Shown: piece by piece, positions 1 through 64,000 of the stretch | How the letters are laid out: each line of letters begins with the position of its first letter | Position numbering within the stretch: the first letter of the stretch is position 1 | Virus record (IMG/VR): IMGVR_UViG_3300037423_000584 | Origin: a virus | DNA length: 64,000 nt | Reading direction: 5' to 3' (one strand) | Notes under the pieces: model-generated | Seen by the model: the letters and a program-made list of their open reading frames with translations, nothing else | Database searches by the model: none | What the model was told of the DNA's origin: nothing | Translations under genes and position numbers: made by a program

Positions 1-154
1 GGATGTTCGAAGCGAATCTTTCGAAATGACTCGTAATAGAACTTATAAGTCTTGGCTTGAACTAGACAAAGAAACTGCTGTCGATACGTTTGATCCTAAG
101 ATTCGCGAAATGCAAAAAGAATATATGGAGCGTGTTCTTCTGAACAACCAATAA
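1..154 (+). CDS. 3' end of an unidentified gene truncated by the window edge
   Basis: Frame is open from base 2 (DVRSESFEMTRN...VLLNNQ) to TAA at 152-154; the next ATG follows at 156. Confidence 0.6.
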   Translation, partial: DVRSESFEMTRNRTYKSWLELDKETAVDTFDPKIREMQKEYMERVLLNNQ

Positions 155-155
155 T

Positions 156-1253
156 ATGAAAGATTTAATTGAAAAAATTCATAGTTCGCCTTGGATGGGA
201 ACTATTATAATTACTGGTGGTGGTACTGGGGCCATCTCTGAACTTTTAAAGTACGGAGGTGGCTCTAAGACTTTAATAGAAGCTCTGGTCCCATATTCTA
301 TGGAATCTTGGAACTATCTTCTTGGTAAAAAGCCTGATAGCTATTGTTCTGAACATGCTGCACGACAATTAGCTTCTGTTGCATATCATAGGGCATTAAA
401 GGTTTCTCCGGGTCAAAAGAGATTTGGACTTGGTATTGCTGCTGCTCTTGCTAAGGATAATGAACGAGAAGGTCGTAAGCATCATATTCATATTGCTTGG
501 CAAACAGATGATTATACAAATGTCATTTCTTTTGAATTTGATGGTTCTTTAAATAGAGAACAAGAAGAAAATATTACGTCAGAATTAATCATAAAACAAC
601 TTTGCAGTATAACTTGTAATACTGGATATACGACACCAAATAGTATTTCTGTTACATATAGCAACAGCAAAGAAACTCATGAAGAGATAAAAGATCTTAT
701 TAATAATAAGAATTTTAGTATCTATAATCCTTTCGGTAGAAAGCCGACTAAGTGTATTTTCCCTGGCAGCTTTAATCCTATTCACGATGGTCATAAGAAA
801 ATGGCCGAAGTTGCTTGGAAAATACTTCAACAGCAGCCGACTTTTGAGTTGTCAGTAGTTAATGCCGATAAGCCACCTATTGATTTTATTGATCTTCATA
901 GTAGAATTGATAGGTTTGGGAATCAAGGATTGTTAAATTTAGTGCTTACCAATGCGGCCTTGTTTAAAGACAAGGCTTCTTTGTTTCCAGATAGCACTTT
1001 TGTTGTGGGCATAGATACTTTTGCAAGAATTATAGATGCTAAGTATTTTAATCTTGAAGACGTTTTAAATGCTTTTGAGATTAATAAGATTAAGTTCTTG
1101 GTTTTTGGAAGAATTAAAAATGGTATTTTCCTTGGAGAAAATTCAATCAAAATGCCAGAACACTCTTACTTAAACAAGAACAATATTATCTTTGTTCCAG
1201 AAGATCAATTTAGAATGGATATATCTTCTACTGAGATAAGAAAGAAAGATTAA
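156..1253 (+). CDS. CinA/PncC-like domain fused to a NadD-like nucleotidyltransferase (putative NMN/NaMN adenylyltransferase)
   Basis: C-terminal half has FPGSFNPIHDGH (HxGH motif), VGIDT and DISSTEIR; N-terminal TGGG...GGSKT...VPYS resembles the CinA C-terminal fold. Confidence 0.75.
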   Translation: MKDLIEKIHSSPWMGTIIITGGGTGAISELLKYGGGSKTLIEALVPYSMESWNYLLGKKPDSYCSEHAARQLASVAYHRALKVSPGQKRFGLGIAAALAKDNEREGRKHHIHIAWQTDDYTNVISFEFDGSLNREQEENITSELIIKQLCSITCNTGYTTPNSISVTYSNSKETHEEIKDLINNKNFSIYNPFGRKPTKCIFPGSFNPIHDGHKKMAEVAWKILQQQPTFELSVVNADKPPIDFIDLHSRIDRFGNQGLLNLVLTNAALFKDKASLFPDSTFVVGIDTFARIIDAKYFNLEDVLNAFEINKIKFLVFGRIKNGIFLGENSIKMPEHSYLNKNNIIFVPEDQFRMDISSTEIRKKD

Positions 1254-1576
1254 TGGAATTAATACTTTTAGCATCCCATATGTTTGGTGATTTTATTACT
1301 CAAACAGATTGGATGGCATCTAATAAGTTCATAAATTGGAAAGCACGACTGTTTCATGTAAGTGTTTATACTTTGGGATTTGTGCCGATTCCATTTATAG
1401 CACACATGAAACTTATAAGTGCTTTACTTTTTCTAGGACTAATATTCATAACGCATTTTATAACAGATTGTCGCAGATGGGTATCTGGAGAAAAATGGGC
1501 ACCAAAACCCATTGTTGTTGATCAGACAATACATGTTATTACTTTAGCTATATTAGCTTTGATATTTAAACTATGA
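1253..1576 (+). CDS. DUF3307-like membrane protein
   Basis: HxxGDFxxQ, HxxxY, HxxxD and DQxxH motifs with hydrophobic helices. Confidence 0.75.
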   Translation: MELILLASHMFGDFITQTDWMASNKFINWKARLFHVSVYTLGFVPIPFIAHMKLISALLFLGLIFITHFITDCRRWVSGEKWAPKPIVVDQTIHVITLAILALIFKL

Positions 1577-1896
1577 AACAAAAAAACAAAGAAGAAAAAC
1601 CTGTTTTAAAAGTTAGAGAAGAAAAGCGTTATTGTGTTAACTATAGTGATTTAGAAGATTTTGCTACAAAAATTTATAATCTCAAAGATTATTCTTTTGT
1701 TGCAATTGAAGAATGCGGAAATGATTCTAGTCATGATTTCGTTGTAAGTGACAAAATTAACAAACATGAACTAAAAGATGTAGAAGAAATTAAAAATGGT
1801 AATGTAAAAGAATACAGAAATAGATTACTTCTTGATCTTTTGTGCAAAGAAGGATACATTCCTCCGGGTAATTATACTATAAGCGTATGTTGGTAA
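1573..1896 (+). CDS. hypothetical phage protein
   Basis: Coupled ORF ending PPGNYTISVCW. Confidence 0.65.
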   Translation: MKQKNKEEKPVLKVREEKRYCVNYSDLEDFATKIYNLKDYSFVAIEECGNDSSHDFVVSDKINKHELKDVEEIKNGNVKEYRNRLLLDLLCKEGYIPPGNYTISVCW

Positions 1897-1900
1897 ATAT

Positions 1901-2251
1901 ATGTATTCAGATATATCAATTTTATTAGATAAAACAATAGTAAATATTAATGATAGCTCAGATGAAATTATATTTACACTAGATAATGGTGATAAATATA
2001 GAATGTATCATCAACAAGATTGCTGCGAACGTGTTTATGTAGAAGATGTTATCGGTAATTTTAGCGATCTTCTTAATAGTCCTATAACTAAAGCAGAAGA
2101 ATCTTCTAGTAGTTATAGTAGTGAAGATTCATATACTTGTGGAACTTGGACATTTTATCACCTTGCTACAGTCAATGGTTATGTAACTATCCGTTGGCTT
2201 GGCACTTCTAATGGATACTATTCTGAACGAGTGGATTTTGTAAAGATATGA
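1901..2251 (+). CDS. conserved hypothetical phage protein (HxQDCCE / SNGYYSE family)
   Basis: Motifs MYHQQDCCE, TWTFY and RWLGTSNGYYSE. Confidence 0.7.
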   Translation: MYSDISILLDKTIVNINDSSDEIIFTLDNGDKYRMYHQQDCCERVYVEDVIGNFSDLLNSPITKAEESSSSYSSEDSYTCGTWTFYHLATVNGYVTIRWLGTSNGYYSERVDFVKI

Positions 2252-2430
2252 TTACTCAACAACCCAACTTATCGGCTCCTATGGAAACTGCTGCTTTTAA
2301 GCAAGGTTATTTAGATAAAGCAGAAGGACGAGAATATAACAATACGCATCAACTTTATACGGAGGAATCAAGAGAATATAATAGAGGGTGGTCCTCTGCT
2401 ATAGTTTGTCTGGCTGGAAATAATAATTAA
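2248..2430 (+). CDS. small Rmf-like (ribosome modulation factor fold) protein
   Basis: AFKQGYLD..GR...EYNRGW pattern resembles the AxxxGY..G...W.xGW pattern of Rmf. Confidence 0.4.
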   Translation: MITQQPNLSAPMETAAFKQGYLDKAEGREYNNTHQLYTEESREYNRGWSSAIVCLAGNNN

Positions 2431-2516
2431 TTATGCCTTATAATGGATGGTATTTCGAAACTGAGTATTCTAATACGTTTGATACGACAATTAGTGGTTA
2501 TTGGGAGATTAAATCT

Positions 2517-3902
2517 ATGTCTATGTCTACAAGCAAGAAGTCCAATGGTGTTGTTTGCCGTTTCTGCCCTTCTAATACTGGTTGGTTACACTTGGGTTCT
2601 GCCCGTACTGCCCTTTATTCTTATGCTTATGCAAAGAAGATGGGCGGCAAGGTTATCCTTCGTATCGAGGATACCGATAAGGCTCGTTCTACTCATGAGT
2701 CTCTAGTTGACATTATGACCGGTCTTGATTGGCTTGGTCTTAAGTTTGACGATGGTCCTTCTCTTGAGGATGTTAAGAATAAGAACTATAAGAAGGATTA
2801 TTTCCAAAGTCAACGTACAGATATTTACAATAAGTATGTTGATAAGCTTCTTCAAGACGGAATGGCATACGAGCAAGACGGTGCCGTTATGTTTAAGATG
2901 AATAAGATAGATTATCAGGTAAATGATCTTATTCTTGGTCGTGTGAATTTCGATCGCGAAGAGTGTAAGGATTTCGCAATCCGTCGTGCCGATGGTGGTG
3001 TTCTGTTCCATCTTTGTGTTGTTATCGATGATGCTCTTTCTGGTGTTACGCATGTTATTCGTGCAAATGACCATTTGAGCAATACCCCTAAGCATATTGC
3101 ACTTTATAATGCTCTTAAATTTAAGGTTCCTCAATATGCTCATATGCCTCTTATTCTTGATGATAAGGGTGCAAAATTAAGCAAGCGTCGTGATGACCAG
3201 TTTGTTCTGATTAAGGATTATCGGGCAAATGGTTATCTTCCTGAGACTATTATTAATATTCTTGGGACTCTTGGTTGGTCTGCTCCTAATGGTGTAGATA
3301 AGTTTGATCTTGATTTCCTTTGCCAGAATTTCGATATTAAGCAATGTGGCAAGGCAAATGCTCGGTATGACCAGAAGAAGCTTCTTTCGTTTAATAGCCG
3401 AGATCTTGCTGCTATGAACTTCGATAAGTTCTGTGAGAAGGCTTATGAATATGGTCAAATATTCTATTCTGATTTTATTAACAAGTGTGGAACTAAGCAA
3501 CGCTTCAATGAAATCATGCTTGGGTATCATGGAAGAGTTAAGACCCTAAAGGATATATTTACCAATGCAAATGCTTTTGTCGATAATAATATTGAGTATG
3601 ATTCTGGTGCCGTCGAAAAGATCGTTACCACTGTTGAGGGAGCAATCGGAATCCTAGATGATATCAGAAATACTTTGGATAATCTGATGATCTGGAACAA
3701 AGATACGCTCAATAAGGTTGTAACTCAATTCTCTGTCGATAAGAAGTTGTCGATGAATAAAGTTGCCCAACCTATTCGTGTTGCTTTGTTTGGCAATACT
3801 GTTTCTCCTCCCATTGATACTACTCTTCTTATTCTTGGCAAGAAAGAGTCAATTAGACGTATCGATGCTTTTTTAGAGAAGTTTGCCTTGGTTAAGGCTT
3901 AA
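2517..3902 (+). CDS. gltX: glutamyl-tRNA synthetase (ORF open from 2433; probable start 2517)
   Basis: RFCPSNTGWLHLGSARTAL (HIGH), LRIEDTD, VIDD..GVTHVIR, KLSKR (KMSKS) and QPIRVALFG..SPPI; GGGAG lies about 10 nt before ATG 2517. Confidence 0.95.
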   Translation: MSMSTSKKSNGVVCRFCPSNTGWLHLGSARTALYSYAYAKKMGGKVILRIEDTDKARSTHESLVDIMTGLDWLGLKFDDGPSLEDVKNKNYKKDYFQSQRTDIYNKYVDKLLQDGMAYEQDGAVMFKMNKIDYQVNDLILGRVNFDREECKDFAIRRADGGVLFHLCVVIDDALSGVTHVIRANDHLSNTPKHIALYNALKFKVPQYAHMPLILDDKGAKLSKRRDDQFVLIKDYRANGYLPETIINILGTLGWSAPNGVDKFDLDFLCQNFDIKQCGKANARYDQKKLLSFNSRDLAAMNFDKFCEKAYEYGQIFYSDFINKCGTKQRFNEIMLGYHGRVKTLKDIFTNANAFVDNNIEYDSGAVEKIVTTVEGAIGILDDIRNTLDNLMIWNKDTLNKVVTQFSVDKKLSMNKVAQPIRVALFGNTVSPPIDTTLLILGKKESIRRIDAFLEKFALVKA

Positions 3903-3909
3903 TCTCTGT

Positions 3910-3970
3910 GCTTCCGGTAGCTTAATTGGTCAGAGCAAATGGGTGTGAGTTCGAATCTCACTCGGGAGCC
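3910..3970 (+). ncRNA. tRNA-like RNA lacking the anticodon arm
   Basis: Acceptor stem CTTCCGG/TCGGGAG, T8A9, D arm GCTT-AATTGGTCA-GAGC and T arm GTGAG-TTCGAAT-CTCAC; only 8 nt (AAATGGGT) separate the D and T arms. Confidence 0.75.
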
Positions 3971-3972
3971 TT

Positions 3973-4377
3973 ATGAAAATAATATGCACATTGTCTGATT
4001 GGAAAGAAACAACCGCTAAACGTGGTAAATATAAAGGAAAAATAGTTAGAACTAGAAAGGTTTTAGGACTAGATTCTTGGAATTGGGTTCTGGCAACTCA
4101 AACAAACTCAGAAAATGGTCCCATAAGTCAAGATAAGTTTTTCGGGAATATTAAAATGTTCCTTGAATTTTATCGTCCAAAGAGAGATTTGTTAGATTTT
4201 ATTATATACGAACTCGCAACTGGTTTAGATATTCAAATAGACACTTTGCCAGCAAGACCTTTGTCAAAAGATATGTCTGCCACTGGTAAATGGATAGATG
4301 ATAATTTTGATACTAGTCTTATGAAGAAAGATCCAACTAGGGTTTTCAAGAAAATCTTTGGTAATAAAAATGAATGA
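3973..4377 (+). CDS. hypothetical protein
   Basis: ORF in a coupled gene string. Confidence 0.6.
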   Translation: MKIICTLSDWKETTAKRGKYKGKIVRTRKVLGLDSWNWVLATQTNSENGPISQDKFFGNIKMFLEFYRPKRDLLDFIIYELATGLDIQIDTLPARPLSKDMSATGKWIDDNFDTSLMKKDPTRVFKKIFGNKNE

Positions 4378-4570
4378 AAATACAGAACTAATTAAAGAAG
4401 CTAGAAATAAAGCAACTGGTGCCGACATACATGATGTTTGTGGAGTTATAGGATTATATAGAGGATGGATTCATCTTAAAGATGAATTAAATGCAAAGAA
4501 ATGCGAAAAGACTCTACAATTATATATCAACGGTGTTAAACTAAAAGATGCGAAGAAGATGACAGAATGA
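4370..4570 (+). CDS. hypothetical protein
   Basis: ORF; ATG overlaps the end of the previous gene. Confidence 0.55.
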   Translation: MNENTELIKEARNKATGADIHDVCGVIGLYRGWIHLKDELNAKKCEKTLQLYINGVKLKDAKKMTE

Positions 4571-4992
4571 GTAAATTATTTTTACAATATACTGAATCAA
4601 GATCTGGCGGTGGAATTTCAGATGGACAAGAAGATGAAGATTGGCCAAGTCATGATCCTGAATATACTGAAATAGAACTTGGAAACTTACTTCTTACAGA
4701 AAGAATGACTCTTAATGGAGATTTTATTGAAGCAATTAATTTTGATCCAATAAAATATATTAATAAGCCATTATATATAATTCATGTAAGATATTCTACT
4801 GGAAATACATTTGGTAGATCAAATGGATGGTCAGCATTTCCAGGATGTTTTGCTTCTTTTGAAGAAGCTAGCGAATTAGAAAAACAAATTAGAAATAAAG
4901 AATATAGAGGATATTGTCCATGGGAAGGTTACTTTGAATATCTCGAAAGTGTAGATATTGTTGTTAAGCAACTATTAGACGGTAAAAAATAA
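4567..4992 (+). CDS. hypothetical phage protein, paralog of 12689..13129
   Basis: Shared L.Y.E N-terminus, VRYS..N.F....G, EAS....IR and PW motifs. Confidence 0.65.
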   Translation: MSKLFLQYTESRSGGGISDGQEDEDWPSHDPEYTEIELGNLLLTERMTLNGDFIEAINFDPIKYINKPLYIIHVRYSTGNTFGRSNGWSAFPGCFASFEEASELEKQIRNKEYRGYCPWEGYFEYLESVDIVVKQLLDGKK

Positions 4993-5162
4993 TGAAACCA
5001 TATGGATTAAAGCGATTTGAGTCTTATTTACTGCTAACAAATCTTGATGGATGCAAAGGTGATCAGAGCAGAAATATGGCCAAAGGTAGAAAAGAAGATA
5101 AGAAATTAATTCATAGACGCCAAAGAAGAACTACTAGGAAAGTAAATCCAGATTCTGAATAA
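4992..5162 (+). CDS. small basic hypothetical protein (not in the ORF track)
   Basis: TAATG overlap; MKPYGLKR...HRRQRR...DSE*. Confidence 0.5.
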   Translation: MKPYGLKRFESYLLLTNLDGCKGDQSRNMAKGRKEDKKLIHRRQRRTTRKVNPDSE

Positions 5163-5169
5163 GGAAATT

Positions 5170-6690
5170 ATGAAAGAAGCACTTACATTTGATGACGTTA
5201 CTATTGTTCCTAGATATACAGAAGTAGAATCAAGAGCAAATTGCGATACTTCTACTAGGCTTAGTAAAAATTATACTCTGTCTAATCCTATCATTTCTGC
5301 AAATATGGATACCGTGACAGAAGTTGACATGGCTTTTGAGCAATGGCGACTAGGTGGGATGGGATTCATTCATCGCTTTGGTCCAATAGAATGGCAAGCA
5401 AAACAAACAAGCGATCTATATTTCAAAATCAGAGATGAATTGCATAAACAAAATAAAAACTATACTGATGAAAATAATCTAAGAATAGGTGGTACAATTG
5501 GTGTTAGTGGCGATTATTTAGAAAGAGCACAAGAACTATATAACGAAGGTGCTACTGTATTTTTGATAGATATAGCAAATGGTCATAGTTTATTAATGAG
5601 AAATGCCATTGCTAATCTTAGATTAAAGTTTGGAGACGATGTAGATATTATTGCTGGCAATATTTGCACAGGTAAAGCAGCATTAGATCTTATGGATTGG
5701 GGTGCAGATGCAGTAAAAGTAGGAATTGGTGGTGGATGTTTTACACCAGAGATGCAAGTTAATACTTCTGCTGGCCTTAAGAATATATCTGATGTAGAAA
5801 TTGGTGATCAAGTATATACTCATACTGGTGTTCTAAAGTCAGTAATAGATAAGTTAACATTCGAGAAAGATGAAGATCTAATCGAAATCAATGGCATCCA
5901 ATGTACTCAAAATCACGAATTCTATGTGTTGCATCGAAGATATAGTGAAAAATTAGACGATCCATTGTTTGATCTAAATCAACACGCAGAATGGATTAGT
6001 GCTGGAAATCTTACAGTAGACTATCTTCTTCTCGAAAGACAAGATACTGAGGAAATTTCGTTTAAAGCAATCAAGATAGATTATATTAAACAATTTCATT
6101 ATATTGGCACTGTTTATGATCTAACTGTTCAAGATGACCATTCGTACAATATTAATAATATCATTGTTCATAATTCTGTGTGTGAAACACGTATTAGAAC
6201 AGGTATTGGAATTCCTCAGTTTACTGCAATTCAACAATGCGTTGAAGCTCTTAATACCAGAAAGAATCCAATTCCAATTATATCAGACGGTGGTATAAGA
6301 ACCCCAGCAGATGTTTGTAAAGCAATAGCCGCTGGTGCATCTTCTGTTATGATAGGATCACTTTTCGCTGCTACTGCCGAAACCCCTGGTTCTATTAAGA
6401 AAACTGGCAAATGGCCAAATGAACAATTGTTCAAAGAATATCGCGGTTCTGCATCCAGATCTTCTAAATTAGATAGAGGAGAAGCAGGTAAGAATGTAGA
6501 AGGTGCAGAAACGCTTATTTCTTATCGCGGAAAAGTAGAACGCATAGTTAATGATATTCTTGATGGTCTAAGATCTTCTATGAGTTATCTTGGTGCAAAG
6601 AATATCTTTGAAATGCAAGCAAATGCTGAATTTATGCGTATTACTGGTGCTGGTTTAATTGAAGCTCATCCTCATGCGTTAATAAAATGA
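5170..6690 (+). CDS. guaB: IMP dehydrogenase/GMP reductase family protein, no CBS domains, intein-containing
   Basis: [32 protein letters not shown]|SVCETR, SDGGI, MIGS, YRGSAS, VEG and GLRSSMSY; IMPDH versus GMPR cannot be settled by eye. Confidence 0.85.
5737..6174 (+). mobile_element. mini-intein (146 aa, no homing endonuclease) in guaB
   Basis: Starts CFTPEMQV, has block B TQNH, block F VYDLTV and ends IVHN with Ser at +1; its removal restores GIGGGSVC. Confidence 0.92.
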
Positions 6691-7034
6691 AAATAGTAAT
6701 TAATAGATGTCATGGTGGTTTTGGAATATCTCATGAAGCAATATTAAAATATGCAGAATATAAAAATTTCAAACTCTTTTATGACAAATCAAAAGAAAAT
6801 TCTTGGTTTCTTGAATACTTTCTAGATGAAGAACAAACCAAACCATTTCGTTCTTATAATATACCAAGAAATGATCCTGATTTAATAAAAATTATAGAAC
6901 AACTTGGTGAAAAATCATTTGGATCTTGTGCCAAACTCAAGATTGTAGAAGTTCCAGATAAAACCAATTGGGAAATAGACGAATATAACGACGGATATGA
7001 ACGTGTAGTTCAAAATTATAATGAATGGGATTGA
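6687..7034 (+). CDS. conserved hypothetical phage protein
   Basis: [14 protein letters not shown]...RNDP.L...LKIVEVP...WEIDEY.DGYE. Confidence 0.7.
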   Translation: MKIVINRCHGGFGISHEAILKYAEYKNFKLFYDKSKENSWFLEYFLDEEQTKPFRSYNIPRNDPDLIKIIEQLGEKSFGSCAKLKIVEVPDKTNWEIDEYNDGYERVVQNYNEWD

Positions 7035-7037
7035 TAT

Positions 7038-7595
7038 ATGCCTATTTGCATAACTCTTACGAGCGATTTAAAAGTTCATAGCAGAGAGCGTCTTCCTAAA
7101 GGACAGAAGCCATTAAATGGTTTTCAGAGACAAAAAAATCATACATATGTAAAAATTCTAGGTGATCCTAGATGTGTTTCATTTGAAGAACGTCGTAGAG
7201 AGTTAGAACTACAGGAAAAATTTAAGCCTCAACCAAAGGTTGAAGAACAGTCTCCACCTCCATTACCTAGGCCATTTTTACCTGTGGGCAAACAAGTATA
7301 TGAAAATCCAATTCCTAATAAGCCACCACTGTTTGTTAAATCTCCTATAACAATGGAAAAAGATACACTTCTTTTTCATTTCTTTAGTGGATACAAGGAA
7401 ACGCGTGATTCTAATAAAATTGTTCTTTTTGGTCCAAAGCCAAGTGGAATGTTGGGTATTCCCGAATTGGATAATTTCACTGGTAATTGGCTAAAGAAAG
7501 TTGAGATATTATTAAAAGATAAATCTGCACGATTTTGGATTCATAACTCTACCTCTTCTCTTCCAGACCTAATTGTCACCGATATTTTGGAGTAA
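7038..7595 (+). CDS. hypothetical protein with a Pro-rich linker
   Basis: 185-aa ORF. Confidence 0.6.
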   Translation: MPICITLTSDLKVHSRERLPKGQKPLNGFQRQKNHTYVKILGDPRCVSFEERRRELELQEKFKPQPKVEEQSPPPLPRPFLPVGKQVYENPIPNKPPLFVKSPITMEKDTLLFHFFSGYKETRDSNKIVLFGPKPSGMLGIPELDNFTGNWLKKVEILLKDKSARFWIHNSTSSLPDLIVTDILE

Positions 7596-7601
7596 CTTCT
7601 T

Positions 7602-7868
7602 ATGACTATTGCACTTGAAGAAAAAATGTATTCTCGAACAAATATCGCAACTCCTATTTCAGATATTGAAGCTATTATCAAAAAGATAATTGATGTTTAT
7701 AGATCTGGAAATGTTGAACCAACAAGAGTAACAGATCAAGAATACGACGATCTTGAATTTATTACCGGTGGATACATCTATTCTAAGAATAATATGACTT
7801 ATAAACTTAAGAGAATTAGGTATCCGAAGTATTCGTTGGTATTTATTGGAAAATATTCGGATGAATAA
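7602..7868 (+). CDS. hypothetical protein
   Basis: ORF in a gene string. Confidence 0.55.
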   Translation: MTIALEEKMYSRTNIATPISDIEAIIKKIIDVYRSGNVEPTRVTDQEYDDLEFITGGYIYSKNNMTYKLKRIRYPKYSLVFIGKYSDE

Positions 7869-8250
7869 TGATCTTAGAGAAAAAATACTAGATTTAACTA
7901 AGAAATACATAGACCTCCCAAATGGGAAAAATAAACATTTCTCATTCATAATAAGAAGAAATAAAATCTTGTCGATAGGCTGGAATGATTATTTTAGAAC
8001 TCATCCTATTTGCAAGAAACTAGGCTATCGTTTCGATGCGATTCATAGCGAGACTTCTTCGGTCCTCAGATATCGTGGAGATACTGAGGATCTTCGTTTT
8101 TGTGAATTGGTTAATACTCGTATAAATAGCATGGGCAAGATTGGAATGGCATGTCCTTGTGATATTTGTAAGAAATTTATAATATCTACTGGTATTAGAC
8201 GAGTACATTATACTGATATAAATGGCCTTTGGCAAGAAATCCGTTTATGA
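7861..8250 (+). CDS. zinc-dependent deaminase-fold protein (CMP/dCMP deaminase-like)
   Basis: HFSFI..ILSIGWN, IHSE, PCDIC and GIRRVHY; ORF open from 7846. Confidence 0.8.
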   Translation: MNNDLREKILDLTKKYIDLPNGKNKHFSFIIRRNKILSIGWNDYFRTHPICKKLGYRFDAIHSETSSVLRYRGDTEDLRFCELVNTRINSMGKIGMACPCDICKKFIISTGIRRVHYTDINGLWQEIRL

Positions 8251-8927
8251 ATAGAAATCAGTTCATACAAGAAAAGTATAGAGATATAGTTAATCTTATA
8301 CGTTATAAAGTTCAAAGATCTAGTTATTCATATCTCAAAAATAGATGTGATGAAATAGCTTCTTTTGCTATAGAAGCATTTGAAGAATTTGATCCTTCTA
8401 AAATTGATGAGAAACATTTATTAGATTTTATTGCCAGTAGATCTATATGGAGATTTATAGATAGAGAACGCATCTTCTTACAAGGTAAAAAGAAACAAGT
8501 AAGAAAGATAATAAATAAAAGAAAGCGACTTTTCTTTATTAAGCATGGGTTTTGGCCATCAGAAAAAGAACTTATCTATGAATTAAAAAAGAAGAAGATA
8601 AAGAAACCCACGACATTTTATAGAAGATCTATAGTTGGTGGATTAGATATAAATTATATAGATCCAAGAGATAGATCTAAAAGATTTTGGATTACATTGG
8701 TATCAAAAGAAGATAATAATAAAGTAGAATGGGAAGATTTAAAACAATCTCTAGTATCTAATAATATAATTGCTAATGATATCATAAATAATAACTTGAT
8801 ACCCAAAGCACAAAATGATCCATATCTTAATTTTACAGATATAGCTAAGAGAAATAAAATTAGCAATACAAGAGTTTGTCAGATATTAAAAAAACAAGTA
8901 AGAGAATTGATAGAATCAAAGCTATGA
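8247..8927 (+). CDS. divergent sigma70-family (FliA/WhiG-like) RNA polymerase sigma factor
   Basis: AFEEFDPSK, FIASRSIWRFID (region 2-like), HGFWPSEKEL (region 3-like) and IAKRNKISNTRVCQI (region 4 HTH). Confidence 0.7.
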   Translation: MNRNQFIQEKYRDIVNLIRYKVQRSSYSYLKNRCDEIASFAIEAFEEFDPSKIDEKHLLDFIASRSIWRFIDRERIFLQGKKKQVRKIINKRKRLFFIKHGFWPSEKELIYELKKKKIKKPTTFYRRSIVGGLDINYIDPRDRSKRFWITLVSKEDNNKVEWEDLKQSLVSNNIIANDIINNNLIPKAQNDPYLNFTDIAKRNKISNTRVCQILKKQVRELIESKL

Positions 8928-9376
8928 TAAATATAGAAGATTTAAAAATCGGTGATAAAATAATAAAAAATAATCCTCGTAACACTTGGCGTATTCATAC
9001 CAATGTTATGCATGGAGATGCAGATAAATACGAAACAAGAATTCTTGATCTTCCAGATGAAGTAAATAGAGAATGGACACCTTCTGCAAAAGATTTGCCA
9101 ATATATATCGCTATACTAGATGCTCATCTTAAAGTGAAATATAATGACAGACGTGAGCATGAAGAAGTTCATAAGATAATCAAATCTCTTATTAAAAATC
9201 AAGAAGATGTAGATTATTGGTTGGATCGTTATAGTATATTAGTTCCAGGAGATTGTATATCTGATTATCAATATAAATCATCTATTCAAAAATTCTGGAT
9301 AACTAGATTCGGTATTCATGGCGATGAATATGAAGTAATATTGCCTAAGAATATTATGACCGAAGGTAAATATTAA
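8924..9376 (+). CDS. hypothetical protein
   Basis: ORF coupled by an ATGA overlap. Confidence 0.6.
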   Translation: MINIEDLKIGDKIIKNNPRNTWRIHTNVMHGDADKYETRILDLPDEVNREWTPSAKDLPIYIAILDAHLKVKYNDRREHEEVHKIIKSLIKNQEDVDYWLDRYSILVPGDCISDYQYKSSIQKFWITRFGIHGDEYEVILPKNIMTEGKY

Positions 9377-9539
9377 TGAAAATTATAACTATAGTATTAG
9401 CTTTTATTTCGTCTATTATTTCAATATGTGTTACATGTAATATTGATTTACATAGTAATGGAACAACATTTTATTGTTTAATTGGATTATTATCATCGGT
9501 TCTTTTTATATTGACTCCATTTTATTTTATAAATGATTT

Positions 9540-9944
9540 ATGAACGATAAAATTAAACAAGTTATAATGATTCGAAAAGATCTTAAGATGCGTCGAGGTA
9601 AAGAGATAGCCCAAGGTGCCCATGCTTCTATTGCTTTCTTAAAAAATAATATATGCGATCCACCACTGTGGTCCAATGAAATATACAACCATCATATTAT
9701 ATTAACAAAACAATGGTTAGAATGGTTTGAAAGCGGTCAAACCAAAATCTGCCTAATCTGCGATTCGGAAGAGCAATTATTAGAAATTGACAGAAAAGCA
9801 AAAGAGATCGGAATAGAATCGCACATTATTACTGATTCAGGTAAAACAGAATTCAATGGTATTCCAACTAAAACTTGTTTAGCACTTGGTCCTGATTATT
9901 CTAGTAAGATAGATCGAATAACTAAAGATTTGAAGTTATACTAA
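9540..9944 (+). CDS. pth2: peptidyl-tRNA hydrolase, Pth2 (archaeal/eukaryotic type)
   Basis: KQVIMIRKDLKMRRGKEIAQGAHA, GQTKI, DSGKTEF and TCLALGP. Confidence 0.92.
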   Translation: MNDKIKQVIMIRKDLKMRRGKEIAQGAHASIAFLKNNICDPPLWSNEIYNHHIILTKQWLEWFESGQTKICLICDSEEQLLEIDRKAKEIGIESHIITDSGKTEFNGIPTKTCLALGPDYSSKIDRITKDLKLY

Positions 9945-10165
9945 TGCTATTCAAAATATCTTCACATGCAGATCGATGGTATTCGTGGGTATATATCGAT
10001 ATTGGTGACAATCTACGCTTATTAAGATGGATAGGAATGGATGGCAATTTGCATTATGATCCACAGTATTTCTCATACAAAAGAAATGTCATTCAGGCCA
10101 TAAAGAAATATAATCCAGATAGTGTTATAAGATATTATTATAAATCTCTGAGGAAAGTAAAATGA
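9944..10165 (+). CDS. paralog array member 1 (FNSKR family)
   Basis: YFSYKRNVIQAIKKYNP. Confidence 0.6.
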   Translation: MLFKISSHADRWYSWVYIDIGDNLRLLRWIGMDGNLHYDPQYFSYKRNVIQAIKKYNPDSVIRYYYKSLRKVK

Positions 10166-10368
10166 GAATTCGTATTTTCGAACAACGTAGGCCATATAAT
10201 CAATCATCTTTGTTTTATATATATAACTATGATGGCATACCTTATCTTTCTAAATATAAGCGATGGAATGTGCGTTTGACAAATGCTTGTATGTTTAATA
10301 GCAGACGCCATGCAATTCAAGTTCTAAAGAAAAAACATCCTGAGCTTAAAAATAGAAAAATACCATGA
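10162..10368 (+). CDS. paralog array member 2
   Basis: MFNSRRHAIQVLKKKHP. Confidence 0.6.
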   Translation: MRIRIFEQRRPYNQSSLFYIYNYDGIPYLSKYKRWNVRLTNACMFNSRRHAIQVLKKKHPELKNRKIP

Positions 10369-10619
10369 AAAAGACAGAAATATTTGTCTATTATAGATAT
10401 TATACAAGAACAGATGGCACCGAACGTTGGTCTTGTTGGACATACAAAGGATCAGATTTGGGAGACTATATTTACTTAAATAAACAAGGTAAATTATCAA
10501 AAGGTCTTTTCTATTTTAATTCAAAAAGATTTGCAATAGCTACTATAAAGAAATATTTCCCAAATCATAAAATACTTTCTTCTGATGTATGGATAGGCAC
10601 TCATGAAAGATATAACTAA
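10365..10619 (+). CDS. paralog array member 3
   Basis: YFNSKRFAIATIKKYFP. Confidence 0.65.
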   Translation: MKKTEIFVYYRYYTRTDGTERWSCWTYKGSDLGDYIYLNKQGKLSKGLFYFNSKRFAIATIKKYFPNHKILSSDVWIGTHERYN

Positions 10620-10857
10620 GCTTTTTATAGTAACAAATAATAAAATAGATAATGAATTTTATGCTTGGCGATATACAAAAACAAATGGTGTGATTTCTTG
10701 GTCGTATATAAGAAAACATAATAATACCGGTTCTTGGTTATTTAATTCAAAAAGATTCATAATACAGACAATAAAAAAATTCTATCCAGATTATAGAATA
10801 ATAAGTGGACAACATTGGATGTCACCAAAAACAAGAAATGAATATGACTGGACATAA
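10603..10857 (+). CDS. paralog array member 4
   Basis: KDITKLF...LFNSKRFIIQTIKKFYP. Confidence 0.65.
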   Translation: MKDITKLFIVTNNKIDNEFYAWRYTKTNGVISWSYIRKHNNTGSWLFNSKRFIIQTIKKFYPDYRIISGQHWMSPKTRNEYDWT

Positions 10858-11113
10858 AGATATAACAAAAGTATTTATATATAGCCAAACAATAAATGGC
10901 AAATTTTATTATGCTTGGACTAATAGTAAAATTAATATACGTGGAATTGACAGATTGAAGTCTTCATATTTAAAGAAAAATGGAACTACTAATTTAGATG
11001 CAGACTTCTTTAACTCTAGGAGATATTTATTTCAAACACTTAAAAAGTATTATCCTAATCATGAAATAATTCCTTTTGATACTTTTATTCATATAACAGA
11101 TGAATATATATAA
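10844..11113 (+). CDS. paralog array member 5 (start uncertain; ORF open from 10805)
   Basis: KDITKVF...FFNSRRYLFQTLKKYYP. Confidence 0.65.
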   Translation: MTGHKDITKVFIYSQTINGKFYYAWTNSKINIRGIDRLKSSYLKKNGTTNLDADFFNSRRYLFQTLKKYYPNHEIIPFDTFIHITDEYI

Positions 11114-11343
11114 TTATAAAAAACTTCTAAGAGAACAAAGACTAGAGGAAGAACAACAAAATGGACGAAGAGTAAGTAAAACATTTGGTGGCCGACCTTC
11201 TTCAAAAGAACTCAGAAGAAAAGAAAAAGATAAACTTAGAAAAATGATTAGAGAAAAGAAATATGAAGAAGATTAAGTCGATAATTATAGATGTATTATT
11301 TAGAATAAATGAATTTGTACAATCTATAAAGAAAGAGATATAA

Positions 11344-12219
11344 ATGTATATAATGCAATCGTATGACGATGCACTTAAGAATATTCTAGAAAACGGTGTT
11401 GTCAAAAAGAATAGAACTGGTGTTGATACCATAGCAATTTTTGGTATGCAAACACGATATAGAATTGATGAATGCTTTCCACTATTAACTAAGCGAAAGA
11501 TTTGGCCCAAGTCTATTTTTGCTGAATTACTATGGTTCTTGTCTGGATCATCTAATAACAATGATCTAGAAGCTCTTGATTCTAAGATTTGGCGTCCTTG
11601 GGTAGATGAAGAATTTGAAAAGAAACATGGATACTGTAAGGGAAGCTTTGGTCCTGTTTATGGATTTAACCTAAGATATTTTGGTGGTAACTTTGCCGAT
11701 GGAGACAAGAACAATCTAGAATATGGCAAGAACGGTTACGATCAATGGGAATCGATAATCAATACTTTAAAGAACAATCCAGATAGTCGAAGGATCTTGT
11801 TCTCTGTATGGAATCCAAAAGAATTATACAGAATGAAACTTCCTCCTTGTCACTACACATTTCAATTAGATGTTAATGGTGACAAGTTAAGCGGAATGCT
11901 TACGCAAAGAAGTGCAGATTATCCAATCGGTGTTCCTGCTAATATTCAGTTCTATTCTGCAATAATTTATATTCTTGCTGCTGAGACTGGATTAAAGCCA
12001 TATGAATTTATTCATAATACTGGTGACAGCCACATCTATGTTGACCAAATAGATGCTGTTAAGGAATATCTTTCTAGAGAACCAAAAGATTCCCCTAAGT
12101 TAAATTATAATAAACTTCCAGATATCTATTGCAAGAATCCAGTTAAAGAATGGCTAAACTGTTTCGAAGTAGTTAATTACGATCCACATCCAAAGATAAA
12201 TATACCAGTGGCAGTATGA
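11344..12219 (+). CDS. thyA: thymidylate synthase
   Basis: RTGVDT, FPLLT, ELLWFL, GPVYG, SRR, LPPCH, QRSAD and GVPAN (dUMP-specifying Asn). Confidence 0.95.
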   Translation: MYIMQSYDDALKNILENGVVKKNRTGVDTIAIFGMQTRYRIDECFPLLTKRKIWPKSIFAELLWFLSGSSNNNDLEALDSKIWRPWVDEEFEKKHGYCKGSFGPVYGFNLRYFGGNFADGDKNNLEYGKNGYDQWESIINTLKNNPDSRRILFSVWNPKELYRMKLPPCHYTFQLDVNGDKLSGMLTQRSADYPIGVPANIQFYSAIIYILAAETGLKPYEFIHNTGDSHIYVDQIDAVKEYLSREPKDSPKLNYNKLPDIYCKNPVKEWLNCFEVVNYDPHPKINIPVAV

Positions 12220-12689
12220 TAAATATAATAGTTGCACATGATGAAAATAGAACAATCGGAAACAAAAAATTCCTTCCTTGGTATTTGCCAGAAGATTTTA
12301 AGTTATTTAAGATATTGACAAATGGACACACAGTAATAATGGGAAGGAAAACGTGGGAAAGTTTGCCAGAAAAACATAGGCCACTTCCAAATAGAACAAA
12401 TATAGTTGTTTCTAATACTCTTAAAGAAGGAAATAATTTTAATGTTGTTTCTACACTATCAGAATCTATAGAAATTGCTTCTAAAGAAAAAGAGATATTT
12501 ATAATTGGTGGTGCTTCTTTATATAAAGAAGCCCTAGATAAAGGTTTTGTCGATAGAATGTATATTAGTCATGTTGATGGTAAATACGAGGGAGATACAT
12601 ATTTCCCTGAAATAAATAACAATGATTGGAAGATTTCATTAACTGAGAAGTTTCCAAGTTTCACGTTCAAAATTTACGAAAGGGCATAA
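12216..12689 (+). CDS. folA: dihydrofolate reductase
   Basis: LPW.LPED, VIMGRKTWES, RPLPNR, IIGG and GDTYFP. Confidence 0.95.
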   Translation: MINIIVAHDENRTIGNKKFLPWYLPEDFKLFKILTNGHTVIMGRKTWESLPEKHRPLPNRTNIVVSNTLKEGNNFNVVSTLSESIEIASKEKEIFIIGGASLYKEALDKGFVDRMYISHVDGKYEGDTYFPEINNNDWKISLTEKFPSFTFKIYERA

Positions 12690-13129
12690 TGCCAACAATT
12701 TACTTAGAATACGAAGAAGAAGATGCAATGATGTGGGGACAACTTGGAGAAGAAGAACCAAGAGATGAGTTCATTTTTAATGAAGATGAAGAAGATGAAC
12801 CAAAACAAAATATAGAGTTTAAATTATTTAGACCATTATATTTATATCGTTCAGAACTTGAAGGCTCGCAGCCAATCGAAATTGACTTCGAGCCTCTTGG
12901 TTTTGATAAGCTTCATATAGTAATAGTACGTTATTCTAAAGCTAATGAATTCGAAAATCTTAGCGGTCTCTGGCATATAGAAAATGTTTATAAAACACGC
13001 AGAGAAGCTTCTAAGATGGCAGAGTTTATTAGAGAACTTCCCGAAGAATATAATAAAGAAGTCCCTTGGAAGCAGGATGATACTGAAATAGAAGAAGTAC
13101 AAGTTGAAACACTTGGAGTTGAGGACTAA
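12689..13129 (+). CDS. acidic hypothetical protein, paralog of 4567..4992
   Basis: Shared VRYS..N.F, EAS....IR and PW motifs. Confidence 0.6.
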   Translation: MPTIYLEYEEEDAMMWGQLGEEEPRDEFIFNEDEEDEPKQNIEFKLFRPLYLYRSELEGSQPIEIDFEPLGFDKLHIVIVRYSKANEFENLSGLWHIENVYKTRREASKMAEFIRELPEEYNKEVPWKQDDTEIEEVQVETLGVED

Positions 13130-13435
13130 ATGTTTAAAAGATTAATAATTAAAAAGAAGCTTAAAGAGTTACAAAATTTAGGAAGTCCAGATGCAATTGC
13201 TTGTTTTTTAAATAAAGATGGAATTTGTGGTATTCCAAATAATTCAGAATGCTGTCCTATTGCAAATTATTTATATGTAAAAACTGGTTATTATACTTCC
13301 GTTTATAGAACATATATAGGATATGGTGGATATTCAGATATAAGTATTTATATGAAATATCCTAATATAAAATGTTTTATTGAATTATTTGATCACAAAA
13401 AATATCCAGCTTTAATAACTCCAAATTTTGAGTAA
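13130..13435 (+). CDS. hypothetical phage protein
   Basis: CPIANYL...FD...YP.L motif. Confidence 0.6.
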   Translation: MFKRLIIKKKLKELQNLGSPDAIACFLNKDGICGIPNNSECCPIANYLYVKTGYYTSVYRTYIGYGGYSDISIYMKYPNIKCFIELFDHKKYPALITPNFE

Positions 13436-13446
13436 AGTGAGGAATA

Positions 13447-14439
13447 ATGCTCTTAGGTCTATTAGATACTAAATTAGAAAAAGATGATAAAAAGATAGAC
13501 AGAGCTTTGCGTCCTCAAACGTTTGATGACTACATTGGTCAAGCAGAATTGATTAAAAAGCTTAAAGTAGCAATTGAAGCAGCTAATCAAAGAGAAGAAG
13601 CTGTCGATCATATGCTATTTACAGGAGGTCCCGGCCTAGGCAAAACAACCATTGCAAGTATATTAGCATCAGAATGCAAAGCTGGTTTCAGATCTGTTAT
13701 GGGACCATCTATCAAGAATGTAGCAGACATGCTTTCTATTCTTAGTAAACTTAAGAAACGAGATATCTTATTTATAGACGAATGTCATAGAATAGATAAA
13801 AGAGCAGAAGAATGTCTGTATACCGCAATGGAAGATTATTCTATAGATGTAAAACTTAAGAATGATGAGATAATGAAAATTCCAATACAACCATTCTGTC
13901 TTGTTGGTGCTACAAGTTTGCCTGGCAAAATGTCTGCACCTCTTAGAGACAGATTCGGAATTTCTTATCATATGGAATATTATAATGTTCAAGAATTAGC
14001 AATTATAATTTCTGCTAATGCTAGAAAGCTTGATATCAAAATAGAAGAAGATGATGCAATTATAAATATGGCATCTAGATCTCGTGGAATCCCAAGAATA
14101 GCAAACAGAGTTCTTAGACGCGTTAGGGATTACTCCCAAGTTAAAAATAACAATGTAGTGAACAATGAGGTTGTTGACGAAGCTCTAAAACTAGAAGGTA
14201 TAGATAAATTAGGTTTAACAGAATCAGATAGAAAATATATTTCCGTATTATTTCATACATATAATTGTGGTCCATGTGGTGCAGCAGCACTTGCTGCTTC
14301 TATTGGAGAAGATATATCTACTGTTGTCGAGTTTATTGAACCATATCTAGTCAGAATAGGATTTATAGCAAGACAAAAAACAGGCCGCGTTCTTACGGGA
14401 GAAGGAATGAGGTATGTGCTTGAAAATCAAAATATATGA
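13447..14439 (+). CDS. ruvB: Holliday junction branch-migration ATPase RuvB
   Basis: LRPQTFDDYIGQ, GGPGLGKTT, FIDECHR, AMED, PLRDRFG, SRGIPRIANR and EPYL. Confidence 0.93.
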   Translation: MLLGLLDTKLEKDDKKIDRALRPQTFDDYIGQAELIKKLKVAIEAANQREEAVDHMLFTGGPGLGKTTIASILASECKAGFRSVMGPSIKNVADMLSILSKLKKRDILFIDECHRIDKRAEECLYTAMEDYSIDVKLKNDEIMKIPIQPFCLVGATSLPGKMSAPLRDRFGISYHMEYYNVQELAIIISANARKLDIKIEEDDAIINMASRSRGIPRIANRVLRRVRDYSQVKNNNVVNNEVVDEALKLEGIDKLGLTESDRKYISVLFHTYNCGPCGAAALAASIGEDISTVVEFIEPYLVRIGFIARQKTGRVLTGEGMRYVLENQNI

Positions 14440-14451
14440 TGATTTTGTAAG

Positions 14452-14811
14452 TTGTTAAACAAATGGGAGGATCGTCATAATCCAAAGCTGTATCGGAGAT
14501 TTATGATAGATACAAATGAATTTTATGAAGTATTTAAACATAGAATTAAATGGTGTGATAAGAATTTAATTGTTGTCAAGAAAAAAATGGAGACTTCAAG
14601 TGATAAGTATTTTTTGAAACTTAAAAATATGTTATTAGAATATCAGCGAGATTGTAGGATAGCATGTAGGAGAATTGAACTTCTTAATAAGAAATATGAG
14701 AACTTAAATAAAGCACCATCAGAAGTTCAAACAGATCTTAAGGAAACACTTGCTGCTATAAGATTTACAAAATATGCAGATTTAGATGGACATTTAAAAG
14801 GATCACCATGA
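14452..14811 (+). CDS. hypothetical protein
   Basis: ORF with a TTG start (uncertain). Confidence 0.5.
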   Translation: MLNKWEDRHNPKLYRRFMIDTNEFYEVFKHRIKWCDKNLIVVKKKMETSSDKYFLKLKNMLLEYQRDCRIACRRIELLNKKYENLNKAPSEVQTDLKETLAAIRFTKYADLDGHLKGSP

Positions 14812-15641
14812 TTCAACATGAAGTATTAAATAATACTATTAACTTAGATGAATTATTTAATCGTGGTTTTTGTTTTGACCTAACGATTAGAACATGGCAG
14901 GCAAAATCGTCGGACAAGTCAATCTTGTCCGACATTCCTGACCTTAAGGATGGATATATTAAGTTTCTAAGTGATAATGATAAAAAGTCATTTAGACAAT
15001 ATGAAGTTAAGGCTAGACTTTGGCTTGAACAAAATAGTTTTCCATTTATGAATACTCGTTTTGTCCCAAATGAAGCTTTTAAACTTCTTATAAACGGAGA
15101 CGATGATCGCGTTGGTCTCTTGAAACTAAAAGAATGTTTTTATAATAGCTTTAATGAATTTATAAATAACTTTGATCAAACAAAAACCAATTTCATTGAA
15201 TCTATTAGAAATACAAATCCTAAGCAAGCAGAATCAATTGAATGGTCATATCCATCAAAGGAAGAAGTTGCTTCTAAGTTCTTCTTTGATTGGAATACCT
15301 ATGAAATATCTCCAACTAGTCAAGTTGGAAATAAGGAAATAATGGATCAATCTGCCAATCAACATTATCAAGCTTTTAAAAATATCTTGATTAATAAGAT
15401 CAGTGATTCATTAGCTAATTTCAAAAAGATGATCTATTCTGAAAACACAGTTAAGTCATCTTCTATCAGAGCTATGAAAAATGCAATTATAAATTATCAT
15501 AGCATGAATATTTTCGATGAAACAGAATTAGATAAGAAATTATTAGAGTTGCATTCTTCATTGTCTACAATAACGAACATTGAATCTGAAAATACAGATA
15601 TGAGAAATAAAATCGCAGATATTGTTGATGGTATACTATAA
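14808..15641 (+). CDS. hypothetical helical protein (DUF3150-like?)
   Basis: DLTIRTW, RFVP and YPS.EE...KF.F pattern. Confidence 0.45.
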   Translation: MIQHEVLNNTINLDELFNRGFCFDLTIRTWQAKSSDKSILSDIPDLKDGYIKFLSDNDKKSFRQYEVKARLWLEQNSFPFMNTRFVPNEAFKLLINGDDDRVGLLKLKECFYNSFNEFINNFDQTKTNFIESIRNTNPKQAESIEWSYPSKEEVASKFFFDWNTYEISPTSQVGNKEIMDQSANQHYQAFKNILINKISDSLANFKKMIYSENTVKSSSIRAMKNAIINYHSMNIFDETELDKKLLELHSSLSTITNIESENTDMRNKIADIVDGIL

Positions 15642-15826
15642 TGAGAAATGAATTAAGAGAAGCTATTATATCATTACTTCAAAGTGGAGAAGATGCGGGA
15701 TGTAATGGCCTTGTTTGTGTAGAAGAAAAAGAATATCATAAACTAAGAAGACTTCTTCATGACTATACAGGCCAATGGTATGGTCTTACAGAAGGAATTC
15801 CAATTAATTTTGACAAGGATGAATAA
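15641..15826 (+). CDS. hypothetical protein
   Basis: Coupled ORF. Confidence 0.55.
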   Translation: MRNELREAIISLLQSGEDAGCNGLVCVEEKEYHKLRRLLHDYTGQWYGLTEGIPINFDKDE

Positions 15827-15829
15827 TAT

Positions 15830-16189
15830 ATGAAATCTAGAGATCTTATTCGTTTTATTCAAGAGATTGATCCCTCTGGTGAAAAGGATGTTTGTATCAA
15901 TAATATGGATTTTCGTATCCCGTATCTTTCTCGGGCAAAAGATCAAGGATGGTACTTTAAAATAGATTATAGAAATGGAGACTATTATGATCTACCCGAG
16001 GCGATAAGTTATATTGGCGATGGATATAAAATCAACATATCTCCTTGGAAACCAATTGAAATCTTTCAATCTTATCCATCTATTAAAACAAATGTAATAG
16101 GTAATGATAAGGACAGGGTTAGAGAAGCTTTCTTAGAGAATCTACGAGAAGATTCAAATAGGTCAAAAGCTAAAAATATAAATTTCTGA
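15830..16189 (+). CDS. hypothetical phage protein
   Basis: MKSRDLIRFIQEIDPSGE N-terminus. Confidence 0.6.
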   Translation: MKSRDLIRFIQEIDPSGEKDVCINNMDFRIPYLSRAKDQGWYFKIDYRNGDYYDLPEAISYIGDGYKINISPWKPIEIFQSYPSIKTNVIGNDKDRVREAFLENLREDSNRSKAKNINF

Positions 16190-16237
16190 GTAAAAAGTTG
16201 TCGAAATTTTCTCGATATAATTTATGAAAATTTATAA

Positions 16238-16558
16238 ATGATTTGCAAGATATGTAATAAACCTATTAGATCTAAATCGTTAGTTACAGTTCTATCAAGA
16301 AGAATATATACAACATCAGATAATGGAGACTATAACTTCTTCCCAGACTTTATAGAAAACCAAGAAGTTGTACACGATATATGTTTTGATAGAACTCTTA
16401 AACCAAGTAATGATGAGAAGTTTAAAGAATTACTAGGTACATTGAGGTCATTAGGAGAAAAAGCACATAAAGATAATATATATAGGTTTTACAAAGATAA
16501 CCATACGATGGGAATCAATGAAATGATAACTTCATGGTTTATGAATTTAGATGAATAA
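16238..16558 (+). CDS. hypothetical Zn-finger protein
   Basis: CxxC ... HxxC. Confidence 0.6.
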   Translation: MICKICNKPIRSKSLVTVLSRRIYTTSDNGDYNFFPDFIENQEVVHDICFDRTLKPSNDEKFKELLGTLRSLGEKAHKDNIYRFYKDNHTMGINEMITSWFMNLDE

Positions 16559-16575
16559 TTATTAAACTTATATTT

Positions 16576-16583
16576 TGTATAAT
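16576..16583 (+). promoter_or_regulatory. candidate promoter element TGTATAAT
   Basis: The same 8-mer recurs intergenically at 17841; variants at 26777, 42692 and 44011. Confidence 0.4.
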
Positions 16584-16618
16584 CTTATATGTGATTGACT
16601 CATAAAGAAGGTTATACA

Positions 16619-17347
16619 ATGGAACTAAACGAAGAACAACCAGCGTTCAACTTTTGCAACAAGGTTGATTTACACACATTAGATCCATATTCAGATTTAT
16701 CATCTCTTGTGGCTATAGCAGGAGAACATGGTTTTAGAGGCATTAGCGTTCTCTCTTGTCGTTTAGAAAGTCTAATCAAAGAAATAAATAAACCCTTATA
16801 TGGAAATAAGGACATTATTCCAGTCTCACTTATAGACTTTCCATTTGGACAATCTTCTATGGCTTCTAGATCTTATTCTGTTCTGGATGCAAAAGAGAAA
16901 GGTGCTAAAGAAGTAGAAGTTGTAGCACCATATGGATTATTTGCAGAAGAAGAGTTCGGTAAGATCCATGAAGATTTGAAGAATCTAACAACTGCTGCTG
17001 CTAAAGCAAATGTAAAGTTTAGATACATCATAGACTATAAATCTCCTTATCTTAACGATGTTATTAAAACAAAGATCTTGAAAATATTATCCATCATAAA
17101 GCCAAACTCGGTATCTAGTGCATCTGGATACTTCGATGGTGATGTCGATAATAGTGATAATATTCTATTCTTAAGAAACATAAAAACCAAAGCTTCTTGT
17201 GAAATTAAAACATATTTATCAAATATAGATATTAATGATTTTGCTGTATATCCTAAAGCAGGAGTAGATATTGTTGGATTAGACTGGACCGAGGCTGTGA
17301 ATATTGCACATGCTTACGAAGACATACTCCAAAAAGAAAAATCTTAA
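16619..17347 (+). CDS. DeoC (deoxyribose-phosphate aldolase)-like TIM barrel, probably catalytically altered
   Basis: IDFPFG and GAKEVEVV align with DeoC; the KTSTG position reads SSASG; ORF open from 16595. Confidence 0.7.
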   Translation: MELNEEQPAFNFCNKVDLHTLDPYSDLSSLVAIAGEHGFRGISVLSCRLESLIKEINKPLYGNKDIIPVSLIDFPFGQSSMASRSYSVLDAKEKGAKEVEVVAPYGLFAEEEFGKIHEDLKNLTTAAAKANVKFRYIIDYKSPYLNDVIKTKILKILSIIKPNSVSSASGYFDGDVDNSDNILFLRNIKTKASCEIKTYLSNIDINDFAVYPKAGVDIVGLDWTEAVNIAHAYEDILQKEKS

Positions 17348-17362
17348 ACAGAATGGAGAATA

Positions 17363-17783
17363 TATGGCTCCGAAGCATAGTTCAGATCTTGATATCGAGA
17401 CACAACCAATTACTTTTAAAGCAGCATTTATGTACGGAGGAGCCGTTGCTACTATATTAGGCGTTTTCCTAGGTGCTGGTAAATTAATAATGGATATCAA
17501 AACAACGCAAACATCACAAGAACTAAAACTTTCAGAAGTTATAGGATCAATTAAACAAGTAGATGAAAACTCTCTTTTTAGACATAATACTCAACAAAAA
17601 GAAATAGATAAGTTATCTGACAGAACAGATCTGAACCAAACTAATATATCTGATATAAAAGCACAAATTGGTATTTTAACTACCAAATTCGAACAATTCG
17701 AAAAAACACAGCAGAACTTTGAGAAAACACAGCAGCAAATGTTTGATTTTCTTAAAGAACAATCAAAACAAAATAAATTATAA
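17363..17783 (+). CDS. single-TM coiled-coil protein
   Basis: GGAG lies upstream of the ATG; hydrophobic AFMYGGAVATILGVFLGAG is followed by heptads with an FEKTQQ duplication. Confidence 0.6.
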
Positions 17784-17840
17784 TTACCATCATAATTTAC
17801 ATTCATATTTAAAAATTAAATATAATTAATAACCATTTCT

Positions 17841-17848
17841 TGTATAAT
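17841..17848 (+). promoter_or_regulatory. candidate promoter element TGTATAAT
   Basis: Lies in an AT-rich intergenic region about 35 nt upstream of a gene with a strong AAGGAG RBS. Confidence 0.45.
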
Positions 17849-17881
17849 ACCTTTAGCAAGTATTAATATCAAGGAGATAAA

Positions 17882-18295
17882 ATGGGTAAAGTATTAAATA
17901 ACGGCACAGATGTTTCTACATATCCTGTAACTGGTGGCGTAAATAACGTTGGAAACGGAAAGTTTGCCGGATACAATGTTACAACCTCTGTTTATTCTGT
18001 AAGTGCTTCTGGTACTCCAAAAACTGGTAACTTAACAGTTGGCAGCGAAACAATGGGAGTAGGCGGTCTTTCTACCGCACATAGAAAGAAGAAGAATCAG
18101 ATAAACAACGCTCTACAAGATAGAACAGAAAGTCCTGCAAGTGGATATCTAGCAAATGGTGTACCAGATTGGCAAAGTGGTAAGATTGCTCGTAATACAA
18201 TTTGGTCTACTGATAGAGAAGTCAACGGTGGCGATATGACTTACTTCCAGCCACTAGCTCCTGTTTCTAAGACTTATGGAAACATGACTACCTAA
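17882..18295 (+). CDS. small Gly/Thr/Asn-rich protein, possibly virion-associated and highly expressed
   Basis: Has its own promoter-like motif, an AAGGAG RBS and a downstream terminator. Confidence 0.6.
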   Translation: MGKVLNNGTDVSTYPVTGGVNNVGNGKFAGYNVTTSVYSVSASGTPKTGNLTVGSETMGVGGLSTAHRKKKNQINNALQDRTESPASGYLANGVPDWQSGKIARNTIWSTDREVNGGDMTYFQPLAPVSKTYGNMTT

Positions 18296-18324
18296 TAAAC
18301 ACAAACAACTAATTAGAATAGAAT

Positions 18325-18353
18325 GGAGATCATTTTGATCTCCTTCTTTTTTT
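18325..18353 (+). terminator. intrinsic terminator
   Basis: GGAGATCA-TTT-TGATCTCC followed by TTCTTTTTTT. Confidence 0.75.
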
Positions 18354-18550
18354 GGAGAAAACGATGCAAATTCAGATCAGACAAATAGATAAACCAAAAG
18401 ATTATAAATACAAGAGGAGAATATGGGCTGGAACAAGGAATAATCCACCTAAGCTGGACGATACTATTAATATAGGAAGATCTATGATTCTAAAGGATGA
18501 AGTATTAGACATTAAACTTTATCCTGTTTTACTAATGTGGGAAACAACTA

Positions 18551-19126
18551 ATGGAGAAAGAAAATATTCAGAAATTACAAAAGCTATCTAACGAACAACA
18601 AGAATTAATAGAAAACAATATAGATGAAATAAAGAAGATTCTATATACAGTTTTCAAGCACGACAAAAGAATAAAAAATCCTCATGAGAAAGTATATGAA
18701 GTAATAAGTCACTTACCAGAAGTGACTATGGAATATAATAAAGATAAACATCCTAATGTTCCATATCACAAGTTTGCAGCGAATAGATGTATTTTAAGAT
18801 CTATTGATGATTATAGGACATTCTCAAAAGTATATAACAAATATGTCAAAAATAATAAGAACTATCCTAAATCATTAAAGACAAAACATCAATTCTCAGA
18901 CGTTGATTGGGATGATTTAAAGAAGCATGTTTCCCATCTTAAGGATGATATATTTAAAAAGGTAATTGAGGAATACATTATTCCCAATGCAGAAAATCCT
19001 AAATGTCCAGTAACGATGGAAAACATTGCACATAAATACGATGTATCTATTGCTAGAATCTGCCAAATAGTCCATAGTAAAAAAATAAAAGATATAATTG
19101 AAAATGCTATAGGCAGTATACGATAG
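18551..19126 (+). CDS. second divergent sigma-factor-like protein (paralog of 8247..8927)
   Basis: FAANRCILRSIDDYR, VDWDDLK, IIPNAEN and IAHKYDVSIARICQI. Confidence 0.65.
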   Translation: MEKENIQKLQKLSNEQQELIENNIDEIKKILYTVFKHDKRIKNPHEKVYEVISHLPEVTMEYNKDKHPNVPYHKFAANRCILRSIDDYRTFSKVYNKYVKNNKNYPKSLKTKHQFSDVDWDDLKKHVSHLKDDIFKKVIEEYIIPNAENPKCPVTMENIAHKYDVSIARICQIVHSKKIKDIIENAIGSIR

Positions 19127-19151
19127 ATTATATCGGTCAAAAGATAAAATT

Positions 19152-19871
19152 ATGTCAAAATCTAAAAGAAAAATATTAGAATCATTACTATTTAAACCAT
19201 ACAAGTTTACATTTGATGGCAAGAATAGCATTATTGTTATATATAAATTCGATTCTCATACGTCTAAAAATATAAATAGCAAAGGTAAGATTAAAAATAA
19301 ACAAGTTAATTCTATTACCATTGTTGATATTAATGAAACTTTAGACAGAGGATCATTTTATACTGATACTTGGACTATAGTAAATATTGACGAATTCTTA
19401 TCTTATCTACAACCTGTTGACGTTTCTGAGTTTGCAGAAGAAATACAAACCGCATTATCAATCATTATAAATGAATCGGCAGTCTTGTCTTCAAAGTTAT
19501 CATTACTTAGCGATGCATTAATGTCGATTAGCCATGTAATAAATGAATCTCCTAGAAAAGAAGGAGAGATAATCATAGCAAATGAAGATGATTATATTGC
19601 ACAAATAGTCTATAAGACTATTACTGGTGATATGGAAAAGTTTAACAAGGAGGATATACATAAGATAGGAAATACGATATTAGAAGTAGTGACAAATAAT
19701 TCTCACATTGATCTTGATGTTCAAGATAATGTTAGAAAGATAAAAGCAGAAATAGAATACAAGATTATTGACAATCTTCCTGCTGTTATAAAAGCAGAAG
19801 ATATATCTATCAATATGGATTCTATCACATCTGAAATTAAGAAAATTCAAGATAGCTTTGGAAAGGAATAA
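19152..19871 (+). CDS. hypothetical protein
   Basis: 239-aa ORF. Confidence 0.6.
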   Translation: MSKSKRKILESLLFKPYKFTFDGKNSIIVIYKFDSHTSKNINSKGKIKNKQVNSITIVDINETLDRGSFYTDTWTIVNIDEFLSYLQPVDVSEFAEEIQTALSIIINESAVLSSKLSLLSDALMSISHVINESPRKEGEIIIANEDDYIAQIVYKTITGDMEKFNKEDIHKIGNTILEVVTNNSHIDLDVQDNVRKIKAEIEYKIIDNLPAVIKAEDISINMDSITSEIKKIQDSFGKE

Positions 19872-19983
19872 AATGGCATTTCTATTTGTAGGCGGTGTAG
19901 TTGCTGTATTTTGTCTTATGATGCTTCCTGGCGTCAGACAATTGGTAAAGGCTGTTTGGAATAAAGTTAGAGGAAAGTAATTA

Positions 19984-20325
19984 ATGTCAGATTTTAATAA
20001 GGTACTTTTATCTGGTAGATTAACATCTAAGCCAGAGTTTAAGAAGCTTGGAAATGATAATAATGTAGCATCATTTTCTCTTGCCTCTAAACGTATATTT
20101 AATAGCAATGGAGAAAAGCGAGAAGAAACCACATTCGTTGATATAGATCTATTTGGCAATTCAGCAAAGGCTATTGCTGAATATGGAGATACTGGTAGAG
20201 ATATATTTATCGAAGGACGTTTAAAACTGGATAAGTGGAAAGATAAGGAATCTGGTCAAAAACGTAGCAAACTGTTTGTAATCGCTGAAAATTTTAAGTT
20301 CTTGGATAGTCCAAAAGGAAACTAA
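19984..20325 (+). CDS. ssb: single-stranded DNA-binding protein (no acidic C-terminal tail)
   Basis: NKVLLSGRLT..PE, FSLA, EETTFVD and IEGRL...W. Confidence 0.9.
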   Translation: MSDFNKVLLSGRLTSKPEFKKLGNDNNVASFSLASKRIFNSNGEKREETTFVDIDLFGNSAKAIAEYGDTGRDIFIEGRLKLDKWKDKESGQKRSKLFVIAENFKFLDSPKGN

Positions 20326-20326
20326 T

Positions 20327-20569
20327 ATGGCAAAGATTTATTCATCTTCTGTTTCAACATCTGGAAATTTAATGGTAACTGGTACTCTTAGTACACGAAA
20401 TAACAACAGGACTTATACTGTTTATCAAGTGTTTTATCGCAAGAATGGCGAGAAGCGTTTTCGATTTCTAAATACTAAGCCAGAAGTAACAAACTTCCGT
20501 AATAAGCTCAAGCAACAAAATCGAAAGTTCCTTGGGTATCGCCCAATAACTCTTACAGAGGTTAACTAA
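20327..20569 (+). CDS. small basic hypothetical protein
   Basis: ORF in a gene string. Confidence 0.55.
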   Translation: MAKIYSSSVSTSGNLMVTGTLSTRNNNRTYTVYQVFYRKNGEKRFRFLNTKPEVTNFRNKLKQQNRKFLGYRPITLTEVN

Positions 20570-21156
20570 TGTATCTTAATGGTTTTTCTGTTATTATCTC
20601 ACAAGGATTAGAAATTGGAAATGGATATATTGAGATTAAACATGGTACTCAATATACTATTTCTCTTTATAATAGTAATTCAGTAAGAGCAGATGCAGAA
20701 ATCTACGTAGATGGTAAACACATTGGTACTTTTCGTGTGAACGCATACAGTAATATTTCACTCGAAAGACCACTGAATGATAACGGTAAATTTACTTTCT
20801 ATCGATCTGGTTCAATCGAATTTAATAATTCCGAACTCTATAATGTTTCAAGATCTAAATTGGGACTTATTCAAGTTACGTTCAAACCAGAAAAAGCAAA
20901 AATTACACTAAGATCTAAAGGTATATCTGGACAAAGTGTAGATAGTCATAGTCTAAATTGTTATTCTTCAAATACAAATTGGAGTTCAGGTGGCACTGGA
21001 CTTAGCGGTTATAGTTCTCAAGAATTCGTCAATGTTTCCGAACTAGACTACGATAAAACAACTACAACTATTAATTTACGTCTAATTGAACGTAATAGAA
21101 AATCTGTACGACCATTGAAGTCGAATATATCCACTCCTATTCCAGAGCCCATTTAA
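20569..21156 (+). CDS. hypothetical beta-rich protein
   Basis: 195-aa ORF; GLIQVTFKPE and GGTGLSG.S.Q.F motifs. Confidence 0.6.
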   Translation: MYLNGFSVIISQGLEIGNGYIEIKHGTQYTISLYNSNSVRADAEIYVDGKHIGTFRVNAYSNISLERPLNDNGKFTFYRSGSIEFNNSELYNVSRSKLGLIQVTFKPEKAKITLRSKGISGQSVDSHSLNCYSSNTNWSSGGTGLSGYSSQEFVNVSELDYDKTTTTINLRLIERNRKSVRPLKSNISTPIPEPI

Positions 21157-21175
21157 AACTGGTTGGGTTACAATA

Positions 21176-21212
21176 CAATATCGATATGACGAAAGTTGTA
21201 TCGATATTTTTA
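21176..21212 (+). terminator. probable intrinsic terminator
   Basis: AATATCGATATGAC-GAAA-GTTGTATCGATATT followed by a T run. Confidence 0.65.
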
Positions 21213-21477
21213 TTATGAAGTTAATAACTATAAGAAAAACAATTACGTGGGATCTTATAAGATATAAAGAATACTTTTTATTTGATAAGATTTTTATTTG
21301 GCGATCTAGATATGATATAAGGTAAAAAAATGATAAGAAAACGGATAGAGCCTAGTGAAGCAATGTTAATAAGTATTCTTCAAACTGTACCTATCGAAGA
21401 AAGACAAAAAATACTAAATAGAAATCTTCCAATTAGCAAAAACGCAATGGACATTGTACGTAAGATAGAAGGAATAA

Positions 21478-22320
21478 ATGATGCAAAAAATAGCGATAGT
21501 AGATAGTTCTATTTCACATCAAAAAGGAATGTGTAAATGCATAGATCCTTCTTTGGTTGAATGGGATAGAAGCATTGGTGATAAGAAAGTAGTAGTTTTT
21601 ACAGACATGTGTCTTCGATTGGCAGAATTACCACAATACAGAGATTCATTTAAGATAGCTCTTCTAATAGAACCTCATGTCATTGCACCACTTGCGTATG
21701 ATTATATTGTAAATAATTTTGACAAGTTCGACCTTATCCTCACACATCATAAAAAGCTAACATCTATTACTAATAAAGCCCATTATTATCCATTTGGAAC
21801 AAGTTGGATCAACAAAGCAGAATGGGCAATTTATGATAAGACGAAAAATATATCTATTATAGCTTCGACTAAGAATTATGTCAAAGGACATCAGCTTAGA
21901 CATCAGGTTATCAAGAAATGTAAAGCTGCTCTTGATGTATATGGTTATGGATACAAGCCAGTTGATGAAAAAGTAGATGCTTTGAAAGATTATAAATTCT
22001 CAGTTACGATTGAGAATTGTCAGGAGAATGATTACTTTACTGAAAAGCTTATTGATTGTTTCTTAACTGGAACAGTTCCCATCTATTGGGGATTCAATAA
22101 TATTGGTAAGTATTTTAATCCAGATGGAATTATTACTATATCTGATGATATTTCTACTATAGAAAAGACTATTTTTGCAACAGAACGAAATGCAGATGAT
22201 TTTTATTATAGTTCACATGTTCAAAAGGCAATAAAAGAGAATTTCGAAGTAGCAAAACAGTATGTTTGTCCAGATGATCTTATTTATACAGAGATCCTAA
22301 AACCAAATGGGATTGTATAA
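21478..22320 (+). CDS. GT10 (alpha-1,3-fucosyltransferase-like) glycosyltransferase
   Basis: YKFSVTIEN...DYFTEKLIDCFLTGTVPIYWG motif. Confidence 0.8.
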   Translation: MMQKIAIVDSSISHQKGMCKCIDPSLVEWDRSIGDKKVVVFTDMCLRLAELPQYRDSFKIALLIEPHVIAPLAYDYIVNNFDKFDLILTHHKKLTSITNKAHYYPFGTSWINKAEWAIYDKTKNISIIASTKNYVKGHQLRHQVIKKCKAALDVYGYGYKPVDEKVDALKDYKFSVTIENCQENDYFTEKLIDCFLTGTVPIYWGFNNIGKYFNPDGIITISDDISTIEKTIFATERNADDFYYSSHVQKAIKENFEVAKQYVCPDDLIYTEILKPNGIV

Positions 22321-22326
22321 CATAGT

Positions 22327-23187
22327 ATGAAAATACTTAAATTTATATCTTCATTATTTATTCCTATTGTTTTAATTGGATGCTCGGCTAATATTCCAAA
22401 GACTATTACGTCAGACCCATCTCCACAAATAAAGAAAGCAACAGGAGATATAGATAAAAGTTCTAATACTATCAATGAAAAAGCTGATGATATAAATAAA
22501 AATACAGATCTAATAGTTCTTAATATAAAAGATCCATATCAAAAAACAGTTATTAAGCCATTTGTTGATAAAATTAAAGAAAACATCAAAGACATAAAAA
22601 AAGAAACAGTTAATATACAAACCGTTTATGTTCCTATAGTTATAGAAAAGACTAAAGACATTTCTTCTATAGTAAATGAACGTGATACATATAAAGGTCT
22701 TTATGAAAAAGAAAAAGAAAAAAATGATTCTTTTACAAATAAGATCATTCAAGTAATAAAAGCTATTTCCCTTGGTGGAATTTTCGGCACATTAATATGG
22801 TTTCTTATCGATAAAGATAAAAAAATACTTGGATATACTGGAATATGTTTAGCGATATTTGCGACAGCAACATTTGTGGATAAGTATCTATTTTGGATAG
22901 AGATAGCTTCAATGATTGGTCTCGTAGTATATGTTATATATCATATTCGTAATCTAAAGAAAGATGCTGACAAGAAAGATTCAATCAATGTAGAACTTGT
23001 ACAATTCGGTGAAATTGTCAAAGATGAACTTAAAGATCTTGGCGATAAAGGTGAAGAAATTATCAAAAAGCTTTTCGGTTCTGGAACAAGAGAAGGTCTT
23101 TTGCAGAAAGAGGTTTTTTCTGATCATACAATTGACAAGGTTGATGAAATTAGATCAAGCGGAGAAATATATCTTGCAAAGAAATAA
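22327..23187 (+). CDS. lipoprotein with a coiled coil and several TM helices (spanin-like?)
   Basis: Signal peptide with lipobox VLIGC; three hydrophobic segments around residues 140-205. Confidence 0.55.
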   Translation: MKILKFISSLFIPIVLIGCSANIPKTITSDPSPQIKKATGDIDKSSNTINEKADDINKNTDLIVLNIKDPYQKTVIKPFVDKIKENIKDIKKETVNIQTVYVPIVIEKTKDISSIVNERDTYKGLYEKEKEKNDSFTNKIIQVIKAISLGGIFGTLIWFLIDKDKKILGYTGICLAIFATATFVDKYLFWIEIASMIGLVVYVIYHIRNLKKDADKKDSINVELVQFGEIVKDELKDLGDKGEEIIKKLFGSGTREGLLQKEVFSDHTIDKVDEIRSSGEIYLAKK

Positions 23188-23189
23188 AT

Positions 23190-23699
23190 ATGAAAGCACT
23201 TGTAATATTAAATCTATGTTATGGTGTTATACGACCAATGTCTGTAACATCATGCGTGGATGTCTATAAAACAATAGACAATATAGAAAAACTTTCTGAA
23301 CAATTTGAATATTCGTTTATAATAAACGATGAACACGATAGGGAGGACCAAGAATTTAAACTGGTTCCTCCCCATTTTATTCGTGGAACAGAAGATACGT
23401 ATAGATTATTTAACGCAGAAGAACGTTTAAAATCAAGGATAAAATATTTCTTCAAGAAAACTAAATTTAGTGGATTAAGTAGTGAACACAACAAAACGAT
23501 TATACTTAACGCCGGCTTTGAAGAAATATGCATCTGTGGCTTTACAGCATCTATGGATATTGTCCCCACAGTGCTTGACTTTATCTATAATAATAAAATT
23601 GTTTCAATTGCGTCAAAATGCATTTCTGACACAACTAGAGAAAATAAGGAAAGATCATTAGGATATCTTAATTGGATTGGTATAAAGGAATATGGTTAA
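23190..23699 (+). CDS. isochorismatase/nicotinamidase-fold protein with altered catalytic residues
   Basis: KALVILN (usually D), D.HD..D.EF..PPH...GT, KTKFSG and CGFTASMDI (usually GxxTxxCV). Confidence 0.7.
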   Translation: MKALVILNLCYGVIRPMSVTSCVDVYKTIDNIEKLSEQFEYSFIINDEHDREDQEFKLVPPHFIRGTEDTYRLFNAEERLKSRIKYFFKKTKFSGLSSEHNKTIILNAGFEEICICGFTASMDIVPTVLDFIYNNKIVSIASKCISDTTRENKERSLGYLNWIGIKEYG

Positions 23700-24510
23700 A
23701 ATACTTTGTTTTTCTAAAAATCGTAATATGCAATTAAGGAGCTATATTGAATCGCTCCTTTTTTATTCCCAAGTCGAACAAGATCAAGTATATATTATAG
23801 TTCCTAACGAAAATCACTATGAAGATTTGGAACGAGAATATCCGAATATTAATTGGATATATGAAAATAAATATGGAACTTTTGATATTGCTTATTATGA
23901 ATTTTTAAAGCAATGTCATGATATGGATACCGTTATACTTAATGTGGACGATGTTGTTTATTTTCGTCAATTTGATCCTTGGATTATCGATAAGATCTTA
24001 AATCAAGAAGAGATTCTTGGATTTACACTAAGACTTGGTAAAAATATTCTAGCCGCAAATAGAATTAATGCCTTTTGGATAGATAAGATGTCCAATACTG
24101 TTGGATGGAATTACAAGGGATGTCCGAGCCATTGGGGTTACTTTATAGAACTAACTGCTTCTGCATATAAAACACATGTTCTTAAAGATATGTACGCAGC
24201 TTCGAAAGAACCATTCTTGATTCCAAATAGCATTGAGTCATTTGGTGTTAACTATTGTTATTCCGGTGCTTTAGATAAAAAACCAATTATAGCAATGTTT
24301 AACACTGCATCTTATGCAGCGGCTGTTGATCTTAATAGAGTTCAGAATCTATTCGAAAATAGAGTTCAAGGCACAGAAGAACATACGCCTGAAAACCTTA
24401 ATAAACTATATCAAGAAGGATATAGAATAGACTGGTATAATTATTACAGAATGGAACATAATGATCCATTCTTAGGAACAAAGGGATTTAAACTAATTAA
24501 ACAAGGATAA
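23692..24510 (+). CDS. GT-A fold glycosyltransferase-like protein
   Basis: FSKNRNMQL, VDD and FTLRLG. Confidence 0.6.
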   Translation: MVKILCFSKNRNMQLRSYIESLLFYSQVEQDQVYIIVPNENHYEDLEREYPNINWIYENKYGTFDIAYYEFLKQCHDMDTVILNVDDVVYFRQFDPWIIDKILNQEEILGFTLRLGKNILAANRINAFWIDKMSNTVGWNYKGCPSHWGYFIELTASAYKTHVLKDMYAASKEPFLIPNSIESFGVNYCYSGALDKKPIIAMFNTASYAAAVDLNRVQNLFENRVQGTEEHTPENLNKLYQEGYRIDWYNYYRMEHNDPFLGTKGFKLIKQG

Positions 24511-24514
24511 ATTA

Positions 24515-24790
24515 ATGAAACCAGAATCTAGACAACTTGTAACTGACGAAACATTTGAAGATATCATGGAAGAATTTGCTAAACATATTAATAAGGTCCT
24601 AGAACGCAAAGGTCGTTTTGGCTTTATTAGTATGACTGATATCTATGGTAAACTTAGTGAAGAAGTATATGAAACACTAAAAGCAATGCATGAAAAGAAT
24701 AAGGATGAATTTTCTTATGAGCTTTTCGATGTAGCCGTTGTTGCTCTTTGGGGTGCGATGTCTCTAAGACAAAGAGAAGTTAATAAATAA
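24515..24790 (+). CDS. MazG-like all-alpha NTP pyrophosphatase
   Basis: EEVYE...ELFDVAVVA. Confidence 0.6.
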   Translation: MKPESRQLVTDETFEDIMEEFAKHINKVLERKGRFGFISMTDIYGKLSEEVYETLKAMHEKNKDEFSYELFDVAVVALWGAMSLRQREVNK

Positions 24791-24792
24791 TT

Positions 24793-25116
24793 ATGATATA
24801 CAAAAAAGACTGGAATAATTGGTATATTGGTTTACAAGATATAAATTGGACAGAACCAACAGATCCTTTGTATAAACGAATATGTTTTAGAAATTTAAAA
24901 TGGTCTAAGATTAAATTAAATAAATATTCTAATTTTAAATATACATCAGAACAATTTGATTTTAAATTCAAAAATGGTTTCTCTAATGCTAATTATATAG
25001 CATTGTATAGAAATGGCGATTTCGTTTCAAGAATACCATTCGCAGGAGGATCTGTTAATGTACCAAAAAATTCTTCAATACGTACTTATTTAAGTGGACT
25101 TGAAGTAGATAAATAA
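24793..25116 (+). CDS. hypothetical protein, tandem paralog A
   Basis: Y.GL..E..D..YKRICFRN...FKFKN...YIALY. Confidence 0.6.
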   Translation: MIYKKDWNNWYIGLQDINWTEPTDPLYKRICFRNLKWSKIKLNKYSNFKYTSEQFDFKFKNGFSNANYIALYRNGDFVSRIPFAGGSVNVPKNSSIRTYLSGLEVDK

Positions 25117-25117
25117 T

Positions 25118-25471
25118 ATGTTATATAGAAAAGATAAAAACTACATATATCTTGGTATTATATATCAAGATACACAAGAAGAAATAAAAGATGAATATTA
25201 TAAACGGGTTAGTTTTAGAAACATAGCCAAAATTCAATATAAAACTACAACTAACTCTCATTTAAATCAAGATAAAATAACAGAAATTATATGTTTTAAA
25301 TTCAAAAATCCAATAGATACGACGAAACAGTATAGAATAGCATTCTTTGACAAAAGAACAAATGAAATTGTTCGTACAGGATTAGTATTTGAAGAAGAAA
25401 TATCTGAAAATAAAATAGAGATAAGACCAGATCCAAAATACGGTTGGTCGGTAATGTATGATTATTATTAA
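25118..25471 (+). CDS. hypothetical protein, tandem paralog B
   Basis: YLGI..E..D.YYKRVSFRN...FKFKN...YRIAFF. Confidence 0.6.
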   Translation: MLYRKDKNYIYLGIIYQDTQEEIKDEYYKRVSFRNIAKIQYKTTTNSHLNQDKITEIICFKFKNPIDTTKQYRIAFFDKRTNEIVRTGLVFEEEISENKIEIRPDPKYGWSVMYDYY

Positions 25472-25952
25472 TAGACCACAATTTGATGATTATTTTATGG
25501 CTATGGCTTTTTTGGCCAGTCAAAGAAGCATTGATCCTTCTACAAAACATGGATGTGTAATTGTTGATAAAAATAACCGTATTCAATCTTTAGGATACAA
25601 TTCTCCTCCAAAAGGATGTATTGATTCTAAGATACCTTTAACAAGACCAGAGAAGTATTCATTCTTTGTTCATTCGGAAGAATCAGCACTTCTTTGTTGT
25701 AATCATTCTGTCGAAGGATCTACTCTTTATGTTACTGGTCGTCCATGTCATAGATGCTTAAGAATGATTTTACAAAGAGGAATTGATAGATTGGTATATG
25801 GTCCTGTTGGTTCAAATTGTGTTGATGAACAAGATGTTGCTGCTTCTAATTTAATGCTAGAAGGACAATCGATTAAAATTGATAAATATGAATCAATGGA
25901 ATTTATTAATGTACTAGAAGGAACACTTAAATATATAGGAAGTAAAGTATAA
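25458..25952 (+). CDS. dCMP deaminase
   Basis: RP.FDDYFM, RSIDPSTKHG, GYN, VHSE and PCHRC. Confidence 0.9.
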   Translation: MIIINRPQFDDYFMAMAFLASQRSIDPSTKHGCVIVDKNNRIQSLGYNSPPKGCIDSKIPLTRPEKYSFFVHSEESALLCCNHSVEGSTLYVTGRPCHRCLRMILQRGIDRLVYGPVGSNCVDEQDVAASNLMLEGQSIKIDKYESMEFINVLEGTLKYIGSKV

Positions 25953-26200
25953 TGGGATATCATAAATCAGAAATTCCAAAAGGTTTTGTTGGACAATATT
26001 CTAAAATTGAAGAAGAGTTTCTTGAGTTTAAAGATGCGGTTATTCAAGGAAATAAAGTTATGGAGCTTGTTGAATTGAGTGATCTTTATCTAGCTATTCA
26101 ACAATATCTTGATAATTATCATCCAAGTATAGGAATGAATGATATTGCTATCATGGCTCAGGCAACAAAAGAAGCTTTTGAATCTGGCGAACGAAAATGA
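25952..26200 (+). CDS. small MazG-like protein
   Basis: SKIEEEFLE..DA....ELSDL. Confidence 0.55.
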   Translation: MGYHKSEIPKGFVGQYSKIEEEFLEFKDAVIQGNKVMELVELSDLYLAIQQYLDNYHPSIGMNDIAIMAQATKEAFESGERK

Positions 26201-26760
26201 TAAATTATAAACAAATAACACACGCAATCATTCATTATGAAAAACAAGGCTACGAATATATAGACGTACCTTGGGCAGTATCGAAAGAAGCAATAGATGT
26301 AACAATGCCACCGCAAGGTGGTTATTTCTTTTTAGGGAATATGATAGATAAATCCCTAGTTGGTTCGGCAGAACAAAGTTATATCCAGATGATGCTAGAT
26401 GGAACTATAAACGGAACTGGCAAGAAATATGTTACAGCTACTCCATGTTTTAGAGCAGAAAGAAATATAACAGAAATAACAAAACCTTACTTCTTTAAAG
26501 TTGAATTAATAAATTATAATCCTGGGAATCCTGATAGAGCCTTGTCTTTTATGGTAGAATGGGATGTATTAACATTTTATCAAAAATACTTTGGTTATAT
26601 AAGGATTCAAAAAGTAAAAACAGATGAAGGATTTGATATAATTGATACAAAATTAAATATTGAATTAGGATCGTACGGAATAAGAGAATACAAAGGACAT
26701 AAATGGTTATATGGAACAGGCTTAGCAGAACCAAGATTTTCGTATTGTTTAGCAAGATAA
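26197..26760 (+). CDS. stand-alone class II aminoacyl-tRNA-synthetase catalytic-core-like protein
   Basis: GYEYIDVP (motif 1-like), GSAEQ, TPCFRAE..F.KVE (motif 2), ELGS and GTGLAEPR (motif 3-like); only 187 aa, with no tRNA-binding domain. Confidence 0.7.
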   Translation: MINYKQITHAIIHYEKQGYEYIDVPWAVSKEAIDVTMPPQGGYFFLGNMIDKSLVGSAEQSYIQMMLDGTINGTGKKYVTATPCFRAERNITEITKPYFFKVELINYNPGNPDRALSFMVEWDVLTFYQKYFGYIRIQKVKTDEGFDIIDTKLNIELGSYGIREYKGHKWLYGTGLAEPRFSYCLAR

Positions 26761-26768
26761 ATAATCCA

Positions 26769-26860
26769 TCTCGGCTTGTATAAATATATCACGTCGCTGA
26801 ATATCGGACATATCAATTCCGATTATTATCTACTTAATATTAGTTTAACACGCCGAGAGG
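26769..26860 (+). promoter_or_regulatory. structured nrdB leader: TCTCGGC can pair with GCCGAGA overlapping the RBS; TATAAATA lies just inside the 5' arm
   Basis: Inverted repeat 26769-26775/26852-26858 plus an internal ATCGGA/TCCGAT hairpin. Confidence 0.45.
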
Positions 26861-26864
26861 ATAT

Positions 26865-27839
26865 ATGAGTATTTTTGACAAGAGAATTGCATTCAAACCA
26901 TTTGAATATCCAGATATTATAGAATATAAAAACGCAATTAATCACAGTTACTGGTTAGTTAGTGAATGGAATTTCATTAGCGATATACAAGATTTCCATA
27001 CTAAGCTAACAGATGAAGAAAAGAACGCTGTAAAGAATACACTCCTTGCAATATCACAAATAGAGGTTTCTGTTAAAAGATTTTGGACGAAATTAGGAGA
27101 TCGTTTTCCTAAGCCAGAAATTGAACAAGTTGGTGTTACTTTTGGAGAATCTGAGGTAAGACATTCTGATGCATATTCGCATCTTCTTGAAGTATTAAAT
27201 CTTAATAATGATTTTGCTCTACTTCTAGAAAACCCAATCATTCAGGGCCGCGTAGATTATCTAACGAAATATCTAAAGGGTGCTGCTGATAATTCAAATG
27301 AAAATTATACTTTGACTTTAACATTGTTCTCCATATTCATTGAGAACGTTAGTTTGTTTAGTCAATTTGCTATCATTAAATCATTCAATAAATATAAGAA
27401 TATTTTAAAAGATATCGATAATGTTGTCCAAGCCACACAAAAAGAAGAAGTAATTCATGCTATGCTTGGTGTTTACATTATCAACAAGATTAAAGCAGAA
27501 TTCCCAGAATGGTTTAATGAAGATTTTTATGAAAAGATTTATAGAGCTTCTAAGAAAGCTTTTGAAGCTGAAAGTAATATTATTGATTGGATCTTCGAAA
27601 AAGGCGAACTTTCATTCCTATCAAAGAACACGTTGAAGGAATTTATTAAAGACAGATTTAATTTAAGTATTGAGATGATTGGTGGAAAGAAGTTGTTCGA
27701 AGTCAATCAAGAAGAAATCGCAAAGCTTAAGTGGTTTAATGATGAAATTTATGCAGAAGTTAATACTGATTTCTTCCACAAGAGACCAGTAACTTACAGT
27801 AAAAAAATGCAATCAGTAACAGCCGATGATTTGTTCTAA
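26865..27839 (+). CDS. nrdB: ribonucleotide reductase class I small subunit (class Id-like)
   Basis: KPFEYP, QIEVSVK, ESEVRHSDAY, IENVSLFSQF, EEVIH and DFF..RP..Y. Confidence 0.93.
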   Translation: MSIFDKRIAFKPFEYPDIIEYKNAINHSYWLVSEWNFISDIQDFHTKLTDEEKNAVKNTLLAISQIEVSVKRFWTKLGDRFPKPEIEQVGVTFGESEVRHSDAYSHLLEVLNLNNDFALLLENPIIQGRVDYLTKYLKGAADNSNENYTLTLTLFSIFIENVSLFSQFAIIKSFNKYKNILKDIDNVVQATQKEEVIHAMLGVYIINKIKAEFPEWFNEDFYEKIYRASKKAFEAESNIIDWIFEKGELSFLSKNTLKEFIKDRFNLSIEMIGGKKLFEVNQEEIAKLKWFNDEIYAEVNTDFFHKRPVTYSKKMQSVTADDLF

Positions 27840-27855
27840 ATCAGAAAGATAAAAT

Positions 27856-29499
27856 ATGAGTTATAGATGGTTAAACGAATTATCACAACAATTTCTAGAA
27901 AAGGATTATCTATTGCCGGGACAAACTCTTGATGAAAGAGTTGATGCAATAGTTAATAACGCAGAGAAGATTCTTAAGATCGATGGTTTCGCAAAGAAAT
28001 TCAAAGAGAATATGCAGAAGGGTTGGTATTCATTATCAACTCCTGTTTGGGCTAACTTTGGAACAAATCGTGGTCTTCCGATCTCTTGTTATGGATCATA
28101 TGTAGATGATACAATGCATTCCATTCTGTATACACAAGCAGAAGTTGGAATGATGACAAAGATCGGAGGCGGGACTTCTGCGTACTTTGGCTCTGTCAGA
28201 CCACGCGGAAGTCCAATCTCCGTTGGAGGCGAAAGTGCCGGTTCTGTACACTTCATGAGACTTTTCGATACTCAAATTGATATCGTAAGTCAAGGAAGTC
28301 TACGTCGTGGTTCATTTGCTGGTTATCTTGATATTGATCATGGAGATATTGAGGAATTTCTTAATATTAAGAGCGAAGGAAATCCAATTCAACATCTGTT
28401 TTTCGGAGTATGTATCTCTGACAAATGGATGCAAGAGATGATCGACGGAGACAAGAATAAGCGTCGGATCTGGGCAAAGGTAATTCAGTCTAGGATCAAT
28501 ACTGGTCTTCCGTATGTGTTGTTTATCGATAATTTTAATAAGTATACTGCTGATGTGTACAAGGACAAGAAACTAAAGATCTTTTCTAGCAATCTTTGTA
28601 CCGAAATCGCACTTCCATCAAATGATCTTGAATCATTCGTATGTTGCTTGGCTTCTATGAATGATCTGTATTTTGATGAATGGAAGAATACAGATGCAGT
28701 GGAATTGCTGACTTATTTCTTAGATGCAGTAATGACAGAGTTTATCGAGAAGGCACGAAAGATTCCATTTATGGATCGTGCTGTAAGATTTGCCGAACGT
28801 CATCGTGCGATTGGTATTGGTCAACTTGGATGGCATAGTTATCTCCAAAGCAAGATGATTCCATTCGAAAGCATGGAAGCAAAGTTTGCCGCAGGAGATA
28901 TCGCTAAGACAATTAAGAACCAATCTTATAAAGCTTCTGCCAAACTTGCAGAAATGTTTGGTGAGCCAGAAGTTCTAAAGGGCTATGGCCGTAGAAATAC
29001 AACTACTATTGCTATTGCACCAACAAAATCTTCTGCATTCATTCTTGGACAAGTATCAGAAGGAATTGAGCCTCATAGATCTAATTATTACATCAAGGAT
29101 CTAGCAAAGGGTAAGTTTACTATCAAGAATCATGAACTTGAGAGTCTTCTGATCTCTAAGAATAAGAACGACGATAGCACTTGGGAATCTATTCTACGAA
29201 AGGGCGGAAGCGTACAACATCTAGATTTTCTTACAGATAAGGAAAAGGATGTATTTAAGACATTCTCTGAGCTTTCGCAGAAGGAAATTGTTATTCAAGC
29301 TTCTATTCGTCAGAAATATATTGATCAGGCTCAGTCGTTGAATCTTATGATTCACTCTTCTGTTCCTGCTAAGGACATTAGTGCTTTGATGATAGATGCT
29401 TGGAAGATGGGTGTTAAGTCGCTTTATTATCAAATTGGTGTAAATGCGGCTCAAAACTTTACTAGATCTATTCTTGTATGTCGTTCCTGCGAGGCATGA
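27856..29499 (+). CDS. nrdA: ribonucleotide reductase class I large subunit (short, no ATP cone)
   Basis: PISC, SQG..RRG, SNLCTEI, IAPT.SS, QAQSLN, LYY and a C-terminal CxxC. Confidence 0.95.
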   Translation: MSYRWLNELSQQFLEKDYLLPGQTLDERVDAIVNNAEKILKIDGFAKKFKENMQKGWYSLSTPVWANFGTNRGLPISCYGSYVDDTMHSILYTQAEVGMMTKIGGGTSAYFGSVRPRGSPISVGGESAGSVHFMRLFDTQIDIVSQGSLRRGSFAGYLDIDHGDIEEFLNIKSEGNPIQHLFFGVCISDKWMQEMIDGDKNKRRIWAKVIQSRINTGLPYVLFIDNFNKYTADVYKDKKLKIFSSNLCTEIALPSNDLESFVCCLASMNDLYFDEWKNTDAVELLTYFLDAVMTEFIEKARKIPFMDRAVRFAERHRAIGIGQLGWHSYLQSKMIPFESMEAKFAAGDIAKTIKNQSYKASAKLAEMFGEPEVLKGYGRRNTTTIAIAPTKSSAFILGQVSEGIEPHRSNYYIKDLAKGKFTIKNHELESLLISKNKNDDSTWESILRKGGSVQHLDFLTDKEKDVFKTFSELSQKEIVIQASIRQKYIDQAQSLNLMIHSSVPAKDISALMIDAWKMGVKSLYYQIGVNAAQNFTRSILVCRSCEA

Positions 29500-29526
29500 T
29501 TTAAAATCTAAATATGAAAGATAAAT

Positions 29527-29727
29527 ATGGGTTTAACTGCAAAAATTACAGCATGTATTATTGTTGGAGTAACAATTGGATTAATTGGCTGGGACATATA
29601 TGTTGCTAGTGATGGAATTGCTGGTGATACAATTTCAGAAATTATGTTAAAAGTCGCAAAGGACCATCCTATAGTACCCTTCGCTCTGGGTGTGGTAATT
29701 GGCCACTTATTTTGGCCACAAGGATAA
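29527..29727 (+). CDS. small two-TM membrane protein
   Basis: Two hydrophobic helices; GDTISE and GHLFW motifs. Confidence 0.6.
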   Translation: MGLTAKITACIIVGVTIGLIGWDIYVASDGIAGDTISEIMLKVAKDHPIVPFALGVVIGHLFWPQG

Positions 29728-29859
29728 TTATGACAGAAGAAACAGTTACAATTACAAAAGAAGAATACGATCAATTAGTTAAAGATCAACGTTTGCTTAA
29801 TCATCTTATACAAAACGGCGTAGATAATTGGGAATGGTTTTCTTATCCAGAGGAAATTA

Positions 29860-30042
29860 ATGAGTAAAACAATAGAATCAGAATACATGCAAAATTGGAG
29901 AAAAGCAAATGATCTTGTTAAAAATACGATAGACGAAGTTAGAAAACTTGGATTTCATATAGTAATAACAGAACCATATGACGATGATGCTGCAACATAT
30001 TCAATTGATAGAGATTGGGATCTAGAAGAAGTAGAGGATTAA
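29860..30042 (+). CDS. hypothetical protein
   Basis: ORF in a gene string. Confidence 0.5.
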   Translation: MSKTIESEYMQNWRKANDLVKNTIDEVRKLGFHIVITEPYDDDAATYSIDRDWDLEEVED

Positions 30043-30196
30043 ATTATGTCGAAAATTAATACTAAGGAAGCAAAGAAAGCTCGTAGAGCAATTAGAGAAG
30101 TAAGAAAGGCTGGGGTTAAGATCCCAAATGCGGGATTGGAAATTCATAAGAAGATTAAGAATAATTTAAAGTATTTGATTGAGAAAGGATTAGTCA

Positions 30197-30652
30197 ATGT
30201 CTAAGAGTATTCATCAACAAAGAGTCGAAGAATTAATGTTCAAGGCTGGTCAAGAAGTTCCAAACAAGCCAACCGTTCCAAATGCACAAACTCGCATTCT
30301 TCGTGCTAAACTTATTTTAGAAGAAGCATTAGAAACTATACGAGATCTTGGAGTAAATGTCGTATTGCCAGCAACAAATAATGGATTTCTGAATTATTCC
30401 GATCTCCAATTTGGGGATAATGGTGTTCCTAATTTAGAAGGTATTGCAGATGGATGTGCTGATATATCTGTTGTAACCATGGGTACTTTAAGTGCTTGTG
30501 GAATTCATGATAATGAACTTCTAGAAGAAGTAGATAATAATAATCTGGCTAAGTTTGGTCCGGGTGGGTATCGTCGAGATGACGGTAAGTGGGTAAAGCC
30601 CCCAAATCATAAACCACCGCGGATTAAAGAAATCCTAGAATCACAACAATAA
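30197..30652 (+). CDS. MazG-like (PRA-PH/DR2231-like) NTP pyrophosphohydrolase
   Basis: LILEEALE, IADGCAD, NLAK and RDDGKWVKP. Confidence 0.8.
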   Translation: MSKSIHQQRVEELMFKAGQEVPNKPTVPNAQTRILRAKLILEEALETIRDLGVNVVLPATNNGFLNYSDLQFGDNGVPNLEGIADGCADISVVTMGTLSACGIHDNELLEEVDNNNLAKFGPGGYRRDDGKWVKPPNHKPPRIKEILESQQ

Positions 30653-30660
30653 CAACGAAT

Positions 30661-30685
30661 GGGAGCCAGAAATGGCTCCCTTTTG
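30661..30685 (+). terminator. intrinsic terminator
   Basis: GGGAGCCA-GAAA-TGGCTCCC-TTTT. Confidence 0.8.
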
Positions 30686-30689
30686 ATTT

Positions 30690-30884
30690 ATGAACAAAAT
30701 GAAAGCATATGAAGAAGGTCGTAAATCTTATTTTAAAACCCCAAATAAGAAAAATCCGTATAGAGGAGAAGCTAGAAAATCTTGGAATCAAGGTAGATTT
30801 GATGCAGAAACATATCAATTAATGCAATCAATATTTGGAACATTAAAACAAATAGAACATGATTTATACACAGAAATCAGATAA
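30690..30884 (+). CDS. small Rmf-like protein, tandem paralog A
   Basis: AYEEGRKSY...KNPYRG..R.SWNQG. Confidence 0.5.
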   Translation: MNKMKAYEEGRKSYFKTPNKKNPYRGEARKSWNQGRFDAETYQLMQSIFGTLKQIEHDLYTEIR

Positions 30885-31062
30885 GTTTAGAGAAGGATAT
30901 GAGGCTTATTTCTTTTCTAGAAAGATAAAGAATCCATATAGAGGAAAATCAAGAATAGAATGGGATGATGGGCAATTCTTTGCAAAAGAGGATCAATATA
31001 TAGAGGGATATTTTAGAAGACTTGGACTCAAACGACCAACGAGCATACATACATGGTATTAA
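30859..31062 (+). CDS. small Rmf-like protein, tandem paralog B
   Basis: FREGYEAY...KNPYRG.SR.EWDDG. Confidence 0.5.
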   Translation: MIYTQKSDKFREGYEAYFFSRKIKNPYRGKSRIEWDDGQFFAKEDQYIEGYFRRLGLKRPTSIHTWY

Positions 31063-31162
31063 TATTAGCAATTATATATTTAATGATAGTATTATCATTT
31101 AATAAAAATAACTAGAAATACAGTCCATATTAACCCGATTCTTATATAAGAAAAGAGGTTAT

Positions 31163-31756
31163 ATGGATAAATTATGCCTTATAGGCGATGTACATGGAGA
31201 ATGGGATAAATATATCAAGATAACAGAACGTTTAGATTGCCAAAGTGTTTGCGTTGGTGATCTGGGTTTTGATATTTATCCTAATCAAGAAGAACTAGAT
31301 AAGATTGATACGTTTAATCATAAAGCATTTCCTGGCAATCATGATGGTCCATCATTCTTTAATCATAAAATATCTTTAGGACGATATGGTTATTTAAAGC
31401 CATATGATGCATTCTATATAGGTGGTGCTGAAACACCTAAACATGCCAGATCTAGGCACAAATGGTTTTCTGATGAAGAATTAACGAATGAACAGTTTAT
31501 AAAGATAATTGATTTGATTAAATTTATAAAGCCTAAAGTCATTCTTACCCATGATGCTCCTGATTCTGTTAGACGATCATTCTTTGACATTAAGATAAAG
31601 ACCAAAACATCATTTGCACTTCAAGCAATATTTGATGCACATCAACCAGAACAATGGATCTTTGGTCATCATCATAGATCAAAACACGGAAAGATTAAAA
31701 CAACTAATTTTAGATGTTTAAATAAATTAGAAACTTATATATTAAATTATGAATGA
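31163..31756 (+). CDS. calcineurin-like metallophosphoesterase
   Basis: GDVHG, GD, GNHD, TH and FGHHH. Confidence 0.88.
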   Translation: MDKLCLIGDVHGEWDKYIKITERLDCQSVCVGDLGFDIYPNQEELDKIDTFNHKAFPGNHDGPSFFNHKISLGRYGYLKPYDAFYIGGAETPKHARSRHKWFSDEELTNEQFIKIIDLIKFIKPKVILTHDAPDSVRRSFFDIKIKTKTSFALQAIFDAHQPEQWIFGHHHRSKHGKIKTTNFRCLNKLETYILNYE

Positions 31757-32549
31757 TTTCGCTTTTATTGTAACCGCGTACAAACAAATTGATTTAGTCA
31801 AACAAAATATAGAACGGATTAGATTTAAATATCAATCCTCATTAAAAGATTCTCCAATTATTGTTGTTTCCACTTCTGAAACACCGGTTGGTTTCGAAGA
31901 ATTAGATAAACAATATAAAAATATTAATTTTATACCATATCCAAATGCTCCTGGATCTATAGATCATAAAGGTATGCCTTCTCCTGATAATTCTAAGGCC
32001 GGCGGGTATGTTTCTTGGAGACATGAATTCTTACCACGACGTATACTTTTCTCTATTCAACTTGCTATGCAAGTATCTGATTTTATTGGAGTTAAGAAAA
32101 TTATTCATCTTCACTCTGATACCTATATTCATGAGAATTACGAATACAAGTTGTTAAATCATATAAAACTACTAGACGATTATATGGTTCTTGCAGACTT
32201 AGCATTGGACGAGGAAGCATCAAGTCCGCTGCCTCCATTAATGCACTGGCAACCAGAAGGCTTAATGTTGAATCTTGAGAAATGTAAGAAATGCGGATAT
32301 GGCTTTAGATTTAATACCTTATACAAAGGTAAGTCTTGGTTCCAGACTCATAATTGGGGATCACTTGAGGCCATTCTTGCTCAAGCCGCCGTTAAAGCTT
32401 TAACTGGCAAAGATATCTTAAGTAAAAATGATGTAATTCCTCAAGAGTATTATGACAATGTTTATTTCAAAGATAAGAGAACTCATCACGGAATGTTTCC
32501 TACTGGATTGGTCAATATACCCGGAGGACAACCAGATGCAATTAGATAA
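31749..32549 (+). CDS. glycosyltransferase-like protein (GT-A?)
   Basis: FIVTAY, IIVVS and HLHSD pattern; sits among sugar genes. Confidence 0.45.
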   Translation: MNDFAFIVTAYKQIDLVKQNIERIRFKYQSSLKDSPIIVVSTSETPVGFEELDKQYKNINFIPYPNAPGSIDHKGMPSPDNSKAGGYVSWRHEFLPRRILFSIQLAMQVSDFIGVKKIIHLHSDTYIHENYEYKLLNHIKLLDDYMVLADLALDEEASSPLPPLMHWQPEGLMLNLEKCKKCGYGFRFNTLYKGKSWFQTHNWGSLEAILAQAAVKALTGKDILSKNDVIPQEYYDNVYFKDKRTHHGMFPTGLVNIPGGQPDAIR

Positions 32550-32724
32550 AGAAACACAAGAACAAACAGACAAAGTTAAATTTCTTATAAAAGAACTTAA
32601 TGAATTGTCCGATAAATTATGCGAAAAAGGCATATATATAGAACTCGATACTTATACCACACAAACAATGCGTAATAGCTGTGCATGTAATTATCATACT
32701 GTTAAGATAACGAAAGTGATTTAA

Positions 32725-33372
32725 ATGAAATGGACGTTTGGATTAATTACAGATGGATCTGATTATTTAAGAAATAGAAGAATAATAGATTCAATATTTC
32801 AACAAAAAATACCAGAAGATTCTTTTGAAGTAATTGTTGTTGGAGGAGCAGTCGTATCTGGTAGAAATATAACTCATGTAACTTTTGATGAAAGACCAAA
32901 ATCTGGTCATATAACAAAGAAAAAGAATATAGTATTTAAGCAAGCTAAATTTGATAATATATCAATCGGACATGATTATATTCAATATGATCACGGATGG
33001 TATGATGGATTTGAAAAATTTGGTGAGGATTGGGACTGTTCGATGGCGAAGATTATCAATAAAGATGGGCTTCGTTTTCGCGATTGGGTATCTTGGTACA
33101 ATGATGGATCAACACAGCCAGATAAACATACAGTACAGTTTATAGATTATAATGATAATAGTAAAACTGATAAAATGTATATTAGTGGTGCTTATTACTG
33201 TATTAAAAAACAATTTGCCCTTAAGTATAAACTAGACGAATCGAAGACATGGGGATTTTCAGAAGATGTTGATTTTAGCCTTAGAGCTAGAAATTCTTGG
33301 AATTACAGAATGAACCAGAATTCATCTGTATCATTTTTGAAGATGAAAGACCATTGGCCACTACATAAGTAA
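32725..33372 (+). CDS. GT2-like glycosyltransferase
   Basis: FEVIVV, ITKKKN, HDY and WG..EDVDFS.R. Confidence 0.7.
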   Translation: MKWTFGLITDGSDYLRNRRIIDSIFQQKIPEDSFEVIVVGGAVVSGRNITHVTFDERPKSGHITKKKNIVFKQAKFDNISIGHDYIQYDHGWYDGFEKFGEDWDCSMAKIINKDGLRFRDWVSWYNDGSTQPDKHTVQFIDYNDNSKTDKMYISGAYYCIKKQFALKYKLDESKTWGFSEDVDFSLRARNSWNYRMNQNSSVSFLKMKDHWPLHK

Positions 33373-33381
33373 AGAATAACG

Positions 33382-34065
33382 ATGATTAATTTTAATGAAA
33401 TAGTAAATACTGTTAATAATAATTTTGATATCAAGCTTGCTTGGGGCGATAGAAGTCTAGGGATGGCTAATCATATTCATCCTTGTTCTATCACAGAAAA
33501 AGAAGCAAACTTTATTAAGGATTTTATCGTAACTCATAATCTTAAAGCAGGTTATGAAGTTGCCACTGCTTTTGGTTTGTCGGCATTATCTGCCGGTCTA
33601 GGCTTTAAGGAAACCAATGGTAAGTTAGTTACGATGGATTCTTATATTGAAGAACATTATGGTGATTGTGGAGCTTATAACGAACATCAGAATGAGAAAT
33701 ATTATGATGCAGATGGTTATAAATTAGCCAAATGGTTATTCGATTATTACAAAGTTCCTGTCTCTCTTGAGGTTGGATTTAGTCCTAATGATACAGCAAG
33801 TGTTATTAAAAAGCATCATGGAAACAATAAGTTAGACTTTGTGTTTATTGATGCACTTCATACTGATCAAGCTTTAATTCAAGATACAGAAGCAGTTTTG
33901 CCATTCTTGGCTGATAAGTTCGTAGTCTTTTGGCATGACCAACATTGTCACCAAGATGCAGCTAAGAATTATATTAGAGATAAGTTTGGAAAGAAATGGT
34001 CAATACCTTTCAATCCAGATGCAAGAGATAACTATGGACTGTGTTACGTAACAAATATAGCATGA
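33382..34065 (+). CDS. class I SAM-dependent methyltransferase (Methyltransf_24-like, possibly a sugar O-methyltransferase)
   Basis: YEVATAFGLS, DFVFIDALH and WHD. Confidence 0.75.
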   Translation: MINFNEIVNTVNNNFDIKLAWGDRSLGMANHIHPCSITEKEANFIKDFIVTHNLKAGYEVATAFGLSALSAGLGFKETNGKLVTMDSYIEEHYGDCGAYNEHQNEKYYDADGYKLAKWLFDYYKVPVSLEVGFSPNDTASVIKKHHGNNKLDFVFIDALHTDQALIQDTEAVLPFLADKFVVFWHDQHCHQDAAKNYIRDKFGKKWSIPFNPDARDNYGLCYVTNIA

Positions 34066-34883
34066 AATACTTCGATGTCTTTACAGGCGGTGGGGGATTC
34101 CACTTAGGAATGCCTAATAATTTCAAATGTGTCGGTTTCTCTGAGATAGATAAATGGTGCGATGCTGTTCTTAAATATAGATTTCCAGATATTAAGAACT
34201 ATGGAGATATAACAAAGTTAGATACTAAAGAAGTTGAAGACTTTGATTTATTAGTTGGAGGCTCTCCATGTCAAGGACTTTCTTCTGCCGGAAAACGTGT
34301 TAGTTTAGAAGATCCAAGAAGCAACTTATTTTATCAATATATCAGAGTCTTAAAAGAAAAACAACCAAAATACTTTCTATGGGAAAACGTACAAAATACG
34401 TTATCAATAAACAATGGCAAAGACTTCGAGGAAATCAAGAAAAACTTTATTGACGCAGGGTATAGTTTCATCTGGCAAGTTATTGATACCTCAGAATTTG
34501 GTATACCCCTTAGACGAGATCGGTTATTCATTGCAGGATATCTTGGAGCCTTGCCCGAACGAGAAATACTTCCTTTCGGAAAAAAAGATCCAAGTAACTC
34601 TAAAATGGATCGACAACTTACACCCCTACTCACGGCAACAGATCAACGCGGCTTCTCAAAACAAAGACAACGTATAATTATTGCAGATAAAGGTAGGCTT
34701 AGATATTTTACCCCATTAGAACGAGAAAGACTGATGGGATGGCCAGACGATCATACTAAGTACGGCATCTATAATAATCAAGTAGTAGAAATGAAAGATG
34801 CTTATAGGATAAGAATGACCGGCAACGGAGTACATTCCACAATAGTTAATATATTAATAAATCATTTCTTTGTAAATATATGA
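34062..34883 (+). CDS. DNA (cytosine-5) methyltransferase, orphan
   Basis: FTGGGG, GDI, GSPCQ, WENV, P.RRDR, TP.ERERLMG.PD and GNG. Confidence 0.92.
   Translation: MKYFDVFTGGGGFHLGMPNNFKCVGFSEIDKWCDAVLKYRFPDIKNYGDITKLDTKEVEDFDLLVGGSPCQGLSSAGKRVSLEDPRSNLFYQYIRVLKEKQPKYFLWENVQNTLSINNGKDFEEIKKNFIDAGYSFIWQVIDTSEFGIPLRRDRLFIAGYLGALPEREILPFGKKDPSNSKMDRQLTPLLTATDQRGFSKQRQRIIIADKGRLRYFTPLERERLMGWPDDHTKYGIYNNQVVEMKDAYRIRMTGNGVHSTIVNILINHFFVNI
34414..34677 (+). CDS. alternative-frame ORF nested in the C5-MTase gene (candidate small subunit)
   Basis: ATG start; contains SLQDILEPCPNEKYFLSEK. Confidence 0.4.
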   Translation: MAKTSRKSRKTLLTQGIVSSGKLLIPQNLVYPLDEIGYSLQDILEPCPNEKYFLSEKKIQVTLKWIDNLHPYSRQQINAASQNKDNV

Positions 34884-35533
34884 AAAACAAAATTAAATTA
34901 GTGGCGTTTGATCTTGATGGTGTTTTAATCGATTTATGCGAATCTCATAAGATTGCCTTAAATAAGGCTCTTAAAGAAGTTTCTAATTATGAAATATCAG
35001 ATCAACGCCATAATGATACATTCAACGGCTTACCTACTAAGGTAAAGCTACACATTCTTTCAGAAGAGAATATAGTCAAAACAGAAGATATTGATAAGAT
35101 TTGCGAACTTAAACAGAAATATACAGTCGAAGAGATACAAAAATTCTCTACGGATTGGAGCAAGGTCCGTATGATGGAGGTTCTTAAGGATCTTGATGTC
35201 AAGATTGCTGTAGTTTCTAATAGTATCAGAAGCACTGTAGAATTGGCTTTAAAACAAATTGGTATTTATGAATATGTTAATTTGATTGTTTCTAATGAAG
35301 ATATTGCTAAACCTAAGCCTGCACCCGATGGTTATCGATATGCCATACTTCTTATGGGTGTTTCTAGAGATGATACTTTGTTAATTGAGGACTCGGATGT
35401 TGGCTTTAGAGCGGCTTTAGAAACTGGTGCTAATATTATTAGAGTAAAAGACGCATCAGAAGTAACAATAGAAACCATTAATAAATATCTTGGATATGAT
35501 AAGACAGATGATTTATTTGAAGGATTAAAATGA
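34880..35533 (+). CDS. HAD-family phosphatase
   Basis: FDLDGVL, VSNS, KPKPAP and IEDS. Confidence 0.88.
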   Translation: MKNKIKLVAFDLDGVLIDLCESHKIALNKALKEVSNYEISDQRHNDTFNGLPTKVKLHILSEENIVKTEDIDKICELKQKYTVEEIQKFSTDWSKVRMMEVLKDLDVKIAVVSNSIRSTVELALKQIGIYEYVNLIVSNEDIAKPKPAPDGYRYAILLMGVSRDDTLLIEDSDVGFRAALETGANIIRVKDASEVTIETINKYLGYDKTDDLFEGLK

Positions 35534-36249
35534 ATATATTAATCTGCATGGCTGGACGAGGTAAAAGATTTGTCGATGCTGGTTATGACAAACCAAAGCC
35601 TTTTATTGACGTAAAAGGCGAACCGATGATAGCAAGAGTTATAAACAATCTTGATATCTGGTGGAAAAACAAGTATATATTTGTATGTCTAAAAGACTTT
35701 ATAGACAAATATGGCAATGAATTTAAATCATATATTGGTAATATAAATCATGAAATTATAATGGTAGATCAAGTAACAGAAGGTGCTGCTTGTTCGTGTT
35801 TATTAGCAAAAAATCTAATAAATAATAATGAAGAATTAGTGATAACCGACTGTGATCATTTAACACATGATATTAACTGGCTTTTAGGAGGTGTTGATTT
35901 TTTCAATGCTAAAAATGCAGATGGTGGTATATGGAATCTTTGGAACGACAATCCAAAATGGTCATATGTTCGTATTTCTAATGGAGTTATAACAGAAGTT
36001 GCTGAGAAATCAATTATTAGCAATATTGCAAACACTGGAACGTATTGGTTTAAACATGGTAAAGATTTCGTAGATGCTGCCGAAAGAATGATTCAAAGAA
36101 ATGATAGAACTAAAGGGGAATTCTATGTAGCTCCTGTTTATAATTATATGATTGCTGATGGCAAGAAGATTTTGCCATATTTTACAAATCAATTTGTTGG
36201 ACTGGGTACACCAGAAGATCTTGAAAAATACTTAAAGGATAATAAATGA
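35530..36249 (+). CDS. sugar-phosphate nucleotidyltransferase-like protein
   Basis: MAGRGKRF..GY..PKP, TEGAA, DCD, EK and GEFYVAPVYN. Confidence 0.85.
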   Translation: MNILICMAGRGKRFVDAGYDKPKPFIDVKGEPMIARVINNLDIWWKNKYIFVCLKDFIDKYGNEFKSYIGNINHEIIMVDQVTEGAACSCLLAKNLINNNEELVITDCDHLTHDINWLLGGVDFFNAKNADGGIWNLWNDNPKWSYVRISNGVITEVAEKSIISNIANTGTYWFKHGKDFVDAAERMIQRNDRTKGEFYVAPVYNYMIADGKKILPYFTNQFVGLGTPEDLEKYLKDNK

Positions 36250-36473
36250 TAGGATGGATAGGAACAGTAATAAATCTTACAGGATTATATTTTAATGCTA
36301 GATCAAATAAGTATGGATGGATATTGTGGATGATTGGATCATTTTTTTCAATGATTCATTGTTACATTAATAAGGACTGGTCAAATTTTGTTTTATTTTC
36401 CATATATCAACTTGGAAATTCTTATGGAATTTATAATAATTTTATAAAGAAAAATGCAAATATACAATCTTGA
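36246..36473 (+). CDS. small PnuC-like three-TM membrane protein
   Basis: WIG...G.Y......GW.LW...YGIY pattern. Confidence 0.5.
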   Translation: MIGWIGTVINLTGLYFNARSNKYGWILWMIGSFFSMIHCYINKDWSNFVLFSIYQLGNSYGIYNNFIKKNANIQS

Positions 36474-36795
36474 AAATTTTAAACGCGGATGGATTTGCGG
36501 TGGATTTTCTCCTTCGTTATTTAAGTCAGATATAGAAATAGGAATTCATTCATATCCAAGTGGCACGGTTCATCAAGCACACTACCACAAATTGGCATCA
36601 GAATTTAACATAGTAACAAACGGTACTTGTTTGTTTAGATTCATGGAAGAATCTAATATAGAAGACGTATATGCCAAAAAGGGTGATATTGTCCTTATTG
36701 AACCGTATGAGATAGTTGAATTCGTAGCAACAAATGATTGTGATTTAACTGTAATAAAAACTTCTAGTAATCCAAATGATAAATATTTGGCATAA
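36454..36795 (+). CDS. cupin protein
   Basis: RGWICG.F.P, H.AHYHK..E and DKY. Confidence 0.75.
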   Translation: MQIYNLENFKRGWICGGFSPSLFKSDIEIGIHSYPSGTVHQAHYHKLASEFNIVTNGTCLFRFMEESNIEDVYAKKGDIVLIEPYEIVEFVATNDCDLTVIKTSSNPNDKYLA

Positions 36796-36937
36796 AATGT
36801 TATTCTTTATCTTTTGGAGGCAACAAATCTATTTTAAAACTATGTGACATAATATATAATAATTCAAATACATACTTAGATAGAAAATATAAAAAATATT
36901 TAGAATTGAAGGAATATTGTAACGATAAGTATATCAT

Positions 36938-37714
36938 ATGATAAATATTAAAAATTACGCTAATAATATTATAAATAAGATCAATAGAAAGATTGTTTTT
37001 ACAGACGTAGAAACAACTGGTACAGATGTAACAAAAGACGAAATTATCCAATTTGGTGCAATAGTGATTGAACCAAAGAAGGGTATTAATGAATATGAAT
37101 TCTTTATAAAGCCTAGCTTTCTAGTTCCACAATCTGCAATTGATATTCATGGAATTACCAATGAGAAACTAGAAAATCAAGGATCATTTGGTGATTATGC
37201 AAAAGATATAGTTGCTATATTTCGTGATGCAGATATTGGTGGATTTAACGTAAGATTCGATCTTCAAATTCTTGATAGACAATTAGAAGATTCTGGATAC
37301 TTTGGAGTATTTGATCAAGCAAATATATATGATAGTTTTTCTATCTTTAAAGATCATCTTCCACGCAATCTTGGTGCTGCTTATAAGCACTATGGCTTTG
37401 GTGAATTAGAAAATGCTCACGATGCAATGCAAGATATTAAAGCATCACTAGTTGTATTTTCCAAGCAATTAGATATTGAAAATACAGAAGATCCAATAAA
37501 TATATCAAGGAAGTATAATATGTCCTATGATAGTAGAATTGGATTCTCTGATCATATCATCATCAAGGATGGAAAACCATACATCAACTTCGGTAAACAC
37601 AAAGGCACCGAACTTAAGATGGTAGATAAAAGCTATCTTAGATGGGTAGTAGATAAGAGTGATCTACCATGGAAAGTAAAGGAATATGTCAAAGAATATA
37701 TTAAAACTAATTGA
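36938..37714 (+). CDS. DEDDh 3'-5' exonuclease (DnaQ/ExoX-like)
   Basis: DVETTG, HGIT, FN..FD and AHDAMQD; C-terminal FGKHKG..SYLRW domain. Confidence 0.9.
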   Translation: MINIKNYANNIINKINRKIVFTDVETTGTDVTKDEIIQFGAIVIEPKKGINEYEFFIKPSFLVPQSAIDIHGITNEKLENQGSFGDYAKDIVAIFRDADIGGFNVRFDLQILDRQLEDSGYFGVFDQANIYDSFSIFKDHLPRNLGAAYKHYGFGELENAHDAMQDIKASLVVFSKQLDIENTEDPINISRKYNMSYDSRIGFSDHIIIKDGKPYINFGKHKGTELKMVDKSYLRWVVDKSDLPWKVKEYVKEYIKTN

Positions 37715-38180
37715 TGATATTTACTTTTATTCCTGCGAAAAGCTTAATGGAATACTAATTAATGAAGAAATAGATCCCATTATAGATCAATTAATTACTG
37801 CTGTTATAGTAAATATATTAGAAAAAGACAAATTAGATAAAGACGATATAGAGTTATTGTCACACGTTAAGAACTATGATTTGTCGAATATACAAAGTAA
37901 CGATATTTTTGGTCTAATACAGAAGATGTCTGTTATAGCTAGGGAAAATTCCCACGGTGCTTGTATATTATATAGAGTCTTTGTTACTTCTGATGCATAC
38001 AAGCAACTACTTGAATCAACTGGACAAAAGTCTGTTAAAAACATAACAATAGGCAAGGTCCAAATAAAACCATGCGATGAAGTTACTAAAGATATTGGTG
38101 TTTCTGTATACGGTATATGTAAATCAAAATTTAATATAAGTCCAATTAAGTTAATACTTACTGGAAAAATAGGAGAATAA
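37686..38180 (+). CDS. hypothetical protein
   Basis: 164-aa ORF. Confidence 0.55.
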   Translation: MSKNILKLIDDIYFYSCEKLNGILINEEIDPIIDQLITAVIVNILEKDKLDKDDIELLSHVKNYDLSNIQSNDIFGLIQKMSVIARENSHGACILYRVFVTSDAYKQLLESTGQKSVKNITIGKVQIKPCDEVTKDIGVSVYGICKSKFNISPIKLILTGKIGE

Positions 38181-38181
38181 G

Positions 38182-38364
38182 ATGTCACAAGAGTATGTAA
38201 CAAAGCCAAATTCCTCTGCTGGTTATAAGATTGATCGGCGTGCAACAATCAATGAACCTCTTAAGCCTGTAAGTTCTGATATCCTTGGTGGACCAGAAAA
38301 TATTAAGACTTCTGGGGTTAATGTATCGCCAGATGTTGTTCCAGGTCTCCCATATGGATCATAA
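38182..38364 (+). CDS. hypothetical small protein
   Basis: AGGAG RBS; coupled ORF. Confidence 0.55.
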   Translation: MSQEYVTKPNSSAGYKIDRRATINEPLKPVSSDILGGPENIKTSGVNVSPDVVPGLPYGS

Positions 38365-38369
38365 TAATA

Positions 38370-38954
38370 ATGGGAAACAATTATAGATTCGATGATAGAG
38401 ATCTTAATACCTTTAAAAAGGATATTAAGAGTTCTCACGTAAAAGAGGCTGATATTGCTGTAAGAATCTGTATCGATATTTATAATAAGACGAAAAAGTG
38501 GCCTTCGTTAGAACCTACTGGAACAGATATGACAGGAGAATATGTTTCTAATCAAAGAAATATATCATATACTCCTGATTTTAGAATAAACGATATTTTT
38601 ACTGAGATTACCAGAAGTGATGTTGATTGTAAACGATATTTTCATCAAAAATCTGGTAAAATCGATAAATATATAGTTAATAAAAATACACTGGTATTTG
38701 TAAATAATTATCTTTCTGATCCAAAGTATATCTGGCTGGATACAAAGCAAATAGAAGAATTCACACAAAGAGCAAAGTCAAAATATGGCTCTGTATTACA
38801 TCCAGGATCTGGTCATAATAAAGCTACTAATAAATCCGCATATAGATACGACATATATTGGTTTGATGAACAAAAATTATGGCAACCATTACCTAAATTA
38901 ATTAAGTCAATTCCAGAATCATATAAAGTGATTCTTAATATGGTTAAGGTGTAA
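38370..38954 (+). CDS. putative PD-(D/E)XK-like nuclease
   Basis: E...PDF.....EIT pattern. Confidence 0.4.
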   Translation: MGNNYRFDDRDLNTFKKDIKSSHVKEADIAVRICIDIYNKTKKWPSLEPTGTDMTGEYVSNQRNISYTPDFRINDIFTEITRSDVDCKRYFHQKSGKIDKYIVNKNTLVFVNNYLSDPKYIWLDTKQIEEFTQRAKSKYGSVLHPGSGHNKATNKSAYRYDIYWFDEQKLWQPLPKLIKSIPESYKVILNMVKV

Positions 38955-38955
38955 T

Positions 38956-39264
38956 ATGTCAAGACAAGTCAAAACTCATACTTTTATGGGTAAAAAGTAT
39001 AATATAAAGTTTTTACCTCCATCAAAGATGGGTAATGATTATGGAACTTGCGACAATCCAAATACTGCTAACAAAACGATTAAAATAGATAATTCTTTAT
39101 CTGGTAAGAAGTTATTAGAAATTTTATGTCACGAATCTGGTCATGCATTCTTTTATCAACACGATGAAGAAACTGTTGAACAATTCGGCAAAGATTTATC
39201 CGACTTCTTATGGAGACTTGGTTATAGGAATGTAAACGAATTACCAAAACAAGAAGAAAATTAA
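38956..39264 (+). CDS. small zincin-like metallopeptidase (HExxH)
   Basis: G.C...I.I..L....CHESGHA...EE.V. Confidence 0.7.
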   Translation: MSRQVKTHTFMGKKYNIKFLPPSKMGNDYGTCDNPNTANKTIKIDNSLSGKKLLEILCHESGHAFFYQHDEETVEQFGKDLSDFLWRLGYRNVNELPKQEEN

Positions 39265-39265
39265 T

Positions 39266-39628
39266 ATGGGAATTTTTGATTCAACTATTGTACGTTATTA
39301 TAGATGCACAGACGAGAAGTGTCAAGGTGAAATCTGTGTAGAAGAGAAAGTAAAAGATGATTGGCAAACTAAATGTCCATTCTGTGGTCTGGAAAGTCTT
39401 ATCCTTGATAGAGCAGATTCCAATATATCTATCTTTATGGATTATAGTAAACCAAAGACTATAGGTGCATTAGCCGAACAAAATACAAAGGAAAAGATTA
39501 AAACAGGCGAAATGGAGCAGATTCAAAAAGAAGAAAGAAAAAATCTTCCTTTCTGGCGTAAATCAAAGAAGATTAATTATCAAGTATTAAAGAATCCACA
39601 AAAATACATAAGAGAGGGTAAAGTATAA
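39266..39628 (+). CDS. FmdB-like zinc-ribbon protein
   Basis: YRC...C ... CPFCG and KTIGALAE.N. Confidence 0.55.
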   Translation: MGIFDSTIVRYYRCTDEKCQGEICVEEKVKDDWQTKCPFCGLESLILDRADSNISIFMDYSKPKTIGALAEQNTKEKIKTGEMEQIQKEERKNLPFWRKSKKINYQVLKNPQKYIREGKV

Positions 39629-39629
39629 T

Positions 39630-39938
39630 ATGCCCGAAGGATTTAATATTCTAGAGGAATCAAATCTTAAGTGTGCCGATTGCAATACAAATCTATTAAG
39701 TGTCATTTTAACAGAAACAAATGATACTCGTAAATCTAAGAAATTACAAGAACTTAACGCAAGATATAAAGTTTCAAAATGCTGCTATTGTGGAGGCTCT
39801 AGCTTCCTTTCAAAAATATATAGCGGTACTAGTGTTGTTTCAGCATCTAAAGATAATATAATTTTGGATGTAGAAGACACATATTTCGATGACGATAATA
39901 ATATAGTTACGATAATTACAACGAGAAAGAAGTCATGA
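39630..39938 (+). CDS. Zn-finger hypothetical protein
   Basis: CADC ... CYCG. Confidence 0.55.
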   Translation: MPEGFNILEESNLKCADCNTNLLSVILTETNDTRKSKKLQELNARYKVSKCCYCGGSSFLSKIYSGTSVVSASKDNIILDVEDTYFDDDNNIVTIITTRKKS

Positions 39939-40300
39939 GCGATTCATTAAATTTACAAGACGCAATAACTAGACCAAAAGATTCTACAGAACAAAGTGCA
40001 ACTATTCTTAAGTATGATAGGAATGGTAAGGGATTAGATAAACTAGATAATTCCAAACTTTGTGCAGAATCTATAGTCAATGGCAATATATCTATTTTTA
40101 AGATCAAGGCCAAGCGTGGTGGTCAGTTTTATAATCCATTAAAGGATAATAGCAACTATGGCTTGGACAAGAAAGATAAAGTCACCAAAGACGACATGTT
40201 TAAGCTTAGAGAAGTAAAAGAAACAGCATTCAAGAATTATGTTCAGTTTCTGAAAACAAAGCAAGATTCATTCCTATTTATAGCAGAAAGAGAAGTATAA
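39935..40300 (+). CDS. hypothetical protein
   Basis: Coupled ORF. Confidence 0.6.
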   Translation: MSDSLNLQDAITRPKDSTEQSATILKYDRNGKGLDKLDNSKLCAESIVNGNISIFKIKAKRGGQFYNPLKDNSNYGLDKKDKVTKDDMFKLREVKETAFKNYVQFLKTKQDSFLFIAEREV

Positions 40301-40301
40301 G

Positions 40302-40646
40302 ATGTCCGGCAATGAGACTAATCACAATGATTGGGTTGAGAATCTAACAAATGATATCTCAGAGTTTCTATCGAGCAACAAAAGTATTAAGTTCAATACT
40401 CATAGAAATAGAAAAGCAATTATTTCTAAAATCAACTCAATGATTAAGGAATCTATTGCTACCAATACTGGTCAAATAAATAAAGAAGGATTCGTCACTA
40501 AGACTGAATCTGCTATTACTAAGATTCGTCCAGATGCTGAACCTTCGTATCGTCCTACTGTTATGACTGAAGAATTGTCTTCCAAGGGCGATGAATCATT
40601 AGAACGAACTATGTCTAAGAATAAAAATGGCACTAGAGTATGGTAA
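40302..40646 (+). CDS. hypothetical protein
   Basis: Coupled ORF. Confidence 0.6.
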   Translation: MSGNETNHNDWVENLTNDISEFLSSNKSIKFNTHRNRKAIISKINSMIKESIATNTGQINKEGFVTKTESAITKIRPDAEPSYRPTVMTEELSSKGDESLERTMSKNKNGTRVW

Positions 40647-41002
40647 GATGGAATATAACATTCAATGACGGCACTAATCTTACTGGTATGACTGATGATG
40701 GAAGTTGGAAACTAGTACCAGATTTTATAAACAGAAAGAATCTAAAGATCGTTTCCATGAATATTGGAAACGATTTTGGTATAGGCAGGATAGATAATAA
40801 CTGTGATGGATATTATCTAAATAATAAAATCATTGCTATAATGCAATCAAAACAACAGGTCAGAATGGTGGGAATAGGATATTGGCGTAAGCATGAATCT
40901 GTTGTTAGAATAAAGTGGTACAATGCTGATAACATGGAACTTATCAAAACAGAAGCACAACCAGTTAATGAAATAAAACAAGCTTTAATTAAAAATATAT
41001 GA
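40640..41002 (+). CDS. hypothetical protein
   Basis: Coupled ORF. Confidence 0.6.
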   Translation: MVRWNITFNDGTNLTGMTDDGSWKLVPDFINRKNLKIVSMNIGNDFGIGRIDNNCDGYYLNNKIIAIMQSKQQVRMVGIGYWRKHESVVRIKWYNADNMELIKTEAQPVNEIKQALIKNI

Positions 41003-41568
41003 ACATAGATTGGAAAACAGTCCCTTATAATCACAAGTGGGAAAAATCATTTACATCTATATTCGATCCGTCTGGTAAAGTAACATTTCCGCAGTTAATT
41101 GCGGAAATGATTCTTTTTAATAGAGAACAATATATAAATTCATTTCAAAAGCTTCCAAGAGGTCCTGGTTGGAGTAATGCAATCCAGCGACAAGTAAGAT
41201 CTCTTGTTCAGCAAGCAATAGTTGTTTGTAATTACTTTCCAGATATAAAGACAGAGCCATTAGTTATAGTAGCTTTTAAAAGCTTTATTAAAAATAACAG
41301 AGTCTTTAAGATAGGTCAATATAGAAAGACCCGAATTACAAAACAAGGCAAAGTTAATATTACTCAAGATGAAAAAGATGTAGTTAAAGGTATATCTAAA
41401 GAACTTGATAAATTAATTTCTGCTAGAGATTGTACAAAGTCTGTTGTGGAAGAAATAAAGATTCCAGAACAGAAGCAAGTCTCATTCGCAACAAATAGGA
41501 ATAAACAAACATCTAAATCTAACCTATTGTCATTAATGGAGTTAGAGAATAAAATAAACAAATCTTAA
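40999..41568 (+). CDS. hypothetical protein
   Basis: Coupled ORF upstream of recA. Confidence 0.6.
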   Translation: MNIDWKTVPYNHKWEKSFTSIFDPSGKVTFPQLIAEMILFNREQYINSFQKLPRGPGWSNAIQRQVRSLVQQAIVVCNYFPDIKTEPLVIVAFKSFIKNNRVFKIGQYRKTRITKQGKVNITQDEKDVVKGISKELDKLISARDCTKSVVEEIKIPEQKQVSFATNRNKQTSKSNLLSLMELENKINKS

Positions 41569-41615
41569 AAACACATCGGCATATACCCGATAGTTAGTTC
41601 AAAAAAGGAATAAAT

Positions 41616-42671
41616 ATGGCCGACGATACCGCAGAATTTTATAGTATATCAGCAGAACAGTTATTCGAAGAAACGGCAAAGAGAGATATCATTACATGTT
41701 CATTAGCAACAGACATAGCTCTTGGTGGTGGTATTCCTCTTGGTTGTACTGTTCTTATTGGTGGTAAAGCAAAGCTAGGTAAAACAACTATATCTTTGCA
41801 ATTTGGTGCAAATGCACAAAACAAGTATGGAAGTAAGATCTTCTATTTTAATATAGAAGGACGTCTAAGTAAGCTAGTTCTCAGTCAGATTCAGGGTATT
41901 AAGTTAGACAAAGATCATTTCGAGGTCGTAATGCCTCCGGTTATTACCGATAAGAAAGGTAATGTAATTGGATATAAAAAGGTAGGATCTAATTACTGGT
42001 GGGCAAAGATTGGTCAAGTTATATCAGAGAATCCTAAGTCTGTTGTTATTGTAGATTCAATTGCTGCTCTATCTTCCGAAAAGGAAGTTTCAGAAGGTAT
42101 GGGATATCAAGGTCGTGGCGATGGACAGAAGCTAGAAGCTCAGTTCTGTCGTAAGTATGGAGATATCATTGTACCAAATAGAGTAACAGTATTCCTACTA
42201 ACACATATTCAGGCAAATACATCTGGATATGGTCCTCCTGTACAGATTAAAGCAGGTAACGCTGTTAAACATACCGCAGATATTATTCTATTCGGTAAAA
42301 CCGCAGAGAAGTGGAAAGAACAAGATGGTCGTATCTTGGGACATGATATGATTTATAATGTAGAGTGTAGTGCTCTTGGTCCTCCTCATACAGAAATGAG
42401 AGTTCCTCTACGCTACGGAACAGGTATAGACGTTATTAAAGATATAATAACACAATGTATTAATTGGGAAATAATTAAAAAAGCAGGAGCTTGGTATACT
42501 ATTCCATTTACAGAAAAAGACGGAAAAATAGAATTTATAGAACAATCTGATGATAAAGAGATAAAATTACTTAAATTCCAAGGTGAAGATAATATTAGAA
42601 ATTGGTTATTAATAAGACCGAATGAAACAAAAATTTTAGAAGATATTATTAGAAAAAAGATATTTGGATAA
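41616..42671 (+). CDS. recA: RecA/UvsX recombinase
   Basis: DIALGGGIP.G, GKAKLGKTT, IE, IVDSIAAL, GNAVKH and KAGAWY. Confidence 0.9.
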   Translation: MADDTAEFYSISAEQLFEETAKRDIITCSLATDIALGGGIPLGCTVLIGGKAKLGKTTISLQFGANAQNKYGSKIFYFNIEGRLSKLVLSQIQGIKLDKDHFEVVMPPVITDKKGNVIGYKKVGSNYWWAKIGQVISENPKSVVIVDSIAALSSEKEVSEGMGYQGRGDGQKLEAQFCRKYGDIIVPNRVTVFLLTHIQANTSGYGPPVQIKAGNAVKHTADIILFGKTAEKWKEQDGRILGHDMIYNVECSALGPPHTEMRVPLRYGTGIDVIKDIITQCINWEIIKKAGAWYTIPFTEKDGKIEFIEQSDDKEIKLLKFQGEDNIRNWLLIRPNETKILEDIIRKKIFG

Positions 42672-42676
42672 TTTAG

Positions 42677-42724
42677 TTATCTCTATTTAGTTGTATTATA
42701 CAATACATAACTAAATGGAGATAA
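42677..42724 (+). promoter_or_regulatory. RBS-sequestering hairpin upstream of an HNH gene
   Basis: TTATCTCTATTTAGTT pairs with AACTAAATGGAGATAA (16 bp, one G-U); TGTATTATAC lies near the loop. Confidence 0.7.
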
Positions 42725-43365
42725 TGATGAAGAAAATATATACAAAAGAATTTTGGCAAAACAATCCAGAAATATTAGAAGACATAATTAAAACCTATCC
42801 TCATACTGGTGCAAGATATTTATCTAATAAATATAATATACCGATATTCACGATCAAAGGAATTGCATTAAAAAACAAATTGCAGGTGATTAAGAATTAC
42901 AAAGATAGGATATGCAATATTTGTTTTAAAGAAAAATGTATAGATGGCAGAAAATTATGTAAAAAATGTTATAACATAGAACATGTAAAATGGGAACAAA
43001 TAAAACTAGAAGAAAACCCAATAGAATATAGAATTTATAATATTTTTTATGCTATTAAAAAAAGAAAAGAAAAATATAAAGAAAAATTAGATTTTGATTG
43101 GAAATATTTATTAGAATTATATCATAAACAAAATGGAAAATGCTATTATACAAATAGAGATATGATAGCGACAAATAAGTTTTCTGCAAAAAAGCAATCT
43201 GATTCAATAAGTGTGGATAGAATAGATAGTACAAAAGGATATTCTAAAGATAATATAGTTCTATGTACTTGGTGGGCAAACGATGCAAAGTGTCGTCTTT
43301 GTGAAAAAGAATTTTATGAAAGATGCAAATCGATTTATGAAAAACTCAAACATAAATATAATTAG
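42715..43365 (+). CDS. HNH-like (homing) endonuclease; start probably 42724 or 42727
   Basis: KQNGKCYYT ... SVDRIDSTKGYSKDNIVLC...N.AK; N-terminal Zn finger. Confidence 0.8.
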   Translation: MEIMMKKIYTKEFWQNNPEILEDIIKTYPHTGARYLSNKYNIPIFTIKGIALKNKLQVIKNYKDRICNICFKEKCIDGRKLCKKCYNIEHVKWEQIKLEENPIEYRIYNIFYAIKKRKEKYKEKLDFDWKYLLELYHKQNGKCYYTNRDMIATNKFSAKKQSDSISVDRIDSTKGYSKDNIVLCTWWANDAKCRLCEKEFYERCKSIYEKLKHKYN

Positions 43366-43380
43366 AAAGAAGGTCTTTGG

Positions 43381-43605
43381 ATGATATTAGTAAGTAAAAT
43401 TAATCAGGATATTTTGTCGGAAATGCAAGAACAACTATTAATGATCCATGATTCAATATATAATCTGTTACCAGAGCAGGGGGATATTACGCTAGATAAT
43501 CTAGCAGAGAAATTCATTATAGAGAAGCAAGATAATACTTTGTCTGATCTATTTGTTGATCTTGGTATCCTTAATTCCGCTGGATTGGTAAATATTGCTG
43601 TATGA
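43381..43605 (+). CDS. hypothetical protein
   Basis: ORF with an upstream AGAAGG. Confidence 0.55.
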   Translation: MILVSKINQDILSEMQEQLLMIHDSIYNLLPEQGDITLDNLAEKFIIEKQDNTLSDLFVDLGILNSAGLVNIAV

Positions 43606-43988
43606 AAATGTTTAATATTTTTGGCGATTTAGTAAACGCCGATGTAAGAGAATCTACTTATCCTCTTAAAGCTAGAAGTAAATCGATTTTACAACAAAAA
43701 GTAAAAGAACGGTTAATTGAAAAATTTCCAAGGGAACAAATCTTAGAAGAATTTATTTTACCTGGATCAAGACTTAGTTTAGATCTCATAATAATAAAAC
43801 TTAGAAAAGCTTTTGAAATCGATGGAGATCAACATCTACATCATAATTATTTTTTTCATGGCGACAGAAATTCTGGAAAATTTGCAAAACAAATTTCTAA
43901 CGATAGAAAAAAAGACGAGTGGTGTGAAATGAATGGAATAGAATTAATAAGAATTTATTCAGAAGAAGATATGGAAAATAAAATCTAA
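43602..43988 (+). CDS. DUF559/Vsr-like endonuclease
   Basis: LD...AFEIDGDQH...D..KDEWC..NGIELIRI. Confidence 0.75.
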   Translation: MKMFNIFGDLVNADVRESTYPLKARSKSILQQKVKERLIEKFPREQILEEFILPGSRLSLDLIIIKLRKAFEIDGDQHLHHNYFFHGDRNSGKFAKQISNDRKKDEWCEMNGIELIRIYSEEDMENKI

Positions 43989-43997
43989 AATTAATAT

Positions 43998-44041
43998 AAA
44001 TCTTCTATATTATATTATACGATAATGTAATTAGGAGATTT
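43998..44041 (+). promoter_or_regulatory. RBS-sequestering hairpin upstream of the second HNH gene
   Basis: AAATCTTCTA/TAGGAGATTT plus ATTATATTAT/ATAATGTAAT; contains TATATTATAC. Confidence 0.7.
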
Positions 44042-44042
44042 T

Positions 44043-44708
44043 ATGCCAAAAAAGATAAATGACGATTTGATTAAAAAAATAATAGAATTAATTCCATACA
44101 AAATTTTCGTAGAAATAGAAAAAGAACTTTGTGTATCTGATTCAGTGATATCTAATATTGCCAAAAAGAATAATATTGTTCCACGAAAAAATTATAAAAT
44201 ATCTAAAGATAAAGAAATTTATATTTTAGAAAACGTTAATAAAAAATCAATAACTGAGATCGCTAAGGACATTGGAGTAAGTAAATCTTGTGTAAGAAAT
44301 TTTTTAGTTAGTAAAGTTATAAAAATAGTTCATTCATATAGATGATTCTTCGCACGAATAAAAACATGTTTAAAATCTGCAAAGAATCGGAGTAAAAGCA
44401 AAAATATACCATTTGATTTAGATATAGAATTCCTTTTATCTTTATGGGAAAAACAAAATGGAAAATGTTTCTATTCAGGAATAGATTTAGGAACATATGA
44501 GTATGGAATCAAATATAATAATAAAAGAAACAGAAATTCTTTATCTATAGATAGAATTGATCCATCTAAAGGATATGAAAAAGATAATGTAGTTTTATGT
44601 TCTCTATGGGCCAATACTGCAAAATCTATTTTATCTCCGGAAGATTTTATACAAATGTGTGAAACAGTTGTAGAATATAATAAAACTAAGGTACAAAATG
44701 CCCGATGA
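44043..44708 (+). pseudogene. HTH + HNH-like endonuclease interrupted by one in-frame TGA (44343-44345)
   Basis: The same frame continues FFARIK...KQNGKCFYSG...SIDRIDPSKGYEKDNVVLC to TGA at 44706-44708. Confidence 0.75.
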
Positions 44709-45207
44709 TATTAAAGATAAATTCAAAGAGCAGTTAGACGAAATAGAAAAGGCATTAGATAAGTTTGAAGAAGAGGCTGGTTTGCCAAAACTGCAAAAAG
44801 TTGAGGCACCAGCCTATCTTACAATGAATCTTGCTGATCTAAGAAAGAAAACCCCAGAAGAACTAAGTGAAGCAGTATTTGTTATAAATCAATATTCCCT
44901 TTATATAACACGATTAATTAACAAGAATCGTGCTTGGGAAAAATGGGGCCGATCAAGAATAGATGAAATATCAGCTATGTTTCTTGAACAAACAGATCCT
45001 TCTTATGGTCCTTATGCTAGATTGCATGTGGCTAAGAACAAGCCTGATCTTTGTAAGAAACTAAATGCCTTCATTAGAAAGGTTAGTATGGAGGCAGAAA
45101 GATTGGCAGATATACCTAATCAATTAAGATTTATGGCTGATAGTATAAGAGATATGAAATTCTCTGCAATTCGGAAAGAGAAAAATTATGGCAAAACAGA
45201 AGAATAA
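44698..45207 (+). CDS. helical hypothetical protein (UvsY-like mediator?)
   Basis: All-helical, located between recA and dnaB; function is a guess. Confidence 0.45.
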   Translation: MPDDIKDKFKEQLDEIEKALDKFEEEAGLPKLQKVEAPAYLTMNLADLRKKTPEELSEAVFVINQYSLYITRLINKNRAWEKWGRSRIDEISAMFLEQTDPSYGPYARLHVAKNKPDLCKKLNAFIRKVSMEAERLADIPNQLRFMADSIRDMKFSAIRKEKNYGKTEE

Positions 45208-45688
45208 CGAAGATAAGATTATAGCAGAAGCATTTATAAGTATTAGGACTGCTATTCTAGAAGGTAATTGGCAATTGGTTTGTGATGCTTATGAGTCTAT
45301 ATCTGGTGAGAAGCTAGATCCTCCAGAGGAAGAAAAGTCTAGGCTTGATAATATCAGAGATCTAATGCAAGCACAAGAGGATAAGCCAAAGCCGGGTCGA
45401 AAGCCAAAAAAAGAGAAGCCAGAAGTAGTCATAGCAACAGAAAAAGAAGCAACCGAAGAAGTAGCAATATCTTCTGGCGAGCTTGTAGAACAAAAGATTA
45501 AGAATGGCATGACTGTTATAACTACTGAATTTGATGAACAAGAAGCTAGTCTTAATAAAGTAGTTGCTGCCAAGAAATCAAAATTGCCCACTGTAAAAAG
45601 ATCATCACAAATTATAGATAATTCAGATGACGAAAATGCAGATTCACGATTTCATTCGAAACCCAAAATAGCACCACCTTGGAGATAA
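45188..45688 (+). CDS. hypothetical charged protein
   Basis: 166-aa ORF. Confidence 0.6.
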   Translation: MAKQKNNEDKIIAEAFISIRTAILEGNWQLVCDAYESISGEKLDPPEEEKSRLDNIRDLMQAQEDKPKPGRKPKKEKPEVVIATEKEATEEVAISSGELVEQKIKNGMTVITTEFDEQEASLNKVVAAKKSKLPTVKRSSQIIDNSDDENADSRFHSKPKIAPPWR

Positions 45689-45700
45689 TAGAGACAGGAT

Positions 45701-47203
45701 ATGAAGGAATTAAAACAACTTAGAGATGCTGGTTCAGAACGTGCATTACTTGCTACAATTGTAAGAAATGGCAAGAATGCATTAATAGATGCAGATGGCA
45801 TTATAGATGCTACAGATTTTTCCCTTCCTATAAATAGAGCAATTTATTCTGCACTAATTCATTTAGCAGAAGATCCAAATTGCGAACGATTTGACATAGA
45901 ATCTATTAAGATGAAGATCAAGAACCTTGGTTTTGGAGATGTTATTTCCTCAACCAAGGAACTTGAATATTTAGATCTTTTAGACTCTGTTAGCGTAGAT
46001 GCAAGCAATATTCCAATGTTTGCTATACAAATTAAGAAGTATTCTATAGTTAGAGATCTATATAGACGTTATACCGATGCTGCTAATTATCTACAGAACA
46101 TATCTGGAAATGAAACTCTTTCAGATATTATTAAAGAAGCAGAAGGAAAGATTATAGATTTTGTTACTGGAATCGAAGGTTCCGGTGCTTTGCAACAGCT
46201 TACAGGAGATTTGCTATCATACATCGATCACGTAATCCAATCGGAAGAAGTAGATCAGGTTGGTCTTCCAACAGGATTTCCAATTTACGACGAAGCAATT
46301 GGTGGTGGGCCACGCAGAGGCACCGTAACAATGAAGGGTGCAAGACCAAAGACGGGAAAAAGTTTCGATGCTCTGAACACGGGATTGAATGTTGCGAAGA
46401 AAAAGATTCCAGTCCTTTATTTGGATACAGAGCTAACCGCAAGTTATCAGAAGAACAGAATGGTTTGCATTAATTCTGGTTGTCCTATTTGGAAGTTTGA
46501 GACTGGTAAGTTTAAGCACGAGAAGGACTTAGTAAAGAAAGTAATAGATGCTGGCAAAGAACTTGAGAATACTCCATTCTATTATGAATCTATTTCTGGA
46601 ATGAGTCATACAGAAGCTTTAGCTCTTGTAAGACGTTGGTTAGTAAAACACGTAGGATTTAATTCCGAAGGTAAAGCAAACGATTGTTTAATCATCTATG
46701 ATTACATGAAGCTAACCAGCGGAGCAAGTCTTACAAAAGTAACACCCGAATACATCGTACTAGGTTTGATGTTGACCGAAATGCATAATTTCGCTGTTAA
46801 ATACGATGTTCCTATTCTTGGATATGTTCAGTTGAATAGAGATGGAATCGATGCAGAAGATACAAGCGTTATCGCTGGATCTGACAGAATTTTATGGCTC
46901 TGTTCTTCAATGAGTATCTTTAAGAATAAAGATGAAACCGATGTTGATCTTGGATGTGGATGGGATAAAGGTAATAAAAAGCTTCTTGTGCTAGAAACCA
47001 GACATGGTAGTGGATTAGATGGTCATAATAATTACATCAATCTTCATGCATCGCTCAAACCCATGGTAGCCAGAGAAGAAGCATGTGGATTGATTAGAGA
47101 AGGTTTTACATATAGTCAAGTAGCGGTTAAGAACAATGTTAGCAACAACCAGCAAAAGAATCAGCCAAGAAACCCTGAATCAAATAACGGAAGCAGCCAA
47201 TGA
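45701..47203 (+). CDS. dnaB: DnaB-like replicative helicase
   Basis: SERALL N-domain, GLPTGF, GARPKTGKS, DTE, YDY, QLNR and RHG. Confidence 0.9.
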   Translation: MKELKQLRDAGSERALLATIVRNGKNALIDADGIIDATDFSLPINRAIYSALIHLAEDPNCERFDIESIKMKIKNLGFGDVISSTKELEYLDLLDSVSVDASNIPMFAIQIKKYSIVRDLYRRYTDAANYLQNISGNETLSDIIKEAEGKIIDFVTGIEGSGALQQLTGDLLSYIDHVIQSEEVDQVGLPTGFPIYDEAIGGGPRRGTVTMKGARPKTGKSFDALNTGLNVAKKKIPVLYLDTELTASYQKNRMVCINSGCPIWKFETGKFKHEKDLVKKVIDAGKELENTPFYYESISGMSHTEALALVRRWLVKHVGFNSEGKANDCLIIYDYMKLTSGASLTKVTPEYIVLGLMLTEMHNFAVKYDVPILGYVQLNRDGIDAEDTSVIAGSDRILWLCSSMSIFKNKDETDVDLGCGWDKGNKKLLVLETRHGSGLDGHNNYINLHASLKPMVAREEACGLIREGFTYSQVAVKNNVSNNQQKNQPRNPESNNGSSQ

Positions 47204-48287
47204 ACGTATTGAATTTATTTTAGAACAACTTGGATTTGATGTAAATAGTTTTTATGGATCAGGTGGTGAACTTAGGTGTCGCTGCCTTATTCATTCTGGT
47301 GATAATAATACAGCATTCTCATACAGTACAGTATTTAAAAAGTGGCGTTGTTACACAAACTCATGTCATGATGGATGTGATAACATATTTGGTCTAGTAC
47401 AAAAAGCTCTGTCATTACAAAATGATAAAGAAATAGGTTTTCGTGATGCTGTATCATGGCTGGCAAAGATACTTGAGATTAAAATTGATCTAAATAGTAA
47501 TATAGAGATATCAGAAGATACTAAAGAAATTAGTAAATTAGTATCTTATTCTAAATATAAGACAAAACAAGTAAATAAACAAAACACAGAATTCAAGCAA
47601 TTTCCTCTATCTGCAATAAAAGATAAAGTAGAACCAAGTTGGTATTTTATAAATCAAGGATTTTCACCAGAAATTCTTAAGAAATACTGTGTCGGATACT
47701 GTGAAGATCCATATAAACCAATGAATCTTAGATCATATGCACCGGTTCTAGACGATACTGGCACAATGGTTATAGGAGTTACTGGTAGAATTAAATTTGA
47801 AAAATGTGAATTATGTGGAGATTTCCATAATCCAGATGATCTATGTCCTTCTGATGATAGAATGACACGTTCTTATTCCAAATGGATGCATTATGGATTT
47901 AGCAAAAGTACAGTATTGTATAACAGTTGGTTTGCAGAAGAGCATATTAAAAGAACAAAAGTAGCCATATTAACAGAAGGTCCAAAAGAAATATGGTGGC
48001 TAGAGCAATATGGAGTACATAACGCGGTATGTATATTTGGATTAAGCTTTTCAAACATCCATTTGAAAAAGTTAATCAAAATGGGAGTAACTACTATTGT
48101 TGTCGCACTAGATAATGATGAAAAGGGACTTAAAGCCATAGACGATATATACGATAATTTTGGTAACTATTTCAAAATAGTAAATATCAAAAATATCTTA
48201 GGACCGGATCAAGATATTGATGATCTAAAAGAAGATGAGATGAATAATAAATTAATACCATTTTTAAAATCATTGGAGAAGAATTAA
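47136..48287 (+). CDS. dnaG: DnaG-type primase (Zn-binding domain + TOPRIM)
   Basis: C.IH.GDN...C....C, GR, LYN, TEG and ALDNDEKG; extra CELC..H....C insert. Confidence 0.88.
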   Translation: MLATTSKRISQETLNQITEAANERIEFILEQLGFDVNSFYGSGGELRCRCLIHSGDNNTAFSYSTVFKKWRCYTNSCHDGCDNIFGLVQKALSLQNDKEIGFRDAVSWLAKILEIKIDLNSNIEISEDTKEISKLVSYSKYKTKQVNKQNTEFKQFPLSAIKDKVEPSWYFINQGFSPEILKKYCVGYCEDPYKPMNLRSYAPVLDDTGTMVIGVTGRIKFEKCELCGDFHNPDDLCPSDDRMTRSYSKWMHYGFSKSTVLYNSWFAEEHIKRTKVAILTEGPKEIWWLEQYGVHNAVCIFGLSFSNIHLKKLIKMGVTTIVVALDNDEKGLKAIDDIYDNFGNYFKIVNIKNILGPDQDIDDLKEDEMNNKLIPFLKSLEKN

Positions 48288-49075
48288 TGGATAAATTGAC
48301 AATAGTCCTTTCTGGAAAAAAGGGATCAGGAAAATCAAGTGCTGGCAAAATGATATTTTGTGAATATGCCAATACTCTTATAGGTAAAAATAGATTTTAT
48401 GTAGATAATATTGGTGAAGAAGTATTTGTCTTTGATTCTTTTAATAATAATAAAGTATTAAATACTGATTATCCAGATGAATATACAAAGAACATATTTG
48501 ATACATTATCTGTAAAACTTTATAGCTTCGCAGATCCTCTAAAGAGGCTGTGTATTGATGTTCTTGGATTAGATCCTATTCAGTGTTATGGATCTGATAA
48601 TGACAAGAATTCCAACACACATCTTCTTTGGGATAATCTTCCAAAGGATATAAAGAAGAAATATAGTCGAGTAAGACGTGGTAATGGCGGTTATAAGCCT
48701 GCAAGTGGTAATATGACAGCACGGGAAGTAATGCAAATAGTCGGCACAGATGTTTGCAGAGCTATGGATGAAAATTGTTGGGCAAGAGGATTATATTCTA
48801 CTATTAAGAATGATGGATATAGACTTGCTATAGTTACCGATGGACGGTTTCCAAATGAAATAACACTTGGAACAGAAATTGGTGCAAAGGCTATTAGACT
48901 AACAAGAAAAGTATTTGAGGACGAACATCCATCTGAAAAAGCTTTAGACAACTTCCCACTTGGAGAATTTAGTTTCGTTGTTCATAATCAAGATCTTACT
49001 ATGCCAGAAACACATAATATTTTGCTAGGCAAAGTTAGAGAATGGTTTGGTAATTATAATATTTTTAATAGGTAA
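48287..49075 (+). CDS. deoxynucleoside monophosphate kinase
   Basis: GKKGSGKS, SFADPLK, R.VMQ.VGTD, DGRFPNE and HPSE. Confidence 0.88.
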   Translation: MDKLTIVLSGKKGSGKSSAGKMIFCEYANTLIGKNRFYVDNIGEEVFVFDSFNNNKVLNTDYPDEYTKNIFDTLSVKLYSFADPLKRLCIDVLGLDPIQCYGSDNDKNSNTHLLWDNLPKDIKKKYSRVRRGNGGYKPASGNMTAREVMQIVGTDVCRAMDENCWARGLYSTIKNDGYRLAIVTDGRFPNEITLGTEIGAKAIRLTRKVFEDEHPSEKALDNFPLGEFSFVVHNQDLTMPETHNILLGKVREWFGNYNIFNR

Positions 49076-49080
49076 TAAAA

Positions 49081-49977
49081 TTGGAAATAGAAACAATTAA
49101 TTCATCGTCGTACAATTTGTACGACTGGTGCGAGTTCAAATTCTTCTTGCAAAACATATTAGGTTTTGAAGATGAAGCTGGACCGGCCGCTGTACTGGGT
49201 CATATATTTCATAAAGTATGTGAAATATTGACCAGAGCATCGGTTTTGAAACACGATAAGAATAGTAAGATATGGGACCATAATTATTTATGGAAGATAT
49301 CTTATAATCACTACGCTAATGAAAAGCCACACCTTATTGGAAAGATTCAGCCTGCAAAACTAAAGAGGGTTAAAAAAGCACTAGATGAACTAATCGTCAG
49401 TGCTTATAGCCCAATAAGAGACAATAGTATCAATTCTGAAATAAAGTTTAGAAACTTAGAAATAAAAGATCCTGCATTTGCAATCAAACGAAGAGAAGAT
49501 GGTACTATAAAGTATTATAGTTTATTCGGAACAATAGATAGAATTGATAAGATTAACGAAGATACTATTGAAATTGTAGATTACAAGACAGGAAGTAGTT
49601 CATTCAACTCTAAAGATGGATCAAAGAAAACCCCATCTAAGCTTCACGAAGACATACAACCTTCTATATATTTCTTAGCTGCTAGAGAACTGTTTCCTTG
49701 GGCTAAGAACTTTATAATTACATTTATCTATATAGTAGATGGTGGACCAATTAGCGTTCCATTCTGCGAAGATGATGTAGAACATATAAAAGACAAGCTT
49801 AGGAAACGATATAAGACTATCAAAGCAAACGAAGATCCTCAGAGGGATCGAAGCTGGAAGTGCAAGGTTCTTTGTAATCTTGGCAAAAGCGGTGTTTGTG
49901 ATGATGTTTGGCGTGAAAAGAATGAAAACGGTTATCAGTTTACAATAAATAAATATAAGATATTACATGGTAAATAG
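49081..49977 (+). CDS. Cas4/RecB-like PD-(D/E)XK exonuclease with a probable Fe-S cluster
   Basis: S.S..C, G.IFH, GTIDRID, VDYKTG, Q..IY and a C-terminal C...C......C. Confidence 0.85.
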   Translation: MEIETINSSSYNLYDWCEFKFFLQNILGFEDEAGPAAVLGHIFHKVCEILTRASVLKHDKNSKIWDHNYLWKISYNHYANEKPHLIGKIQPAKLKRVKKALDELIVSAYSPIRDNSINSEIKFRNLEIKDPAFAIKRREDGTIKYYSLFGTIDRIDKINEDTIEIVDYKTGSSSFNSKDGSKKTPSKLHEDIQPSIYFLAARELFPWAKNFIITFIYIVDGGPISVPFCEDDVEHIKDKLRKRYKTIKANEDPQRDRSWKCKVLCNLGKSGVCDDVWREKNENGYQFTINKYKILHGK

Positions 49978-49979
49978 TT

Positions 49980-50192
49980 ATGGAAGAACAATTTGTTCAG
50001 AATTTAGATGCTTTAAAAATCAAAAGTACATTAGAAGCTATGCCAGTTTGGAACACAATTGATACTAAAGTAGATCTAGAAGGCGAAAGTATTATATTTA
50101 CTAGAGGAAATGTAAAGATTGTTTTGTCTTGGATAGAAGTTATATCTATTGGTGCTAAGAGTATATATAAAATGTTAATTCAACTCGATTAA
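49980..50192 (+). CDS. hypothetical protein
   Basis: ORF in a gene string. Confidence 0.5.
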   Translation: MEEQFVQNLDALKIKSTLEAMPVWNTIDTKVDLEGESIIFTRGNVKIVLSWIEVISIGAKSIYKMLIQLD

Positions 50193-50196
50193 TTTT

Positions 50197-50445
50197 ATGC
50201 TGGATTTATATAAAATCTTCGAAGAAGTTGGATGTAAAATAATATCTACTAATCCAAAACCCAAAACATCTATAGATTTTATATGCAGATGTGGCAAAAA
50301 TGGGAAAATATATTACAAATATAATACAAAAATAATAGAATGTAATACATGCAGAAGCACGAGGGCTAGAAAAAATGATAAATACAATAAAAAGGAATTT
50401 GAACAATGGTTAATTCAACAGAACGTAAAGTTCAGGAAGGAGTAA
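50197..50445 (+). CDS. small Zn-ribbon protein (resembles DNA-binding repeats of homing endonucleases)
   Basis: F...GC, ICRCG ... CNTC. Confidence 0.5.
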   Translation: MLDLYKIFEEVGCKIISTNPKPKTSIDFICRCGKNGKIYYKYNTKIIECNTCRSTRARKNDKYNKKEFEQWLIQQNVKFRKE

Positions 50446-50453
50446 ACAAGGCA

Positions 50454-52579
50454 GTGGACAATAATTATATTATTTTCCACTGTCATTAGTTTACTCTGTT
50501 TATAGTCTACTCGATGGTTTTTCAAGTCCTAAGAAGAACGCAGAAAGAGCAAAGAAGCTAGGTATGACCGCTCTTGGTATTTCTGATCACGGAAATATCG
50601 GCGGTCATATTGAACATTGGTCAGAATGTAAGAAAGCAAAGATTAAGCCAATCCTTGGTTGTGAATTATATATTCCATCTCAATGTGCTGCTATTAAAAG
50701 TTCAGACAATCGTCATAATAATCACATGGTTGTTTGGGCGAAGAATAAGCAAGGTTGGTATGATCTAGTTAAACTTGTAAGCAGGACTAATGATCCAGAA
50801 TATTTCTATTATAAACCTCGCATTAGTTTGTTTAATACAGAAATAGAAGGGAAAATGCATGAAGGTTTAGAGTCTTTCTTGACCGGAAACATCATGGGTT
50901 TTTCTGGCCACCAAGGAAGTATTCTTGCAGATAGCCTATTTTGTGATCTTTTTGGTGACAATAAGAAGCGTTCAGAAGATATTAAGAAGGCTTATGGTCA
51001 GTATAAGAATAAGGATATTGAATTCTATAAGCAATTCTTAAAGCCAAACTGGCTAGAATCTACATCAGAATTAGCTTTAAAGCTTCAAAAGATGTTCGGT
51101 AAGGATAACTTCTTCATTGAGCTACAAGATGAATTAAATCCTAATGATAAGCTAGCCCTGTGGATTCATCCTTTGATCGTATCTTGTTTAAGACAGGTTT
51201 CAAAGGCCACTGGTATTCCTGCAATGACCTCATCAGATCCGCATTATGCAAATCCAGAGGATGCGGACGATCAACGTATCATGGTTTCTGTTAATATGAA
51301 AGAAACCGAAGAGAGTATTCAAAGAAAGCTTTCTGACGATCAAGAAAGCGATATCATGGTATTCTTTGGTTCTAATAACTTCTATATTCATAGCTATGAT
51401 GAAATCAAAGATAAGTTTACTCAAGAAGAATTAGAAATGACCAATAAGGTCGCCGCCATGGTTGAGGAATATGATATTAGTGCCAAACCAAGTATTCCTA
51501 AGTTTGATATCCCTAATCTTCCTGATCTTCCATTCCTAAGAAAAATAGAAAACCCTTCTGATAAGTATCTTATGTATCTATGTGTAGAAGGTGCTAAGAA
51601 GTTTGAACCTTGGACAAAGAGTGATAAATATAAGCGTGAAGACTATTGGAATAGACTCAATGAGGAATTTAAGGTCATTATAGAAGCAGGATTGTCTGAT
51701 TATTTCTTGATTGTTTGGGATTTTTGCATGGCTGCTGATAATAGACCAGCAGATCATTCATTCGATTGGCGTAAGAATCTAGAATTAGGCGGTAAAACAG
51801 ATCCAATTCCTCGCGGAGTAGGAAGAGGTTCTGCTGCTGGATGTCTTATTTCTTATCTTGTTTCGATTACAGGAATTGATCCTATTCTTTATAATCTTAT
51901 TTTCTCTCGCTTTTATAACAAGGGTAGAAATACAGCAGATCACATTGAGTTGCCAGATATCGATTCTGACTTTGCAGTAGAAGATAGAGAGTGGATTATT
52001 AAGTATATTGAAAATAAGTATGGTCAAGAAAATGTGGCACAGATTATTACATTCCAAAGAATGCAAGGTCGTGCTGCTATTAAGGATGTTTTTAGAGTAA
52101 AGGGTATTAAGGGCGGTTTTGAACTCTCTAATGAAATATGTAAGTATATTCCAAATGAAGCAGAAGTTGCTGATGAATTACAGGAAATTAGAGATTCTGG
52201 CCATCCTGATTATGGATTGATTAAATATTCTATTGATAATTCTGATGAAATTCAAAAGTTCATTAAGGATGAAAAGATTAAAGGCGTCTTAGATCAAGCA
52301 ATACGATGCGAGGGTGTCAAGAGAGGTCAAGGTCGTCACCCATCTGGAATCATAGTAACACCAAAGCCTGTAAAGGACCATTTTCCAATGGTTTATGATA
52401 CTAGATCAAAGCAAAAAATCATTGGTGTCGATATGAATAATGCCGCCAAGTTGGGTGGAGTAAAAATTGACCTACTAGGCACAGCGATATTAGATAAATT
52501 AAAAATGACACAAGATCTAGTAAATAAGGTAAAGCCTCGACGTAATAGAGTCGATCATTACCAAGAGGAAATAGAATAA
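50454..52579 (+). CDS. dnaE: DNA polymerase III alpha, N-terminal part (PHP + palm); 5' end interrupted by an 8-nt insert
   Basis: GTG-DNNYIIFHCH [TAGTTTAC] SVYSLLDG...SDHG, KPILGCE, GRGSAAG, PDIDSDF, HPSG and KIDLLG; the track ORF starts at 50564. Confidence 0.88.
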
Positions 52580-52581
52580 CT

Positions 52582-54237
52582 ATGTATGATACAACAGAAT
52601 CAATAGAAATGCTTCTTAATGAGAAGCATCCAATTAATAGGCTTAAATCAGATACAGAACTTTATAAAGTACCAGAATCTGGAAACTATAACTTTAAAGA
52701 TACACCACTAAACGATCCTAGAGTATGGAGATTGTTCGCTAAAGGGAATACTAGGGGGGTCTTCCAATTAGAAAAACAACTAGGACAAGATTGGTCTAGA
52801 AAGTGTCGTCCAGAAAATATAGAACATCTTGCGGCTCTTGTGTCGATTCTACGTCCAGGTCCATTAGAATCTGGATTCGCTGAGTCTTATTGTAAGAGAA
52901 AGAATGGCCAAGAAGAAATAGTATATCTACATTATTCTCTTGAACCTATTCTTAAAGACACATTCGGTTGTTTAATCTACCAAGAACAAGCAATGCGTAT
53001 TGCTGTTGATATTGCTGGTTTTAACGAAGTACAAGCTGATAACCTAAGAAAAGCAATTGGTAAAAAGAAACCAGAGGAAATGGTTAAAGTCAAGAAGATG
53101 TTTCTTGAAGGTGCCAAGGACAAAAAGCTAGTTAATGAGAAAGAAGCAGAAGAGATCTTCGGTTGGATTGAGAAGTCTGTTAGATATTCGTTTAATAAGT
53201 CTCACGCTGTTTCTTATGCAATGATCGCATATCTTTCAGCTTATCAAAAGACACACTTTCCAACAGAATTCTATTGCTCTTGGCTTACCTATTCTGATTG
53301 GAAGCCTAATCCAAAGGAAGAGATTTACGAATTAGTTCAAAATGCTCGTCTAGATGGTATTAAGGTTAATCCACCAGATATCAGAAGAAAGAATATTGAT
53401 TTCGAAATCATTGGAGAAAAAGAGATAGCTTTCGGTCTGTCTCACATTAGAGGCGTTGGTGCTTCTGCTATTGAGAATATTAGTAATATTAAAAATATAG
53501 ATACATTTGTTGGTTTCCTTAAGTCAGTTAAAAAACTAAAGAGAAATGTTGCTGAAAGCTTAATCAAATCTGGTGCATGTGATTGCTATGGCATGAGTAG
53601 AGCGATGATGCTTCAAAGAATATATGTTATCTTTGGAAGAAATGAGAAAGACACAGAGAATCAAGCACCAGAAGTAAAGTCATTAACACCAAATGAATAT
53701 GAATATGTAATGTCTAAGATTGATAAGCAAACTATTCAAGAATGCTTACAAGGTGTTATTGATAATAAAGTATGTGTTAAAAAACGTATCCCAACTATTG
53801 AATCTAAGATTACTTATATTAATAAGGTTCAAGCTGATACTAATAAGATTAAGTCAATTTGGGAAAAGCTCTACTTAGGTCTTAATTTAACTTGTTCCGC
53901 TGCTGATGACGTAAGTAAGATGGAAAACAATATTACTTCTTGCAGAGATGCTCATAAAAAGAACCATAAAGACAAAGTAACTATGCATGTAGTTATTGAT
54001 GATATTCGTCTTAGAAAGACCTCTGAGAAGGCTAAAAATCCCGGACAAGAATTTGCTTATTTAAATATTAGTGACAATAGTGGTGCTTTGCAAAACGTCG
54101 TATGCTGGCCTGAAACTTGGGACAAGGCTAAAAACGATGGTTTAACACAAGATTGTGTTGTCTGTTTATATGGATATAAAGATTGTTACAATGGTCGTGA
54201 ACAAGTAGTAGCAAGCGATATAGTGGTAATTGGCTAG
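52582..54237 (+). CDS. dnaE: DNA polymerase III alpha, C-terminal part (fingers/HhH/OB)
   Basis: GVFQLE, RPGP, IYQEQ, ADNLRKAIGKKK, YSFNKSHAVSY, PPDI and FGLSHIRGVG. Confidence 0.92.
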   Translation: MYDTTESIEMLLNEKHPINRLKSDTELYKVPESGNYNFKDTPLNDPRVWRLFAKGNTRGVFQLEKQLGQDWSRKCRPENIEHLAALVSILRPGPLESGFAESYCKRKNGQEEIVYLHYSLEPILKDTFGCLIYQEQAMRIAVDIAGFNEVQADNLRKAIGKKKPEEMVKVKKMFLEGAKDKKLVNEKEAEEIFGWIEKSVRYSFNKSHAVSYAMIAYLSAYQKTHFPTEFYCSWLTYSDWKPNPKEEIYELVQNARLDGIKVNPPDIRRKNIDFEIIGEKEIAFGLSHIRGVGASAIENISNIKNIDTFVGFLKSVKKLKRNVAESLIKSGACDCYGMSRAMMLQRIYVIFGRNEKDTENQAPEVKSLTPNEYEYVMSKIDKQTIQECLQGVIDNKVCVKKRIPTIESKITYINKVQADTNKIKSIWEKLYLGLNLTCSAADDVSKMENNITSCRDAHKKNHKDKVTMHVVIDDIRLRKTSEKAKNPGQEFAYLNISDNSGALQNVVCWPETWDKAKNDGLTQDCVVCLYGYKDCYNGREQVVASDIVVIG

Positions 54238-54247
54238 GAAATAATAA

Positions 54248-54643
54248 ATGATTATAGCTATTGATTTTGATGGTACAATTGTAGAACATAATTATCCAGA
54301 TATAGGTCGTCCTGTTATTGGTGCTATAGAATACATAAAACAATTCCAAAATCTTGGTGCCAAAATTATTCTATGGACTATGAGAAGCGATAATGACGAT
54401 GGACCAACTTTAAGTTCTGCTGTTAATTATTGCTTAAGCAAGGGAATAGAATTATATGGTATAAATAGCAATCCAACTCAAAACGAATGGACGTCTTCTC
54501 CAAAAGCATATGCTAATATTTATATCGATGATGCTGCCATAGGATGTCCATTAAGAGAATCGGCAAGCTATGGAGCTAGGCCATATGTTGATTGGGATAT
54601 TGTTGGTCCAATGGTTATAAAACTACTAAAGGGAAATAAATGA
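54248..54643 (+). CDS. capless HAD-family phosphatase
   Basis: IAIDFDGTI, LWT.R, K.YA.IYIDD. Confidence 0.85.
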   Translation: MIIAIDFDGTIVEHNYPDIGRPVIGAIEYIKQFQNLGAKIILWTMRSDNDDGPTLSSAVNYCLSKGIELYGINSNPTQNEWTSSPKAYANIYIDDAAIGCPLRESASYGARPYVDWDIVGPMVIKLLKGNK

Positions 54644-55095
54644 TAAAATTCGTCGATGGCAATTTATTTGATTACAAAGGTGATATTTTAATAAATACGG
54701 TCAATGTAGTTGGTGTAATGGGCAAAGGAATAGCTTTGGAGTTTAAAAAGCGATTTCCTGCAATGTTCAGAGATTATAAAGAACAATGTCTAAATAAAGA
54801 ACTAGAATCGGGCCATATTTATCCTTGGCACCATAATACAGGATTGATAATTAATTTTGCTACAAAAGATCATTGGAAAGATCCATCTAAATATGAATGG
54901 ATAGAATCTGGTCTAAAAGAGCTTAAAAATTATTTAGATAATTTAGATTTTACTTGTACTGTATTAATACCTGCACTCGGTTGTTCGAATGGTGGTTTAG
55001 ATTTTGATATAGTTAAAGTGATGATAAACAAATATCTGAGTGATTCTAAACAAAATATTATAGTATTTAATCCAAATACAGAAAGGCAAAAATGA
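54640..55095 (+). CDS. macrodomain (DarG/TARG1-like ADP-ribosylhydrolase)
   Basis: GNLF, NTVN.VGVMGKGIALEFK, INF.TK.HW and PALGC.NGGL. Confidence 0.88.
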   Translation: MIKFVDGNLFDYKGDILINTVNVVGVMGKGIALEFKKRFPAMFRDYKEQCLNKELESGHIYPWHHNTGLIINFATKDHWKDPSKYEWIESGLKELKNYLDNLDFTCTVLIPALGCSNGGLDFDIVKVMINKYLSDSKQNIIVFNPNTERQK

Positions 55096-55301
55096 GTAAA
55101 GAATTAATTGATTATACTATACAGTTAGTTAAAGATGCCCTTGGTAGTCATTTATTCAATTATAATGTTGAAAGCCAAGTGAGAGAAAAGGCTTATGCTA
55201 AATTTGAAGAGCTTTTGAAAAATCAATCGAGTAAAGACGATAATTCAACACAACAAGTAAATTCAAATGCACTTCCAAAAGGAAAGAATAAGCAAAAATG
55301 A
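55092..55301 (+). CDS. hypothetical protein
   Basis: Coupled ORF. Confidence 0.5.
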   Translation: MSKELIDYTIQLVKDALGSHLFNYNVESQVREKAYAKFEELLKNQSSKDDNSTQQVNSNALPKGKNKQK

Positions 55302-56959
55302 ATAGAAAAAAGAGAATATTATGGGTATCAGAAGCCAGTTTTTTAAACACTGGCTTCTCTGTTTTAAGCTATGAGATCCTTAAGAGACTGTATGATACTG
55401 GAAAATACGAGATATTAGAACTCGGTAGTTATGCTAAGTCTAGTGATCAAAGGGCTTTAAATATACCTTGGAACTTTGCTGGTGCTATTCCAGAAGACAA
55501 TGATACTTTTGGTAAGCAATTATATAATTCTTCTGTTTATGGTCAATTCGGTGAAGCGGTATTTGATAAGGTATGCTTAAAATTTAAGCCAGATATCGTT
55601 ATTGATTCTAGAGATCGCTGGATGTCTAGTGAATGGCAATTGATGAGCCCATTCAGGAAGTATTTTAAGTATATTATTATGCCAACTGTTGATGGTGAGC
55701 CGCAACGATCAGCTTGGCTCGATGATTATCAACGTGCCGATCTTGTACTTACTTATAGTCGTTATGGTAAGGAAGTATTAGAAAGAGAAGCATCTGGCAA
55801 GGTAGATGTATTTGATATTGTTCGTCCTGGTGTTAATCAAGATATTTATAAACCCTTAGATAAGAACAAGATACGTAAACATTTTGGTATTGATGCTAAT
55901 TCTAATATCATAATGACAGTAATGAGAAATCAAAAGCGTAAGCTTTATCCTGATCTTATTGAAATGTTTAAGGGATATCTAGAACACTGTAAGAGCAATG
56001 GCAGAGAAGATCTAGTAAAGAATACATATCTATATCTACATGCTTCTTATCCAGATGTTGGATACGATATTCCTAAGTATATTATGAAGAACAACTTGGG
56101 TCATAAAGTTCTTATGACTTATGCTTGCTCTGCATGTAAGGCATATTATCCTGCATTCTTCCAGTCAGAATTAAGCATATGCAAGAAATGTGGAAACCTT
56201 TCTGCATATCTCCCTAATACTGGAAACGGCCTTTCTAGAGAAGAATTGGCAAGTATTATGAATATTGCAGATTTGTATATTCAGTATTCTATCTGCGAAG
56301 GTCTAGGAATGCCAATTTGTGAGGCTAAGGCTTGTGGAGTACCAGCATTTGCTGTTGATTATTCAGCAATGTCTGAGCAAGTAGAGGTCGAAGGATGTGA
56401 GAAGATCAATGTTGAACGATTCTTTCATGAATCCGTAATGGAAACAGAACAACAAAGAGCCCTGCCAGATAATGAAGATTGTATCAAGAAGATATTTAAG
56501 TTCTTCAATACTAACAAGGAAACAAGAGCAAAGTGGGGCGATCTGGCTAGACAAGATGCAGCAGATAATTATTCTTTTGATAGATCTGCCAAGATATTTG
56601 AAAATGCAATAGATTCTGTTGCAATTCACGACAGTAAGGATACTTGGCTTAGTTCTAAACCTAAGTTCTTAAAACTACCAAAGATACCAGAATTTGGAAC
56701 TAACTCAGAATTAATAGATTGGTGTATCGATAATGTTCTTAAAAATCCAGATCTTAAAAAGACACAATGGAGACACGATTTAATTAAGTCTTTGAATGTT
56801 GGATATACTACTCTAAGAGGCGGAAAGGAACGATTTAATGCTGACATAGCTTTATCTATGTTTAAGGAAATGGTTGATAAAAACAACTTTTGGGAAAATA
56901 ACAGAATTAATAGTTTAACAAATAATAAGAAATCTACACTTAAATTTGAGGTAATATAA
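55298..56959 (+). CDS. GT4 (GT-B) glycosyltransferase with a Zn-ribbon insertion
   Basis: TGFS, RNQKRK and EGLGMPICEAKACG; CSAC...CKKC insert. Confidence 0.85.
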   Translation: MNRKKRILWVSEASFLNTGFSVLSYEILKRLYDTGKYEILELGSYAKSSDQRALNIPWNFAGAIPEDNDTFGKQLYNSSVYGQFGEAVFDKVCLKFKPDIVIDSRDRWMSSEWQLMSPFRKYFKYIIMPTVDGEPQRSAWLDDYQRADLVLTYSRYGKEVLEREASGKVDVFDIVRPGVNQDIYKPLDKNKIRKHFGIDANSNIIMTVMRNQKRKLYPDLIEMFKGYLEHCKSNGREDLVKNTYLYLHASYPDVGYDIPKYIMKNNLGHKVLMTYACSACKAYYPAFFQSELSICKKCGNLSAYLPNTGNGLSREELASIMNIADLYIQYSICEGLGMPICEAKACGVPAFAVDYSAMSEQVEVEGCEKINVERFFHESVMETEQQRALPDNEDCIKKIFKFFNTNKETRAKWGDLARQDAADNYSFDRSAKIFENAIDSVAIHDSKDTWLSSKPKFLKLPKIPEFGTNSELIDWCIDNVLKNPDLKKTQWRHDLIKSLNVGYTTLRGGKERFNADIALSMFKEMVDKNNFWENNRINSLTNNKKSTLKFEVI

Positions 56960-57159
56960 TGATTGGATCAGTAGCACTTTGTCGTCATAACATTGTTGGA
57001 GTTATTAATAAAATTGTAACAGATTCTAATGGAAATGTTACTCTTTATAAGGGAAAGAGCCTAGAAGGTCGTCCTTGGCAAAGTAAGTCTCCTAAGATTT
57101 TAGCAAATAGTCTAGAGGAATATAATAAGATCAATGAAGGAATTAAGACAAATGCCTAA
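56959..57159 (+). CDS. hypothetical small protein
   Basis: Coupled ORF. Confidence 0.55.
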   Translation: MIGSVALCRHNIVGVINKIVTDSNGNVTLYKGKSLEGRPWQSKSPKILANSLEEYNKINEGIKTNA

Positions 57160-58294
57160 GATTGCTTACATAAGTCCACATTTCGACGCTTCTGGTTATT
57201 CAGAAGCAGCTAGGCAAACAATATTGGCTCTCGATCAATCGGGAGCCGATGTTGTTACTAGACATATCAAGATGACTAATACGCACGGAGATGTTCCAAA
57301 TAGAATTAAAGAATTAGAGTCAAAAGATCTTAATAATGTCGATGTATTAATACAACATAACCTCCCAAGTGAATTTGTTTATAAGGGTGGAGTTCATAAT
57401 GTAGGAATGTTTGCTTATGAAACTTCATCATTTGTAAACTCAGGATGGGCTGATAATCTTGCATTGATGGATACAATCATTGTATTTGATCAATCTCAAT
57501 TAGAATCAATTGCTAATACGGACGAAAATCTTTTGGAAAAATCCTTCGTTGTACCACATCCATTAGATACGGATAAGTTCTATAAAGAATATGAAACGAT
57601 AGATTTCGGATTTCCTAAGTCTACACTAAAATTCTATACCATTTCAGAATTCAATAGACGCAAGAATTTCGGTGTATTACTAACTTCTTATCTAAATGCT
57701 TTTGCATCAGAAGATGATGTAGTTCTAATAGTTAAGGTTGGTAAAAATGATAGAGATCAAGTAAAATCAATGATTGAAGATATTAAGTCTAATCTTAATA
57801 AATTCAATGATGATAATAGATATCCCAAGGTTATTTTGATTGCCGATCACCTATCAGAAGATATGCTTTGTTCTTTGCATGTTACGGGCGATGTATTTGT
57901 ATCTGCTTCACATGGCGAAGCTTTTTGTATTCCCTTTGTCGAAGCTCTAGGTTTCGGTAAACCATGTTTAGTTCCATATCATACAGCATTTAAATCGTAT
58001 CAACCTGAATTCGATATAAATCTAATGGTTGGTTGTACGAGTGCTCCTGTTATTGGAGTATCTAATGCACCTCATGGATTATATACATCAGATGAATCTT
58101 GGTGGAATCCTCTAATAGAAGATATGACAGAGAAAATGCGTACTATCTACGATAATAAAGATAGTTATCTTAATGATAATGAACTCATAGAAGCCAGAAA
58201 GAAGTATGTCGTAGAGAATTTTTCCAGAAAAGTTATCGGAAAGCAGCTTTTAAATCTTATCGAATCAAGGATCAATAATGCAAGCAAGAAGTGA
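57152..58294 (+). CDS. GT4 glycosyltransferase
   Basis: SGYSEA, YET, RKN and SHGEAFCIPFVEA. Confidence 0.85.
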   Translation: MPKIAYISPHFDASGYSEAARQTILALDQSGADVVTRHIKMTNTHGDVPNRIKELESKDLNNVDVLIQHNLPSEFVYKGGVHNVGMFAYETSSFVNSGWADNLALMDTIIVFDQSQLESIANTDENLLEKSFVVPHPLDTDKFYKEYETIDFGFPKSTLKFYTISEFNRRKNFGVLLTSYLNAFASEDDVVLIVKVGKNDRDQVKSMIEDIKSNLNKFNDDNRYPKVILIADHLSEDMLCSLHVTGDVFVSASHGEAFCIPFVEALGFGKPCLVPYHTAFKSYQPEFDINLMVGCTSAPVIGVSNAPHGLYTSDESWWNPLIEDMTEKMRTIYDNKDSYLNDNELIEARKKYVVENFSRKVIGKQLLNLIESRINNASKK

Positions 58295-59288
58295 AGTTTT
58301 TACAAGAGCAATTAATAATACTTCTGGTGCCTACAATATTTTAACAGCACCTACTCACGAAAGAACACAGAGCAATATGTCTTCTATAAAGCATACGTTC
58401 TTTCTATTCCAACATAAGAGTTTTAAGCCTTGGAATGAAAAGTACGCTAAGCTTCCTAAGAATCATGTGCTTTTAGAACTATCTGAGAATCCAATTCGTC
58501 CAGATATGAAGTTCGATATGGTCTTATCTCAGAATAGATTTGGACAAATACAAATTCTCGGTCAAGTTGCTGATAATTTAAACCTACCGCATATCAATAT
58601 TGAACATACTACTGTTCCTCCATTTTGGACAGAAAAGCAATTAAAACAGTATACTGCTCCCAAGGTAGACCTTTATATCTTTATTACTAAGACGTCTTGT
58701 AAAGCTTGGGGATTTGATCCAGATGATGATAATGTTGAAATATTACATCATGGTATCCCAGTAGATGTTTTTACCCTAGGTGATGTACAAAAGCTTGATG
58801 GTAAGGTACTTACAGTCCAAAACGATTTCATCAACAGAAATTGGTGTTTGAACTTTGAACTATATCAAAAGCTTACGGACGGATTACCTACAAATCCTGT
58901 CGGAGATACTCCGGGGTTTAGTAAAGGTGCTGATCTTCCAGAATTAATTGAAAAATATCATAATGCTTCTGTATTCTTAAATACCACAAACTATTCACCA
59001 TTGCCACATGCTCTTCTTGAAGCAGCGGCTTGTGGATGTCCAATAGTAACTACTGATACTTGGTCTATTGGTGAATTAATACAAGATGGCGTAAATGGGT
59101 TTATTAGTAACGACGAGGCTTATCTAAGAGATAGATTAGAATGGTGTTTAAATAATCCAGAAGAAGCTAAAGAACTTGGAAAGAAAGCACGTCAGACTGT
59201 TATCGAAAAATTCTCTATGGAAAATCACATTAAAAAGCTAAATTCAATATTCGATAAGGTATACGGTAAAACACATAATATAGGATAA
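58278..59288 (+). CDS. GT4 glycosyltransferase
   Basis: P.ALLEAAACGCPIVTT, GVNGF and LGKKAR. Confidence 0.85.
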   Translation: MQARSEVFTRAINNTSGAYNILTAPTHERTQSNMSSIKHTFFLFQHKSFKPWNEKYAKLPKNHVLLELSENPIRPDMKFDMVLSQNRFGQIQILGQVADNLNLPHINIEHTTVPPFWTEKQLKQYTAPKVDLYIFITKTSCKAWGFDPDDDNVEILHHGIPVDVFTLGDVQKLDGKVLTVQNDFINRNWCLNFELYQKLTDGLPTNPVGDTPGFSKGADLPELIEKYHNASVFLNTTNYSPLPHALLEAAACGCPIVTTDTWSIGELIQDGVNGFISNDEAYLRDRLEWCLNNPEEAKELGKKARQTVIEKFSMENHIKKLNSIFDKVYGKTHNIG

Positions 59289-59291
59289 ATA

Positions 59292-59771
59292 ATGAAACTA
59301 AATTTACAATGTGGAACTAATCTTAGGAATGGATGGATTAATGTCAATTCTCATCCTATTAACATTGAACAAACAACAGAGGAGGTTAAGTTTCATATAG
59401 GAGACTATAGAAATCTTGACAGTCTGGTAGAAGATAACTCGGTTGAGGAAATTGTATTTTCTCAGCCAATGAATGTTGTTAAAGCCAATGAAGTTATACC
59501 AATCCTATCTAATTGGCGTAAGAAACTAAAGATATCTAGTAAGTTAACCATATCTATTTTCGACACACGAAGGGTCGCAAGAGCCCTTTATATGTCGGAT
59601 ATAAGTCTCGCAGATGCACATATATATCTACTTGGTGCTAATAATGAATTCCAATCAATAGTAGATACCAATATAGAAAGAACTGTTCTTGAACAGTGCG
59701 GTTTTGTTATTGATTCTATTAATATCGACGGTCTAATTTCAACCATAACATCAGTAAAATCAAATGCTTAA
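59292..59771 (+). CDS. class I SAM methyltransferase-like protein (degenerate)
   Basis: KLNLQCG...GWINVN and DNSVEEI; glycine-loop residues partly changed. Confidence 0.6.
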   Translation: MKLNLQCGTNLRNGWINVNSHPINIEQTTEEVKFHIGDYRNLDSLVEDNSVEEIVFSQPMNVVKANEVIPILSNWRKKLKISSKLTISIFDTRRVARALYMSDISLADAHIYLLGANNEFQSIVDTNIERTVLEQCGFVIDSINIDGLISTITSVKSNA

Positions 59772-60429
59772 GACATCTTGTAATAATTGTATTTTCCTAG
59801 AAAATACCAAGTGTAAATTAGATAAAGAAACTGTATTATATGATAGATTAGTAGTTACAGAAGGTTTCTGTAATCAAAAAAGGCCGGAAACTTGGCTTAA
59901 AAAGAATAATGACCAAGTACGACCTATCTTGGATAAAATAAACCAAGATGAAAATAATATATCTAGTATAATAATTTGCAAGAATAAAGATAAATCAAGC
60001 ATAATCAAAACTATAAAATCCTGTTTAAAATCACCACACATTAAACAGATAGTATTATCTGGATATTGTTTGGAAATCAATCTTATTAAAGAATTGATTA
60101 CTTTCTTGTCTGACAAAGGCATTAAGTGGTCAATAGATAATAATTTAGAAGATTTCCAAGATGATATATACTATATCGACGGTGGAGTAAGTAAATCCAC
60201 AGAAGAATGGTGTGTGGTTTTAGATGCTGGTGATGAAGTAAGCGTTGATTCCATGTCTTTATTAAAACAAGGTATAAATACCAAGAATATTATAATGAGC
60301 TATATTGATAATAAAATAGCTTTTAATAGATTTGCATTTTTAGAGATGGAAGGAAATCTAGAAATGCCTTGGATAGATAAACTTAAAACATTTAGCAATT
60401 GGGAAAATTCATGTCTGATTATAAAATAG
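59764..60429 (+). CDS. Cys-rich N-terminus plus a degenerate GT-A-like domain
   Basis: C..C.F...C...C; TIKS.L and W.VVLDAGD. Confidence 0.45.
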   Translation: MLKTSCNNCIFLENTKCKLDKETVLYDRLVVTEGFCNQKRPETWLKKNNDQVRPILDKINQDENNISSIIICKNKDKSSIIKTIKSCLKSPHIKQIVLSGYCLEINLIKELITFLSDKGIKWSIDNNLEDFQDDIYYIDGGVSKSTEEWCVVLDAGDEVSVDSMSLLKQGINTKNIIMSYIDNKIAFNRFAFLEMEGNLEMPWIDKLKTFSNWENSCLIIK

Positions 60430-61187
60430 GAATTGTTACTGCCAATTATAATGGCGGTAAATATTTTGAAGGATATCTTGAAGGTCTTCTCTCTCAAACA
60501 GTCATACCAAACTATGTGGTCATAGTTGATGATGGAAGCAAAGATGATTCTTATAAAGAAATGATAGAAAAGTTAGAAACCATATGTAAAAATTATTACG
60601 AAAAAGAAGATCCTGATGGCAATAAAATATTCAAAGGCAATTATAAAGAAACAGTATTTATCGTCTTTGGACAAAAGGAAAACAAAGGACCTGCTGCTGC
60701 ACGAAATGTGGCATTAAACTTCCTTGTTGATAAAACAGATATTATATTTATCTATGATTCTGATGATATTTATAAACCAACAAAGATAGAGAAATCATTA
60801 GAAGTATTTAAAGCATATCCAGAAGTTGCTCTAGTATATTCTGATTACGATGTTCTTGTCTCAAAGAGCGGTAAAAGAACAAGAGAATATAAAGAACCCT
60901 TTAGTTTTAAACGATTATTTAACGAATGTATCGTATCTAACAATTCTGCAATAGCCACTAGAATCCTAAATACAATCGGTGGATATGACGAATCACTATT
61001 TGGTCCAGAAGATTATGATCTGTGGCTTAGAATTGCAGAAGTAGGTGCAGTATACCACATCCCTGAGTCTTTATATACTTATAGGATCACAGGTAATAAC
61101 ATAACAGTAACAACTCCATCGGAAAAATTTGCACAGCATGTAAGAAGAGTACATGAGAAAGCAATAGAGAGAAGAAATGGTAAATAA
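60411..61187 (+). CDS. GT2 glycosyltransferase
   Basis: YN, VDDGSKD, G.AAARN, DSDD and EDYDLWLR; ORF open from 60399. Confidence 0.9.
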   Translation: MSDYKIGIVTANYNGGKYFEGYLEGLLSQTVIPNYVVIVDDGSKDDSYKEMIEKLETICKNYYEKEDPDGNKIFKGNYKETVFIVFGQKENKGPAAARNVALNFLVDKTDIIFIYDSDDIYKPTKIEKSLEVFKAYPEVALVYSDYDVLVSKSGKRTREYKEPFSFKRLFNECIVSNNSAIATRILNTIGGYDESLFGPEDYDLWLRIAEVGAVYHIPESLYTYRITGNNITVTTPSEKFAQHVRRVHEKAIERRNGK

Positions 61188-61653
61188 TATAGGATTTATT
61201 TTGGACGACATTGGTGCTTGTCAGAGTGCGTATCTTTGTATCAAAAATAGTAATAAATTCCTTAAAGAGAACATAGATACTTGCATATCTATATTTTATT
61301 CTGAAAACATACTTCCTTGTATGAATCCAAGATTTGCAAGATATCATATATCCGATTGTACTAATTTTGAAGGTCATTTAATTGCTACTTCTATTCAATC
61401 TGCATTAATCTGTAAAGAAGTATCTAAATCTAAGAAATATTATTACATTAATGATCTAGAGTGGATAAGACCACATTTTGATAAAAATAAAGAAGAATTG
61501 AACTCAATTCTTTACGATAATTCAGTAATCAAATTTACGAGGTGTGAAGATTATAAGAAAGAACTAAAAAACAACGGTGTTAACGTAAACGATAAGATAG
61601 TTAAGGATTTTGATATTTCTACAATTTTGGAGATTATAAATGAAGGCAGATGA
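61177..61653 (+). CDS. hypothetical protein (GT-B N-lobe-like?)
   Basis: IAT....A....K.YY..DLEW pattern. Confidence 0.45.
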   Translation: MVNNIGFILDDIGACQSAYLCIKNSNKFLKENIDTCISIFYSENILPCMNPRFARYHISDCTNFEGHLIATSIQSALICKEVSKSKKYYYINDLEWIRPHFDKNKEELNSILYDNSVIKFTRCEDYKKELKNNGVNVNDKIVKDFDISTILEIINEGR

Positions 61654-62452
61654 TATTAGAGATGAACTAATTAAGAAAGGTCTTTCAGAACAAGCCGTAA
61701 AGGGATTGTCTAAGAAGGAACTGGAAACAATGCTAGAGGTAGCCAATGAATCTGAAAAGATCCTTGGTTCTACTATTAAAGAAACAATTACAGTGGATCA
61801 AGTGGTAGAATCTGTTAGTGATCTGGATAAGCCAGTTGAACTTCCAAAGCCAACAGATAAAAACTGGACTCAATATGTAATGACTTTATTTGATGAGTCA
61901 GAACTAATGAACGGTATGCCACGGGTAGATGGACTTCGTAGAGTAACAGAACTAGTCCTTGGTCCATTTGATACTCTTACTAATATCATTGAGCCACCAA
62001 CTATTAATAATAGCTTTAGAGCTACTGTATTAGTAAGATTGCAATTTAAGAATGATAAGCGTGTCGTAGACGGATCTGCCGATGTATTCTCTGGAAACAC
62101 AGATAAGTCATTCGCAATTCACCCTGTAGCCACTGCTGAGACAAGAGCAGAAGGACGTGCTCTAAGAAAGGCTCTTAAGCTAGTTAAGATTGTTGCAGCA
62201 GAAGAAATTGCTGATGTTGATCAAGATGAGCCAGATGGTACGGATAAGAGAATTACGTCTTCAATGGTAACAAGCTTGATTCTAATGTGTAATAGACAGA
62301 ATATTGATCTGTTAAAGCTTGCCATAAAGATGGGTTTTGATATACAGACACCAGATGATTTAACTCACGCACAAGGTATTCAAATTTCAGATAAGCTTGG
62401 TCTATATCAGCAGAACAAGGAACAAATTCCACAAGAGATTAAGAAGGTATAA
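61640..62452 (+). CDS. putative ssDNA-annealing (Rad52-like) protein
   Basis: GLRR...G.AD and ATAETRAEGRALRKAL motif. Confidence 0.5.
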   Translation: MKADDIRDELIKKGLSEQAVKGLSKKELETMLEVANESEKILGSTIKETITVDQVVESVSDLDKPVELPKPTDKNWTQYVMTLFDESELMNGMPRVDGLRRVTELVLGPFDTLTNIIEPPTINNSFRATVLVRLQFKNDKRVVDGSADVFSGNTDKSFAIHPVATAETRAEGRALRKALKLVKIVAAEEIADVDQDEPDGTDKRITSSMVTSLILMCNRQNIDLLKLAIKMGFDIQTPDDLTHAQGIQISDKLGLYQQNKEQIPQEIKKV

Positions 62453-62454
62453 TT

Positions 62455-62949
62455 ATGTCAACAGAGAATCAAACAACAAATAATGCATTTTTTAAGCAAT
62501 TCAGAGTATATCGTCCAAATAAGCAAGGCAATGGCTTTGCTTCTAGTTGGCAACTATCTTATAAGCCAAATAACAAGTATGACAAGTACAATATGTTTCT
62601 TGTTATGGCCAAGCAAACTGGTGTAGATGAGAATGATAATGCATCGTTTGACTGGAAGGGTGGAGTAACTGTTAAGCTTGGCGAGAATGATATTGGAGAA
62701 ATCCTTGCAGTAGCAGAAGGTCGCAAGGAAGCCGCTGGTTACAAGGGTAGCTTATTCCATCAGACACAAGATGGTGGAAATAAGGTTATTAAGTTTGTTC
62801 GGACAGATAATGGATATTCTCTATCTGTTTCTGCACAAAACAAGGAAAAGGTAAGTTCTGGTAATTTATTCCAGACTCTTTCAGATGGAGAAGTTTCTAT
62901 CCTTACTGTTCTTTTGAAGAAGGCTATTGAAACCATCTATGGATGGTAA
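62455..62949 (+). CDS. Whirly-like ssDNA-binding protein
   Basis: FRVY, FDW....VKL...DIGEIL, LFH and LS.GE..L pattern. Confidence 0.55.
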   Translation: MSTENQTTNNAFFKQFRVYRPNKQGNGFASSWQLSYKPNNKYDKYNMFLVMAKQTGVDENDNASFDWKGGVTVKLGENDIGEILAVAEGRKEAAGYKGSLFHQTQDGGNKVIKFVRTDNGYSLSVSAQNKEKVSSGNLFQTLSDGEVSILTVLLKKAIETIYGW

Positions 62950-62977
62950 ATAGAATCGATAGTTATTAAATAACTTA

Positions 62978-63004
62978 ACCCGCTTTTGGCGGGTTCTTTT
63001 ATTT
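62978..63004. terminator. intrinsic terminator between convergent transcription units
   Basis: AACCCGC-TTTTG-GCGGGTT followed by CTTTT. Confidence 0.75.
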
Positions 63005-64000
63005 ATATAAGTTTCTTTGTAGATCCATCACTATAAGTTAAATCTATACTTATATCCGTTGTATTTATAATAGATGTCACTGTTCCAATTGTTAATTTCA
63101 CTTGGGATAGTTTTGGAGATGGCGTTCCATAAAATTCTAATTCAGATATATTGCCATATCCTGCGACTGGTGCTACATATCTAACCCATCTATATGGTGT
63201 AGTATCAGTAAAATTAATGGTTGTATATTGACCTTCTGTTGGTTTGACTGTTACTGTTCCAAGGGTAACGAATCCATCTGTAGAGGATTTATTTGATCCT
63301 TGGAATATGCCTCCGATCATTCTTGAAGATTGTCCAATTCTTGGGGAAAATCTAACAGAATTTATAACAGTTGAAGTGCCTAAATCGATACCAACGAATG
63401 CATTATCTGCTTGAGGTGAATCGAAGAAAGTATTCATATCTCCATCGAAAACCTTATCAATAGTGTTTCCAGTATTATTCCAGCTACCGGGAGTTCCAAA
63501 AGGTGTTCCAGTTAATTTGGTATTAGCCACAGTATTCTCCTTAATAACATATTTATTTGCTATATCTTTTAGTGCCTTATACTTTGGTCCAGTTAAATCG
63601 CGAGGATCTTGTACTGTTCCCCACTGATATCTGTCCCAAACACCAGTATAGTTATAATAAAAATACTCGCATCCACCATCAGCAAACCAGTCAGTCATAA
63701 CTTTATAAGTATGATCGTAAACTCTTGGGTCTGATTGTGCTGCTATCTTAAGAGGACGATTAGTATCTGGTTCTGAAATATCTAATCCGCCTTCGTATGA
63801 AATTGATTTAACACCATATTGTTTTGCTAAATCGTTGATACGCTTCTCATTGTCATCTATTGGTAAATTAGCAGTTACCATTAGATTAGTCATTAATTGA
63901 TCAAGAGTTAGATCTGTCTTGGCTAAAATGTTATTATCTGTTACTCCTTTGTATGGAGCACCAGCAACGCCATAGATAATGTCTGATACTTTGCCATATT
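63003..64000 (-). CDS. C-terminal part of a probable carbohydrate-binding/glycosidase protein with an F5/8-type-C (discoidin-like) domain; truncated by the window edge
   Basis: Frame is open past 63893 to the edge (YGKVSDIIYGVAGAPY...); APY and YEGG motifs, then VFDGD..TFFD..GIDLG...YRWVRY...ISELEFYG. Confidence 0.7.
   Translation of the reverse strand, partial: YGKVSDIIYGVAGAPYKGVTDNNILAKTDLTLDQLMTNLMVTANLPIDDNEKRINDLAKQYGVKSISYEGGLDISEPDTNRPLKIAAQSDPRVYDHTYKVMTDWFADGGCEYFYYNYTGVWDRYQWGTVQDPRDLTGPKYKALKDIANKYVIKENTVANTKLTGTPFGTPGSWNNTGNTIDKVFDGDMNTFFDSPQADNAFVGIDLGTSTVINSVRFSPRIGQSSRMIGGIFQGSNKSSTDGFVTLGTVTVKPTEGQYTTINFTDTTPYRWVRYVAPVAGYGNISELEFYGTPSPKLSQVKLTIGTVTSIINTTDISIDLTYSDGSTKKLI

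Follow-up and report, generated by a model that had tools for sequence, protein, structure and literature searches.

Between the gltX gene of an uncultured soil phage and the next open reading frame lies a 60-nt tRNA-like element (positions 3910-3969, plus strand) that is a genuine tRNA-derived gene lacking exactly its anticodon stem-loop. Positions refer to the window, by which we mean the whole 64-kb stretch of phage DNA that was analyzed. Our preferred reading, which we hold only tentatively, is by analogy: the element may act as a punctuation mark for RNase P and RNase Z, much like the t-elements of plant mitochondria.

A tRNA fold without an anticodon arm

In a search of a 181-nt stretch, the element matches the Rfam tRNA model (RF00005) at 38.5 bits (E 4e-7), above the gathering score of 29, and the alignment runs end to end, spanning model positions 1-71. 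The acceptor, D and T arms, U8, G18 and G19, and the UUCGAAU T loop are all present. What is absent is the anticodon stem-loop with its 7-nt loop and anticodon: the 17 model positions that it occupies are represented by 2 nt, both of them A residues.

In the Rfam alignment, the 5′ strand of the acceptor stem (CUUCCGG, 3911-3917, plus strand, as are all parts of the element) is followed by U8 and A9 (3918-3919) and by a D arm (3920-3936) with a GCUU/GAGC stem and the loop AAUUGGUCA, which contains G18 and G19. An 8-nt linker, AAAUGGGU (3937-3944), then leads into the T arm (GUGAG-UUCGAAU-CUCAC, 3945-3961) and the 3′ strand of the acceptor stem (UCGGGAG, 3962-3968). The linker is made up of position 26, two extra A residues and a 5-nt variable region (44-48), positions 27-43 being absent. 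Residues 3911-3917 pair with 3962-3968 in a 7-bp acceptor stem with two wobble pairs (U3913-G3966 and G3917-U3962). In addition, G-1 (3910) can pair with the discriminator C73 (3969), which gives a histidine-type acceptor end. No CCA is encoded; the discriminator is followed by CUU and then by the ATG at 3973. The preliminary description of this DNA had listed the same parts, including the extra G3910:C3969 pair, the 8-nt linker and the missing CCA, and we find each of them where it had been placed.

All 17 base pairs of the element are Watson-Crick or G-U. By our reading of the sequence, each position of the standard tertiary contacts also carries its canonical base: U8/A14, A15/U48, G18, G19, U54/A58, U55 and C56, and further A9 with U12-A23, G45, G46 and A21. 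The GC content of the element is 52%, versus 32% for the window. We scanned the window for perfect acceptor stems of 7 bp combined with T arms of 5 bp whose loop fits TTCRANY; 3910-3969 was the sole matching site in the 64 kb, and the same scan gives ~0.05 sites per shuffled window. The folding energy of the element is unexceptional (z -1.4), so its significance rests on the tRNA model and not on folding energy. In a fold that takes in 171 nt of context, the acceptor and T helices are retained and form a domain of their own.

A check with ARAGORN and Infernal-type searches had been proposed at the outset; the Rfam model bears out the tRNA likeness, and ARAGORN reports no tRNA and no tmRNA in the window. 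Whole-window Rfam scans, both at the gathering threshold and at E 1, lose the element in their filters, and it becomes visible only in the short-stretch search. Given that it has no anticodon arm and receives no ARAGORN call, the element is not a functional decoding tRNA. A role as a decoy for anticodon nucleases finds no support, since the element offers these enzymes no anticodon loop.

Like the element, the tRNA-like domain of tmRNA has an acceptor stem and a T arm but lacks the anticodon arm. It is aminoacylated and by itself unable to decode; it carries the alanine identity pair G3-U70 and needs SmpB. However, tmRNA has no true D stem and includes pseudoknots and a tag reading frame, whereas the phage element is a free-standing cloverleaf of 60 nt from which one arm is missing. 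It does not belong with the tmRNAs: ARAGORN calls none here, the best model in an Rfam clan search is tRNA, and two protein genes flank the element directly.

We also considered an antisense display by the linker and rejected it, since the complement of the linker, ACCCATTT, is not enriched in the window: it has 0 occurrences on the plus strand, and matches are at chance level. Elsewhere in the window, two short GC-rich hairpins on the plus strand, GCUUCUGG...UCAGAAGC (57188-57207) and GCUCUCGA...UCGGGAGC (57227-57246), resemble the acceptor helix of the element in sequence. They match the model weakly (E 0.5-1.4) and are probably unrelated stem-loops.

The slot between gltX and the next gene

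The upstream gene, gltX (2433-3902, plus strand, with its TAA stop codon at 3900-3902), encodes a full-length GluRS of 489 aa. Pfam matches cover both the catalytic domain (tRNA-synt_1c, 6e-71) and the anticodon-binding domain (Anticodon_2, 3e-27), and the HLGS and KLSKR signature motifs are present. A 7-nt spacer (UCUCUGU, 3903-3909, plus strand) separates the stop codon from the element. On the other side, an ATG 3 nt past the discriminator opens a 134-aa ORF (3973-4377, plus strand), an ORFan for which 5.8 billion protein clusters contained no homologue outside this phage. The element thus fills the whole 70-nt gap between gltX and this ORF, in a run of same-strand genes whose other junctions are overlaps or gaps of less than 10 nt. 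Neither within the element nor next to it is a promoter-like or terminator-like site listed. From the gene packing and the absence of promoter and terminator matches, we infer that the element would be part of one longer transcript.

Farther downstream, the window contains a gene of the IMP dehydrogenase/GMP reductase family (5170-6690, plus strand) whose product is 506 aa long, compared with 341-351 aa in relatives. Weak Intein_splicing and Hint matches fall at residues ~187-335 of this product, and the gene probably contains a mini-intein. Among relatives, the stretch from gltX to the IMP dehydrogenase-family gene is variable.

Reproducibility and distribution of the element

The sequence of the element is identical in contigs from two JGI samples (3300037312 and 3300037313), and in a Logan assembly of another run gltX and the next ORF are again 70 nt apart. 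Misassembly had been raised as an objection that might undo the observation; identity across independent assemblies disposes of it. Comparison of the window with those assemblies revealed 0 differences in 11.2 kb and 4.2 kb, which implies that the sampled population is clonal and therefore uninformative on constraint or selection.

The nearest GluRS proteins in a collection of 5.8 billion clusters are 45-58% identical to that of our phage and are encoded on phage-like contigs. Ten relatives were examined, seven of which have readable sequence information after gltX. It had been proposed that related phages should be searched for the same armless element beside gltX, and it is absent from all seven (L003-L008 and the P0010 contig, the last judged from gene coordinates only). 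In five of these (L004, L005, L006, L007 and the P0010 contig) only 0-14 nt separate gltX from the next gene, so that a punctuation element is not needed there, which counts against our preferred reading. L003 has a 40-nt AT-rich gap with no tRNA-like sequence. The P0005 contig has a gap of 157 nt, known from coordinates only, and in L070 the gap reads as N.

The relative L008, whose GluRS is 49% identical, has a complete tRNA-Trp(CCA) after gltX, at 4364-4435 on the plus strand (called by ARAGORN; 43.9 bits with Rfam). This gene begins 7 nt past the gltX stop codon and ends 4 nt before the next ATG, and it shares its slot and layout with our element, but not its sequence. A complete tRNA at this place in a relative had been named as a finding that would point to a recent deletion; L008 does have one, but it is an unrelated tRNA-Trp. 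Its presence marks the position after gltX as a tRNA-gene site in this phage group. The start of the called ORF in L008 (4386) falls inside the tRNA-Trp and is probably wrong; an ATG at 4440 is in the same frame.

In a blastn comparison with known phages, the region showed no homology, and the 67-nt element alone matched only the generic T arms of phage tRNAs. Pattern scans, exact and degenerate, with the whole element, with its D arm or with the acceptor stem gave no match in viral or genome contig collections, and a search for the locus based on GluRS returned nothing from viral and genome collections. A covariance model of the element (R1), run with filters off, detected no second copy in the window, in 21 kb of the same phage upstream of it or in three relatives; in total, 84 kb of sequence from the same phage was scanned for a second copy. 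When metagenomes were scanned with the D loop of the element, 59 ordinary full-length tRNAs were retrieved (Met, His, Ile, Trp, Lys and others), none of which was armless. Because this D loop is common to tRNAs of many isotypes, the isotype of the element cannot be read from its D arm. The armless form is known from one lineage only. Elements of this kind are missed by ARAGORN and by standard whole-genome Rfam scans, and routine annotation will systematically pass them over. A different reduction is seen in an unrelated metagenome contig, L030, which holds two tRNA-like genes (2150-2214 and 4539-4601, plus strand) with acceptor, anticodon and T arms and only a few nt in place of the D arm.

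This distribution bears on a rival explanation, in which the element is a fresh relic: a phage tRNA gene, probably for tRNA-His, that lost its anticodon hairpin by slipped-strand deletion and has no selected function. We consider this possible, although doubtful. Restriction of the element to a single clonal population, with nothing like it in the viral, genome and metagenome collections, fits such an origin, as does its absence from relatives, among which L008, with its complete tRNA, points to an ordinary tRNA gene site. The rejection by ARAGORN is likewise in line with a relic, and the lineage-specific ORFan downstream fits recent turnover of the segment. Hairpins are favoured units of deletion, so the precise loss of one arm needs no selection. 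The preliminary description had taken this precision as a sign of selection; we find that argument weak for a hairpin, and for an element confined to one clonal population.

Two observations speak against a relic. The 17 pairs and all the bases for tertiary contacts are intact in a tightly packed genome of 32% GC, and for so flawless a remainder to persist in an AT-rich, compact genome the time since the deletion would have to be very short. Moreover, in 349 kb of other metagenome loci we found 154 acceptor/T-arm matches, ~140 with normal tRNA spacing, and the armless state occurred in none of the 154. The other remodelled tRNA scaffolds of this phage, to which we now turn, also argue against a relic and for a deliberate reuse of tRNA frames.

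A layout shared with other tRNA-like genes of the same phage

Two sequences, L009 and L010, represent ~20 kb upstream of the window, from a circularly permuted assembly of the same phage. In L010 there are four Glu-like RNAs whose D loops are expanded; their anticodon loops read CUCUCAG and their acceptor stems are of the GCCCC type. L010 also has a canonical tRNA-Asn (71.7 bits) and another tRNA-like gene of aberrant form, in which the discriminator is C. The tRNA and tRNA-like genes at 1034-1180, 2786-2931, 3169-3373, 4863-4996, 5757-5919 and 6645-6716 of L010 share a layout in which a stop codon is followed by 5-8 nt, a tRNA or tRNA-like gene without an encoded CCA, 3-7 nt and an ATG. The layout is present on both sides of the four Glu-like RNAs, of our element (7 nt on the 5′ side and 3 nt on the 3′ side) and of the L008 tRNA-Trp; its 3′ half is found also at the aberrant tRNA-like gene and at the tRNA-Asn. 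The 3-7 nt spacers have no room for a Shine-Dalgarno sequence, and at the other tRNA-like genes of the phage a G-rich 3′ acceptor strand occupies the Shine-Dalgarno position before the next ATG. This recurrence suggests a design that runs through the genome, based on tRNA punctuation or on structure-coupled translation.

The exception to the layout is at 8953-9019 of L010, where the next ATG is 31 nt downstream and has its own AAAGAGG ahead of it. This plus-strand sequence is a degenerate tRNA-like one (Rfam tRNA, 29.3 bits), with a perfect acceptor stem, a perfect T arm (GGAGG-UUCAAAU-CCUCC) and poorly formed D and anticodon arms, and part of it coincides with the 5′ end of an ORF called on the minus strand.

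Our element and the Glu(CUC)-like array of L010 have in common their genome, orientation, stop/RNA/ATG layout and lack of an encoded CCA. Unlike our element, the array members keep an anticodon arm with its CUCUCAG loop, and they have a GCCCC-type Glu acceptor stem, A73 and large D-loop insertions; in the element the acceptor stem is a different one, the discriminator is C73, the D arm is normal and the anticodon arm is missing. The single-sequence model R1 detected no copy of the element among the array members.

A family of small proteins with the motif FNS(K/R)R..I..(I/L)KK is found near tRNA-related genes of this phage. Five members are encoded at 9944-11113 of the window (plus strand), directly downstream of a gene for a PTH2-type peptidyl-tRNA hydrolase (9540-9944, plus strand), and in L010 members of the family follow tRNA or tRNA-like genes. 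A search for the family found only the five members of the window.

The layout also raises the possibility that the element is a translational coupler. The sequence GGGAG (3964-3968), within the 3′ acceptor strand, is at the Shine-Dalgarno position 4 nt upstream of the ATG at 3973, and the spacer before that ATG has no other Shine-Dalgarno sequence. The acceptor helix could lock this GGGAG and thereby make translation of the ORF at 3973 dependent on translation of gltX: ribosomes terminating at the gltX stop codon, only 7 nt before the helix, would start to open it. The similar placement of G-rich 3′ acceptor strands at the other tRNA-like genes of the phage is in keeping with this idea, although such strands are simply expected for acceptor stems of the tRNA-Glu type. 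From known ribosome geometry, however, a terminating ribosome would be expected to open only the outer 1-3 of the 8 pairs. Furthermore, a simple hairpin would suffice for coupling, which leaves the D arm, the T loop and the elbow nucleotides unexplained. We therefore regard coupling as highly improbable.

A histidine-type acceptor end and a mismatch with glutamate identity

The substrate of the adjacent GluRS, tRNA-Glu, is recognized through U34, U35, C36 and A37, the U11-A24 pair, the U13-G22:A46 triple and the lack of residue 47 (PMC9976931). The element has no anticodon, has C11-G24 in place of U11-A24, combines U13-G22 with G46 and does contain residue 47; only U13-G22 and U2-A71 agree with glutamate identity. 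Under the known rules, it is thus unlikely to be a substrate of the neighbouring GluRS. With the anticodon and other Glu identity elements missing, we rejected as leads both a GluRS substrate and an autoregulation of gltX by tRNA mimicry.

The acceptor end instead points to histidine. In bacteria, G-1:C73 is the chief identity element for histidine, and minihelices and microhelices bearing it are efficient substrates of HisRS (PMC9976931). Like bacterial tRNA-His, our element encodes G-1 (G3910) opposite C73 (C3969) as an eighth acceptor pair; unlike tRNA-His, it has neither a GUG anticodon nor an anticodon arm, and its 1:72 pair is C:G. Among 184 tRNAs from the loci that we examined, the combination of G-1 and C73 occurs in 7 of 12 tRNA-His and in 0 of 172 others, in agreement with the preliminary remark that the pair is of the histidine type. 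When 168 anticodon-trimmed tRNAs, a sample biased by the way in which it was collected, were ranked by similarity to the element, tRNA-His had the highest mean, and the best single matches were to Lys, Asn and Met.

The histidine-type end is the basis of another explanation, namely that the element is processed into a CCA-tailed, non-decoding RNA that is charged via G-1:C73 by the host HisRS or possibly by a phage class II synthetase-like core (26197-26760, plus strand). Such an RNA could donate its amino acid off the ribosome, or it could titrate an enzyme or a defence factor that recognizes the acceptor end or elbow of tRNAs. The restriction of G-1:C73 to tRNA-His among the 184 tRNAs and the charging of minihelices by HisRS are both consistent with this explanation. 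So is the remainder of the phage's repertoire, with a GluRS, the PTH2-type peptidyl-tRNA hydrolase, the 187-aa class II core and the non-canonical tRNA-like RNAs of L010. A non-ribosomal aminoacyl carrier had been among the first suggestions for this locus; what stands of that suggestion is a possible carrier of histidine, not of glutamate, whose identity rules the element does not follow.

The class II core is a protein of 187 aa with no Pfam match. Its structure model (pLDDT 96.7) has the catalytic core of a class II aaRS and no anticodon-binding domain, and comparison of the model with known structures gave Z scores of 20.1 for SerRS, 18.6 for HisZ and 16-17 for HisRS. The family comprises more than 1400 clusters of ~180-200 aa, and its profile matches SerRS in the PDB at 2e-6. 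PHROG 4806 labels it "histidyl tRNA synthetase", a label that we could neither confirm nor exclude; sequence and profile searches favour SerRS.

These properties weigh against a dedicated pairing of protein and RNA: the family is spread over more than 1400 clusters and the element is known from one phage, and the nearest relatives of the family in sequence are SerRS and not HisRS. In addition, the anticodon also contributes to histidine identity in vivo (PMC9976931). We take the C:G at 1:72 to be atypical for tRNA-His, no transferase gene lies beside the element, and the element is single-copy and not conserved. A charged, non-decoding acceptor or decoy is for these reasons unlikely. A more elaborate version, in which the phage deliberately makes a His-type non-decoding acceptor RNA as one of a wider set of re-engineered tRNA scaffolds, has it charged by HisRS or by the phage core for a non-ribosomal use, either as amino-acid donor or to sequester a host factor that recognizes tRNA acceptor ends, its excision at the same time punctuating the gltX operon; this we think distinctly unlikely.

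Comparison with t-elements and a proposed model for punctuation

A close parallel to the element is provided by the t-elements of plant mitochondria. These are degenerate tRNAs, and that of Arabidopsis nad6 has no anticodon arm (PMC5499578). Their borders coincide with mapped mRNA ends and act as RNase P and RNase Z cleavage signals, and the released t-elements carry non-encoded C/A tails (PMC5499578; PMC1920247). As in t-elements, the acceptor stem and a conserved T arm are kept in the phage element, within a tRNA-like fold that abuts protein-coding sequence in what would be a long transcript, and it shares with the nad6 t-element the loss of the anticodon arm. The t-elements differ in being organellar and in having experimentally mapped cleavage sites, whereas the phage element is known from sequence alone. 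Degeneration has also gone much less far in the phage element, which keeps a complete D arm and every elbow contact and has the histidine-type G-1:C73.

A second parallel is mascRNA, a tRNA-like fold inside the longer MALAT1 RNA. RNase P and RNase Z excise mascRNA, CCA is added to it, and it takes no part in decoding (PMC9976931; PMC8457004). In contrast to our element, mascRNA is eukaryotic and keeps a non-canonical anticodon arm, and its cleavage serves to form the 3′ end of a non-coding RNA.

We propose that the element, as part of a polycistronic plus-strand transcript, would fold as a tRNA-like domain. The host RNase P would cut on its 5′ side and RNase Z on its 3′ side, which would separate the gltX message from the downstream message. 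Cleavage would release a tRNA-like RNA of ~60 nt, to which CCA would then be added to yield a stable, non-decoding product, and the phage may benefit from one or more of these steps. RNase P grips tRNA at the elbow and gauges distance along the stack of T arm and acceptor stem; the elbow is likewise used by RNase Z and by the CCA-adding enzyme (PMC4919913). Because these enzymes read the acceptor/T stack and the elbow, which are intact here, cleavage could proceed without an anticodon arm.

An RNase P/Z processing signal had been one of the original suggestions, and it gains indirect support from the way in which the element fills the gap between gltX and the next ORF, from the recurring layout and from the precedent of the nad6 t-element. 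Besides the relatives with 0-14 nt after gltX, one consideration goes against punctuation: cleavage by RNase Z would strip the next ORF of its only Shine-Dalgarno-like sequence and leave it a 3-nt leader. A neutral relic, moreover, would be cleaved likewise, so that cleavage alone would be no proof of a selected function. The element is best filed as a phage-borne, t-element-like member of the tRNA-derived non-decoding elements, with a real chance that it is a mere recent relic.

Should the element be no more than a fresh relic, its interest would be minor: it would show a tRNA gene in the course of dying. If it is processed and selected, it would provide an example from a bacterial virus of tRNA punctuation by a non-decoding tRNA. 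Punctuation by decoding-free elements has so far been documented mainly for organelles. Such a role, if true, would be one more sign that tRNA frames are put to non-decoding uses in this phage lineage.

Follow-up and report, generated by a model that had tools for sequence, protein, structure and literature searches.

A probable programmed stop-hop joins two reading frames of a phage replicative polymerase subunit

In the 64,000-nt stretch of viral DNA analysed here (the window; IMG/VR record IMGVR_UViG_3300037423_000584), the 5' end of dnaE is broken by a stop codon followed by a change of frame, which raises the question of whether and how the two parts of this gene are joined into one replicative polymerase subunit. 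A preliminary description had noted a short frame that opens with GTG at 50454 behind a Shine-Dalgarno-like AGGAAGGAG at 50434-50442, reads VDNNYIIFHCH and ends at TAG 50487-50489, together with a dnaE frame that has a TAA at 50462 and not a single ATG, GTG or TTG until 50564; all these coordinates were confirmed (Table 1). Its further claim that dnaE contains exactly 8 extra nucleotides was also borne out, with both flanks matching contiguous sequence in relatives whose dnaE is intact, one of which (P0026) reads NNYTIFHCHSSFSLLDG across the site that is broken in the window. Since the intact relatives are contiguous at this motif, both sides of the break are homologous and the 8 nt are extra. 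Beyond the gap, reading resumes at TCT (Ser) 50495 to give SVYSLLDG, in frame with ORF 50564..52579, which has 671 codons.

Table 1. Features of the dnaE locus in the window (positions on the 64,000-nt stretch).
Feature	Position	Strand	Basis
82-aa upstream ORF; remnant, with an internal deletion, of an HNH-like nuclease family	50197..50445	+	BLASTP to L025 protein
Shine-Dalgarno-like AGGAAGGAG	50434..50442	+	Sequence; GGAG 11 nt 5' of GTG
Window-specific outer helix, 50439-47 pairing with 50489-97	50439..50497	+	MFE -29.3 for the -62..+24 region
Conserved 5' hairpin	50450..50484	+	MFE -17.2, z -5.3
ORF1, 11 codons V/M-DNNYIIFHCH, DnaE N-terminus with HxH metal ligands	50454..50486	+	Translation; homologous to N-termini of intact relatives
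Take-off codon CAT (His11)	50484..50486	+	Final sense codon ahead of the stop
8-nt coding gap TAGTTTAC	50487..50494	+	TAG 50487-89, then TTTAC 50490-50494; TAC 50492-94 is the candidate landing triplet
ORF2, body of the DnaE N-terminal subunit (PHP starting from position 6 of the profile; Pol III alpha core)	50495..52579	+	Pfam
Separate gene, DnaE C-terminal part (fingers and HhH)	52582..54237	+	PF17657 4.2e-48, PF14579 2.9e-15

The identity of DnaE is supported by its PHP, Pol III alpha core, finger and HhH domains (PF02811, PF07733, PF17657 and PF14579, the first two matching ORF2 at 1.6e-30 and 7.4e-64), which are spread over an N-terminal and a C-terminal gene in a layout also seen in relatives. 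Pfam PHP aligns to the frame that begins at 50495 only from profile position 6, which falls on its residue 1; this frame therefore lacks the first strand, the one with HxH. Alignments of ORF2 to DnaE chains in the PDB likewise begin at query residue 2-3, corresponding to chain residue 13-19. A second break that we suspected in the RNR genes turned out not to be one, as the two frames concerned (26865-27839 and 27856-29499) are the small and large subunits.

Aligning the dnaE 5' ends of relatives showed that a gap and a co-varying hairpin recur in nine other lineages, all of them metagenomic, with assemblies from NCBI, JGI, ENA and Logan. The ten gap-bearing lineages, each from its own assembly, are thus the window, L001, L004, L022/23, L024, L025/26, L027, L028, L029 and L030, and the DnaE proteins of the nine relatives are 53-66% identical to that of the window. 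This tally leaves out P0009 and P0083 (protein only), P0012, P0016, P0050 and P0068; the N-termini of P0009 and P0083 look suspicious. Seven lineages have a gap of 7 nt and three a gap of 8 nt, and removing it restores the canonical HxH-S-x-x-S-x-L-D-G motif in 10/10. A stop codon stands immediately 3' of the take-off codon in all ten (TAG in nine, TGA in one), the take-off codon itself being His in 8/10, Ser in L028 and Tyr in L029. The base after this stop is U in six of the ten, a context that favours termination in E. coli. Most gap-bearing relatives have a GGAG 8-11 nt ahead of an in-frame GTG; L028 and L029 have weaker, differently spaced purine-rich sites instead.

Judging from these alignments, the recurrence of the break in nine other lineages is far beyond chance, with the reservation that the ten lineages share ancestry and that statistics on them therefore overstate their independence. 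An assembly or sequencing artefact in the window contig, conceivable a priori, is effectively refuted, since nine further independent assemblies, which differ in sequence and carry co-varying hairpins, have equivalent gaps at the same motif. A DNA search among INPHARED phages found no related phage genome and a search of IMG/VR with a single protein found no related loci; an alignment-based search returned 5 viral and 10 metagenome loci, in all of which dnaE is intact. Three further candidates from pattern scans of viral and genome collections for the take-off/gap sequence (L002, L003 and L021) were rejected as chance matches in unrelated genes.

The two gap lengths bear directly on whether conventional frameshifting, by +1 at the stop in the 7-nt class and by -1 or +2 in the 8-nt class, could account for the joining by adding 2 or 3 residues between HxH and Ser. 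The dnaE frame is indeed open through the gap for several codons upstream, and the length of this loop varies by one residue in some intact relatives (P0047, P0060 and P0020). Gaps of 7 and 8 nt would however demand opposite shifts, and thus two mechanisms in one clade, even in the sisters L022 (7 nt) and L004 (8 nt), whose sisterhood has a support of 100; a single kind of frameshift is therefore insufficient. Reading the sequences by eye, we saw neither a slippery heptamer nor a re-pairing option at or near conserved sequence, and the residues that would be added (such as EY, RY, SY, SL, SH, RQ or LVY) are not conserved. Moreover, a -1 shift before the His codons would forfeit HxH, although this motif is kept in frame as far as the stop. 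Altogether, these observations make frameshifting an unlikely explanation.

The preliminary description had also proposed that the region 50439-50497 folds into one long hairpin, and this is indeed the MFE fold in the window, but only its inner stem is conserved and co-varies. This conserved hairpin consists of a 5' arm (50450-58) that holds the GTG start, an inner stem (50460-65/50469-74) and a 3' arm (50476-84) that finishes at nucleotide 1 of the take-off codon. It is present in 10/10 gap-bearing lineages (z -4.0 to -7.5) and absent from 8/8 intact relatives (z -0.8 to +1.2). Its 3' arm always ends between nt -1 and +2 of the take-off codon, including those cases in which the take-off codon is displaced by 1 or 3 codons in the 3' direction. 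Pairing was found in 91.4% of cells compared to 81.8% in shuffles (0/500), six pairs have changes on both sides, slid controls gave 38-56%, and a covariance model of the hairpin matches gap-bearing loci only. The outer helix, by which the insert pairs with the Shine-Dalgarno region, has a comparable counterpart in L024 only and is variable or absent elsewhere. Pairing of the insert had been taken as an argument against a random error; such pairing is seen in the window and L024, but since the outer helix is not general, the argument against error comes from the relatives instead. A search on the 3' side of the take-off codon revealed neither a conserved hairpin nor an A-site stem-loop (z +1.3 to -2.2, with differing folds), and no terminator-like site was found at the hairpin. 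Since the hairpin buries the likely GTG start, it may also control initiation, alongside or in place of bypassing.

The triplets at the 3' end of the gap are related to the take-off codons. From His CAY, the landing triplet is TAY in six lineages, AAC in one and CAA in one; the Ser codon TCG is followed by TTG and the Tyr codon TAT by CAC. No lineage among the ten has identical take-off and landing codons, which are near-cognate instead. Full pairing between the take-off tRNA and the landing triplet (Watson-Crick with one G:U) is available in 7/10 lineages, compared to a background rate of 10.5% for the other offsets (P ~1e-5 if lineages are taken as independent), and in these seven the landing triplet is the first fully pairable one 3' of the take-off codon. 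In the remaining 3/10, it pairs at two of three positions. No tRNA genes were found in the 64,000-nt window.

These features also bear on whether the two frames are joined at all, as ORF1 could be a leader peptide or regulatory uORF, with a non-canonical or downstream start yielding a DnaE that lacks HxH, or the gene could simply be decaying. A start codon buried in a hairpin is reminiscent of translational attenuators, gene callers place downstream starts in P0011 and P0054, for example, and the PHP site of E. coli DnaE is degenerate. Nevertheless, the ORF1 peptide stays homologous to genuine DnaE N-termini right up to its stop, despite the 53-66% identity of the lineages, and the protein segment just 3' of the gap is conserved as well. 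From the resume codon to the first canonical start, some 23 codons are maintained as protein with no start codon to serve them; neither the resume codon itself nor any codon 5' of it in the dnaE frame is a canonical start in the window or in the relatives that were read closely (L001, L004, L022 and L024). As for decay, a pseudogene would lose both frames, the hairpin and the landing triplet, which ten lineages of an essential replicase have kept. A dnaE locus that works without joining therefore seems improbable to us.

Instead, we consider it probable that a programmed short translational bypass, or stop-hop, joins the two frames. The hop put forward in the preliminary description, in which tRNA-His would leave CAU at the UAG and re-pair at UAC before decoding resumes at UCU, fits the pattern seen across the ten lineages. 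Ribosomes would initiate at GTG 50454, or possibly at ATG 50406, and from the former translate 11 codons until peptidyl-tRNA-His occupies CAU 50484-86 with UAG in the A site. Some of them would then let go of the codon-anticodon pairing rather than terminate, slide over 8 nt, re-pair the tRNA with UAC 50492-94 (through a G36:U wobble) and restart decoding at UCU 50495. The predicted product, ...IIFHCH-SVYSLLDG..., would have an intact PHP metal-binding motif, with the junction ...FHCH-SVYSLLDGFSSPK and an expected tryptic junction peptide that ends in ...IIFHCHSVYSLLDGFSSPK. At take-off, the hairpin would have been melted by the ribosome, with its 5' arm already outside and its 3' arm directly 5' of the P-site codon, so that its refolding at the mRNA exit may draw the mRNA forward and stop it from sliding back. 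Considering that an A-site stem-loop would not fit into the gap and that no 3' hairpin is conserved, the efficiency of such a hop could be low.

Loss of the 7-8 nt from the RNA ahead of translation, by a micro-intron or by editing, would restore the motif equally well, and the hairpin could in principle serve as a recognition element; nothing positive points to it. Neither the hairpin nor any other fold brings the gap ends together, no Rfam family reaches threshold, neither a self-splicing intron fold nor the bulge-helix-bulge of an archaeal-type intron is recognisable, and no intron class as small as 7-8 nt is known. An in-frame stop at the start of the gap and a near-cognate triplet at its end are furthermore translational features that would be meaningless for splicing, which makes RNA-level loss very unlikely. 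We give equally little credence to the bolder proposal that an unknown hairpin-guided activity cuts the 7-8 nt from the mRNA as a micro-intron or that, failing this, the exit hairpin alone suffices to drive efficient bypassing.

If a stop-hop does take place, the dnaE gap is most likely a very short natural counterpart of the bypass in phage T4 gene 60; our literature search found no paper describing short stop-hop gaps in phage dnaE. In both cases, one protein is encoded in two frames with a non-coding gap between them, UAG (TAG in the window) directly follows the take-off codon, and the P-site peptidyl-tRNA is presumed to be kept and to re-pair at a landing triplet that adjoins the resume codon. 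Both also have a 5' stem-loop that is impossible with the ribosome at take-off and could refold at the mRNA exit, and both are situated in essential phage genes of DNA metabolism that have homing-nuclease genes in their vicinity. The role proposed for the 5' stem-loop of gene 60 is the forward pull and block to back-sliding that we suggest for the dnaE hairpin, and an exit-side stem-loop has been discussed as a driver of bypassing (bioRxiv 10.1101/2024.12.09.627546). As the two are described, they are set apart by the gene (here the PHP motif of dnaE, as opposed to the myovirus topoisomerase genes that are the homologues of gene 60) and by the length of the gap, which is 50 nt in T4 gene 60 and 7-8 nt in dnaE. 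Unlike gene 60, dnaE has no A-site or extended stem-loop, and no long nascent-peptide signal either, since take-off at codon 11-13 leaves a nascent chain of no more than 11-13 residues. The landing codon is near-cognate in dnaE but the same as the codon of take-off in gene 60, and the hairpin abuts the take-off codon in dnaE but lies 9 nt upstream of it in gene 60.

Other precedents share parts of this arrangement. The gene for terminase in Streptomyces phage phiHau3 contains 10-nt inserts that are candidates for regulatory bypassing, with the junction peptide shown in E. coli for a UAA variant (PMC10732093). As in dnaE, short blocks disrupt the frame of an essential phage gene, the sequence on either side of them is contiguous in relatives, and a slow-to-decode A-site codon at take-off is surrounded by local RNA structure. 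That A-site codon is, however, a rare UUA sense codon linked to Streptomyces bldA biology and not a stop; moreover, the inserts are gene-internal and found in a handful of genomes, and no co-varying hairpin abutting the take-off codon has been reported for them. The byps of Magnusiomyces capitatus mitochondria are also short inserts that are bypassed with restoration of the frame, and their take-off and landing sites may agree at only two of three positions (PMC5009743). Byps are 27-55 nt long, mobile, context-independent and present at many sites, and rely on an unused A-site codon and relaxed mitochondrial decoding, whereas the dnaE gap has a single site with a specific hairpin and would depend on bacterial-type translation.

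Synthetic stop-hops resemble the proposed event in that a peptidyl-tRNA quits a codon beside a stop and re-pairs a few nucleotides downstream. Those of Weiss et al. 1987 were artificial and in-frame (9 nt read as one amino acid), and reportedly reached a low efficiency of about 1%. The dnaE hop would by comparison be natural, conserved and frame-changing, with a dedicated hairpin. In E. coli, synthetic stop-hops need no elaborate signals, and no natural in-frame stop-hop is known according to the same review (PMC5009743).

Homing nucleases (MobA-like) accompany bypassing of the gene 60 type. The neighbourhood of dnaE was compared between lineages. The 82-aa ORF of the window, whose stop lies 5 nt 5' of the hairpin, matches residues 26-62 and 168-216 of a 216-aa protein of L025 (BLASTP) and lacks the middle part with the HNH core; whole members of this family, to which Pfam HNH matches are weak, exist in L025, L027 and L005. 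An HNH-like ORF or remnant lies upstream of dnaE in the window, L025, L027 and L029, and a LAGLIDADG-like remnant in L004, while five other gap-bearing loci have no nuclease and three loci with an intact dnaE (L005, L017 and L018) have nuclease-like genes upstream. The link of the dnaE gap to a homing nuclease is only partly supported, and unlike in gene 60 the link to a nuclease cassette is only partial. Recent horizontal spread of the element region is not supported, its identity between lineages (62%) being no higher than that of the gene body (61-64%).

One practical consequence concerns annotation: gene callers truncate or mis-extend gap-bearing dnaE, giving calls of 451, 654 and 674 aa and chimeric N-termini, and this conceals the metal-binding motif of a PHP domain that probably serves proofreading. 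More generally, detailed knowledge of efficient programmed bypassing is limited to T4 gene 60 and its homologues; shorter natural counterparts have "long been presumed" (PMC5009743) and good examples are scarce. The dnaE family would offer stop-hops of 7-8 nt within an essential replicase that differ naturally between lineages in the size of the gap and in the take-off and landing triplets, and the co-varying hairpin placed exactly at take-off makes it a compact system for direct tests. It could be used to ask whether exit refolding drives sliding, how much anticodon pairing is needed for landing and whether bypassing can proceed without a nascent-peptide signal. If the exit hairpin alone, with no nascent-peptide or A-site signal, were found to drive efficient bypassing, this would be a minimal natural bypass element. 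That ten lineages have kept a gap that a simple deletion would erase could be explained by dosage control of the polymerase or by protection from a homing nuclease.

The start of dnaE in the window lies in two pieces: a short frame (ORF1) runs into a TAG codon, and the dnaE frame resumes after five further bases (see the table). The coordinates, the frames, the TAG, a TAA at 50462 in the dnaE frame and the absence of ATG, GTG or TTG from that frame before 50564 were all re-read as claimed in the preliminary description, and reinitiation for the dnaE frame is disfavored since a start codon is lacking. The frame from 50495 gave Pfam matches to PHP and to the Pol III alpha core, with the PHP match starting at profile position 6, so that this frame is without the first PHP strand and the HxH metal ligands; in solved DnaE structures, chain residue 13-19 aligns to its query residue 2-3. 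A protein search returned several hundred DnaE relatives, the closest 70 being 44-68% identical. Since those without a gap ("intact") have contiguous N-termini (for example MSYSLFHCHSYMSLLDG and ...NNYTIFHCHSSFSLLDG), the 11-codon frame is the true N-terminus and the 8 nt from TAG 50487 (the gap) are extra, which bears out the earlier claim of exactly 8 surplus nucleotides.

Features of the window at the dnaE break and in the replication and nucleotide-metabolism module
Feature	Position	Strand	Source or remark
RNR small + large subunits	26865-29499		
UvsX-like recombinase	41616-42671		
DnaB-like helicase	45701-47203		
Toprim protein	47136-48287		
PD-(D/E)XK nuclease	49081-49977		
82-aa ORF upstream of dnaE	50197-50445	+	two ends match 216-aa L025 protein; middle part missing
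Shine-Dalgarno-like AGGAAGGAG	50434-42	+	window sequence
GTG, probable ORF1 start	50454	+	window sequence
ORF1, eleven codons VDNNYIIFHCH	ends at TAG 50487-89	+	translation
Resume codon TCT, opens SVYSLLDG	50495	+	same frame as long ORF called from ATG 50564
DnaE N-part gene (PHP + core)	50495-52579	+	Pfam
DnaE C-part gene (fingers + HhH)	52582-54237	+	separate adjacent gene
Macro-domain protein	54640-55095		
dCMP deaminase	in window		

Relatives bearing an insert were spotted through truncated or odd N-termini in gene calls, and their DNA was then read in NCBI, Logan, JGI and ENA assemblies. An equivalent break was found in nine other lineages (loci L001, L004, L022/L023, L024, L025/L026, L027, L028, L029 and L030), which led us to reject an assembly or sequencing error: the break is a real, conserved feature. 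The gap is 8 nt long in the window (TAGTTTAC), L001 (TAGTTTAT) and L004 (TAGTTAAC), and 7 nt long in L022 (TGAGTAT), L024 (TAGGTAT), L025 (TAGCTAC), L027 (TAGTTAC), L028 (TAGTTTG), L029 (TAGTCAC) and L030 (TAGGCAA); its removal gives the canonical motif spacing in all ten lineages. The take-off codon, which is the last sense codon before the gap, corresponds to the second His of HCH in 8/10 lineages, to a Ser one codon past the second His in L028 and to a Tyr three codons later in L029 (HAHSFY/STLDG). Conventional frameshifting at the gap is disfavored: the seven lineages with 7-nt gaps would call for a +1 shift and the three with 8-nt gaps for -1 or +2, no slippery site was seen in the sequences inspected for one, and non-conserved residues would enter the metal-binding motif.

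The three bases that close the gap (landing triplet) were compared with the anticodons that we took for the take-off tRNAs: GUG (His), GUA (Tyr) and CGA (Ser UCG). In seven of the ten lineages, Watson-Crick or G:U pairing is possible throughout the triplet, which there is also the first fully pairable one 3' of the take-off codon; the triplets of the others (AAC, CAC and CAA) pair at two of three positions. Only 10.5% of triplets at other offsets are fully pairable, giving a P of about 1e-5 for seven of ten, a value that is too strong because it counts the lineages as independent. The landing triplet also tracks a changed take-off codon (TTG for TCG, CAC for TAT).

Folding of the 48 nt upstream together with the take-off codon gave one hairpin in each of the ten insert-bearing lineages (MFE -17 to -28.5 kcal/mol, z -4.0 to -7.5), against z values of -0.8 to +1.2 for the matching region of eight intact relatives. 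In all ten, its 3' arm stops between nt -1 and +2 relative to the take-off codon, and is built from different codons in L028 and L029 because their take-off is displaced. Among seven ungapped HCH-type sequences, 91.4% of cells were paired versus 81.8 +/- 2.0 in shuffles (0/500), both sides had changed in 6/15 pairs, and sliding the partner by 1-3 columns lowered pairing to 38-56%. A covariance model of these seven matched L001, outside the training set, at 28.9 bits and L028 weakly, with zero matches in intact loci or elsewhere in the 64-kb window. The alignment of related dnaE 5' ends that the preliminary description had proposed brought out a co-varying hairpin along with the insert. The longer hairpin drawn in that description is another matter: its outer helix (50439-47/50489-97) is present in the window's MFE fold and similar in L024, but the other lineages have it in variable form or not at all. 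On the 3' side of take-off, the folded insert-bearing lineages showed no conserved structure, and the hairpin region gave no Rfam family and no terminator-like site.

An in-frame GTG inside the 5' arm pairs with the first His codon and has a GGAG 7-11 nt 5' of it in 8/10 lineages, so that this GTG is the probable start and take-off would fall at codon 11-13. Shine-Dalgarno-type sites are weaker or differently spaced in L028 and L029, and in L029 translation more likely starts at an ATG further upstream. A second in-frame candidate in the window is ATG 50406, preceded by AAGGAA at a distance of 8 nt; starting there, ORF1 (50406-50489) would have 27 codons and run over the end of the ORF before it. 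This ATG may be incidental, as a Trp codon conserved in that ORF gives rise to it; across relatives, GTG 50454 rather than ATG 50406 is the conserved start.

Recoding is very probably required and selected here. A pseudogene is disfavored, since in one neither the two frames nor the hairpin nor the landing triplet would stay conserved; RNA-level excision of the gap found no support and is an unlikely alternative. The hop advanced in the preliminary description is favored because a single rule (stop, 7-8 nt gap, near-cognate triplet) covers all ten lineages; a ribosomal hop is thus the probable mechanism, and the window element reads most likely as a programmed 8-nt stop-hop. With the stop in the A site, the peptidyl-tRNA would let go of the take-off codon, the mRNA would slide by 7-8 nt, the tRNA would re-pair at the first near-cognate triplet and decoding would restart at the codon after it. 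At take-off, the loop and 5' arm would already have left the ribosome, with the 3' arm in the mRNA channel just behind the P site, where the hairpin could act as an exit-side driver of the slide. With the start codon buried inside it, the hairpin may restrict initiation in addition to driving the slide, or in place of it.

The literature search found no paper describing bypassing in dnaE. The closest systems are T4 gene 60 with its homologues (10.1101/2022.08.31.505936; 10.1101/2024.12.09.627546), the 10-nt inserts of the phiHau3 terminase (PMC10732093), synthetic stop-hops and mitochondrial byps (PMC5009743). The window hairpin geometry fits the exit-side driver model of the gene 60 5' stem-loop, with the loop's 5' side located 26 nt before take-off in gene 60 versus 25 nt in the window (10.1101/2024.12.09.627546).

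When 67 DnaE N-subunits were placed on an ML tree built without the N-terminal columns, a minimum of 8 changes was needed to account for the insert state. Insert-bearing proteins sit beside intact ones (P0041 with P0031, support 99; P0024 with P0040, support 96), and the sisters P0048 and P0054 (support 100) have unequal gaps of 7 and 8 nt. Between lineages, the element region is 62% similar versus 61-64% for the gene body; being no more similar than the gene body, it gives no sign of recent horizontal spread. From these patterns, we see the elements as old, kept by selection and repeatedly lost or gained.

Nearly all window ORFs are on the + strand, tightly packed and in standard code; no tRNA genes were found in the 64 kb, and a search of the INPHARED phage collection found no related genome. 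The stop of the DnaE N-part and the ATG of the C-part are 2 nt apart, a two-gene layout common to relatives, whose two genes often overlap slightly; this junction showed no intein motifs, and relatives P0022, P0032 and P0033 contain intein or LAGLIDADG domains. Judging from its matches, the 82-aa ORF before dnaE is what remains, after an internal deletion, of a member of an HNH-like nuclease family, for which Pfam gave sub-threshold HNH matches only. Whole members lie upstream of dnaE in L025, L027 and also L005 (dnaE intact), whereas in L029 a frameshift seems to have divided the copy in two (462-767 / 740-994). A LAGLIDADG-like remnant is found in L004 (1-321) and a faint precomputed NUMOD3 match in L022 (4248-4959), and the upstream ORFs of L017 and L018 show HNH-like motifs by eye only (no Pfam match for L017); five insert-bearing loci have no such nuclease-like gene upstream. 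The surroundings of dnaE in relatives thus look like a homing-nuclease hotspot. By analogy with T4 mobA, it is plausible that the gap protects against a homing nuclease, with a nuclease-like gene patchy among insert-bearing loci.

Public gene calls bear the mark of the break. The window's dnaE is called as P0013 (451 aa), P0011 and P0054 begin at downstream codons, and P0018, P0041, P0044 and P0057 have chimeric N-termini in the wrong frame; truncated calls in this group span 451-674 aa. The N-terminal motif is missing or odd in proteins P0009, P0012, P0016, P0050, P0068 and P0083, the last a member of a more distant clade (roughly 40% identity). Chimeric N-termini (e.g. FFTAI- and FTVTS-) can be used to flag further cases at the protein level, and the gap element may be spread more widely than the ten lineages.
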